A DNA stretch of 57,651 bases, the filler included, from Catajapyx aquilonaris (taxonomy: Eukaryota): NCBI GenBank assembly GCA_000934665.2. It is 2 parts of 2 records of this genome, joined end to end, with 100 filler letters (N's around TTAATTAATTAA, not from the genome) between each part and the next. Parts side by side here need not be neighbours in the genome. Positions count along the whole stretch, not along the records: positions 1 to 28,793 come from JYFJ02004876.1; 1 more part is not named here. One strand, 5' to 3'. Position 1 is the stretch's first letter. Each line of letters opens with the position of its first letter. The notes beneath the pieces are model-generated. The model ran no database searches, was not told the DNA's origin, and worked only from the letters and a program-made list of their open reading frames with translations. Positions 1 through 57,651 of the stretch are shown here, piece after piece. A program made the translations under genes and the position numbers.

Positions 1-177
1 CTTTCTTTTTCTCTTCCAAATGGAAGGTGGAGAGGTGGTCCTTCCTTCAGATTTCCCGGCGAAAGTTTGGGAAGCATCCCAGGACCCCCTTTTTTTTCAT
101 ATTCTACGTGACTGATCCTCGATATCATTATGCCAGTGTTGAAATTACCTATCTTTTGTATGCTCTTTCTTTTGCAG

Positions 178-3100
178 TGTTTGGCGGATTGAAAGGAAGG
201 CAAAATGCAATCGAAATGGACGATATGGGTAAGCATGCACATGTCACACGTTTATATACCAATCAGTGTGAAATTGGTGACACCACCATGAAAATTGTCT
301 TATTTTTTTTTACACGACAAAAATTTGCCAGGGCATAATTTGCATATATCAGTCATGCGTGTGGCGAGGTAAATTATTCCACACTAAAAGTTAGGTCACG
401 ATGTCTAATTAACCGTGGAAAGACAATGGTATTGCATGCCGGGGTTTTCTCAGCACGCGTGATATGTTCACAATGCGTTTTGAGACGGTGCGTCCTTGGG
501 AAGAAATGCAAAATGAATGAGGTCTGATCGAGCGGATGAGGCTATAAATACGCCAGGTATTTTATAGACAGGTAATGTTAGGCCCGATTGACGCCCCTAT
601 TATTTATTCAACAGAATATGTGGAGCACATTGTTGAGAGCCACACGTTGTCAAGTACCATTATGAACTACCGTTAGTGGTTTTTAATAAAAATGGGAATG
701 GTGTTTTTCCATTCCGGTGAGTTCACCTTGAGCTGGTGACCACCTGTGCAGGATGGGAGGGGACAATGCTGGTGGAGGAGTAGAGTAGGGGACGAGGTCT
801 CATTTGCTGGGTCCCCACACCCATTCGTACTTCCGGTCCTGGGCGGATGTGGACCCAACACCGCTTCAACCTCTGAATCAAAAGAGGGGGCTAAAAACCC
901 TTCTCATGCAACCTTTATGCACATCAGCACGGTATAACCTATTTTAACATTCAGAACCGCACGACAAAATGTATACAGCAAACGGGCGCAAACGCGGAAG
1001 AAAAATATTGCGGTTCCTATTATTAGAGTATAGTGTTAATAATGCATAGGGTGGCGGTGAGACCCCCGTGGGAATCAAGTACGGAGGAACTGCAGGGTAT
1101 TTGGGGGACAATCGTCTCATCCTATCGTCCTTGGAGTCTATCAAAAAACTGGCCCCCCTTTTTTTTTCCGAGTCCATGTAATTGACATTCAAATTGTCAT
1201 TTCCGTTCGATCGGTTGGGAAGGACGGAATGACTGATTTCTCATAGTTCTGGAACTGAATTTGGGTGTAGAGCAAGCAACAACCATTTGCTGGTTTTTAT
1301 GAAACAGGATCCTATTGATCACTAGAAGCTTGTGGAACCGGAGCTCCTGGAAGTTAGACAAAATGTGGTGTATGGTTGGTTGCCTAATTTCCAGGATATG
1401 GAGTCATTTTTTTTTCGAAAATGTTCATTTTTAGAGGGGATTTCAGTCAGGGTTTATATGCGGAACTGCTTTGAAACCATGTTCCGAATATAGGTGTTTC
1501 ATGAGAAGTGTTGTGGGTTGATTAAAAGCTTCCTTTTGTAGTGATGCACGAGGCGGTCCTGTCACAGGACAAAAGGGTTTGCCGTCTTCTTTTGTGCTGG
1601 GTCACACACACCTGTATCGACCTTGTCATAATTCGTGCTTCGAAAAAAAAATTGCGCAAGGAAGTTAGTGCAACTCGTGTGAATAATGCACCAGCGTGTT
1701 AATTGGTTCCGAATAAAAACTGCACCATCAAGTGTCGTGGGTTACTGTATAATAAATTGTGACAGTGCTTTGGAAACATGCAACATGAAAATGACATGCG
1801 GGCCAGGTGCAGTGAAGTATGATGTCATTGCATGGAAGGGAGATTAGCAGATGGGACAATTTGTATAAATACCAAGCGCTGCCAACAACAACATTAATAA
1901 TGTATTCTCAGATAATGCTGATAATGCCATTTGATGACAATAGAATTGTAAAATACTGAAAATGAATTGTGTACCACTACCCTACTTTTGCAAGTTAGAA
2001 TGTAGCATAATTGCATGAAATCTGCAAGTAGTACAGGATGAGAATGCGAGCTTAATTAATTCTTTTAGGTGAGGATGTCGTGATGGGAAGGTATCGCATC
2101 ACCAACGTCGACTTCTATCCTACACTCTATGACACCTCCTCTGAGGACTTCCGCTCTCTTGCCAAACAAGTGGAAGCAGAGGTAAAAAAAATCAATTTTA
2201 AAGTATTGCACAGGACGTGACTAATCACTATCTGCTTTCCTCAGATGGACAGGTTATTTGCATTGAGTGTCATTAGGAGTGAATACAATGGGTCTCGTGT
2301 GAGTCGACTCAGTCGTGGGAGTGTCCTGGTGGAGTGTGTGGTCCTACTTGGAGTAAATGGTCCAACATGGCAGGCTGCAGAAAGGGTTGGAGTGGCCTTC
2401 CTGAGGGGACTGCAGCCCAGACACAACAGACTCTGGCTAGGCCAATTTTCTGTTGATGTCCAGTCAATTAGTTTTACGGAAACGTCACCAAAACCTCCAC
2501 TGCCACCAAGCACTGACCGGCCTTTGGACACCAATCTAGTCGGTGAGTGTTGGAATATTTCTGCCATGCAAGCTAAGCAGCCTCACCAACAGAGAATTTT
2601 TTTTCTAAAAATCTATTTAATTTTAGCGGCATGGTCCCCATGGTCAGGGTGGTCCCCATGCAAGCAGCCATGCCGAAGGGAATACACTCAGACTCGCAGC
2701 CGCACCTGTCGTTTGGGAGAGGGCCAAGGTAGAGCCTTGTCAAGTATAGAGCCATGTCTGCTCCAGGGAGGCGGGGACATGGAGATGAGGGACTGCCGAT
2801 GTGCAGATAGCGGTGATGGGTCCTGGGGATGGACCTGGACTGCATCCACACCTGCTGTTGATGCAACCACTAGTGTTGGGGCTACATCACCATCTGCAAC
2901 ACCAGTGCTATCACCATCATCATCTGCTTCTTTTGGAGCGTCTGTCCCACTGCTACCAGGGATAGGGGCAAACCAGACCTATCATCGTGAGTAATCTTTA
3001 TTCATAACAGTCCATATTGAGTTGTGCAGTTTGTAAGAGGTTACAGAAGTTTGTGACATTGGAATATGTAACTGCAGGAATGCTGTAAAAGGAACATGAA

Positions 3101-5485
3101 TAATAATAAGTTATTTTGTGGTGCAAATCTTGTCCCAATATGGCAATATCTTAATGCAGACAAATCCTGCACTATAAACATAATTTACAATCATTACTTC
3201 CTACCCCTTCTGCAGCTCGTGCATGTTCTGAGTGTGTGTCAACTGAGGTGTGTGTTGCCCTTGGAGGAGAACTGTCCCCAACCTGCCGCCTTCCTCTGGA
3301 CCCTCGTGACCCCACAGGATGTGGGGGCCTGTGCCTCCTGTCCACCCAGGTTTGCCACCGTCTGGACACTGATGCCTATAGATGTGTCAACACTTCCTCC
3401 TGCCTTGGAGGAGAGTGGCAGTGTGGGAACAGGCTCTGCATACCTTTGGCCAAGAGGTGTGATGGACACATGAACTGTTATGATCGAACTGACGAAGATA
3501 GTTGTCGTAAGTTGATATATAAGTTGTAAAGACACAGCCTATTATTTTACTTTAGAACTGCTAATTACCTGCTGCTGTGCTCAAGACATCCAAGAATACA
3601 TGCTAATGAAATGCACATGTGATTAATTATTGCAGCATGTGACCTGCAGTACAACTTTCATTGTGGCCATCTAACCTCATGCCTACCACTGGAGAAGAAG
3701 TGTGATGGGAGAGTTGACTGCTGGGATGGGAGTGATGAATACAATTGCACTGAAGGCATGGACGTACATTTGTTGATTTCTGGTTATGATAACAGAACTT
3801 GTCATAGTAAGCACTTCTTGTGCCTTGTCCCTCAGCAGTGTGTCCAGGTGCAGAGGAATTCACCTGCAACAGTGGACAGTGCATTCCCAAGCAGTGGTTT
3901 TGTGACGGGTACCCTGACTGTAGAGACCAATCAGATGAGCCACTAGGATGCAAGGGTGACTGCAAGCGGTACGAGTGGAGGTGCAGGTATGAGCAGTACT
4001 CCAAAAATTAGACCATACCATCTTTTGACGTGAATAAGTCTTTAAATTCGGATCAGTAACGAAAAAGCGTTACAGTCAGGGCCCAGCCAGGGGCCCCATG
4101 GCAAGGGCATGCAGGGTGCTTAGGGTCACCATGTGGGTCCCAGTCCTGTGACGGACATTGGGTAGAATACTAGTAACCAGTAACAGTCAGGGCCCTGCCA
4201 GGGGCCCCCGCCATGGCGAGCTGACCATGCTTGGAAACACTATCACCGGCTTTCAATCAATAAAATCATCCTTCAATATTGATAATAAACAATCAATTCA
4301 CTCCCCCCAATACTGATCGGATTTTAAAGACGTATTCACGTCAAAAGCTGCGGCTTGTGTCCCTGACACATCCTAATGTTTTTCTCTCTCTGCAGTTATG
4401 TATAAGGCCTTAGTTGTCATCAACATTGTGTACTACTTTCTCAAATCCAATCCAGTGAAACCTGCCTATAACAGACCCTGGATGCAGCAGGAACTTAACC
4501 ATTTTGGAACTAATTTGGTCCGGGTGCAGAATTTTTAATTTATTTCTGTCACATGGCACAGGTTCAGTACAAGCAATTTTTGTGGACTGCAATTAGACCA
4601 TTGTAGTTAGGTTTCTCAGTATTTGATGGCTTAATGAAGCAAACCTGCTACATTTTTAAAAACAACTGTGCCTTGCAGTTCCACCAATTTTTGGAATTCG
4701 GTTGTGAACTGTGTGGTGCAGGAATGATATTGTTGCGTATCACAAAAACTGTAGTGGCAATTGTTCCTAACAGGCAGAGTTTCATATTTGTTCTGAGCTG
4801 CAAATTTCCTTGGCTTTTCATATGGCCACAATACTGCTAGGAACCTTTCAAAATTAGTATTGGAGTATTTTTATGGCAGTAGTACATGATGTCCAATATT
4901 TAGTGACACATTGTTAAGTAAATCAGAACCTGAATGAAATGGGGATGTTCGCTAGAAGATTTAATTTTTCACCATTGAAATATCCCATTTGAAGTATTGC
5001 CACATTTTGCAAACATGTTTTCATAATTATCGATATGATTCATGATTGGTTTTAGTGAACAATGTGTAGTCACAAAAATTGGGTACATCTACCATTACCA
5101 TTTAAAATAAAATAAAAATTCTGGAAGCTTTCAAGTACCTTATATGCCTATTTTAAAAACTAAGAAATTTCACATTCACAACAACTTTTAAGTCCCAATA
5201 TTGTCAAATCTCAGTGAATACTGAGTTTCACTTTTGCATCCAATAATATTAGGAACACATCAGAAACACACTGAAGGGTTTGTACTTTGTAGTGATTGGG
5301 GATGCAACAACCAAAATTCTGTTGCACCCTGCACATGATGTGTTACTAAGAGCTCTTGGTGTTACTAACATACTCTCTCTCTATCGACCAGTAACGGACG
5401 GTGCATACTGAAGGAGAAGAGGTGCAATGGAGTTGATGATTGTGGGAATCGTTCTGATGAAATGAACTGCACCAACACGAATTAG
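178..5485 (+). CDS. 5'-partial SEA domain - TSP1 - Cys-rich - 4x LDL-receptor class A protein (probable type II membrane or secreted protein, no protease domain)
   Basis: Phase-consistent exons 178-228, 2069-2181, 2245-2542, 2627-2986, 3216-3506, 3636-3755 (GC donor; or 3782 with GT), 3836/3839-3986, 5392-5485 (TAG). [31 protein letters not shown]...RGSVLVE. TSP1: [10 protein letters not shown]...QTRSRTC. Four LDLa repeats ending DEDSC, DEYNC, DEPLGC, DEMNC. The N-terminus lies upstream of the window. Confidence 0.85.
4019..4350. mobile_element. MITE with ~40-bp terminal inverted repeats
   Basis: CTTTTGACGTGAATAAGTCTTTAAATTCGGATCAGTA (4022-4058) is inverted at 4311-4347. Internal direct repeat ACAGTCAGGGCCC..GCCAGGGGCCCC occurs twice. 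Confidence 0.65.
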
Positions 5486-5735
5486 GAAGAATTTTCCCAC
5501 AAGATGCAGAGTGCCAACGAGTAAAATAAGAGTGTCTGTCTGATTCAGACATTCAACTAACCTCCCTTCCCACCCCTAACTACTTATTACAACTAAGGAC
5601 CAAAGATGGTGACACCACATTGTATTTTTAATGTACAGGGACTCCCTCACTATTCCACAAAATAAGATAATTTTGTAGAACATTATATTTTCTTTTAAAA
5701 AAAGAATGAATGGAATTTATTGCAGGTGAGAAGCT

Positions 5736-7447
5736 TCAATCATCTTCATCCATAGAATCATTGACAGACTCATCTTCAGAATCAGCATCACTTTTTGTGG
5801 GCTTTCCTTTCTTGGTGACAGGTGGTAGAAGAGTACCTCGGTTGAGGTCCTCAAAGTTGCCATTGTTCCACACACACTCTATGGTGATGTGAAACTCAGC
5901 CATCCGATTCCCCAGAAGTTTCTGCCAATAGCAAGTGAGAGTTAGCCAAACACCCACTATAAAAAATAAATTTTCCTACATACCAAAATCCTGGCCTGTT
6001 CTGGAGTTAGAGGCTCACCAACTTTACACACAGTATGTTCCTTTATAAGTGTGATGACAGCTGAGAAATAAGAGACAGTACATCGGAGTAGGAGAAACTG
6101 ATTTATCTTTCAAGATGTCTGATGCTTACAACTGACAACATAGTAACCACAAAGAAACAACAGACTGTTATAAAAAAAAAGTAATACTGAATGACAAATG
6201 TGAGCATCATCATGCAGGCAATATTTTAATGACTAACCTTTCTTGAGAGTAATGGGCAGGCCCAGTTTCCTGAGGTGAGGTTCCAGTGAAAACTGGAACT
6301 GCGGAAGTGGACCTTCAGGAAGAACTACAGTCTCCGTGGCCAAGTCACCAGCACGAGCAAAGTCAGGATCAGAGTAGCTATCAAAGTACCTACGGATATG
6401 AAACACAAAATACATTTATGGGTACTCTTATGAAAGTAAAGTACTGTAATAGTAGCCTACCACAGTAAATAAATATGAGGGTTGTTTCAAGAGTAAAGGG
6501 TTTCAAAAGGTAATCTCTGTATGTGTTACCATTTTTGAATAAAAAAATACGTGCCATGACTTATTAAACAACCCTCGTAGTAAACAAATGGTGGAGAATT
6601 TGTTAGGTAAAGCTTGATCCTCCAATGCTTCATGGCCTTAGCTCCCATGGCTCTCACAATTACTCAAGCCAAACCTTCCTATCTGGAAAAATAAACTACC
6701 TTATGCACCGGCAAGGCACGTGAAGGTGCAGGTGGAAGCATGAGAGCACGTGTTGCTTGATACACACTTCCACCTATGCCTGCTGGCCAGGGCAGTTTTT
6801 TCCAGTAGTATACAGTGTTGGACATTAATCGAGGCATGCTGCTAGAGACATTTTCCAAAGCGGCAGAAGAAGGAATCGAAGATAAGGATAGTGCAAGCCA
6901 GCCGAGCAAGATTCCTTCTTCTGCCTCTTCGGAAAATGACGCTAGCAGCATGCCTCTATACCAGACACTTGTACCTCATGCACTTATTCTTATTGCACTC
7001 CTTGTTCACACTTACCCTACAACTTCATCTTTTTCTCGGTTTGAGAATATAAGACCACACTGTCCCCTAAGGTGAGTGGCCAATTGGTGGATGTTGTCCT
7101 TTACCTCTTCCTCTGCATTGCGTCCGAGAGCCAGGGCCATCACTTTGGTTTTCCCAAAAAAGAAGCGACTGTCCTTCCAATCGTGTCGCACATCCTTCAG
7201 CATTGCATTTCGCATGTTTTGCACGGAAAAGATGAACACATGCGAGTATTCATCCAAACACTTGCGTATGTCCTGCACCAAGCTCTGCTTCCTTGGGAGG
7301 CCTTTCTTTGTGGTTCTGGTCAGTGAGACTAATAACAGAGTGATGAAAGAAAATGAAACTGTAATGCCTAGTGGTCAAATGATTATTAAATGCCCATGAA
7401 GTGGTCTAGCAGGACTTACTTTTCTTGTCCCGCTTAGCCTTGGGCAT
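5736..7447 (-). CDS. MRTO4: mRNA turnover protein 4 homolog (60S ribosome assembly factor Mrt4), 251 aa
   Basis: Exons (minus) 7447-7420, 7328-7016, 6389-6238, 6060-5984, 5921-5736; all GT-AG, 756 nt total. MPKAKRDKKISLTRT..., SVQNMRN...SRFFFGKTKVM, DFARAG, LTPEQARILKLLG and an acidic tail are typical of Mrt4. Confidence 0.95.
6476..6577. mobile_element. Tiny mariner-like MITE in MRTO4 intron 2
   Basis: TA|TGAGGGTTGTTT ... AAACAACCCTCG|TA: TA flanks and short TIR. Confidence 0.5.
6813..6971. mobile_element. Hairpin-forming MITE (TA-flanked) in MRTO4 intron 2
   Basis: GAGGCATGCTGCTAG...GGCAGAAGAAGGAATC pairs with GATTCCTTCTTCTGCC...CTAGCAGCATGCCTC, a ~47-bp imperfect stem; termini TA-CAGTGT...ACACTTG-TA. 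Confidence 0.55.
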
Positions 7448-8966
7448 CTCGAACGAGTTTTAAATAGTCCTTAGCTTGAAGAGAGGGTTTGAGCAGGAAT
7501 CCACACGAGACGGACACCAGAGATGAGCAGGAGAAAAAACAGCGTGGCCTCCTCACTGCAGTCACCTGGGGGCAGACATCTTGCTCACATTCACGGGTAC
7601 CAGATGACGAATTAATTAAAAACTACATCTCAAAAATTAACACATTTCATATTTTTTTATTAACCACATATGAATCAGTTTCACTAACAAGCTAACATTT
7701 TTCAATTACATGATATCTTGTGAAGTCCAGCTCTAATGTCAGGGACTCAGGGTATGGCACTGCTCATTTTACGGTCGCACGTACAGTACTCTATATTATG
7801 GTGCATACCCCCGCAAGTTTACACCATATTTTACTATTTGCAATTAAGTTTGAGGACCCCTTCAATATGAAGCTGCTAAATATATTTGCAAATCAGAATT
7901 CCCTTGCCCACAGAGTGGTAAATTCCCGCAAGTGGCCATCAGGCCGCGCCAGCCCGAAAATGGCGGCACACATGTCAAATCCCATTGTCGTAGATTGATT
8001 AATATTTTATAATCAGGCACAGTAATTGAATATCATTTATTAAATACATTTCCATTTAATGAAGACTTCCTCAGACGCGGGCAGCTCCCGCCCTGATCCA
8101 ATTCAAATACTACGCATGGCATGAGCGCGATCATTTCCGCCGATCTAACAATGATTGATTCCCCATCGGAATGAGTCTCCAGGCAACCTGCGAGTCTCGA
8201 ATAGAATTACGCCCCAACCAGCAGCAAGACCAGCAGCGTACATTCGACTCTCCGGAGTTCCACACACGGCGCCTTGGAAGCTGATTTGACTCGGCAAGTC
8301 CCTTCAATTTTTTTTCTTTTTTTATTATTTTTTATTCCTTCCTCTCCCCCTCCCACCTCCTCCACTCTCCTCCCAACCCGACTCCACCCAACCCAGAGAC
8401 CCCCATCCCGCCCGCCCTCTGTGAAGCGAGATCCGAGGTACTAGTAGTACTCGAGCAGAGCAGCTCTTGTGGACCCCGTAGCCAGAGCCGAGGAATCCCG
8501 GTCGTTCGGCCCTCTTCCCTTCCCTCCCGATCCCACGCACACCGGCCTCCGAACCACATACAGTAGAGTGTCCTAGGAGCACCTGACCCCGACAGACAGA
8601 CGCCGACGGGTGCTGCCAGCGCTATTTTTTTAGCCGGTTTTTGTACAACAGTAAGTACGGTTTTATATCGCGGGATGGGATGGGATGGGGAGGGGTGGGA
8701 GCAGAAGCCGGGTCGATCGAACCGAGAGCCACAGAGGGGGGGGGGGGGGGGGGNCGTTACCCCCTCATTCCCCCTCTCCCCTACTCTCCACCCCCCTCCT
8801 TCCCCCAACCTCACCTCAGTAGTGTTCGAATCCGCCCTTGACGCCATTTTGTGCTAGGTGCCGGCTCCGTTTGCGCTTTTATCCCGTCTCCTTGCTCCCA
8901 ACACCGGTGCCAGGGACTGTTCCGAGCCAGGGAATTTTTACTAGAGTACAACACATTTTTTTGGAG
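7448..8966. promoter_or_regulatory. CpG-rich divergent promoter region of MRTO4 / 14-3-3zeta with two candidate non-coding first exons of 14-3-3zeta
   Basis: Head-to-head genes with local CpG enrichment. YY1-type AAAATGGCGG at ~7958 and CGCCATTTT at ~8842; Inr-like TCAGT at 8816. Strong donors ACA|GTAAGT (8650/8651) and GAG|GTAAGG (8966/8967) with no coding frame; acceptor at 14060 just before the ATG. Confidence 0.55.
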
Positions 8967-9406
8967 GTAAGGACACCAGGGAAGACATCGCTGTTTCCTA
9001 CCAAGGAGTGGTTTTCGCCCTTCCACGCCCCTCCAGTTTTTTTTCTTTCTTTTTTTGTGTCCCGGTGTTAGTCACCGGGTGTAGCGGGGTGATGTGGTCA
9101 TCGACGATTTATCACTGTGAGGAGTATTGGAAGATGAGGCATGTGTGAAGTGGGTGCCCCTTGCTCAGAGGGAGTGGGGCCAACAGTCATGAACTGACCA
9201 CATGCCTTCGTTTGAGGTGCTGCTGTGGGCATGGCACACTTGGATATGATTTGGCAGCAGTGTCATTTGGAAAGAAAGTTTGGAGACTCTTGCTGAATGC
9301 TCAAGAACATAGGTTGGCAATTCTCAATGCTGCGGTCACATAATTATGCGCGCGGGGAATAAAATAGTTGTGTATGGAAAAAAGGCAGTGCTGAGCAGTG
9401 TTGCCA

Positions 9407-9420
9407 GTTGCCATGGTTAC
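9407..9420. promoter_or_regulatory. RFX X-box-like motif
   Basis: GTTGCCATGGTTAC, two mismatches from the GTTGCCATGGCAAC palindrome, near the start of 14-3-3zeta intron 1. Confidence 0.25.
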
Positions 9421-11936
9421 ACATAGAAACATTTGGAATGTGTACAGATCAGTTCCAGTTCTATTCTGTCAAGTAAGACCGTTCAAGCCGATTCAGGTAT
9501 GGATTCTGGGAAAGTTTGAAAAATTAGTAACACATGAAGTCAGTGTGCGCAGTGAATTTTTTGGCAAAACACCTGGGTCCTCGGGCGAGGTTTCATGATG
9601 GGGAGGGAGGTGCAGCTTTGTTGTTTCATTCTTTTCCTTGGATAGTCGAGCGGAAATCTTACCTGATATGCCAGAGATGACCCAAACTTAGTGCAGGATG
9701 AAAGGAGGTGAACAACGTAATGGACAAATCTTTATTGTGCGAAAAGGCATAGGGGGAAATGCAACGTGTTATTAGGCGTTATGAAGACGTGATGTTATTG
9801 GGATTAGATTATAATTAAGTGAAGTAACTAACCCACGATCCTTGTGATTGGCGAAGGGCAAGTGTTTTAACGTGCGTCATATAGGCTTCATGCTATCCCA
9901 TGATTTGGTTGCAATTGGCAGCCCCATTCAAGAGTATTGGGCCCAGCATGCTTGAAATACCCATTTTTGGAGAGGACGAAGACATGAACACAACCAGGGT
10001 GAAAAGGGAGGGAAGAGAGGTCAATCAATATGGCAGAAGAAATCAAGAAATAGTGAATTTTTATTGCTGTCATGTGCAGTTGATGAGGTTGTGTGACATG
10101 AGTGGAGGTTAAGAGCATCACCGGGGTGTCCAGCTAACATGGGGATTAATGAGGCACAGCACATGTTCGAAGTTGGTTGAAAAAATTGAAGCGGGCCATG
10201 TTGCTAATATTGTGATGTTAGCTCATCTAACCAGTTTGGCCATTGCCTGAGCTGGAGAGAAGAGCCTACGTTATTGATGACATCACTTATAGCTCTCCCC
10301 CAAAAAAAACCAACAAGAAAATGTGACCATGGGATTAAAGTTGATAGGATCACTCCTAAATGATAACAAGCCACATTCTACCCATTTGCTAATGGTTAAG
10401 TTATTGTTTCAATACTGTAATAGACAAAATACATCCACCACTTTTCAATATTGCATCTCAGAAGTTTTTTACTTTTTAAAGTATTACGAAGACCTTTGGA
10501 ATTATGTATCTGAGTTACAAAATTGCCATAGAAATTTCTTTGTCACATAAGTGGGAATTTTTTAGCTTGGACTATAAATGCACAATAAGAGTGGCCAGTA
10601 CATTGGCCCTTGCCCTTTAATGTGTGTGGTCTTAGGTTCTTCAGTCTTAGGTGAAATTGAGGGACAGTGGGGGAATATAACAGTAGAATAGCATTATCAC
10701 CGGAAATATTCATATTGCACCTAGTATTAGTATAGTAGGATTGTCCATTCAGATTTAAGGTGCCTCGGAATTTTTAAAGTGTGCTAGATTTACATGCAAT
10801 TTTATATATGGTTGGACTGTGAAGGTAAATTGGGTTCCATTTTAATTTATTACCTTGTGTTCTTCCCATTTAAACTAGTGTAAATGTGATCAGTCAGGCA
10901 GTAGTTTTGCTGGTAAGAGGGATTGGCCACTTGCATAACAAGGGTAGTGGCCAACCCCCTCATGCCCATGAGCATGCTGCTGCAAGGACTTTCCCCCCTC
11001 CCCCCTATGATGGGGTACGTCAGTAGTCGACCCTTACTATTACACTTGCCAGTAAATGTTAGAACACATTTACAGAGTGTGTGAAAAGATGGTCATAAAA
11101 ATCACTGATACATGCATTTCTGATTGATATATTTTTACTAGTTGTGAAAGGATTGTTATCTTCTTTTAAAACATAGGCCTCCCTTGGGGGGGGGGGAACA
11201 AGGTGTGGGTGCCAGTCTTTGGAAGCTGCGATTCTTGGTGACCCACATACTGTCATAGCCAAAGATTAGGGATGCGAGTCATGCTCACTAAATAAGCAGA
11301 GAGGTGGGTGGGTGCTGTGTCGTCATGGCTGCTTGGAATGCATTGCTTAATGATAGGTAAAGGTACTGATGGGATTGGCTTTGAAGTCCAAGTGACAGCC
11401 AGGTAAAGTGGTTGTGGGGTGGAGGGTAAGCACTCTGGTCATTGTCGAATATAGGATATGGTGTGGTTAGATGAGAAAGTAGGACTGGGACTATTTGGAG
11501 CGTGTTTGTGGCATGACTTTGGCACTGACGTGTAGTTGAGTAGGGCCACCTGCAGACACTTCTAGGAACCCTTACAGCCTGAAAGAATGAGTAATGTAAT
11601 GTGTTTGCTGTGCAAGTTCTAGGCTGAATATGGTAATTTCAGTTGCATCACATCTCAAGCGATCACAAGAAGGCAAATTAAATACATGAGTTTGCTAACT
11701 GATATAAACAAACTGGAGGGCAATAATGTCACTTCCAATATTGAATTGCACTGTGGAGTTGCTGTTGCTCATAGGTGGTAGGAGAAAACCCTGTGTACTT
11801 ACTTCTGTTCTGCTTTTAATATGACACTTAATCTGGTTGATTTTCCCATTCATTAACAGTTTCCTATGCCACTCATGCAATTATATCGGCTCATAAATGA
11901 GCCCGGTTCATTTTCGAAGTACTCGATCAGCCCAGT

Positions 11937-12149
11937 TAAGCTGGATATCCACGTAAAAGTTTCTCGTGCCCGAGTCCTCTTGTGCGAGAAAACTTGTCCA
12001 TTGAGACGAACTCTGTCACTTCAGGGCCACTGTGGCCCCTCAGAAAGGGGGTTAAAGTTGAACAATTTTCTACCTTCTCTCTTCCTCTGTGTGGATGCGC
12101 AGTTGGCTTCTCTGACAAGAGAAAACTCTGGTGTGGATACCCAGCTTTA
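11937..12149. mobile_element. Old PIF/Harbinger-like MITE, copy 1
   Basis: TIR TAAGCTGGATATCCAC / GTGGATACCCAGCTTTA; the interior is homologous to 18835-19055 (shared TGTCACyTCAGGGCC..CCCTCrGAAAGGGGrTTAAAGTTGAA). Confidence 0.55.
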
Positions 12150-14065
12150 CTCTGCAATTTTAAAGTGCATTTTTTCACTGGGCATGGGAGATAGTCAGGC
12201 GAGATCCTGTGGCTGAGAAGTTTTATCCCAGCTAATGTACACTAATGGATTAGTATTGGAAAATTAACAATTGATTGATTTAATCTACGTAGCATATTCT
12301 TCCTGGTGAAAGAATTTTATATCAATTAGCGAAATGAATGACAAGCTCCTTGTGTGTGTGTGTGGTGTGTGAAGAGGTGATCAAAGACAAGGGTGAGAAG
12401 ACACCACTTGTAGTGTAGAAATGACAAATCAAGGTTTAAAATAGTTGTGGGAAGGTCTAAAGCTATCTGAAGGTTAGGCAAAGTTAGATATGGGACATGT
12501 ATCACATCCTAGTTTTCAAGATTCTGGTAGAGTAAATTTTGTTCTTATAATTTAATAATTTCATTGAAACCGTTTCCTCCATTGCGGGAATAATAGGTCC
12601 AGCGACTCCAGCCTATGAATTAATTTAATCGATTAAGTGACTTGATATTGTTGTTCTTCAAGGCATCTGAGCAAGTTCATTCATTCAGTGGGGTGTCAGC
12701 AAACTTTTTTTTTCACATTCGGATGTAATCTGCATGCCATAATTATACTGTCAATGAAAAATTTATTGGATATCTGTGAAGGGGTCCTTAACAATTGCAC
12801 TTTCTTAATAGGTCAGGCTTTAAGAGCATGCGTTGTAATTTTTGTCGTCTTGCAAGGCATTACCTAACATAAAAAGGTGGGAGTTATGCCAGATAAGATA
12901 GGATAAGGGATAGGTTTTGTGGCAAGCAGTTGTAAAGCCTAGGAGCCGCTGTCGCCAGTGGTGAAATTCCCCAGGTGAAGGTCATTCCTGCTAATGCTGG
13001 GTTTTGCATTGGCCATGTGGGATAGGACAAGAGTAGAGAGGGAAATTATGTGGGAAGGGATTGCCCTAGAGGAGAAGACGACCAACCATCCCTCCCCTCC
13101 TCCTCCACTACTACTTTCTCTCTCCCCCCCCCCCTCCCACCATCCCCAAGGGCAGCCCTAGGAGCAGTGAACCTCCTACTCTGTCTAGAACTCTAGATGG
13201 AGAGTAGTATGTTTCTTGGGACAGCAGCCACCCCTATGTCCCAAGCCTTCAAATGTACAAGCCTGGTTGCTCTATTGATTTTCAGCAGCAGGAAGGCTGG
13301 GGTTGGTCGGTTTGGGTTCAGGGAAGACTGACTGTGGGGTGGCTGTATGGATAGGGGGGAAAGGAGTAGGGAAGGAAGGGTCTGGGAAGGGGAGAGCACT
13401 CCTGGGTGCCTGCTAGGAACTTTTGTATGCACACCTGGGCAAGGTCCAGGTCATCTTTTTTTAACTCCCCTGCTTTTAAGCTCACTAGAAATGTTTCGGG
13501 GAGCACCACTTATTTCAAGCTGATACTGGGCGATACTGGGTGGTTCACTTTTGCATTCAGAATGATGATTTGGATGGGAATAATGCTTATGAATTTGACA
13601 TCTGTAGGGGGATTTATTGTGGCCATGAAAGAATGCAATATGGATATTGGAACTGGCAAATATTAAGCTGAACAAGGTGTCATGTACCTTACCTGGTGAA
13701 TGCACCTAATCTGCATATAGTACATTAATTATCAGCTGTTGTAAATTAAATGAGCAGCAAGACCGATTTTATACTATATTTTTTTATATTTACTCAGTGA
13801 ATCAGATTGTTAGGTCTCACTAGAATGGAGGCAATGAAAGGGAAAGCTGGTGCAATATCATGAATAGAGCTTTTGGTGTGTGAGCCTGTTACGTGAGAGA
13901 GAACTGTGGCAAATGTGTTCATCATGATTTGAAACGACTACTGCCACTGTAGCCAGTGAACCTGTGACCAGCAGGGTTTCTGTAGTACTTCAGTTGGAAG
14001 CTCTCAACTCGGCTGCACAATAATGTGACACTTTAGTAACATTAACTTCTCGATTTCCAGCAACA

Positions 14066-17000
14066 ATGTCGGTGGAGAAGGAGGAGCTGGTCCAGCGGGC
14101 CAAACTGGCCGAGCAGGCGGAAAGGTATGATGACATGGCAGCGGCCATGAAGGCTGTGACGGAGACCGGAGTGGAGCTCAGCAACGAGGAGCGCAACCTC
14201 CTCTCAGTCGCCTACAAGAATGTGGTTGGTGCCCGCAGGAGCTCATGGAGAGTCATATCCAGCATAGAGCAGAAGACAGAGGGCAGTGAAAGGAAACAGC
14301 AGATGGCCAAGGAGTACAGGGAAAAGGTGGAGAAGGAGCTTCGAGAGATCTGCTATGAAGTCCTGGTAAGTGCACTCCATGTCATAAAGGGCAGGACCTC
14401 TTCCTGACCAGGAGATCCTTGAGGGGCAAAGCATGTCTCTGACATTAAAACGAAGGGATGCTGCGGTCTGGACTGGGTTTATCAGGAAGGCCAGGAAGTG
14501 GGGTTTTACCCCCAGGCTTTGGGTCGGTTTCCAGCTCCGGAAGCCAACGCAAAGCGAAATGCCTATTGGGGGCGTAGGTGAGTGCAGGATCCGGAACCTG
14601 CCTTTTTTTCCCCGCCTTGATGAGATTGCACCTATTTCAATTCCAAAAGGATTAAGGAGGAGATGAGGTGCCTCTTCTCTCTCTCTTTTTTGGCCCCACT
14701 CTTGTCTCGCTGGGGGGGAATGCACTTCCGGAAATGTGTGTGGGCAGCCTAGTGGGGAGTTAGAGGGCGCATCTTTGAAGTAGGGCCAGCATCGATTTTT
14801 GGAGGTTGTTGAGCGCTTGGCCAAATGACTGGGAGAGAGCGAGAGCGGGAAAGAGTGGGCGTCGTCGCAACGCAGATGCAATGCGGAGTTATTGTAGGTT
14901 GGCTCCTGTGTGGGTGACGTCACAGGCGCGTCACCTTCATCCCTGCGGGTTTTCTAGAAGTATACACACATCTTTGGGAAGGGACCGCCCAATCAGCCTC
15001 CTGATGATCACTGTCCACCAGAGGGTGGCTGGGGAGGGCGTTGACATCCCCGTCTTGCCAGGCAGGCAGGGGGCAAGGTCTCGGACTCGCCTGCTAATAC
15101 TGCGTCATGGCTTGACCTTCTCATGGTGGCTGCTTTTTTTTTCTTTCTTTCTTGAGGGATCGGGTTGTGCGGGCGACGCGACGCACGCACTCCCAAACGG
15201 CCGGATTGCGTAAACGCAGGTCCATCGTTATAGTTTTCCCGGGGTGGGTTGTAGGAGGGAACCGCATTGCGGGGCTGTGACCCCACCCCCATTTTTCACC
15301 CTTTTTCGTGTGCGGGTTTTTGGGGAGGGGGAGATGAGGACCGGGCATCATTGCGTGGGTCACCGTGATTGTTCCCGTGTCCTTTTCCACACCCACGGAG
15401 GAGGGGACCCCATGGTTATGTAGTTCGGAGGGTGCACGTGTGCGGCGTTGCCACGTGTACTTTGGAGGTCGATTTTTTTTATACTCCCCATGAGGAGGGT
15501 CGATTTTAGTAGAGTGGAAGGGGCGTCAACCTCATACCGGGAACTTTGGTATTGATCAGTTCTAGTCTCAGAAGCGGGTAAGGGGACGGTGTCAACATCT
15601 CGAGGGAGCTGTCCATAGCGAAAAATTAATGCTATGCACGTCTGGTAATAAATCCGACTAATTGCGTTGAACTTCACAACAGTATGTTGGGGTCGCAGCA
15701 ATACCATGGTATCGATCAGGTCAGCGTCTGGCGGTGTTGTTCAGTAATGAAAGTTGCGGATGCTGATTTTTTCCGCTCCTGCAACGCATGGTAGCTGATG
15801 CCGGAGATAATATGTCGGCGTATTGAATCATCATCGGGGCTGCCTCGATGCAAATGTGAAATTGTGTTTACAAAGGTGCGTTATTGTCAGCGCACAGATA
15901 GGGACAAATGGGCACGTGAATGTCGGATACAAGCACTTTTAGTTAAGATTAATGGACCTGCGGAAATCCCATTACAAGGCTTGAACTGAATAAATTTCCG
16001 TTCCTCGGCTGGAATTCCTGCAGATTTTTAGCTTTGATTGAGATTTTTGTGGCGGCCCCATTGATGAGCTCCACACGATTCATTGCTCACTCATGGATTA
16101 TTCATTCCAGTTGCGTTTCCATTCCCAGTGCAATCACCTCCATTCGCCTACCACCAATTGCACCATTCTGCAACTGAATGTGTCGGATAACTGGTTCATA
16201 CCAGCCCGTCCGTCGTCGCGCGAAGTCTTCAATCAAGTGTGAATATGAAGGTGAATTCGCACAAAATGGCCGAGGCTAGGTGCAGTCTGCCCGGGACTTT
16301 TCCCCATTCGGGGTGATATTCCTGGCGCTGCCAAGTTGACAGAAGATTAAGGTGATAATTAGCTGTGCGTCGCCATCGCGCAGGTGATGAATAATTCGGG
16401 CCGAGATTCACACACACTCCTGCAGGTGGTTGCGCGACTACTCGCTTTATGGGCCGTCGGTATAGCCAGGAAATAGATGCACCCTGTGCCAGGGTCGGCC
16501 TCGAATACGCATTACTTCGGGGAATAAGCATTTCCATGCACATATTCTTGCACGTCACACCGGCGTGGCAAATGTACGGGGGAGGGGGGGGGGGGGGGGG
16601 GGGGGGNACAAACTATGCACTGACCTACATAGCTTGGTAGAGAGGAAAGGTTGCCTTACTTGGACACCTGCTATGTAGTGACGTGGCGCAATCACTTATT
16701 TACTCGGATGCTGCATGCTGAAGGGACTGTCGTTGCGAAGTAGCATTTGCGTCGGAGATTGGCATGTGTTGAAACTCCAAGCGTAGCACTTTACTTGTTA
16801 AAAAAGTGCATTGGGTCGTAGCGGCCTTCTGGGCATACACTGAGCTGGCATGCGGCTTTTGCGGGGAGGGAGGGATCCTCGCGAAAATCAGCATGTGATA
16901 GGGGCTGGCCTCATCTCCGTCGATGCTACCTTTTTCCGGAGGTAAAAGCCTCCGAACAGGAAGTGGGGTATTGATTTTTATGTATTTACACATCGGCCGT

Positions 17001-20000
17001 CCTCTCTCCGCCCCACCCGATTCCAATTTTCAGCGAAGCCAACACATCGTCCTGCCCTTCCGGTAGTAGGGAAATGAAGGTCAAAGGTTTCTGGGTTCGA
17101 CACGCGGGTAGGTGCACTCGCCCGGTTTTATCTATCAGCTTACATAAACTCAACATGGGAAGCAGAAGTGATGCACTCATGTATCGATGTACAGGTCTTA
17201 TCAGCCTTTTTTTTATAAAAAAAAATGTTGAGATTGCAGCCTGCGCAGTGGGGGTTATATGACCATTCAGCTGGTTTTACACACCCTCGTCATACCACCG
17301 GTTGTGTACGGCACAAAACCTCCCCATGCGTGGGTGGTCTTGGAATTCCGAAATGAATGAGTGGCGGGAGGGGAAGGGACTTCCTGGTTAGGGTTGTCGC
17401 TTGGTTGGGTCAGTTTGGAGTGGCCGGGTGGCAACTAGGCGACGCAAAATGCGGGGTGACTCATCGCCGTTTTCCCTGTACCCACTCCACTGCCAGCACC
17501 GCCTATCGCCTACAAAAGCATGCAGATAGAGAGACCAGGGGCGGGAGGGTTCCTTTTGATGAAATTTTGGGGATCAAGGGATGGGGAGTTGAGCTGGTCA
17601 GAGGAGGACCAAAGTTCATTTCTTTCCGTTTATCGACTGGCTGTGAGAGGTCGGGTGGCTCGGGTCCTCAGGGGCCGGAGTTGGCCAAGCTATCTGTGGC
17701 AGAGGCTTTTATCTCCGACGTCCTGCATCTATTAGGAGTTGGTGACGGTCAAGCTGATAGGGCTAGTATCGATGTAGGAACTTATCGAGTGAAAGGGCAC
17801 AAGTGCGTCCAATTTGCTAATGCTACATTAGGGCAATGGGAATGTTGGAAGTACGAAATGATTTTTGCTGTTGGATGGGGGGAAAAGGCGGAGATTCCGT
17901 GTTTTTTTTTTTTCTTCTTCTCCCAGAAAGGAAAACTAGTTTTATCTGCGAAGTAACCATGCAGTGAGCAAATAAAATACAGGTTTGGTTTACCCAAATG
18001 CAGATAAGTTAGGGATGGGGTGTTCAGTACCGATTTTCCCACAGCTGGTTTTTAAATCACTTGTAACACGCCAGTGCCATCTCTTGCCATATTGACCAAG
18101 GAGGGAACTAATAGTCCACTACACTTGGATAAGCAAGGACATTACAAAATTGATTGTGCCCCAATACAAAATACTGATATTTCGGGTCACATTCGGATCC
18201 AGAAGTGATCGGGTGCATGGTTTTTTGCCTTTGCCCTTTTAAGAGACTATAAATGGCATGAAGATAGGGCTGGTGCCATTAATTTGAGCTAGTTTCATGA
18301 GGGCGCGTCTTCCACATTGGGGTCAAATGATGTGGATTGGTTGTATTTTCCACGACCAGCACCCACATCACTATAAAATAATGTAATGGCTAGAGGTCCT
18401 ATTGATTGCAGGTGGGCTCAAAGCTTGCATGCCAGATTGCCAGTCAGTGAGAACACCAATAAAGGGACCAAAGGGAGGGAAAATAGTTTAGGGATGTTTA
18501 AGGACTTACAAAATTAGCACACAGTTAAGTAATAGTTACATAAATTTGTGAAGTATTTAATTACATTGTTGTTATTACTGCACTATTGATGATGTCTGAA
18601 AAGAAATTTGGATATACTCTTTAATGAAGCAAAATAATAAGCTGAAATGGTTGGAACACATCATACAAGTCCCCTGACTGCACCCAGACGAGGTCCCACC
18701 ATCACTTCAGAAATGATGTATTACTGAAATTTGAAGCTTCATTTTGAGAACAGTGCTGATAATTACTCCCTGTGGGCTTCATGCAGTTGTCAAAATAAAT
18801 TGAAGCTGCCATAATGTTGTAGGATAAGATTACTTAAAGCCGGTATCGAAGAAAAGGTTCTCCGGCATGAGTGAGTCCTCTTGATCGAAGAATTTTGTCC
18901 GTCGCGACGGACTGTATGTCACCTCAGGGCCCCTCTGGTCCCTCGGAAAGGGGATTAAAGTTGAAAATTTGCAACTTTTTCTTGTTCCTTTGGTCCGGGC
19001 ATGCACAGTTGGCTCCTCGTGCATGAGATAACTTTTACATGGATATGGCCCTTTAGAAGGTGCTTATGAAAGGACAAGTAGCTACATTATGTCAGTGGAG
19101 CTCTGGACATTTCCATTTTCTCCCTGCCTTATGCATACCATTGCTGAGAAGATTAAGACATACCACTTGGGTTTCTTTTTGGGCGAGTCATCCATAATGT
19201 CTCTCTCCATTTATGGTACATCATCCACAAATCTCCACCGGGGTTTTTACGACAAACTTGGATTTTAGAAATTAATTCAGAAAGTGGAAGTTGACTGAGG
19301 CACTCATGATGACATTGCCTTGTGGAGGTGTGCTAAATAGATAACAGAATTGCCTGATAGTTCAAGAATTATTGACAGGGGTTGCAACATGTGATGAAAT
19401 AAAATGTGAATGAGGGCTAGTAGCCAAGTACTGTGCATCAGTATAAAGCCAGGCACTGCAATTAATGCTGACCACACTTTAAAAAAAATCTTTGACTCTC
19501 TCGCGATGTTCCTGTTGTTGATACTTTAGGAATAGGCTGGCCAATATTCATCAATTAAATTTTGAATTTCCATGTTTGGATCTTTTGTCTAACTTTGGTA
19601 ATTAATATACATGGTGAAGGGAAACTCGCGGACAATCGTAGACTACTAGTATTCGTAAAACTAGGATGTGCAATTAGTTTTGGGCACCGTATATGCTGTA
19701 TATGCTTCAGATCCACAATTGGCACTTGAGGAGTGAGGAAACCAGGAAATCTGGTCTACAATAGAGGAAGTAGCGTTATCCTGGCCAGTTCATTTTTCCT
19801 GATCCTGTCCATGAAAATGAGCTAGGATGGAATGAGATAGTTTTTCAAATGGCATTTGAAGAAGCAGCATCATGCATTTATTCGTTTTAACCCAAATGTA
19901 AGAAAAATTGCTACCAACAAGGGTTGTGTCAGTCTACTTTACCTTGTCCTCTTTCTTGTAGTGAATAGGTATAGTGTGTCATTTTAGCAGGTTACAGAAT

Positions 20001-23000
20001 CAATCATTAGATAATTTGATGATTATGGGCCATATTCAGAGTCCTTCGCTAATGCAGCGCAAAAGTCCACACTAACTAGTGCGATGCTAGGTCCGCATTA
20101 GCGCCACACTAGTTGCTCCCATTCAGAGTCGCCTCACTGCCTGCTTCGAGGAGCGCACTAAGTTCGAACAATGCACTAGCGAGACGCGGTGTTGCCACGA
20201 TTTCACAGGCAGGTTTTTGGACACCGTCTGTGTGATAAATGGGCTTTTAAATATTGATGGATGCATGTCTTTTTCGATTTTAGTACATTTTATAGACCTG
20301 AAAACACATTTTAGACGATTAAATAATTAGTAATGACGAATTTACGCAAAAAAAAAATCTGAGCTGGGGTCGGCGGGCGACGATCTTCATTCGTGCTTCA
20401 TTTAACATTGATTTAATCCCCAGGGCGACGATCTTCATTTGTTTCCCCATGCTGGGGAAACAAATGAAGATTGAGCGCCAAAAATCGCTTAGCAGCAGTT
20501 TAAAAAGCCGCTAAGTTATTTTCAAACTACCGCCACTGCCTAGTTCGATGTTAGTTTGACGCAAAAGAAGGGGGTCCCCTTCACTAAGTTTTGCCTTAGT
20601 GCACCGCTTTAGCAGGATCGCACTAAGTCCACACTAGGCCCGAACTAGGCCTAAAGCGCGACTCTGCATGTGACTTTTCTTAGTGAACTGGGTCACGTGG
20701 TTTAAAGCACTGCACTAAACTCTTGTTGTTGACTCTGAATACAGCCCTATGTTAACAAGTTCCTCTAATTATTTATTGAATACGAAGTGTTAACTTTTTT
20801 TGTTGTGTTCAAGATTGTGAATTCCTGTCACATTGATTTATGCATTTTCACTTGACAGGGTCTCTTAGACAAGTTCTTGATCCCCAAAGCCAGCAATGCC
20901 GAGAGCAAAGTATTCTACTTAAAGATGAAGGGAGACTACTACAGGTATCTGGCAGAGGTTGCCACTGGAGACAGCAGGAATAGTAAGTACAGTATAAAAC
21001 TGGCCTTTGAAACATTTTGTTTACTAACCATTTCAGGTAATTTTTAACATGAGGGAGTTGTGATCACATGAGGTAACCACTCATGCAGTCAGCTGTATGC
21101 TTTGATGTGTAATGGCAGCATAATCACGAGTAAGTTCTAAAGCCCTTTACGGCAAATATGTGCAATTTTGAGTAATTACAGTCAGGTGTACATTTGAGTG
21201 GAGTAGTTACCTCCTGTCATGGTATATGTGCTTGCATGAGAGTTGAAGTGAATTCTTTCTTCATTCAGACATGTCCAACTTAAGAAGCAGTAATACTTGA
21301 ATTTAATGTGACATTATTGAGATTACTTTTGACATGTTTGTGTCTGAATGCTGCTTTAGAATTTGCCTTAACCGATGGCAATCAATCCTTTGCCTGACAA
21401 GTTACTGTAATGTAGTCACGGTAATTTGCTTATATTGGTGTCTGCTCATGCAGGCTGTTCCAGAAAAGACACCTCTTGAGAGCCAGTAATTTGAATATGC
21501 ACCTGATATACAGTATGTGCAGTAGTGCCAGGTCATTCTACCACTCTAATTGAAGGGTATGGTGGGAAAAGGTGATAACCCTCATTTTTGTCATTTTTTA
21601 CCTAAACACCTAGCAACTATGTAAAAGACATGGCAAACCGTTTGGTATACTCCTAGTTGACATATGGACGAGACGGCAACACGGACTAGATCAAAACCTG
21701 TATTCCCTATGATTTGTGAAGAGAGTGCAAACTTAAATTCAATTTCCTGAAAAATTACACTTTTGTGGGTTATCATCTTTTTCCACCACACCCCTCAATT
21801 ATCAGTGCACTTTACGTGCATGTCTTATTGAGAAACTCCTTGTTTCCTTTGTGTAAGTAACTGATCATATGCCATAATTATTTTTTGTGACAAGATCAGT
21901 CTTGGTGGACCATAACACCAGATTGCAGGTTTGAGAGTCACGAAGAGAGGCATTTTAAAATGAAAGGCCATTAAGAAAGTCAGTAGATGCAGAAGTCATT
22001 TCATTTGCCAGCACTTTGGGTTGATGCCAACTTTTGTGAGTGAATTATCAGAGCTAGTGGTAATAATTCTTTGCTGTACACAAGCAAAATGCCAAATGAA
22101 TTGTTATATTTTGTGTACAGGGTATCAATCCATGATATGTTATTGCAACATGTCAACTCATACACAGTGGTTTGATTTACGGATTGGCGAATTAATTGGT
22201 AGTAGCTATACCAGAAATGTTTACCATACAATGGCAACTAACATCACAGGAGGTAGATCATTAAAATAACTATTATAAATATCTGAACATTGGAATGCAT
22301 GGTCCAGGGTTAGCTGGCACCAAATCTCTGCCAAGTTCACACACTTATGTCATTAAACTTTCAAGCAGTGCAATTAGTCACTATCACTGGCTACCAAAAT
22401 TGCATGTGTAAAAAGTAAGCATTTATGAGACGTGTGTGCAACCAACAGTCGAATCTTATTTTGTTTCAACTGCAACTTTGGCATGACTGCAATTTTATAA
22501 GTTACAAATTAAACGGGGATGGCATAAAGTGGAACAGCCTGTTTTGTTAATCTAAAGCAGCGTTTCTCAACCTTTTTACCCGTGGGGAATCCTTGAAATA
22601 ATATCAATGTCTCAGGGATCCCCTACGTAAAAGTTATTCAACTTGTATATCAATTAATAACTCAGTAATAAATTTACATACGATTAGCCTTTTATCACTA
22701 CATACGTACGTATTTCTCACAGAACCCCAGTTGAGAAACGTTTGTCTGAAGGCAATATGAGTCAGAGGATGATTGTCGTATAAAAAAGAGTTTGAAATTT
22801 TAGCTATGAATTGACTTGCCCCTGGCCAATTTATTTCACACGACTGAGGTAATCAGTTGGCTATGTTGATATGTGTAAAAATTGTACACATACTAACCTG
22901 CTTTGACAACAACAGAACTTAACAATTACTTGGTGGAGTCGGTGACTACCTGGAGTAATTGTAGTTGGTTCCTTTTGATATTGTGAAGTGCTAATTGTCC

Positions 23001-25228
23001 TCATGACACAATGGAAAGACCAAAGGAATTTCTTGATTGCAATTAACTTGTCACTTACATCATGCATTGTAAATTGAACTGATGATGCTTGGTATGTGTA
23101 TGGATGGGGTGGATTTAATCCTTCTTTGCCCCCAGCAGAGTGCCCACTGTGAATCAAGTGTTTATCATCATTTACACTTGCCATGTTTAATTTTCCAACT
23201 TACAGGTGTAGTTGAGGACTCGCAGAAGGCCTATCAGGAAGCGTTTGAAATTAGCAAGGCCAAGATGGCCCCCACTCACCCTATCAGGCTTGGCCTTGCC
23301 CTCAACTTTTCAGTCTTCTATTATGAAATCCTCAACTCACCTGAGAAAGCCTGCCAGCTTGCCAAACAGGTTGGTGCCTTCCCCAGTTGTGACTGGGAGG
23401 AAAAGAGAGGAGCTAATACATCACTTTGTGCCCCCACATGTTGAATCATACACACTCACTCACTCACCTCTTTTATTCAATGCTGGCATTTGGTGACTAG
23501 GTGTAGTGAGGGATGCTGCTACAACAGGCAACGGCAGGGTTGGCTTCCTTTGTCAAGTAGTCCATTGCATATTATTGTGGAATTTCCTCAATTTAAGACA
23601 TGAGCTGCTCTTATTAAATAATTTGTTGCAAAGGATTTGCTTGAAAAGGAAGCCAATGGTCAGGTGCAAAAGTCTCCACAAGCTGTCCCAAATGGTGACA
23701 ACCAAGAGCCACCACCTGCAGGGGAGGGTGACAGATGATGAATTCCCACCATTTGCCTTTTCTCTCTCTCCCTGCCCAGGTGTAGTGGAGGACGCACAGA
23801 AATCCTACCAGGAGGCTTTTGACATTGCCAAATCAAAGATGCAGCCCACGCATCCCATCCGCCTGGGCTTGGCCCTCAATTTCTCAGTGTTCTATTACGA
23901 AATCCTGAATTCACCTGACAGGGCGTGTCATTTGGCCAAGCAGGTAGGGGTAGAGAGCAGGAAGGCCTTTTCCATGAGTTCTTTCATTTACTTTTTCTCT
24001 TTTGTGTCATCGTGCTTCTCTCTTTGAGCTATTCGCAGAGCTGTCCTTTTTACCTACCCCAACCACTGTTCCCATTTCCAGCTAATCAGGATAAAGCAAT
24101 CCCTGTCTTCATCTTTATTTTGTTGAATCTCTAGTAATTTTGTTTGACTGTGCAAAAAGAATTATATTTTTGGGGGGTAAGGAGAGAATGTTGCATTTTT
24201 AAAAAATCGTTATATTGTGTGTAAACAGATTTGCTACAGTAATGTTAATTTCATAAACTGAAATTATTAGGCTTTGGAGAAGCCATTGTGTCTGCCTGTG
24301 TTTTGGTAGGGAATCATGGAAGATAATAATTGGTACAAGTCGTTAATAATTTTGCAGTGTAGAAAACTTAAACTCTCCTTATCAGGAGGTGTGAAGCAAG
24401 AATAAAAGACCTCAAATTTTTTTTGCCTAAATAACAAGAAGGAATGGCCTGTGCGAGTTAGTAGCATGCTTCAATATGAAACACCACAGAAGGAAGCTCT
24501 GTGAATAGATGAATGAATGAGAACCACAGGCAGCCAAAAGTATAGCATGCACAGTACTTCAGTTGTGAGTTATTATTTAAATTTAATTGATTGTCCTCTT
24601 ATAATTTGGCCTCGAAATTTTTAAAAAAAGCATGGAAAGTCCTTTTCCTCTACCCAGACCCCCAACCCAAGCCTGGATTCTTAGCTGATCCCTCACTAAG
24701 AAAGAAAAGGCATGAAACCAATATTCCACGTGACCAAAAAACCACTAGTAGTTAGTACTAACATTTATACTATAGCATGAAGTGATCCCAAGTAAATTCT
24801 TCTAAAGTAAATGTGGCATAGTGACCACAGGGGAAAATATAAATTGGGATTAGTCTAACAACAGTTTATTTCACCTTCTGCATTGATTGAGACTGATTTG
24901 CATGCATTCTTGAAAATATGATTTGGTAGATTGGACAGCTGTTACAAAATTTATAAAGCATTTTAGGAGGGAAACTGTAGGCTTTCTTATACTAATCGAA
25001 ACCATTGAATCATGTCTAATGCATTTTTTTCTTCTGTCCCAATAACCTCATCTGTTGTGGACAAAAAAAAAGGCATTCGATGAGGCCATAGCAGAGCTGG
25101 ACACCCTGAACGAGGATAGCTACAAAGACAGCACCCTCATCATGCAGCTCCTGAGGGACAACCTGACCCTTTGGACGTCCGACACACAAGGGGACGGGGA
25201 CGAACCACAAGAAGGCGGGGACAACTGA
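14066..25228 (+). CDS. 14-3-3zeta: 14-3-3 protein zeta (leonardo ortholog), 247 aa, with mutually exclusive exons
   Basis: Exons 14066-14365, 20859-20982, [23206-23369 OR 23780-23943], 25073-25228 (TGA); 744 nt. Contains the hallmarks [70 protein letters not shown]. Confidence 0.98.
18835..19055. mobile_element. Old PIF/Harbinger-like MITE, copy 2
   Basis: Same orientation and interior as 11937-12149; TAAAG...CTTTA ends; its right TIR matches the left TIR of copy 1. Confidence 0.55.
20027..20747. mobile_element. PIF/Harbinger-like MITE
   Basis: TIR GGGCCATATTCAGAGTC / GACTCTGAATACAGCCC with a 3-bp TSD TAT on both sides; internal CACTAG/CACTAA repeats; CpG-rich relative to the flanks. Confidence 0.75.
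21552..21796. mobile_element. Sola-like MITE (AATT TSD)
   Basis: AATT|GAAGGGTATGGTGGGAAAAGGTGATAACCC ... GGGTTATCATCTTTTTCCACCACACCCCTC|AATT. Confidence 0.6.
22558..22743. mobile_element. hAT (Charlie-like) MITE
   Basis: TIR CAGCGTTTCTCAAC / GTTGAGAAACGTTT; degenerate 8-bp TSD ATCTAAAG / GTCTGAAG. Confidence 0.6.
23206..23369 (+). CDS. 14-3-3zeta: 14-3-3zeta mutually exclusive exon A (164 nt)
   Basis: CAG|GT GTA GTT...AAA CAG|GTTGGT; encodes [54 protein letters not shown]. Confidence 0.95.
23501..23658 (+). pseudogene. Cryptic, highly diverged third copy of the 14-3-3zeta alternative exon (pseudo-exon or rare exon)
   Basis: TAG|GTGTAGTG start matches exons A and B. The stop-free frame [35 protein letters not shown] aligns gap-free from His onward with [32 protein letters not shown] donors at 23659 (in frame) and 23664. 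Confidence 0.55.
23780..23943 (+). CDS. 14-3-3zeta: 14-3-3zeta mutually exclusive exon B (164 nt)
   Basis: CAG|GT GTA GTG...AAG CAG|GTAGGG; encodes [54 protein letters not shown]; 9 aa differences from exon A. Confidence 0.95.
24631..24698 (+). promoter_or_regulatory. Putative intronic docking element for mutually exclusive splicing (IEa-like)
   Basis: 24662-24698 is complementary in four collinear segments to 23504-23543; 24631-24655 is complementary to 23948-23976 directly after the exon B donor. Confidence 0.6.
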
Positions 25229-25958
25229 TCGGGTGCGCACCTTGTTCCCGCTTAAAAGAGAGAAAATTTCTGGGGAAAAACAACTACTACAAGTAATTAT
25301 TATTGAAAGAGAAAAAAAGAAGAAAAATTCTCAAGTCGCTCCCACTCCCACTTGTATACCCCTCCCAATCTCTTGTTCATAACCAAAAAAATAAGTACCC
25401 CTCCATCTGTGTATCCAACCCTGATCCCATCCTCCTCCTCCCCATGCCTTTTAACCACACGTGATTCCAGATCCCTCAGTCTAAACCAAATTCCTTCCAT
25501 TCCCCATCCTCACCCACCAACCCCCCCAAAAAAACCAACAGAAAAGAGAAAAAATAACTTTGGTCCTTGTCTTTGCAATATTATTGGGTAATGGAATCCA
25601 TGTCTGCATTTCACCAAAGTTTAAATCAGTTTGTGGACTCTTTGGCAGTTACCTTGTTCTTTGTGTAAGAAAAGCTACACCTTTGTCTTTGCCCTTCTGT
25701 AACCTCCCCCTCTAGACCTCTCCTCCCCAGTCCATCCACACCAGATCAAATTTGTTTGCCTGCCCAGAACTTCCATCTCAAGTTCAAAAAAAGTAAGCAA
25801 TGCCCACCCTGTCAATTTAGTGTGATGTGCATGGCTTTCATTTAAGTTTTATTTGTGGAATGGAAACAAATGGTTATTTTTTTCTCTCCCCATTTGACTG
25901 AAACTCACCTTCTCCCACCCAACACCAATTTTGACCCACCAGTCAAAGTAACCCCGCT

Positions 25959-25989
<31 letters not shown>

Positions 25990-28075
25990 AACTCCCCTCC
26001 ACAAAGCCACTCCTTGACGCTTTTGTGAGATACCAAAAAAAGAAAGAAAATACATTTCGTACTGGCTTCTGAATCGGTGAAAATGTCTCCTGCAAGTTTC
26101 ACAAAGCTCGGTGTAAAAGCTACCAAGTCTGTTTAATTTCCTCCTTCATTCTGACTTTAATTCCTGCCCAATAATTCAGGCACTCATTAGTAAGCATGGT
26201 TTACTGTCACTAGTAAGAGAGAAAAATTCCCCTCGTACCGAAACTGGAACATTTGATCCAAATTGGACAGACTGCACCAAAGGGTGTTTTTGTCACTATT
26301 TGTGGATAATACTACTTTGTTATTTTTTAAAAACCCAATGGGAAATGATGGTTTTTTTAGACAACAGGAATCCATGAGTAGTAGATACATAATTTAAATA
26401 GGGCCACAGACATAGATTTCAAGAAGAAGAAATAATAATAAAAAGAACAAGTGCAGATGTCTTTGTATGTGTCTGATTGTCACAGTTGTTGTTGCATTTT
26501 CTTTACACAGTACTGTATGAATACAGGCCTTAATGAATAAAAATTGAGTGTTCTTCAAAACAAAATACGCAACAGAAGTTATAGGGCACTTGAAAAATTT
26601 GCTTTCAGCATGAAAATTTTGGATCCGCAAGCGCGGACTGTCCTTCTATAACACCATCGGATTCATAAGAGTGAGGGCAATGTAGCCACTTGCAGGAAAA
26701 CATTTCATTCTGTAGTCGGCCGTACCTTGACTGCCTTTTCTCTCACACCCTGTTTTTATTCAATTTTGCATTGAAAGAAATCGCTCGAGGAAAGGACTTG
26801 CAAAGAAGAATATCTAGTTAAAAGTGTAGTAAGGTGGACTCCATTTTGCTCAAACAATATGGGAATTTTTATCCAGAGAAAGAAATGAAAAGAAACGGGT
26901 GGACAGGGAAGTGTGGTGCATATTTATTTGGTTCAGGGGATTGTAATTTTTCTCAGTGAGAACATTGATGCTGCCTTTCTTCCCCGCCATTGGTCGATAT
27001 TTGCATGGCATTGCAGGAGTTTTGTCTGACTATCACGACATGTATGTCATCTGCAAGGAAAGTGAAAGTGTTTCACCTTTTGTTAGTTACCTCTTGGTGC
27101 CATTGGGGGAGAATAAGAAGGAAAGATGTGCTCTGTTCATCCACCTCTTGGTTTCCCTTTTCTGTCTTCAAATTTTGCAGTTCATCATGGGACTCCTCTT
27201 TTTATTTGTTTCTGTCGAAGCAAAGTGGTAGCTAATGCTTGTAAGAGTTTTAGATATTGTATCTGTCTGTTTACCAAGTAAATAATTGCTTTCCACACTG
27301 AAAAAAAAAAAAAAAAAAAAAAGGCGATGGAACCGTGGGCAATGACTGGCATGGTGATGGGCAGGTAGAGCCCCCAAGCTGAGCCACATTAAAAACTTGG
27401 AGAGTGTGATGGATGCAGGTGGTGCTTGTTGGCTCAGGCGTGGCTATAGCTACACAGGGTTTTCTCTGCGTATCGTCTTGTTTGTCGTTGGCTTCCTTTT
27501 GCAGTTCTGGATAATGACCCTTTTCAGGATTCTACTGCAGAAGAAACATCCAAGGATATGTCCTGGTCAGATTGTTTGCCGTTATTAGCAGGGCCTGGCT
27601 CGTGGTAGACAAATTCTGAAGGAAGGCTACCTAGGTGCTGAGGAGTTGGCAAGCAAAATATGCCTAGTTCAGAGTCATTTTAGAAGAAAACGCTGAATGT
27701 TTTACAACGTGCAAATCAAAGGAACCCTTGATGAATGAAATGTTAGAAAGCTGTAATGAGGATCAACCTCTCATCTAAGGTGTGCCATTGATCATGATCT
27801 CCCTGTCCTAATCATGATTTGGGCTGCTTGAATATGCTACCAGCTCACAGCATAATTATTGTGGTATGCTGGTAAAATACGGGTGACCAGATTCAGATTG
27901 TAGGATTTGTGAATGTGTGGTGGCTATTGCTGAGCCTTGACTTGGTGTAAATCTCCACTATATACAGGATTCGTGTTTATCAGGGGGAGTAGCATTTGAG
28001 GCAGTTTATAAAAGCCCTACACATCTTGCTCGATCTATAACAGCGTTGGCTATAATCTAATGGATCCTCGGTTAT

Positions 28076-28522
28076 CCCTTAACTACGTAGGTGGAGCTTG
28101 AGAGGCTCCAAGCACTATTTAAACGCATGTAACTTTTTCATTGAATTTTATTTTCCCCTGCCCTTCCGTGACTTTGTCAGAAAAACCTTCCTAAGCATGA
28201 AAAGGAAAGAAAATTTTTTTTAGTCCCTATTCTTTGGTTTAAAAAAATTCGTAACGAGGAACAGGTCCCTCCTGGAACCGCTCAGGCTCTATATCTCGTA
28301 GGTGAAGCCTGAGCGACTCAAACACATGAATGTAACCTTTTAATTAAGAATTTTTCCCTGTCGGAATATGCTGACTCAGCGTGTGATTTTTACGTTTTCG
28401 GAAGCCTAATGTTCTGAACTGCACTTTCTGTATGTGAAAAGTCCAATATAACAATTTAGTTGATAAGCAGAAATTTAAATATACCGTTGGAGCCTCTCAG
28501 GCTCCACCTACGTAGTTAAGGG
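28076..28522. mobile_element. piggyBac-like MITE (CCC..GGG ends, TTAT TSD)
   Basis: TTAT|CCCTTAACTACGTAGGTGGAGCTTGAGAGGCTCCAA ... TTGGAGCCTCTCAGGCTCCACCTACGTAGTTAAGGG|TTAT; second copy at 34261-35048. Confidence 0.8.
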
Positions 28523-28793
28523 TTATAGCAGACTCAAAAGGCATGTCCCACCATACTTCCACATATAGTCCGGCGGCTTAATGCCGATATGTGGCTGAAT
28601 TATGCACTTCGAGCCAAAAGCGATTTTAATTTTTTTTCGTGATGTACGCACCATAAGGAGCATTTTGAGGGTTGGAGCCACCTCCAAAGGTGTCTGCTGG
28701 TAATTGTTGTACACCCCCGCAAAGTTTTATATGTGGCATAAGTGAAAATCGCGTGTTATCTGCGTACTTGTTGGGCTACGGTGGTCATTCTGG

Positions 28794-28893
28794 NNNNNNN
28801 NNNNNNNNNNNNNNNNNNNNNNNNNNNNNNNNNNNNNTTAATTAATTAANNNNNNNNNNNNNNNNNNNNNNNNNNNNNNNNNNNNNNNNNNNN
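28794..28893. other. Artificial contig spacer / assembly gap
   Basis: Exactly N44 + TTAATTAATTAA (stop codons in all six frames) + N44 = 100 nt. Confidence 0.95.
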
Positions 28894-31800
28894 GCAGTGC
28901 CACCTGGCGGATTTTCAACTTTTTTGGGGGGCGAGCTTTCCATTGGAGGCATAGGCCGGTTGGCATACTAGGTCTTGTAGGTACTATACCTTGGATGCCT
29001 GTATCAAAATAGTGAACAACTTTCTATAAGGATATGGACATCTGTTACAAAAATGTGACTGGGAAAGTCATATGGCTCATTTTATTTTAGCTAGCAAATG
29101 GTAGAAATTGCTGCAAAGTATAAAAGGTGTCAATATGTGACTTGAAAGACTATGTTTGTCACTTGTCTCCCTTGTAAGATAGATTCCGCAACATTTCAAA
29201 GACACCTGTTATGCCCGGGTCTGAAATATGTACCGTACAGTACTGTATCCCGGATCCACCCATCTAAGAACTTGTCAGTTCGGTTGCCTAACTTCAAGGA
29301 TACGTGAAAATGATACAGTCTTCTAAGAATCTAAGGAATGCCAGTCTAGCCTCGTGGAGCAACCCAGGTAATTCAAACCTTGCGCCTATTACCCCACTAC
29401 GACGCCATATTTTCGATATCTTTAATTCAAGAAAAGTATTTCGGGGGGGAAAAAAAAGAAATTTTAAAAACTCGGCATGTCATGTCTGATCCCAATGTGG
29501 GGCATCATCCCGTGCCCCCCCNNNNNNNCCCCCCCTGCACATCTTTGGAAACCTTCCTACGTCTCCCTTACCCAGATAACTATTGACTGCGCCGTCGGCA
29601 TCGCGACGCTGCATAGAACCACCCCTCTCCCCGATCCTCCCTCCTCCCATCCACCTTTTTTTTCTCTCCTTTTCTCGCAAATCTCCCCTAGCAACCCTCA
29701 TTCCTCTCCCTTCCCCTGCAGATGTAGGCCGAAATTTCCATCTTGCAGAACATAGGTGAGTGCTCGCCCTATATGATCGATATCAATAACAACAACGTGA
29801 CAATAGTGTGCAACTATAGTACAGGTGGGTGTGTAGTAATAGTACGCGACGCAGGGTGGTTTGGCGGGATGGAGAAGATGTCATGGGACAGTATGGAAAG
29901 GTAGCATATGTAACATGATGTATGCACATTTCCAAGGATATCTGACCCATGGGAGGCGGAGCCTTGGGTTTTAAAATTTGACTGTACCGGTTCTTGCATC
30001 CCTGATGTTGTCAACGCTTTGTTGACGCTACACGAAAGGGCGCGGGCGTGATTGGAATAGATGCGAGCTATGATGTGGCACCGGTATGATTACCGGATGC
30101 TTTATGCATAATGACAGGGTTCAGTTATAAATGATGAGCCCCGTTCATGTTGGGGTATGTGTAACACAGACGGGGATTACAGACTGGCATCATTATTTTG
30201 TTGTCATTGAGAAGAATGAAATCGGTATATCACTGCTGCTTCATGTATTATCAATCACATTCGGTGATGATTCATTACCATGGTGTATGAATCGAATTGC
30301 AGTGTTCAGGCTCCCATATGCCACCAAAAACCAGCGTCGATCAATATATTTTGTGTAAGTTATACATACGGCAATTAACGGGTCAAAGTTCATGTAGGCT
30401 GTATACGATATGTGTCATATTCCTTTGATAAGCAATCGCTGAGTTTTGTCTCGCCTTGATTCAGCGCCTGGAATGAACGGGGGCTGATACGCCACCCTAT
30501 ATGGTAATTGAGTTACACCACATGCCCAGCTATCGTGTGACAAAGTAGTTTCCAATAACGCCAACAAAAAGGACGTCACAAGCTGCAACTCCTGGCGCTG
30601 AAATAATGCTCTTCATTCAATTTCTGGAGGAGCGAAGGAGGATAAGGCTTGCAAGTGCGGGAAGAAGGGGGTGGGTTAAGGAGGGAGATACGAGACTAGG
30701 AAATGTAAATTGCAGTGTTCTCTGGCTAGGACAGCAATGTTAGTCAGAGGGCTTTACCAGCCGGGATTTCCGCTTTCGCTCGTTCTTGCGGTTGGTAAAA
30801 AACCAAAAATAGATCAAGGAACTACACTATATAACTTAACCAGAATTCGCACCACCTTGGAATATTCCATGCTCAGAGAAGTTGTCTCTCATTTTCCAGC
30901 GTCGGTACTTTGAAAACAGACCTTTTATAATACTGTATACCCTCGTGCATATATGCTTGTATCTATGTGGATGTATCACCATTCCACTAATGAGGCCCAG
31001 AACAATATCGGAGAAAATTGGGACGGAAATTTGCCGGAAAATCAACATAGCCACAAGATGGTATATATGTGTTTGCTGATGCTACACACAAACACCGTGT
31101 CGATCCAGGCATTTTTAGAATAGGGATACCAGCAATGTCGAGTAGCATACTCTCGCCGCCAACCTATTGTTTCGTCACTTGATCGCTCCACAGGTCTGCC
31201 AAACTTTTTCGACGAAGTGAAGGCCACTCTGGGAAAGGTTTTGGACCAAGGCTCAATGATGTTCCAATCGAACTATTCAAAACTGACTTTGAGTAATGCC
31301 CGTGAACGAGCTGACATTGTGCAATCAGGTATTGTCATGTCATTCTCCAACAATATAATATTATTATAGTGGGACGTCTTTGAGCTGTCCAGACCAAGTC
31401 CATAACTTGAAGAAATGATAATATTGACTTATTGTTTCGTTAGCTACAGAAAATATAGTATTTATCAGGCAAACTTTATTTTTATGAGCAGAGAGAGAGA
31501 TCAGATTTTTAAGCTCTTCAATATTATTTTGAATTTATGCAGTTCATTATAGAGAGTTGTGCACTGCCCAAGTCCACAGGTAAGTGTGGAAAGGTAAGTA
31601 TAACAATCCTGAGTGAAATTGGTTCTGATTGTTTATTCTGGGGGTAAACATATAGGCTACCATAACTTCTTGTTCCTCTTCCATTGTTGAATTGGGAACT
31701 TGGGCAGTGCACTACGCTGTAATGTAGGCCTACTGATGTACACGACCCTGGCAATTATGTTCATATTATGTGGCTTGTGTCCTGCAAGTGAGCAGAGCTG

Positions 31801-34047
31801 CTGCTGGATCTTGAGCGGGAGGGTGCTGAGGCTGCCTGACGTCACGCCGCGCCGGGTCGTGACGGCAACAAAATTATTCCGCCATAGCATTAGAGTACTG
31901 AAATAAAAGCTAGCTATGAAAATCCAGGTACAGTAGGCTACCTAAACCCTACGGAACCGACCCGGTAATCCAGGTTCTCGCTCGGGCTTGATTCTCATAG
32001 TCTACATGATTCGAATATTATATGAACCTTGCGTCCCCTTCTAGATTCGAGTAGGCCCTATTCATGCGACATCTCATAATTATCAAGTGTAGGGTCAGCA
32101 CCGGTCAGCACACAATTACCGGTATACTATACAGTAGGCCTACTGTATCGGACGCAAAAAGAATGTCCGGGGAGAGTCTTCGTTCAGCCTGGTGGAGGCA
32201 AACCATTGCACAGATGTGTACACACACACTTGTGTGTACGTCCGTGCTTATCTGCTGAGCTTTTTCCCTCCTCCCTTAGCTACCCAGGCGCAATGGTTTG
32301 CCTCCACCAGGCTGAACGAAGACTCTCCCCGGACATTCTTTTTGCGTGCCTATGACACTGACAAGCATTATTTTACGATGTATACTCGGGTACACGAACT
32401 ACCACTAATGGGGAGGAGAAGGACAATAAGTGAAGAGATGAGGGAGGAGGGGGAGGAGGGTCTTTTACCCCAAAGTGGTGAGGAAGGCCTTATGTAATCA
32501 TAATATCAAAGACTTTCATTGAACGTTGAACCCTATAGCTGCGTGACCTTTTAAGGGTCACCGTTAATTAACCTAATCACAAAAGTTGTAAATCCAGGAG
32601 GGTGGAAGGGATCTATGGGTGGAACTACGTCGCAGGCTTGTTCGATTTTTCTTTCCTGCATTAATTAACTTCCCCGTTACAGGGATATCATTATCATATA
32701 TACGTAGCGTATTATCCGGGGTTTCGTTCACTGTCACATTTTTTTTTTTGTTATCTCAATTATTACAGTACAGTACATTGTGTTGAAAATTAGGCAAGCA
32801 TGAAACATCTCCAAACAAGCCCTACCACTATTAAAATACAAATAATTTTCGTATTTAAGTTAACATGTAATGATTGTGAGGATTGGCCTTTTGCCTATTC
32901 TTGGGGGGCGGGGTCCAGGCAGGGTGGTAAAGGGTTCTGCTCTCGACTGCATAATGTAGCCTACTGTACTGTACCTACTGTGCGATATAGCATTGCCCTG
33001 CTTTCAAGCGATCTTCAAAGAGCTGGTGAATCTCTGCACGTAATAATCCCATCTCTGACAAGCATTACATTTCTAATTGGATGTCAAGAACATCGCTGTG
33101 TTCAAATCGATATCGCTATGGAAACCCCCATAAAAGGTGTAATCCCCCCCCCCCCCTCCATGTTCCAGATTTGTCTTATAAAAGATTTTCCCAAGAAGAA
33201 GATGCACGTGACATTTCCCCAATATTATTTTATGGTTCGTAATGTAAGGAATACCTGATGGTTTTGTCATTTCATCGGAGTGTTCCGGGTCATTTGATAT
33301 TACCCTCTCGTTATATGCATGGTGTTATATTAATGTTATATTAAGGGTGTAATATGCATACGGTATACTGTATTATTATATTAATAATACCTCTTTATTG
33401 GGTCGGTGCAAGGTGAGTACGGCACCGGGAGGTCGGTATGTGGGAGGGATAATCCTGTAAAAGGAATTCCACTCGCTACACTTTTCCCCTCCGATAGAAG
33501 CCCTGCCATAATAATAGCTGGAGTGGCTTGAATATTAAATTGGGATATAGTGACGTCCTTCGTTTGAGGCAAAATCCCGATATCCGCATCACTGATTCCT
33601 GTCACACGTGGAAGTCAGAAAGGTATTTTTAAACTCTACTGAGCGACCCACTGAGGCTGAAAATAAGTTGAAATCGACAATTGGGGCATGTTCGCATTGT
33701 CAATGTGGAATGTTTCCTATCCATCAATGATGAGCATGGACACATGTGAGACATATGACTTATTGTACCGGTCTAGCCCGGAACACGATGGACGTTCAAA
33801 TTAACAAGTTGATAATAATTATATTTATATACCTTTCAACACATTCCTTGATATGGAATCATACTGTGCGCCTCAGCAGTTGATTCCATTTTTTTCCGAC
33901 TGGTAGCGCCACCATGTAATCCAAGATGTCAGCGCAGTGTGTGCTAGAACCCGCCTGACTTTTGACACGAAGCTGAACCAACCCGTCAACCTGTGCTGTG
34001 CCCAGCTGGTCTCCAAAGCTTCTGGGCCAATAGATGGGATCAAGAAA

Positions 34048-37000
34048 ATGCAGTGGCTGCCCCGTACCGTGGCCACTCACCCGGTGGCCGTCTTCCTGAC
34101 CGCCACCTTCTCAGCTGCAGCTTTCATCATCATTGCTGTCATCACCACTGACTTACCGGATTTTACTGAACCTCAGCTGGTGCCTTACTTAATAATATAA
34201 TACAATGTATAAGATATCATTAGTAAGAGGATGCTTTGCGAAAGGCCTGTAGCCTTTTAACCCTTAACTACGTAGGTGAAGCCTGAGAGGCTCCAACCGC
34301 TATTTAAACGCATGTAACTTTTTAAGTAAATGTTTTTTCCCCCTGTCCTTCCGTGACTTTGTCACAAAAACCTTCCTAAGCATGAAAAGAAGAAAATTTT
34401 TTTTTAGTGCCATTCTTTGGCTGAAAAAAAATCATAACGAGGAACAGGTGCCACCTTGGAGCTGCTCAGGCTCTACGTAGTTAAGGGTGCTGTTTTTTTC
34501 CCTACCTCCGTGGAGAGCGTCTGAATAGGGAAAGCGACTGCACCCTTAACTACATACATGGAGCCTGAGCGGCTCCAGGTGGGACTCCCTCGTTATGAAT
34601 TTTTTCTGTCGGAATATGCTGACTCGGCATGTGATTTTTAGGTTTTCGGAAGCCTAATTATCTGAACTGCATTTCTGTATGTGAAAAGTCCAATATAACA
34701 ATTGAGCTGATAAGCAGATAATTAAATATACGGCTGTACTTGCTCTTACTGGCGTGCGGGAGGCGGGAGGGTAGTAGTCGGTGGGGGCAGCGGACTGTGT
34801 CGCTAATATAGGTCTGTATCCGCAAGGAAGGAAGGTTAGGTATGGTTAGGTTGGGTTCGTACAGTATACCCCCTTCCAAAATCCAAAAAATCAATCTGCC
34901 TTTGCGACATAGCCAAGCTGCCCCCAGCCACCACTCCCCCTCAGCTTCTCGCACGCCGGTAAGAGCAAGGCCTTCCAAATATACAGTTGGAGCCTCTCAG
35001 GCTCCACCTACGTAGTTAAAGTGTTTCGGCCACCTACGTAGTTACGGGTTAAGGGTTTATCTATCTTACCTCACAATTGGCAGCTTCATGTATACTGTAT
35101 AGTAGTGGTATAACCCGATGAATGGGGCCATACTTCAGTTATTGAGGACATTGCAGTCCTTTACGCTTGATGGCCTCATGCATTCACATAAGCAGGTGGA
35201 TTGTTGGAGTGGAAGATGAATAATAAGTCTCCTTACCTTGGACTTCAGCTTGTCAACAATTGACTGCAGGATTTGAGTCAGACAGATTCAAGGAAAGATG
35301 ATTCCCACCAGGACCTACACCTCCCTTGGGTGGGTGCACCAGGCCATCGAGAAAGTAAATGGACTCAATGCTAAATATATTTTGCAAAATTGGTATTTAA
35401 GGAAAATAGAGTATTATTATTGACATTTCAGTATAAAGACAAATGAGAGAAAATATCAGATTATGTATCACGGTTGTGAACCGAACCGAACCCTTGCTCC
35501 TTGAACCCAATAACATCGGAGCCACTCCGGAGCAGTAGAGCCGGGTCCGGAGCGAGTGTTGGAACTTGGTTCGGGTTCGAGCTGGTTCAGAGGAAGAGTG
35601 GAGCCAAGGTCGGAGCAGGTCCGGAGTTTGGTTGGGAGCATGCCAGCTTGGTCCGGCGTTCGGGTCAACGCCTCTGGAGTTGAACCCGGTACCGGAGGGA
35701 GGTTTGGAGCAGTTCAGAGCTTAGTTAGGTCCAACATACCAACGCAATGGGGAGAACAGCAGAATAACCGCTGGATTTACTCCAGCGTATGCATCACGTT
35801 TTCGTGGTGGCAGAATGACATTTCCAAGCACCCGTGATACAGGGTGTACCGCAAATGTCACATTTTTTTGTCATATGCATTTGTTGTATGTCACATTTTT
35901 ATGTCATACCCATTTTTGTGTTACAATATGTCATACACATTTTTGTATGTTACAATATATGTCATATTGTTACATACAAAAAATGCATACAGAGCTGCCA
36001 ACCCTACCCCCAAAAAATGAGGGGGAGGTAATGACATAATGAGGGGGATTGGGCATCTGAGAGGGGGATTCTGTGTCCCATCGTTCGCTAAGATGCCATC
36101 TTGTTCAAGGTGCAACTCCTGTGGTAGGTAGCGGGTAGTCTGTCGCGATTGGCTGGATCTTTCTTCCGCAGACTTACCACTTGAGTACACCTTGAAAAAG
36201 ATGGCGGATAGCGAACGATGTATCGCGGCCAGCGCCAAATTCCCAGCCTGGAGGAGACGCAGAAATTAAACTGCCGTATCCATACAACTAGGGGGAAAGT
36301 GACATGGGGCTGAGTGAGGTAGTACTAGCACTAAATATAATAATTTAACAATAATCTCTACGGCGGGGGAAATAACCCTGCGTGAGGGGGGGCGGGGGAG
36401 AACACGTAAATGCGGGAGTCCCCCGCCCAATGCGGGAGGGTTGGCAGCTCTGTGCATATGACATGAAAATGTGACATCCAAAAAATGTGTATGACATACT
36501 GTAGCATACAAAAATGTGTATGACATATTGTAGCAAACAAAAATGTGTATGACATAAATATGTGACATTTGCGGTACGCCCTGTATCGTGGGTGCTTGGA
36601 AATGTCATTCTGCCGCCATGAAAACATGACTCATACGCTGGAGTAAATCCAGCGATTTTTCTGCCTTTCCCCCTGTTGCTTTGGTATGTTGGACCTAACC
36701 AAGCTCTGAACCGCTCCGAACCTCCCTCCGGAACTGGGTTCAACTCCGGAAGCGTTGGCCCGAACCAAACGCCAGACCAAGCTGGCAAGCTCCCAACCAA
36801 ACTCCAGACCTGCTCCGACCTTGGCTCCACTCTCCCCCCGAACCGGCTCGAACCCGAACCAAGCTCCGACACTCACTCCGGACCCGGTTCTACTGCTCCG
36901 GAGTGGGTCCGATGTTATCGGGTTCACGGAGCAAGGGTTCTGTTCGGTTTGGTTCACAACCCTGTTATGTGTATCTATTTATAATTTTGCATTTAAATAC

Positions 37001-40000
37001 AGGGTGGTCGGTAAATGGCGGACAAGCTTCAGGTAGCGAGATTCCTTGTGAAAAATCAGTATATGGAAGAGAAGGTCATATTGCTCTACGAGGCCTGGTT
37101 AGGGCTCACGAGGTCTCCAAAGTTTGGACCAAATCATGGCGTCACATCCGCCCGCGAAATTCAAACAATACCGTATCGCTACAGTACACGGTTTGTTGCC
37201 ATGTTGACATCCCCCACATTTTCACCAAACAATGGAACCGTATAAACTCCCTCGGACATTGCCAGGCACGCGGCGACGACGGTATGGCAATGCCTGGGAA
37301 CGTCCCAGCCAGTTTATACGGTTCCATTGTTTGGTGAACATGTGGGGGGTGTGAACTTGGCAACAAACCGTGTACTGTAGCGATACGGTATTGTTTGAAT
37401 TTCGCGGGCGGATGTGACGCCATGATTTGGTCCAAACTTTGGAGACCTCGTGAGCCCTAACCAGGCCTCGTAGAGCAATATGACCTTCACTTCCATATAC
37501 TGATTTTTCACAAGGAATCTCGCTACCTGAAGCTTGTCCGCCATTTACCGATCACCCTGTATACATTTTTAACACTGAAAGTGCTAATGTATGTTATTGA
37601 AGGAAATATGTGGGGAGACAAACATGACTTATTTCGTGGATGGAAAGATACCTATGTGAATCAAGTTTCGATGGGTTCTCCCAGTGTCCACATGGGTTTT
37701 CTTGGGGCTGTCCTATTTCCTCCCACAATCAAAACCCATCGTAGCACAGGCAATGCTTGAAGTCAGTAATTGAAAAGATGATCCCCTAAGGGGCCCAAGG
37801 AGGCCTGTCATGGGGTATCCATTATTATTATTTCATGGATGGATATTATTGAGCATGAGAATGGGGAATGACTGACATTCAAGTTGTTACTGAGGGTGTC
37901 CAACATCTTGTAAACCTTCCACAGATTGAATTTCGTGATCGAGTATGAGTCTGTGAGAATAAAAAGGGCCAATGTCCCAATTATTTAAATAATGGAGATA
38001 TTGGTCATTAATGTTCTACTCATGAAGTGTCAAAGGATAACAAAGTCCTAATTCACATTGTATCCCATAAACCAGAGGTCTCAAACATGCCACCCCAGGG
38101 CCTATTCCAACACGTTGACCATTGCCAACATATCTACCAATTTCGTGATGGACCATGAACAAATTCTTTTATATGCCTTTATATGGCTATTCCAGCATGG
38201 GTTCAGTGTGGAAGGCTGGAAAAATATTGCTTCTGAGATTCTCAAATGTCATGTGCACAAGGACTTGAACCTAATTTCAATGCTTATGGGGGGAAATCGC
38301 AATGTTAATTACTGAATTCCAAATGAGATTCTTTCAATTTGTGTGACAAAGATTTTTGAGCTGTTTGCTTCTCCATTCTCATAATTATGATGTCAGTCAG
38401 GCAAGTGATGAAGTTCATATGATAGACTCCATTGAAATGGAGTGTACACTCTGCTCTCAGGAATAAGTGCAAATATTTTTGGAATTTCAAAGTTTTGCAC
38501 ATAATTGAAGGGGTCGGTGCAATACTGCCCTAACCCTCCCAAACCTGATTTTGAGAAAACTGCAGTTGAAAGTTTGAGAGGCCATATACATCCCATATAC
38601 CATGTGACTTATTTCATTTGATTTCTCAGTGACCGATGGCAGAAACTGCACAATTTCAATGGATTTTATTAGATACATGAGTGTAGTACATGGAAGTGTG
38701 CTTAACTCAATTTGTGTCATTTGGTGGGTTAGGGCGGTATTGCACCGACCCCTTCAATTATTTGCCTGACAACTCCCTAATATGAAACAATATGATGGGA
38801 GGTAATTTGCTCTATGTGAGCAGTTACTTTCAATGATGAATGTTATCAAGAACCTGGAAGATCGTGATTATCTGCTGAGGTTCTGTAACGACTCGTCCGA
38901 TGCATGTTCACCCGATGGCAACACACCCACCGAATATTCGCCCACCGTGCATTGTGTTTCAGTTATCTGTTTCATAATAATAAAAAATAGCAGCTTGTTA
39001 AGCAAGTACTGTTACCAACTCTGCAATCCACTGTCTGGTACGTAGACTTGAGATCTAACCTCACTCTGAATAATGTCATGATTCATTCTGAATATATCGC
39101 ATGAGTAAAAAATTCAATGGGCAAACTGTTGTCAGGCGAATATGCTTCAGGTGAATTTGGGCGAACCACCATGATGCACACTTCTCATCTGTTATGAAAA
39201 TTGTTTCTACCCAAGAGTAGGCTACAAGACTGACTGAAAGGTTCTTGTCACAGCAAGTGATGTCAAACTTCCAGACAAACAATAAAACCTAAACTGCCAC
39301 ATAGAAAAGATCACTTAACTCTCAAGCACTTGAGTGATTTATTTTGAAGTTCCTGTGTTGTGTATACTGTAGTATAGGCTCTAGTTACACGTTTAGTCTT
39401 TAGTATGAATATTACATCACTGGCAAGTGCGGCCCATACTAAGTTCACGCAAGCTGATGTGACCCTCAACCAAATCGAGTTTGAGACCTCTGCCATAAAC
39501 CATCCACTTCAAGTAATTGGTCCTGAAAACAGCTCAAATCTGGCAACTTAAGTATGTCTATCTTTTCCACAATGTGCTGAAAGAAGCACCAGGTGACTGG
39601 TAATCAGGTCTAAAAATATGTAGGACATTGAGTGTGAATGCTGGAAACAAGTTGCTTCCATCTGTTTAGCATGGAACTATTTTTTGTTGTTGTTGTTGTT
39701 GCCTCTTCTGTGAAGTTGAGAAGTGTGGGCTTGGGCTCTTCTCAGTTTCATTTTCTCATATATTTGCAGGGCTTTGAGTCTCGGGGAACAGGTCTGGCCA
39801 AAAGGGCTGCAGCATGGGACAACCTACTGAAGGCCACTAGGCCATCAGGGCAGCTTGTGGCCAACCCAAAGGAGTGGGAGCCACCACTAGAAGAACATTT
39901 CTTTGACAACCAGGTGATGGCATGTGTAATATGCAGGGATATTATTTTTTTCTTTTGAGGGTGATAAAGTAGCAACAGAAATGATGAATGGGAAAATAGT

Positions 40001-43000
40001 CACCTAGTATTATTTTATTGCAACATATTGATCAAGATGCACGGCAGTGCATCCGCCAAGTCTAAGCCACTTCCACTGCCCCTTCTCTCTCTCCCTCTCT
40101 CTCTCCCTCCCTCCCTCTCCCCCTCCCCCTCGACTCGTGCTGCCGTGCCTCCTTNCCCTCCCTCTCCCTCTCCCCCGCCCTCCCTCTCGACTCGTGCTGC
40201 CGTGCATCCTTTACTGGAGATCACTCGCTCTCTACATTTCGGCATTTTCTAGTTCGGGACAGGAAAATGCTGCAAGTCTGAAATTTTAATACGACAATTG
40301 GGCACACCCAGGGACCCTACAAATAATTTTTCGATTTTTTCATTATATAATTTGTTATATAATTTCTATGTCCCTGAAACATTGTCACGGAATGCATCTT
40401 GTAGCATCTTGTGAGTTTGCAGCACTTTTGCCAAGTTTGAAACAAAATTTACTCTGTTCTTTTACGCCATCCATTTTCACCCCCAGATAGAATCGCAGAA
40501 CGCATCAAACACAACACTACAAAACCGCTCAATAATAAAATAATAAATAATAATAAATAATGTGCCTACCATATTTTTACTAATGCGCCCCCTTAATAAA
40601 ACACAAGAGGTGATCCATAACTGTTGCCATGCTGACTGTCAGCTTTTTTGAGCAATGAAAATGAGACTTCATGTACATTTTATTCAGCCACCGGGTTATA
40701 CCACACTTTGTAAATATCTTAGTAGGATTTGTGCATTGTTGAGTGCATAAAGTGTTGGTTTTTTCCCCAATAACAAGCTAGACTCATCATGGGATTTTAA
40801 AAATCTAATAATTGATGAAAATCATCTATAATAATAATATAATGTAATAATAATCCGGGTAGTGCACGAACTCCTTATGAGTTATATGGCACGGACCTTT
40901 ATTACTCATATACATTAGTATACATCAGGACCTGATAACGTAACGCCCAGGCAGGATGACAGGAGGGGATGTGCAAGGTGCAGTGCAATGTCTTAATGTG
41001 GCCATTTTTAGTGAACTCCCCCGGGTGGTTTAGTCTGTGGAAATACCACCTGAGACGAAGCCAGAGGTGACCCTGAACTCTGCACGAGATGAAGGGGGTG
41101 TCCCCTGGCTGGGATCGAACCCGGGACCTTAACATCCCTGGGCGCATACGTTACCGCAGCACCACTGAGCCTCCCCATGAAAATCGTCTATATTTCTAAC
41201 TTGGATTTTTTAATGTTTGTTGTCAGACCATACTGGCAGCACCTGAAGAGCCAAGGAGGAACTTGTCTGATACATTTTGTGAGGATGAGTGGCGATGCCT
41301 GGAAAAAACAAATGAGCTGGCAGAATTGGAGGAGCATGAACATATGCACCTCACACCAGATGGATTTTTCTGCACTGATCTCAGTAAGTGTTGTAATTAG
41401 ATATGAACTGCTCTTTTTAATATCAGCCCATGTGGGTGAGTTCATTTGAAGCATGACACGAACCAAACTAAAAACAGGTTCAATAGAAACAAATGATCAA
41501 AAATCTGAATGTCCAATTGAGCCACTTATGCAACACATCAGTTATGCTGTTGTTGCTCAAAGCCAGATTTTGAGCAGCATTTTTACACATTCTGTTGATT
41601 GCAGGCCCAGCTTATGGACATGTAGTGTTTGCCTCCAGAGAAGAAAATGAAGATAGGGATCTGTTTAATGCTCACTCCATCAAGTCGATGTGCCAAATTG
41701 AGGAGACCCTGCTCCGGGGAAGTCCTGGGTTTGACTCCCTGTGCCAGACTGTCCACCCTGATGGGCCTTGCTGCCCCAGCTGGTCGATTGGTAACTACAT
41801 CGCACTGATGCACAACCGGACCTCTTGTCACCATGTCACCGTACGCACTCCTTATACTGCACACTATACATACATGCACTCACTTTTGCATGTGGCTCAG
41901 AAATGATATGTGGACTGCAAGTAAATTAAGGAATTGGAAATTTAAACAGTTGAAATGAAAATGTGAAATATTATTTTCATGAATTGATTTGTTATACAGG
42001 GTGTTTTTTACGAGTAGGTCATCCAGCCTACAGCATAGTCATTGGCCCAAAACAAGTCAGAAATGTAGGGGTGAGAAATGTCAAGGGACCAACAAATAAT
42101 GAGGTAGACAACCAGACACATTGGCCTGCCCCTGCACATGCTCAGGCTCAGAAACACACAAGACACCTCTTTGTAGGGAGATTACCTGACAGATGGACTG
42201 ACTCACCTTACAATAGATGCCTAGACTAAACTGCAAACCATTAAAAGAGCATCACTACTGAATCTCTCATGGAGCGTCAAATTTTAATGCTCTTGTAATG
42301 CTTTTTTGTTGCAAAAAAGCATTAAAAATTGTTGCTCCATGGGAGACTCAGTAGTTGTGCCCTTTTAATCTTAATGGTTTGCAGTTGACAGTGTAGGCAA
42401 CTATGTAAGGTGAGTGGGTCCATCTGTCAGGGGCCATCTCCCTATGAAGAGGTGTCGTGTGTTGCTGCATGTGTTTAGGGACAAGCCAATGTGTCTGGTT
42501 ATTTATCTCATAATAGGTTGGTCCATTGACATTTCTCACGCCTACACTTTTGACTTGTCTTAGGCCAACAAGTATGCTGTAGGCCAGATGGCCTAATATA
42601 GTAATAAGAAAAACCTGTATGTGTGGGTTGAGCCATAAGTTATTGTGGATATTTTACAATTCTAAAGTGGTAATATATTGCTAAGTTTTGAAGCACCAGT
42701 GATTACAATTTGACCTGGTGTATAGGTGGTGCCCATAGAGCAAGGGGGGTTGGTGGCAGGTTCATTCTCGGCTATGGTGCCATTGCCATCATCCATGAGC
42801 AGTTTGCTGAGAGCTGTAAGTGTCAACGCTGCTTTGTCATTGCCCAGCACTGGACCGATGCTTTCAGCAGAGGGTGAGAGGAAAGCCTCTTCGACTAAGC
42901 CAGATCCGGTAGACCTCCACAGCATCATTGTTCTATCACTGGAGTCGTTGAATGTTGCTTGCAGGAAGCTAGGCGATGGACAAGATGGGAACTTCCATTC

Positions 43001-46000
43001 AAGTGTTGGGACCAGCCCCCTGCAACTCTCACACTAGCCTTATGGTGACGGTAGCGTACTTACAGAGTCTCTGCTGGTGCTGGCTAGCGGGTTGCCAGAT
43101 TCACTCTGGCGGATGCCTTCTGAAGCAACCCAAACCGTCACTACTCACTGTTATTACAGAACCCTCAGCCCCCTTTCGCAGATTCGGCAACCAGCTACCT
43201 GAGTGCGCCTGGCAACCCGCTGGGGACAGTGAGCTACGCCAGCGCCAAATTCCAGACTGGCGGAGACTCTCTAAGTACCCTACCGTATCGTGGGAGTTAC
43301 GAGGGGCTGGTTGGGACATATCAGAGCACTATATTTAGGACTGAAAGTTTTGCAATGTCCAAAAGCTCCAGTGATGGAATAATGCTGTGAAGGTCTACCA
43401 GATCTGGAGTGACCAAAGAGTTTTTCCTCTTGCCCTCTGCTGAAAGCATTGGTCCAGTATTGGACAGTGGGAAATGGTAGAGTGCTGATGACAATGGCAC
43501 CATAGGCAAGAATGAACCTGGTTGCTACTCCAAGCACGCCAGGCTTGGGCTGCATTAGGGTGATGGAGGGGTGGTGGGCGAGGGGTCACAATCCCCTTTT
43601 GTTTACCAGTCCCCCTTGCTATATGGGCACCACCTATATACTAGGTCAAATTGTAATTGCCGGTACTTCAAAACTTAGCAAAGGTCATCTCTCTATATTA
43701 CCATTTTAGAATTTAAAAATACATGCAATGACTTATGACGCAATCTATGTAATTATGGACTAATTGAACTAATTGAAATTTAAAACTAACTTATCATTCA
43801 TATTGTGGTGGCTCGTCATTAGAAGATGATGGGGCTGAGCCCCTCCAACACTGTAGGGAATATAAACATATTATCATTAAAACCATGACTATGTAATTAA
43901 TGCAGAATATGCTAAGTTTTAAATTTGCAATGATGGGGAGCCAGGAGTGGAGATGCTTTCATGGAGTCTCCTAGCACACCAGTTGCATTCTACCCAGCCA
44001 CTCCTCACTTCCTGTGAAAGCCATGTATCCCAGCTAGTGTAATTAGTTGTGCAGATCATGCAGGAATCACACTGCAGCAATGAGAGAGGTCCATTTCACT
44101 TAGCTGGAATGGGTGACAGTGAAAAAATGAGCAGAACATATTTTCATTGCTTAACAATTCTAATTTATGATAATACTTACTAACATTTATTCATATTCCA
44201 TCATGGGCTCTAGAGAAATGTATGAAATTATGACTTGAGAAGTCCTTTTGTGAAAAGTTAGCTGTAATTTTTGTAACAAAATTGGATATATTCACAGAGG
44301 AAGGATATCTGCTACTTTTGTACTTGTTATAAAATTTTATTCATTACATATTCATGAATGGATGGATAATAATCCATATGAAAATTCAGCCCCACCAACC
44401 CTTTAAACCATGAGCTGCCACTGCATAAACTGAACCTAATTGAAATGTAATCTCATCAGCAGGGGTCGAATTTTAAATTAATTTTGTCCAAGTGCAAAGT
44501 TTGCACTCCAGATGAAAATCTGGAGTGCAAATTACTTACTTGGAGTGCTTAATTCTTAATTACTGGGTTCAGCCATGTTAAAAAGCAGGACCCACCAAGA
44601 CTCAGTTTGGAGTGCAGATAACAATTTTTGACTGCAAATTGCACCTTTGCATCCGAATATTTTGACCCCTGCATCAGTGACTTAACCCACACCAAAGCCA
44701 AACTATTTATTCTAATTTTATCACTGTCCTTTCCTTTGCCTCTTAGTTATATCACTGCCGATTGTTTTAAATGTACGCAAAATTATATGTACCTGAAAAA
44801 CTGCATTTCTTGATAAAAGGATGACGACGTGAATGCAACCCTTGGCCTCTTGAGCTACTGTGCCCCATTCTACCACACCTTGAGATTGGGCCCAGACTGT
44901 GACAGTGGTGCTGAGATGCCAGCTTGCCGAAATGTGCCTGCCAGCTGCACACGACACAATGCAGTCTACTACATCCTGCACTACCTCACTGACTTCAGAT
45001 TTCTGCCACCAGAGGTACTAATGATTGAGTTGATAATTACAGTAGTAATATGTTGCAGCTGATGGCAGGACTTAGGAAGTAACTTACAGTTAGGAGTATC
45101 TTGGGACATATTAGCCCAGGCATGTTAGGGTTTGACCCGGTAATAAATAATGTACATCTTAAAATTGGAGGAAATGTTCTGTTAAGTGTGCTGAACAACA
45201 TACTACTATGGGCTCATATGCCGGCGTCATGTTCTTTATGGCGCAAGAAGTACATAAGTGACACTTGCCGTGGAATTGGCTATAAAAGCAAAACTACTCA
45301 TCCGATTTTGTTCGGATTTCTCTTAAAATGTGCAGAGTTGTATGTACAACTATCTGGTGAGGTCAACTGCCACCGTCAGGTCAAGGGGGCCATGAAAATG
45401 ACCGCCCAGTTTGAATTTTTCGCCTTGCACTTCAGAAACATCAAAATAATACGTCCTGCGCAGCTGACTCAACGAAATGTGTAGGGCCTAAAATGCTTCC
45501 CCGTACTTTCCCCTTTCCAGCGATATCTCTGGCATGTTTGTGCAATCATCTGTTTCACAACTGTAACATATTATGATAGCGCTCGTGCAGCCGTCATCGC
45601 TCCATCCGAGCCACACTCAGCCCGGCTGGCAAAATCTGAATTCATGTCTCCTTCTGATGGTTAGAAGCAAAATTGGAAACAAGTTGCTAAAAGCCTTTTT
45701 AGACTAATTTGACCACACTGATTTCGAAAATTGCTGTTAGCACTCTGGATTTTGGGTCCTTGTGCCCCCAAAACAAGAAGGCGTCCAAGATTACACCATT
45801 TCCCAAAATTACAACGTTTTGGCATGTTTTACCGTCAAAATCGCAAGCGAGGTATACTTGTTTCAGGTGGATGCCATTTACAGTGTTCCAGCATCTCTTT
45901 GCAGCAATCTGAAACTTTTTACATTCAAATGTTTGCAGTTTCCATATGAAGACCTCGGGAGAAAAACAATCAAGGTCCACCTCAGATGAAACTGACATGA

Positions 46001-49000
46001 GATATTCCAATTTTAAATTTCGAAGGCCCATAAGATTCCATTGTAAATCCCACTTTCGGGGGCTTCCATAGTGATCTATGATCGTTACTCCACAACCAGG
46101 ACCAAACCATCATAATCTACGCTAGTGAAACTATCTTCTGAGATATGTAACTCATTTTTGACAAACAGTGGACCTTGATCTTTCTTCCCCCAAGGTCTTC
46201 ATATGGCAATTCCACTTTCAGCACATTTAAAAAGTCACCATTTTCTAACTACAAACTAACAGAAATAGGCTGACAAAATTTGCAAATGTAGATTTTTTTG
46301 CAAATGTATTGCTTGTCTCTTTTTCATAAATCTATACACTCAAACCTTGGACATGGCAAATTTCTGGCCACAGAAATGTTAGCGTTATTGCAAAACAACA
46401 CCTGACTGGATGAAGACACAAGGACGACTTTTTGTATTAGAAATGACAGTCACCATTGATAAGCAGGCCTTGGTGGACTAGTGGTTAGCGCGCTCGCCTC
46501 TGGTCCCAAAGTTGTGGGTTCGAACCCGGCCGAGGTCGGTGACTTTTCTCCGGGTGGTAGAAAAGTGAGAGTGCGCCTTCCTTCGGAGGGGAAGTAAAGC
46601 CGTCGGTCCCGTGTGCTTGTGACATTGTGCGAGTGCACGTTAAAGATCCCCAGAGTGGCCAAATTTCCTGGAGGAGGACCACCCCCTGGTGTCGGTGTTG
46701 AGCCTTAGGGGCAGAAATAGGCCGACGTTAAGCCCCACTGAACCCAGTCACCATTGATAGACCCAAAATTACCATGAATAGTGATGGCACAGTGGTGCAG
46801 TGATTATGGTCACAGCCTTCCACCTCTGAGGACCTGAGTTTTATCCCCAGGTCATGCAGGCACTTTTAATGAGGATTTTATCATGGGGAAAGAGTTTTGA
46901 AGGGCTCTCTCCATACTTGTGTGGGTTTTTCTGGGGTTTGCCTGTATCCTCTCACTGTCAAAATCCATCAGTGCAGGCAATGAATAAAGTCAGGTGTTGG
47001 AAAAGAAGATATCCTAAAAGGCCCTGATGGGGGTATCCAATAATTAATTTTATTTATTTATTTTATTTTATTTACTCCGTGATACAACACTTGGTCGTTA
47101 TAGGGGGGTGGCAGACCACCATACAGTCTTCTAATTATTTATTTTTTCTTCAGACACCGGTGCAAGGATTACTAGGAAATAGGGTAAGGGTTGGGGATTT
47201 GGGGAGGGGACACATGTGCAGGTGCATTGTCCAGCGGTGGGCCAGGTGCAGTCCCCCAGGAGGTCAGGTTGCCAAGACGCCTCCTTAGGCACGGGTCACG
47301 ACCCATTGATGCAAGCGAAAGGTTTGTTCCCGGGTGGGGATTTGAACCTGGGACCTTTCGCATAGCAAGCCGAGACGTTACCATCTCGGCCACCGTGCCT
47401 CCCCCAGGGTATCCAATAATTAAGCCCCAGATTTTTAGGTTTTTACCTATTTTGTTCCTTGATAGTTATTCCGAATTTTTCAACATATCTTTGCAAGTTG
47501 GGGTACCCTGAGTGGAAGATATGTATTATAAATCTTGTAGAACCTAAAATAACCTAATTGGGGGGTTAGAACCTATAAAACGTAAATATATTGAGGTTAA
47601 AACCTAACAAATAGCTATTTTGGGGATTTTAACGGAAAGTCACTTTCTTCTGCTTACTCCTGCGCATGTGTGGAGTGCACGAGAGAGACCAAATGTGGCT
47701 CACCCATGCAGAATAATGTCCTCTAACTACCGCAGTAAAAATATCCCAATATGTACAATACGTTCGGAAATAATTGCTAAGAGAAACTTATTTTCGGAAC
47801 AACCCTTGTAGGCCCCTTGTTGGATCCAGTGCAGTAGGACCTATCTTCTTTCCACTCTTTGACGCACCTCCAGATTGTGCTAATTACCTGGTACCTCATC
47901 TTTTGCAAGGAGGTGGAAAAAACAAACCACTCCACAGTGGCAAGAACAGTCAGGGATGCCTTGCTTGTCTTGTGGGAGAATGGCAAGCAGGATTAAAAAT
48001 TAAGAATTTTGGTGACGGACAGCGCTGCATATGTGCTGAAGGCGGGGCAGGGCTTAAAAGCATTCTACTCACAAATGATGCATGTCACGTGCTTGGCACA
48101 CAGGTTTATACACAGTGAGACTGAAGAGTTCTGGGTACTTCATCCTTCTGTGAACACCACAATCTCGTCTGTGTAAAAGATTTTCCTGAAGGCTCCAAGC
48201 TGAGCCATTGTTTTCAAGGAATTACTATCAGGAGTCCCCCTCCCCCCAGAGACAATCCTCACAAGATGGGGGACATGGCTGTCAGCTGCACTGTATTATG
48301 CTGACCACTATGCTGGCATCAAGGAAGTGGTCAATGAGTTGGATGAACAAGATGCAGCCTATTGCAACAGCAAAGGCAGCTCTGAATTTGCAATGGGCTA
48401 TTAAAGCATTGGGATACAACCAATTGTAGTTATAATAATTTATTGTATGTTCTCTCATTTCAGGAAGACAATGCTAAGGTCACATATGCATCTGTCTTCT
48501 TGCCGATTGCCAAGAGCATAGCTGCTCTTCAGTGGTACCAACAGGTTGAGCTCCATTCCCTCACTGATGGAGTTACAGAGATCATTGCTATGGACCTGGG
48601 TAGGAAATGCATATTAATAGACCATTACTGATCCAGTGCTTCTGATTGTGGTTCTCTTTTTAGGTCTGAAGAGTGCCCTCTTTAGCAATTGCCTACTCAG
48701 GGACACCTTCCTTGTATTGTGTTCAGGGGTGGCTATCTTTGCTTGCATGTGGGCTTACACAGCCTCATTGATAGTCACCGTGGCAACACTTGTTTCCATT
48801 GCCTCTTCGCTTGGGGTCAGCTATTTCCTCTACACTGTGGTTTTTCAGATACACTTCTTCCCATTCATGAACCTACTGGCTGCAGTGGTGTCTATTGGTG
48901 AGTGTGATAGAATATGATAATGAACAGGAACAACTCATTGGACAAGTTTCTTTATATTCACAGGTGTTGGCTGTGATGGCACATTTGTCTACTGCAAGGC

Positions 49001-50996
49001 CTGGGAGTGTGCAAAAGCAGAGAAGAACAGTGGAACCCTGAGCAAGATTGTGTCAGATGCCTTCCGACATGCAGGTCCCTCCATCTTTGTGACTTCAATG
49101 ACTACAGCTGCTGCATTTTATGCATCATATATTGGGCGGGTCACTGCTATTCGCTGCTTTGGAATCTTTGCTGGAACTGCTATCCTTGCCAACTTTGCTC
49201 TCACTTTGACACTCATACCAGCTGCTGTTGTCATTTCTGAACAGTGGTGCCACATGCCATGCACACAACTTGCTAGCATATATGCATCCACTGTAGCATT
49301 AGGGCACTCTGCCTTTGGTATGCTAGCATCTGTCATATTTCGATTGCGGTTTGTATGGATTGCATTGTTTGGAATGGCAGCTATATTCGGTGGTCTGGCC
49401 ACTTTTTATAGTCCAAGGTTACAGTTGCCAGATTCAGGGGGTTTCCAGTTGTTCCGCAGTTCTCACCCATTTGAGGTGTATGACATGCACCTCAAAGATA
49501 TGTTTAGATTTGAACGTGCCCAGCATGATGATGATGCTGTAGAAAAACTTCCATTGCGGTTTGTGTGGGGTGTAGTTGCTGTGGACAATGGAGATCATCT
49601 TAATCCTACGTCGCGTGGGTCACTCATGCTTGACTCAACTTTTAATGTGTCATCACCAGAGTCCCAAACATGGCTTTTGCAGTTCTGCCATGAGCTCCAG
49701 GCACAGTCATTTTATGGTCCAACCTTGGGCCCAATGTTGCCTAACTGTTTCATACAGACATTCAAGTCATGGATGGAACGTCGTTGTAGTGACACCATTG
49801 AAGACCGCACTCCATGTTGTGAAACATCATTGTTTCCATTCAATGCACTTGTTTTTGAACAATGCATTGGTGATGCTGTACGCTCACTATATGAAACCCC
49901 AGCAGAATTTTTCATCCCAGGCATTGCTGGTCCAAAATTTGACAGCGCTGGGCACATTCGTGTGGCTGTGGTGGAGTATGACAGCAACATTACCTACACC
50001 CACTCATACTTAGACATGCAACACTTCTACTCCTCAGTTGAACGGTGGGCCCACAACCAAATGGCATCAGCACCTTCTGGGATGCAAAATGGGTGGTTCA
50101 TATCCCACTTGGCATTTTATGACCTGCAGAGATGCCTTGCTTCTGATACTGCAGCAGCTATGTTGGTTGCATTAGGAGTGTCCCTCTTGGTTGTGCTCTT
50201 GACTACTCTTAACCTATTGGTAAGTTTATACGCAGTGGCTGTCGCATCATCCACCATCCTGGTATCAATTGGTACCCTTGTGGCACTTGGATGGAAGCTC
50301 AATATAGTTGAGTCTGTTGCTGTGACAGCTGCTATTGGGCTTGCAGCTGACTATCCATTGCATTATGCCATGTGTTACAAGATCATGGAAGGTGATCGTC
50401 CTCGTCGTGCAATGTGCACTGTAACCAAGATGGGTGCCCCTGTCACAATGGCTGCCCTAACCACTATGCTAGCTGGATTATTCATGTTGCCATCTACTGT
50501 CCTTGCATATAAGCAGATTGGCACCTTCATAGTGGTTCTGACTCTAACAAGCTGGTCATTTAGCACTTTCCTTCTGACATCACTACTAGCGGCAGCTGGT
50601 CCCGAGGGCTCTTTTGGACAACTTCAACTTCCTGCTTGCCAGTCAGGATCACCAACCCAAGCTGTAGACAAGGCAGTTTATTCAGTTGTGCTTTCTGAGT
50701 CAAATTTAAGCACATCGAGTGCAACCTGCCCAGCATTGAGTCACAGTGAGAGCCACGAGTTAGAACCATTAACTACACAAAACAGGAGTGCCAGGTGTAG
50801 CAGACCAAGATCAGTATCCTTGACCAATCAGAAGTCTGGGTCATTGACCCCAGGCCGAAAGGTCAGCCTGCCAACTCCAGCACTGGATGTAGGTGCCACC
50901 AGTAGTGTAGGGGAAACAGTGGGAAGTGATACAACAATTATCATGTCTGATGAACTGGACTCTTTGGAGGCATCCCAGCAGGTGCTTGTCATGTAA
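34048..50996 (+). CDS. disp: Protein dispatched (Hedgehog exporter, RND / sterol-sensing-domain family), ~1088 aa
   Basis: Exons 34048-34179, 39770-39913, 41227-41383, 41605-41840, 44820-45014, 48464-48599, 48664-48897, 48964-50996; 3267 nt, phase-consistent. [74 protein letters not shown] and GWKLNIVES are Dispatched-type motifs. The start Met is inferred from similarity to insect Disp N-termini. Confidence 0.93.
34261..35048. mobile_element. piggyBac-like MITE, composite copy (TTAA TSD) carrying a nested insertion
   Basis: TTAA|CCCTTAACTACGTAGG ... CTACGTAGTTACGGG|TTAA; homologous to 28076-28522; extra internal TIR copies at ~34464-34488 and ~34543-34577. Confidence 0.8.
34732..34976. mobile_element. 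Nested Mutator-like MITE with TTAGG-like internal repeats
   Basis: TIR CTTGCTCTTACTGGCGTGCG / CGCACGCCGGTAAGAGCAAG; 8-bp TSD AAATATAC on both sides; the empty site is visible in the sister copy at ~28477. Confidence 0.75.
35469..36964. mobile_element. hAT-like foldback element with ~500-bp inverted arms
   Basis: CACGGTTGTGAACC... / ...GGTTCACAACCCTG; 8-bp TSD TTATGTAT / TTATGTGT. The arms give near-identical ORF translations on opposite strands and contain ~29-nt tandem repeats. An inner CAGAGCTGCCAAC-ended element (35990-36452) is flanked by TGCATA. Confidence 0.8.
37000..37559. mobile_element. Tc1/mariner-like foldback MITE with ~245-bp near-perfect TIRs
   Basis: TA|CAGGGTGGTCGGTAAATGGCGG ... 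CCGCCATTTACCGATCACCCTG|TA; ORFs 37015+ and 37314- are mirror images of each other. Confidence 0.85.
38507..38755. mobile_element. Sola-like MITE (AATT TSD)
   Basis: AATT|GAAGGGGTCGGTGCAATACTGCCCTAACCC ... GGGTTAGGGCGGTATTGCACCGACCCCTTC|AATT. Confidence 0.7.
40898..41176 (-). mobile_element. tRNA-derived SINE
   Basis: The minus strand starts GGGGAGGCTCAGTGGTGCTGCGG (A-box) ... GGTTCGATCCC (B-box) and has an AT-rich tail; the 3' boundary is approximate. Confidence 0.65.
41997..42617. mobile_element. Tc1/mariner-like foldback MITE (~290-bp diverged arms)
   Basis: TA|CAGGGTG... / ...AACCTG|TA; the arms mirror each other (GTGAGAAATGTCAA / TTGACATTTCTCAC; CTGACAGATGGAC / GTCCATCTGTCAG) around ~42300. 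Confidence 0.7.
42620..43750. mobile_element. Foldback element with ~330-bp diverged arms and an inner inverted repeat
   Basis: ATTACAATTTGACCTGGTGTATAGGTGGTGCCCATA is mirrored by TATGGGCACCACCTATATACTAGGTCAAATTGTAAT; inner IR at 43049-43100 / 43209-43287. Boundaries approximate. Confidence 0.65.
43803..44423. mobile_element. Degenerate hAT-like MITE
   Basis: GTGGTGGCTCGT..GGGGCTGA / TCAGCCCC..ATGAGCTGCCACTG termini. Confidence 0.4.
44460..44671. mobile_element. hAT-like MITE with 6-bp TSD
   Basis: CATCAG|CAGGGGTCGAA ... TTTGACCCCTG|CATCAG; internal GGAGTGC repeats. Confidence 0.65.
46462..46744 (+). mobile_element. tRNA-derived SINE, full length
   Basis: A-box TGGACTAGTGG, B-box GGTTCGAACCC; perfect 15-bp TSD CAGTCACCATTGATA (46447-46461 / 46745-46759). 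Confidence 0.85.
46786..47047 (+). mobile_element. Older degenerate tRNA-derived SINE
   Basis: GGCACAGTGGTGCAGTG head with a decayed B-box; the 3' part is homologous to ~37690-37830. Confidence 0.5.
47048..47406 (-). mobile_element. tRNA-derived SINE, full length
   Basis: Minus head GGGGAGGCACGGTGGCCGAGATGG..GGTTCAAATCC; (TAAA)n tail; 17-bp TSD GGGTATCCAATAATTAA (47031-47047 / 47407-47423). Confidence 0.85.
48006..48370 (+). pseudogene. Degenerate hAT-family (DUF659 / CGGBP1-like) transposase fragment
   Basis: Across frameshifts and stops it reads [31 protein letters not shown]...KIFLKAPS*...[28 protein letters not shown]-rich subterminal repeats lie upstream (47424-47610). Confidence 0.75.
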
Positions 50997-52529
50997 TAGG
51001 TATCACAAGAAATTGAAAGACTGGGTTGACAATATCAGGGAGAAGTAGGTATTGTTGCATTGTAAAGACTGGGTGAAATATTACGTATTATGAGTAGTTG
51101 GCAGTATGGAAAATACCTTTCGCAGAATTGGTACAAAATGGATTTTTATCAATTTGAAGTACAATGCCATTTAATTCAATGATATGAGGTGACCTATGTA
51201 GTGATTCTATAATTTGTATACAAATGACTGAAAATTACTGGGTTGAACAACCATATGTCGAGAGCAGGTCAGGGTGGAACTCACATTTGAGCGTGATCTG
51301 CATGCATAATGAAGAACAAGCATGGGTTTGCTTGACTCCAACCCTGGATCCCAAGCCTGCCATTTCCATGAATAACCAGCATCACATCCAGGCCTGTGGA
51401 GAGCTGAGGCATATCTTGTTGTCAGCCTCAACCTCCTCCAGGAGCTCCAAATACTTATTCCAACTCAATTATTCCATTCCTCCATTTTCAAATGCCGTCA
51501 ATCCTGGCTGGAGGGGGTAGTCAACCCTGACCTGCAGCTAGGTCATCCCTGAATTGGCCCCATGCTGTGAGCTGAACTGCCATTATGTATACAAACATAA
51601 GAGTTGACCACCTCTCAACCCAGTGTCAACATTTACTTTGTGTTTGAAAATTTGTTATTATATGGAGCTAATAAGTAGTTGATTAGCACATTTCCATTGC
51701 CCTTTTCCTAATTTATCCATTTATTTTGGGTTTAAGAGCTCTGTGACAAATCATGCTATTGGTTGATTAAAATCAATTCTCCTCCATGCCCAGATGGGGT
51801 CCTGATATAATGGTGGAGTTGTATCTTTACATTCAACTCAACACTTTCATCCAGTTGGTTTTAAAAACATAGAAATGGACATTGCTAAGAAAGCCTTTTT
51901 TTTTGTTCTCCGTGTCATTAGTAGCTCTAGTACTTATTAGATAGTAGTGCTACTAATGCAAAGGTCCAAGAACTGGCACTATCCACCCATTTGCTGCTGA
52001 ATAGTAGGTGGTGATAGCTGTTGGAGTGCGCTCCAACTGCATTTTGTAATTTATTTAATTTAATGGGGAGAGGGCTATGTCCACGCTGCCTCTCAGGGGA
52101 GTTGTCGTCATGGTTGTGAGCGATCAGAAATGACATTAGTACCAGCACAACTAACCATATTCCCTCAGCCCCCTCACCACAATGTAAACAGGGGCCAACC
52201 AATACCTGAGTCAATTATATCATGCCCTGCCAAAACAACAACAACAACAACAACAACAGCAGCAGCAAAACAAGCCTTATGCACATTGCAGACTCCAGTT
52301 GAATAATGCTGGAGCAAGAGTAGTAGAAATTTCTGCTACTCTTGCCTGAACACTAGTCAATGGGCATTCTATCCATAGTAAGTTCTCAATACTTGGACAG
52401 TTGATGATACAAAAAGATCTAAAGTGCAGTGTGACTTGCCTGCTTGACATTGCCAGAAGTTTGTTGTTGGTGGAAATCAACCTTTCCTACATCCTACCAT
52501 TTCATAATTGAATGAGCTTTGTTGACTAA

Positions 52530-52651
52530 GGGCCAGTTGTACCAGGTTGGATGCATCTAGGAATCTAGGATTTAATGGCTGTTAATAATTGTTCATTAAT
52601 TTTTCCACTAAATCTTAGATTCATACAGCATCCAACCTGGTGCAGGAAGCC
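52530..52651. mobile_element. Small Harbinger-like MITE
   Basis: TGTACCAGGTTGGATGC / GCATCCAACCTGGTGCA inverted pair. Confidence 0.5.
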
Positions 52652-55280
52652 TGCTTAGTGACAGGATGGCAAGGTGTGGATGCATTGGAACATGGCTAGA
52701 CACTGGCAAGAAGGCAATTCAAAGAAAAGTAAAAATAACTTAAGTGATGTAAATGGCCATAATTATGCTAATGAGGGGTGTATGGAAGGTCAGATTGGAA
52801 CAGTCTAGACAAGGTTTTATATGAAGAGTTTGTGAGCATTATTAGATGGTAGTCATGCATGCAAAGGTATCTGCAAGACTTGCCCTTCAGGGTAAGTCAT
52901 CAAATACATTATAAGAACAGCATTATTAAAGTTATGTGGAAAGTCAGATGCCGTCCCAGTAGGGTGATGCGTGCTACAGTGCATGCACATATCTGGTGTT
53001 ATGTTATTAGATTATACTGTTGGGTTTGTCGAGTTGTTTGTGTTTAATGTCTTGTTACTTGTTTTATGGATATGAATGTGTGTTGTTTTAGTTAATAAGT
53101 GGCGTTAACTTGTGTCTCTTTCATCGCTGACTACCCCTTACAGGGAAAATGTCGCGATGATGATGATGGTGACGATGAGCTACTGTAGGATTTATGGGAC
53201 CCTCAAACAAAAGGGGAAATTTTTACTCAAGATATTTTACTGTGTATGAAATTGTTTTATGAAATAATTATGCTCTCCTCATTAGGCAAAAAAAAAAGAG
53301 CTCGACAGAAATACCTGCATCTCTCTTGGTTGCTGAGCAACATCAATATGGGCCATTAGAAAGCATGGATCTCCACTTTTAGGTTCAAGTAATGGCATTG
53401 CCCTTTCCAGTAGTCATGTGTCAGCTGAAGTGTTGATGCAAGTAAAAGATTGTTTCTGGTGCCATTTCTAATGTAAAACACAAATGAACACACATGTGGC
53501 TGTTTTTTGTGGTCTAATTGTGCTGATTGTTACAAATCCTGGGTACTCCCCAGGTCTCACCTATAGCCTAGGTTGGTTTCTATCTCCATAGATTAAAGAT
53601 CAGGTTGTATAACTGGGTTAAGTTGGGTTAGCTAATCTAACCTGGGTATTGGAATATTGGTATTTTGTGTATTTAGCATATGAAAAAAACAACAACTTAG
53701 CATCAAAGTGTGATATAGGCACAATTTCTCTGGCTCTCTCCCCACTACCCCCACATGCATGCTAGATCAGCTGGAGGGTGAGGCATAATTATTGCATAAA
53801 ATTCATATGCACTGCTAAAAATTTGAACAATGTTGTTGTGCAGAGGTGCTATAGCCTCCTTTACCTCTGAAGAGGTCTACTTATTTGTGTTGAACATTAT
53901 CCAAGGGGCATGTAATATCCAGCATTACAACAATAAGGATGGAAATAGAGATAGCATGTCTGTTAGGGGAGTTGGGATGGGAGGAGCTGTAAGAAGTCAT
54001 GCCAAAACATTTCCAATTCCACTTGGCTGTAAGTGATTGCGTTAAAAAACAAATTCTGGGAATTATAAACTAGCTACCAAGAAGTAGCTACAATGAGCTC
54101 ATGGCTGTTAATGGAGAACAGTATTAATGTTGCTGTCAGGTCAAACTGTGTGATATTACAAAGTGTTTGAAATTGTTGGTAACTTTTGATGGCTATAACA
54201 TAGTAAAAGAGAGTCAGCATTGTTGAACACTGACTGGTATACGTATTTAAAAGGCTCATGTACAATATATTTAATCCTAGTATTAGTGTGAAGGCACTTA
54301 CATCCTCAAGAATGCAATGCTTTCTCATGCTATTACCTAACAAGACGGTGATATTGCAAGGAATTACTGTCTGTAAATTATGTAAGGCTGTAATGGAGGA
54401 GGTATCCTGGTCGTGTTGGTGCTAGTACAAGTAATTTTATGGTCAATGGTCAGTTGTAGACTGCAGTTACATTACTTGGAGGTGTGGGAAGGAATGATGA
54501 GAGTTTTAAAAATTAGAGTCTGAGGGTGTCTACAACATTATGACAATGGAAGTAAAACTACTGGAGTTTGAAAGTAATTCCCTGTATCTCCATGTATAAT
54601 GTGGCTATGGGTAATGGCTGTGCGTTATGGATTTGCATTTTCTTGTATGCGTAGCCTCTGGACAACCCTGTAGTCTCAGTGGACTACTCTGGACTACTTT
54701 GCACTGCCAGACTGCTGGACTACCAACTACAATATAGGACTTGGTAATCCTGCCAGGTAGTTTGTATCATACCACTCACTCCGCTGTTTGATCTGGAGTA
54801 GTGCGTCAAGACTATCCGGTAGCCATGAGTCGTACTTGAAAATGCAAACTCCTGTGGATGTGGAGGACCAGGGACTAAAACAGCATTACATAATATATGG
54901 ATGGCCTTGTAACAATATACTGCTATGAAATGAAAACCTGCATTTAGATATGGTATTGGTATACTTTGGAAATAGTTTTTAAGTTGTGATAAAGATGGCT
55001 CAAAAAAAAGGGGGAGAGACAAGTTGGGATTATACTTTTTAGGAAAATCGGCAGGTATTTTTATAAAGGAATATTTTGCTCATGTCCTAGGAATGTTATT
55101 TATTATTTGTCCAGTCCTGGCAACACACTTGTGTGTGAGAGCTCAAAGGAAGATCTCAATGTTTTATGTGCAGTTATCTGTTGACTGTGACAAGTGTATC
55201 TGATGTGTATTTTAATGGAACCTCAAGTGATTATATTTTTGTGGCTATGTCAACATCAGCCAAGCACATTTTATTTATCC

Positions 55281-57017
55281 CTATTCCCCTTTAGTTACAC
55301 TGGGTTTTAGTCGCAGAGGGTTGGATATCCTGAAGATGCTGGGCAACAACGAGGCCAGACTGTTGAAGACATCTTCTGAGATTCCCTAGGAGAGAGGAAC
55401 AATTACATGTCACACTGGTTTCATGAATTAACTTTCAATTTAGTCACTACCAATGAAAGTTCTGTTGTCAATTACCTTAGGCACTAAAAATTGTAGATTC
55501 TTGAGCTCTGACCCTCCCCATGAGGTCATCTCAATCATGAATCCCTTGACACACTTGTAGACAAGTTCAGCTCTTTTGGCACACCAAGCCACTGTCATGT
55601 TCTCGGAGGTCTCATGGACAAGCAGGGCAGGAATGGTGATGGTGGTGATGGAGTTCAGACATGCCATTTTCAGGACGTTGCGTACACCCAATATGGCAGG
55701 ATGTCTTGAGTTAATATCCCCTGACTTGAGACTGTCATCTACGACCAGGTGGAAGGCCACATGTACATTTGGAAGGTTCGAATGACGTGTCACGTACACA
55801 TCACCTGTCTAGGTCACAGGAAATAGTATGATGATAACAGTCAGTTAAAAAGGAGTTACCTTTTTAAAAGCATGTGAAAGGTCAGTGAATGTAGCAGAGT
55901 TCACTAAATATCATAATTTCATCAGATGTTCAAATGTGTACGTTATTTACTGCTAATGAAAAACATTTCTCTCACTCACATATGTCAACATACCAACATG
56001 AGAATAAGAAAGGAACCAATTAATTTCTCAAAACCCTGTGAAAACTTGGCGATGACAGCAATGCAAGTTGCATATGGTCATGTGGCATAGATGCTGCATA
56101 GTCCATAATATTGGAATAACTCCTTAATGCCTTTTTTGAAGGCCACAGAATGTAACAGAACAGTTGCCATATTAAGATCATGTTATGGATGATTATAATA
56201 ATGCTCGAATTCATGAACATAATTTACATACCTCTACTATAGTTGACCCCATATTGAAAATGTCAACAATATTCTGTTACATTCTGTGGCCTTCAAAAAA
56301 GGCATTAAGGAGTTATTCCAATATTATGGACTATGCAGCATCTATGCCACATGACCATATGCAACTTGCATTGCTGTCATCGCCAAGTTTTCACAGGGTT
56401 TTGAGAAATTAATTGGTTCCTTTCTTATTCTCATGTTGGTACAGTACATACATGTCAGGCAACTATTAATTTTGTATAATTATCTGATTAGCTTGTCTTA
56501 TGACTATACTGTAAATATCACATTGATTTTAGTGAGCTGAGGAGGGTATGCAGTTCTAACCTGGAAGCACTTTGCTGGCTTTACTCCTGAGCTATCATCT
56601 AAGTCTCTGTTTGGACGAGATGCTCTCCACTGCAATGCTTTCCCCATCTCAGACTTCACTTTATCTAGTTGAGACTCGTAAGTTGGAAAATGAAACTCCG
56701 CTGCCTGCTGAGTGACTGCATCAAACTCCTTGCACATGCCACTGTACCTGCTCAAGGAGTCATCCACCAAAAGGACAACACCACACAGGTCATTAGAGTA
56801 CAAAGATATGGCTGTTTGGAGGTGCTGAGGATTCGGCTCTTTGCATTGACTGCTCAGGAAGTCACGATGATGGCACAAGTCAATGGTTTCTCCAGCAAGG
56901 AGGCGAATGTTGTACATCTGTTTCATCTGGGAGCCAAGGTGAATTGTGAAACTCTCCTCCATTACATCAGGAACGACCTCCTCCGTCTGGTGGGGTTTCA
57001 TCTTTGGCAGCCGGTGG
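55281..57017 (-). CDS. C12orf4: 5'-partial C12orf4 / FERRY complex subunit 3 homolog
   Basis: Exons (minus) 57017-56561, 55808-55476, 55385-55281 (TAG); phase-consistent. [79 protein letters not shown] and [11 protein letters not shown] are typical of this family. Confidence 0.9.
55993..56439. mobile_element. Young TA-flanked foldback MITE with ~168-bp apparently perfect arms, in a C12orf4 intron
   Basis: TA|CCAACATGAGAATAAG ... CTTATTCTCATGTTGG|TA; arms 55993-56160 and 56272-56439; mirror ORFs share an identical 46-aa C-terminal translation. Confidence 0.85.
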
Positions 57018-57651
57018 CTATGCAAGGTACAATTGCATGATTACCTCTCAGCCTATTGCCATATTAAGATCATGCACACATACAAACATGATTTTTTTTG
57101 TGATGTCATGGCTAACCAAAACAAAAAAGCAAAGTGTCAGCTTTTTAGCACAGACTTGAAGTAGAGGTTGTGTCACACTTGCAGCTGCATGGGTTTGTTT
57201 ATTTTTTTGTTACGATTTGAAAAAAGAAAATGCAAAATTTCTCCAAAAGTCGGCTGTAAACTTTCCGGGCTTCAACAACAAAAGGTAGGGATTAAGAGTG
57301 AAATTATCATGTCCATCAATTCTTTTGTGCTATGAGAAGGTATTGGTTCCTGTAAAAATGTTTGCAGTTAGATACTTTTAACATTAACACTTTTGTATCA
57401 GGGGCTATTTTGTCACAATGAATTGAGGTGCTCAGAGGAAAAACGGCACATCCCAACCGGAGTTCATTTTGAGATAAACGGCTTTTTGTGTTGCAAGAGA
57501 ATAGGATTTTCCATTGCAGACAAATTTTTAATTTTTAAGTGGAATATGTGAGCTTTGGCATATCCTCCTGAGACCTGGTGTCGACATATGTCGACATCAG
57601 CAAAAGATTTTTTTGGCGCCAACCAGTGATGCCAACAGAACTGTAATAGGC

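What the first reader, a model, noticed from the sequence alone, without database searches (positions are those of the whole stretch)
23504..24698. Long-range selector/docking duplex that would loop out exon B
Seen: four collinear complementary segments about 1.1 kb apart: TAGTGAGGGAT(23504-14):ATCCCTCACTA(24688-98), GCTA(23518-21):TAGC(24682-85), CAGGC(23525-29):GCCTG(24671-75), GGGTTGG(23537-43):CCAACCC(24662-68). Known: insect 14-3-3zeta exon choice uses competing intronic pairings with a downstream docking element (IE1/IE2 with IEa). Inference: this helix brings exon A toward the last exon and also masks the cryptic exon just after its acceptor. A selector built from a dead exon copy would suggest how such elements originate.
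Basis: partly seen in the sequence, partly recalled or inferred. Interest (0 to 1): 0.7.

Follow-up and report, generated by a model that had tools for sequence, protein, structure and literature searches.

The report
Intron RNA helix in 14-3-3zeta splicing
Two intron stretches flanking one of two alternative exons of an arthropod 14-3-3zeta gene can pair into a long RNA helix that probably helps choose between the exons, a mechanism already known for this gene in flies and moths.

Summary
The four complementary segments are exactly as described. They lie in a 14-3-3zeta cluster of two exons, A and B, that a related species splices one at a time. Pairing energy alone is weak evidence: 4 of 35 shuffles reach it, 2 of 203 with a compactness score chosen afterwards. 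The fourth segment loses to a local hairpin. All three 3' arms fall in the stretches of that intron that align in the related species; the 5' arms and covariation could not be tested. Ant-like and springtail-like loci carry comparable A-intron/B-intron duplexes (2 of 5 shuffled loci significant). Best reading: an IE1/IEa-type selector-docking helix with intra-intronic helpers, as published for fly and moth 14-3-3zeta. The 'dead exon' origin rests on a 15-of-19 match to exon B's acceptor junction only; the rest is not detectably exon-like. No earlier scan note on look-alike DNA.

The parts
20859..20982 (+). constitutive exon upstream of the cluster (phase-1 donor)
   Evidence: spliced contigs join 20982 to exon B in X5 and X6 and to exon A in X6; translation
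23206..23369 (+). mutually exclusive exon A (5a type), 164 nt
   Evidence: (X6 contig, depth 208)
23393..23408 (+). weak alternative partner of docking arm D1; crosses H1, tied up in a local hairpin
   Evidence: -18.9 against -31.7 kcal/mol for the exon-B-side partner; probability 0.0 in ensembles
23501..23663 (+). cryptic exon-like segment M (AG...GT, 163 nt); only its first 17 nt resemble exon B
   Evidence: no contig listed uses it
23504..23529 (+). selector arm of helix H1 (segments 1-3 of the finding)
23537..23543 (+). fourth segment of the finding; predicted to lose to the local hairpin
   Evidence: probability 0.00-0.01
23540..23656 (+). local hairpin 23540-69:23627-56 inside M
   Evidence: (p 0.8-0.96)
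23780..23943 (+). mutually exclusive exon B (5c type), 164 nt, inside the H1 loop
   Evidence: X5 depth 451, X6 depth 280
23948..23976 (+). 5' arm of intra-intronic helix H2, starting at +5 of exon B's donor
   Evidence: 0 of 80 shuffles reach it as second-best helix
24029..24050 (+). 5' arm of intra-intronic helix H3
   Evidence: 1 of 80 shuffles
24488..24508 (+). 3' arm of H3; coincides with a small island that aligns in the related species
   Evidence: loose end before 24491 and bin depth equal to about 19 aligned nt (inferred)
24631..24655 (+). docking arm D1, 3' arm of H2
   Evidence: aligned island in X6 begins at 24627
24662..24698 (+). docking arm D2, 3' arm of H1 (IEa-like)
   Evidence: inside the island 24627-24729 aligned in X6 with 4 substitutions and 8 gap positions, places not shown
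25073..25228 (+). coding part of the last exon

Best explanation
H1 (23504-29 with 24671-98) is the selector-docking helix of this gene's exon-5 cluster, the counterpart of insect IE1:IEa, and works with two intra-intronic helices nested inside it (H2, H3). Shown: the complementarity; one-at-a-time use of A and B; alignment of all three 3' arms in a second species. Predicted by folding: H3 and H2 zip up the B-last intron, H1 then closes over exon B, and H2 starts at +5 of B's donor. Inferred from the published fly model: when H1 forms, B sits in a loop and A's donor is brought to about 500 nt (134 + 375) of the last acceptor instead of about 1700, which raises A; when B is committed before the docking arms are transcribed, or H1 is open, B is the default. 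The helix would set the A/B ratio; A+B messages carry a stop 158 nt before the last junction and would be cleared by nonsense-mediated decay (inferred).
For: Exact complements; best inter-intron duplex, 2 of 203 shuffles; H3 1 of 80 and H2 0 of 80 shuffles; nested MFE and centroid. In organism B a 309-nt intronic contig aligns at 24627-24729 and, by inference from the loose-end and depth tables, at about 24491-24509, with about 117 nt between not aligned: the island edges match the H2 and H3 arms. Ant-like L025 (0 of 33 shuffles) and springtail-like L051 (1 of 51) have a compact A-intron/B-intron duplex. The best local match of D2 in the termite-like intron falls on that locus's own top predicted docking arm (L032: 3 of 3 scoring sets, 0, 4 and 1 of 300 shuffled queries do so; L078: 2 of 3). 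B is the commoner or only form seen, as the default model expects. IE1/IE2/IEa in this cluster: PMC4174434 passages; default inclusion of the exon next to the docking site: PMC4691838 passages.
Against: Plain duplex energy is not unusual (4 of 35 shuffles, 18 of 32 real controls) and the better statistic was chosen afterwards. H1 occupancy is fragile (0.41-0.93) and also drops when unrelated local arms are blocked (0.12-0.15). No data on the 5' arms in any relative, no compensatory change seen. The aligned island runs 31 nt past D2 to the contig end and holds 12 differences at unknown places, so D2 may be conserved for another reason. Three of five shuffled relatives are not significant (L019 9 of 33, L037 9 of 66, L032 12 of 95). 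The termite similarity score itself is reached by 18-28% of shuffles. No second selector competes for D2 (next partners -11.1 and weaker against -20.6).
Confidence: 0.62

Rival explanations
1. H1 is a chance complement. Only the intra-intronic helices H2 and H3 (or a protein-binding element at 24660-24730) are under selection; exon choice rests on them, on splicing factors and on decay of A+B messages.
For: Energy not unusual; fragile occupancy; the island edges in organism B are explained by H2 and H3, not by H1; A+B gives a stop 158 nt before the last junction.
Against: Best inter-intron duplex at 2 of 203 shuffles; D2 lies wholly inside the aligned island; same arrangement in ant-like and springtail-like loci; D2 maps onto the termite-like docking arm.
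Confidence: 0.22
2. H1 is real but its main job is to silence the cryptic segment M (a poison or decoy exon), not to choose between A and B.
For: M has the best cryptic acceptor of the intron (rank 2 of 26 AG sites, behind the real one); H1 starts at +4 of M; M with A or B gives early stops 157 and 121 nt before the last junction; a high-ranking cryptic acceptor also lies at or just before the predicted selector in the ant-like and termite-like loci.
Against: Blocking the selector hardly changes predicted accessibility of M's acceptor (0.32 to 0.39); no such acceptor near the selector in L051; the matrix was built from few acceptors; no M-containing contig listed (low sensitivity).
Confidence: 0.11
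3. M is a live third exon or an alternative acceptor for exon B (in-frame 93-residue insertion), regulated by H1.
For: The frame is open from M's acceptor through exon B, 93 codons; bees have three exons here (P0036, P0073).
Against: No protein match: 0 hits among 1.84 billion representatives and none at E 0.01 in the word search; 163 nt shifts the frame; not seen in two spliced runs.
Confidence: 0.05

Closest known systems
Drosophila 14-3-3zeta exon 5 cluster, IE1/IE2 competing for downstream IEa (Yang et al. 2011; seen only through passages of PMC4174434, PMC4691838, PMC6071210, PMC11802352)
   Same: Same gene and exon cluster; selector in the intron after the first exon, docking arm in the intron after the last variable exon; loops out the downstream exon.
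   Different: Two exons, one selector, nothing competes for D2; extra nested intra-intronic helices; arm sequences were not compared with the fly's (not held); the selector starts inside an exon-like junction.
[quoted passage not shown] 2012, RNA Biol 9:691, doi 10.4161/rna.20205; title only, in the reference list of PMC12772994)
   Same: By its title: both inter- and intra-intronic pairings regulate this cluster; lepidopteran gene models show two exons.
   Different: Text not held, so whether those pairings compete or nest as here could not be compared; this organism's exon peptides resemble springtail rather than winged-insect forms.
Ivanov and Pervouchine 2018 duplication model for selector origin (PMC6071210, abstract and passages)
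   Same: Selectors arise when a tandem exon duplication copies one arm of a stem.
   Different: There the copied arm is intronic and both exons survive; here the selector may be the 5' end of a copy that no longer codes.
Coleoptera Dscam1 exon 6 selectors partly inside exons; clade-specific docking sequences (PMC8042237, passages)
   Same: Selector overlapping exon sequence; structure kept while sequence changes between clades.
   Different: Those exons are live, the docking site is upstream, and many selectors compete.

Membership tests
Selector / downstream docking control of 14-3-3zeta exon 5 (IE1:IEa type) | Tandem duplicated exons spliced one at a time in 14-3-3zeta | tested here: met
   A and B are 164 nt each, 76% alike; X6 contigs join the upstream exon to A or to B and each runs on into the last exon
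Selector / downstream docking control of 14-3-3zeta exon 5 (IE1:IEa type) | Selector after the upstream exon complementary to an element after the cluster | tested here: met
   27 bp in four segments, 20 bp of them predicted to form; best inter-intron duplex
Selector / downstream docking control of 14-3-3zeta exon 5 (IE1:IEa type) | Docking element conserved across species | tested here: met
   aligned island 24627-24729 in one related species; one contig, depth 3.7
Selector / downstream docking control of 14-3-3zeta exon 5 (IE1:IEa type) | Selector conserved, with compensatory changes | tested here: inconclusive
   no relative's A-B intron close enough; distant loci give no significant alignment; organism B has no cover there
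Selector / downstream docking control of 14-3-3zeta exon 5 (IE1:IEa type) | Two or more selectors compete for one docking site (three-exon fly form) | tested here: not met
   no second strong partner of D2; the rival partner of D1 has probability 0.0; a two-exon cluster needs only one selector under the default model
Selector / downstream docking control of 14-3-3zeta exon 5 (IE1:IEa type) | Disruption shifts exon choice and compensation restores it | not testable with these tools
   needs a minigene
Degenerate (dead) copy of exon 5 | Homology to the live exons at the splice junctions and in length | tested here: met
   15 of 19 identity to B's acceptor junction, the only such site besides exon A on both strands of 57.6 kb; AG..GT 163 against 164 nt
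Degenerate (dead) copy of exon 5 | Homology along the exon body | tested here: not met
   after nt 17, 266 and 324 of 1000 shuffles reach the score; nhmmer with a 24-exon profile finds nothing; 49 of 163 ungapped identity
Repeat-derived inverted repeat | Arms belong to a dispersed repeat | tested here: not met
   one match each in G000; flat DNA depth
Described non-coding RNA family | Rfam match | tested here: not met
   3 matches at E 0.66-2.1, all far below gathering score

The most novel reading that the evidence does not exclude
The selector is the retained 5' end of a lost middle (5b-like) exon, kept because it pairs with the docking arm, and this helix is very old: its cores recur in the same order in the termite-like duplex, whose selector also starts at a cryptic acceptor. 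That would be a case of a coding exon turned into a splicing selector, and would date RNA-pairing control of this cluster to before winged insects.
Probability: 0.2. Interest if true: 0.62.

Novelty: new member of a known kind. Interest (0 to 1): 0.36.

Why it matters
It extends a proven RNA-pairing splicing switch to an arthropod whose exon peptides look like those of wingless hexapods, and names three concrete helices for a minigene test. If the selector proves to be the remnant of an exon, it shows a route to selector origin that the published duplication model (intronic arm copied, both exons kept) does not describe. Without that, it is one more instance of a known mechanism in the gene where it was first shown.

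Tried and rejected
Energy as proof: rejected, controls reach it. Rfam family: none. Repeat origin: rejected. Steric exclusion of A and B: unlikely with a 410-nt intron; plausible only in loci with 32-63 nt introns. A second selector for D2, or exon A/B pairing with D2: weak (-19.6 and -23.7 against -40.9). The exon-5c pairing reported in PMC4174434: no counterpart found; exon B's best partner scores -9.3. Direct conservation of the arms in distant arthropods by blastn: nothing on the arms. M as a coding sequence: no homologue. No RNA holder listed on record; X5 and X6 are taken as transcript assemblies only because their contigs are spliced. Lack of cover on M and on the 5' arms in X5 and X6 is no evidence either way. 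Of 114 metagenome loci 17 held both exons whole (13 distinct A-B introns); the other 97 were dropped as single-exon, non-arthropod-like or too short; 5 were shuffled. The termite-like loci do not reach the last exon. One search stopped on an error before its last part. The 2011, 2012 and 2017 primary papers were not read (for the last two; the first was not asked for); their figures and supplements may already describe two-exon clusters or exon-derived selectors. Searches for an exon-derived selector in print and for this cluster in wingless hexapods listed nothing on it.

Full report
Observation. The four segment pairs are exact complements at the stated places and give one duplex of -40.9 kcal/mol. 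They lie in a 14-3-3zeta gene: the first coding exon (14066-14365) is 93-98% identical to proteins named 14-3-3 zeta in arthropods. The cluster is exon A 23206-23369, exon B 23780-23943 (164 nt each) and a last exon from 25073. Exon A reads MAPTHP...SPEKACQ and exon [11 protein letters not shown], as in springtail entries (P0089, P0096, P0101) and unlike the IINSPARACH of winged insects, so the organism is probably not a winged insect (inference). B is the 5c type: the exon-5c 14-mer quoted in PMC4174434 (passages) encodes the NSPARA stretch of B-type exons (my translation).

Splicing. Four runs were laid, all as contigs. X1 and X3 are DNA of one sample. X5 (same organism, other sample) has a spliced contig upstream exon - B - last exon and none with A. 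X6 (organism B) has upstream exon - A (depth 208, 7 differences) and upstream exon - B (depth 280, 1 difference), each running on into last-exon sequence. So the exons are used one at a time. No listed contig uses the cryptic segment M; contigs drop rare forms. No run is on record as RNA.

Is the helix more than chance? By plain energy, no: 4 of 35 dinucleotide shuffles of the two introns and 18 of 32 real stretches of the same geometry reach -40.9. I then wrote a score that charges 0.25 kcal/mol per nucleotide and limits loops to 8 (approximate energies from recall); the reported duplex is the best one and 2 of 203 shuffles reach it. This second test was chosen after the first failed. In ensemble folds the first segment pairs at 0.93, 0.69 or 0.41 depending on the stretch folded, the third at 0.98, 0.75, 0.49, and the fourth at 0.00-0.01 because 23540-69 prefers 23627-56. 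Both arms occur once in the own genome.

The same folds give two nested helices in the B-last intron: H2, 23948-76 with 24631-55, starting at +5 of B's donor, and H3, 24029-50 with 24488-508, both near probability 1 in their cores. Against shuffles H3 is reached by 1 of 80 best helices and H2 by 0 of 80 second-best helices. Blocking H2's 5' arm drops H1 from 0.41 to 0.05; blocking either arm of the local hairpin also drops it (0.15, 0.12), so H1 is sensitive to context in general. Nothing competes seriously for D2.

Conservation. Organism B is diverged enough that four stretches of 121-200 nt of the 3' UTR do not align. Its one non-exonic contig (309 nt, depth 3.7) aligns at 24627-24729 with 4 substitutions and 8 gap positions. 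A loose end of 68 letters before 24491 and a bin depth equal to about 19 aligned letters place a second island at about 24491-24509; 68 + 239 = 307 fits the contig length (inferred from tables 2, 7 and 8; the joint row was not shown). The small island is H3's 3' arm, the large one begins where H2's 3' arm begins and covers D2. It ends where the contig ends, 31 nt past D2, and the places of the differences were not shown. No 5' arm is covered. So H2 and H3 are supported by island edges, H1 only by lying inside an island.

Other arthropods. A pattern scan for the end of exon B plus its donor gave 114 metagenome loci; 17 held both exons whole, with 13 distinct A-B introns. Group labels come from peptide likeness to named proteins. 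Five were shuffled: ant-like L025 has a 35-bp interrupted duplex (0 of 33), springtail-like L051 a compact one (1 of 51); L019 (9 of 33), L037 (9 of 66) and termite-like L032 (12 of 95) are not significant. The four termite-like haplotypes share two nested duplexes whose arms lie in conserved blocks, with one-sided changes only. The best local alignment of D2 in the 3.4-5 kb termite-like intron lands on the top predicted docking arm; the score alone is ordinary (18-28% of shuffles), the place is not (L032: 0, 4, 1 of 300 shuffled queries under three scoring sets; L078 hit in 2 of 3 sets). In L025 both arms land on the predicted arms in 3 of 3 sets, but so do 10-17% and 32-40% of shuffled queries; in L019 never, in L051 in 1 of 6 trials. 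This is a hint of old homology, found after the fact.

The dead-exon idea. The word AGGTGTAGT occurs three times on both strands of the window: at A's acceptor, at M and at B's acceptor. M matches B's junction at 15 of 19 (about 0.001 per 410-nt intron), with GAC/GAT and GCA/GCT codon-like changes (read from sequence), and a GT follows after 163 nt. M's acceptor is the best cryptic one of 26 AG sites after the real one. Whole-length alignment to B ranks 7 of 1863 AG..GT segments and beats all but 8 of 1000 shuffles, but past nt 17 nothing is left (266 of 1000 for B, 324 for A) and a profile of 24 exons finds no hit. The strongest 11-bp segment of H1 lies inside the exon-like 17 nt; the starts of A and B pair with the same docking letters at about half the energy (-10 against -19). 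A relic of a duplicated acceptor junction is likely; a whole dead exon is not shown.

Mechanism. Following the published model (downstream docking, exon next to the docking site as default; PMC4691838 and PMC6071210 passages), H1 loops out B and shortens the path from A's donor to the last acceptor; H2 and H3 pre-fold the intron and H2 may hinder B's donor. That B is the commoner form fits a helix that forms only in part or only after the docking arm is made (inference; contig depth is a poor measure). A+B, A+M and M+B messages stop 158, 157 and 121 nt before the last junction, so decay could enforce exclusivity while the helices tune the ratio.

Comparison and novelty. IE1, IE2 and IEa are described for this cluster in flies (PMC4174434), and inter- plus intra-intron pairings in moths (title only; text not held). 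This is therefore a new member of a known kind; the multi-selector competition of the fly form is not met. Searches of the held library listed nothing on this cluster outside winged insects or on a selector made from a lost exon, but the primary papers are outside the library. Earlier scan notes: none on look-alike DNA; three on other genes by words. Interest 0.36; the exon-origin reading has probability about 0.2.

Noticed in passing
window 24423-24745: In both spliced runs the only non-repeat intronic contig covers the same ~310 nt (X5 24429-24745, no differences; X6 about 24423-24729), the stretch that holds the three 3' arms. Internal oligo-dT priming at the A-rich 24699-24745, an intronic poly(A) site or a stable intron fragment could explain it.
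   Followed up: partly
window 25010-25073: The last exon's acceptor has ten A before the AG (matrix score -0.2 against 8.2-8.6 for A and B); the pyrimidine tract lies upstream of a hairpin 25035-63 that could bring it to the AG.
   Followed up: partly
window 24756-24776: A perfect TACTAAC followed by an AG at 24774-75, a branch-point-like cryptic acceptor 60 nt past the docking arm (read); no contig uses it.
   Followed up: no
window 23206-23369 and 23780-23943: Between the two species exon A differs at 7 of 163 letters, exon B at 1 of 165 (Fisher p 0.036): extra nucleotide-level constraint on B.
   Followed up: no
window 23667-23821: Predicted hairpins cover exon B's pyrimidine tract and AG (23709-37:23750-88) and pair 23667-77 with 23811-21 in the exon, p 0.94-1.0.
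   Followed up: no
window 23342-23352 with 24979-24989: An 11-bp pairing between the 3' part of exon A and the intron 84 nt before the last acceptor, p 0.95 in one fold.
   Followed up: no
window 23503-23781: Open frame of 93 codons from M's acceptor into exon B, in frame; no protein homologue.
   Followed up: yes
window 21547-21801: MITE-like element: 52-nt inverted arms and DNA depth several hundred times the flanks.
   Followed up: no
L002 (G000:C3603:2355-2491): A second 14-3-3 gene, 74% alike to exon B; a contig in DNA and spliced runs crosses the B-last junction without an intron, probably that paralogue.
   Followed up: no
L032, L048, L054, L078 (A-B intron +55..100 and +250..277; next intron +2850..2904 and +2493..2521 in L032): Termite-like loci carry two nested A-intron/B-intron duplexes in conserved blocks.
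   Followed up: partly
L025 (A-B intron +49..90; next intron +485..523): Strong interrupted duplex in an ant-like 14-3-3zeta locus, z -6.5; a high-scoring cryptic acceptor lies 15 nt before it.
   Followed up: partly
L003, L016, L017, L024: A-B introns of only 32-63 nt and no strong duplex: these loci may exclude A+B sterically.
   Followed up: no
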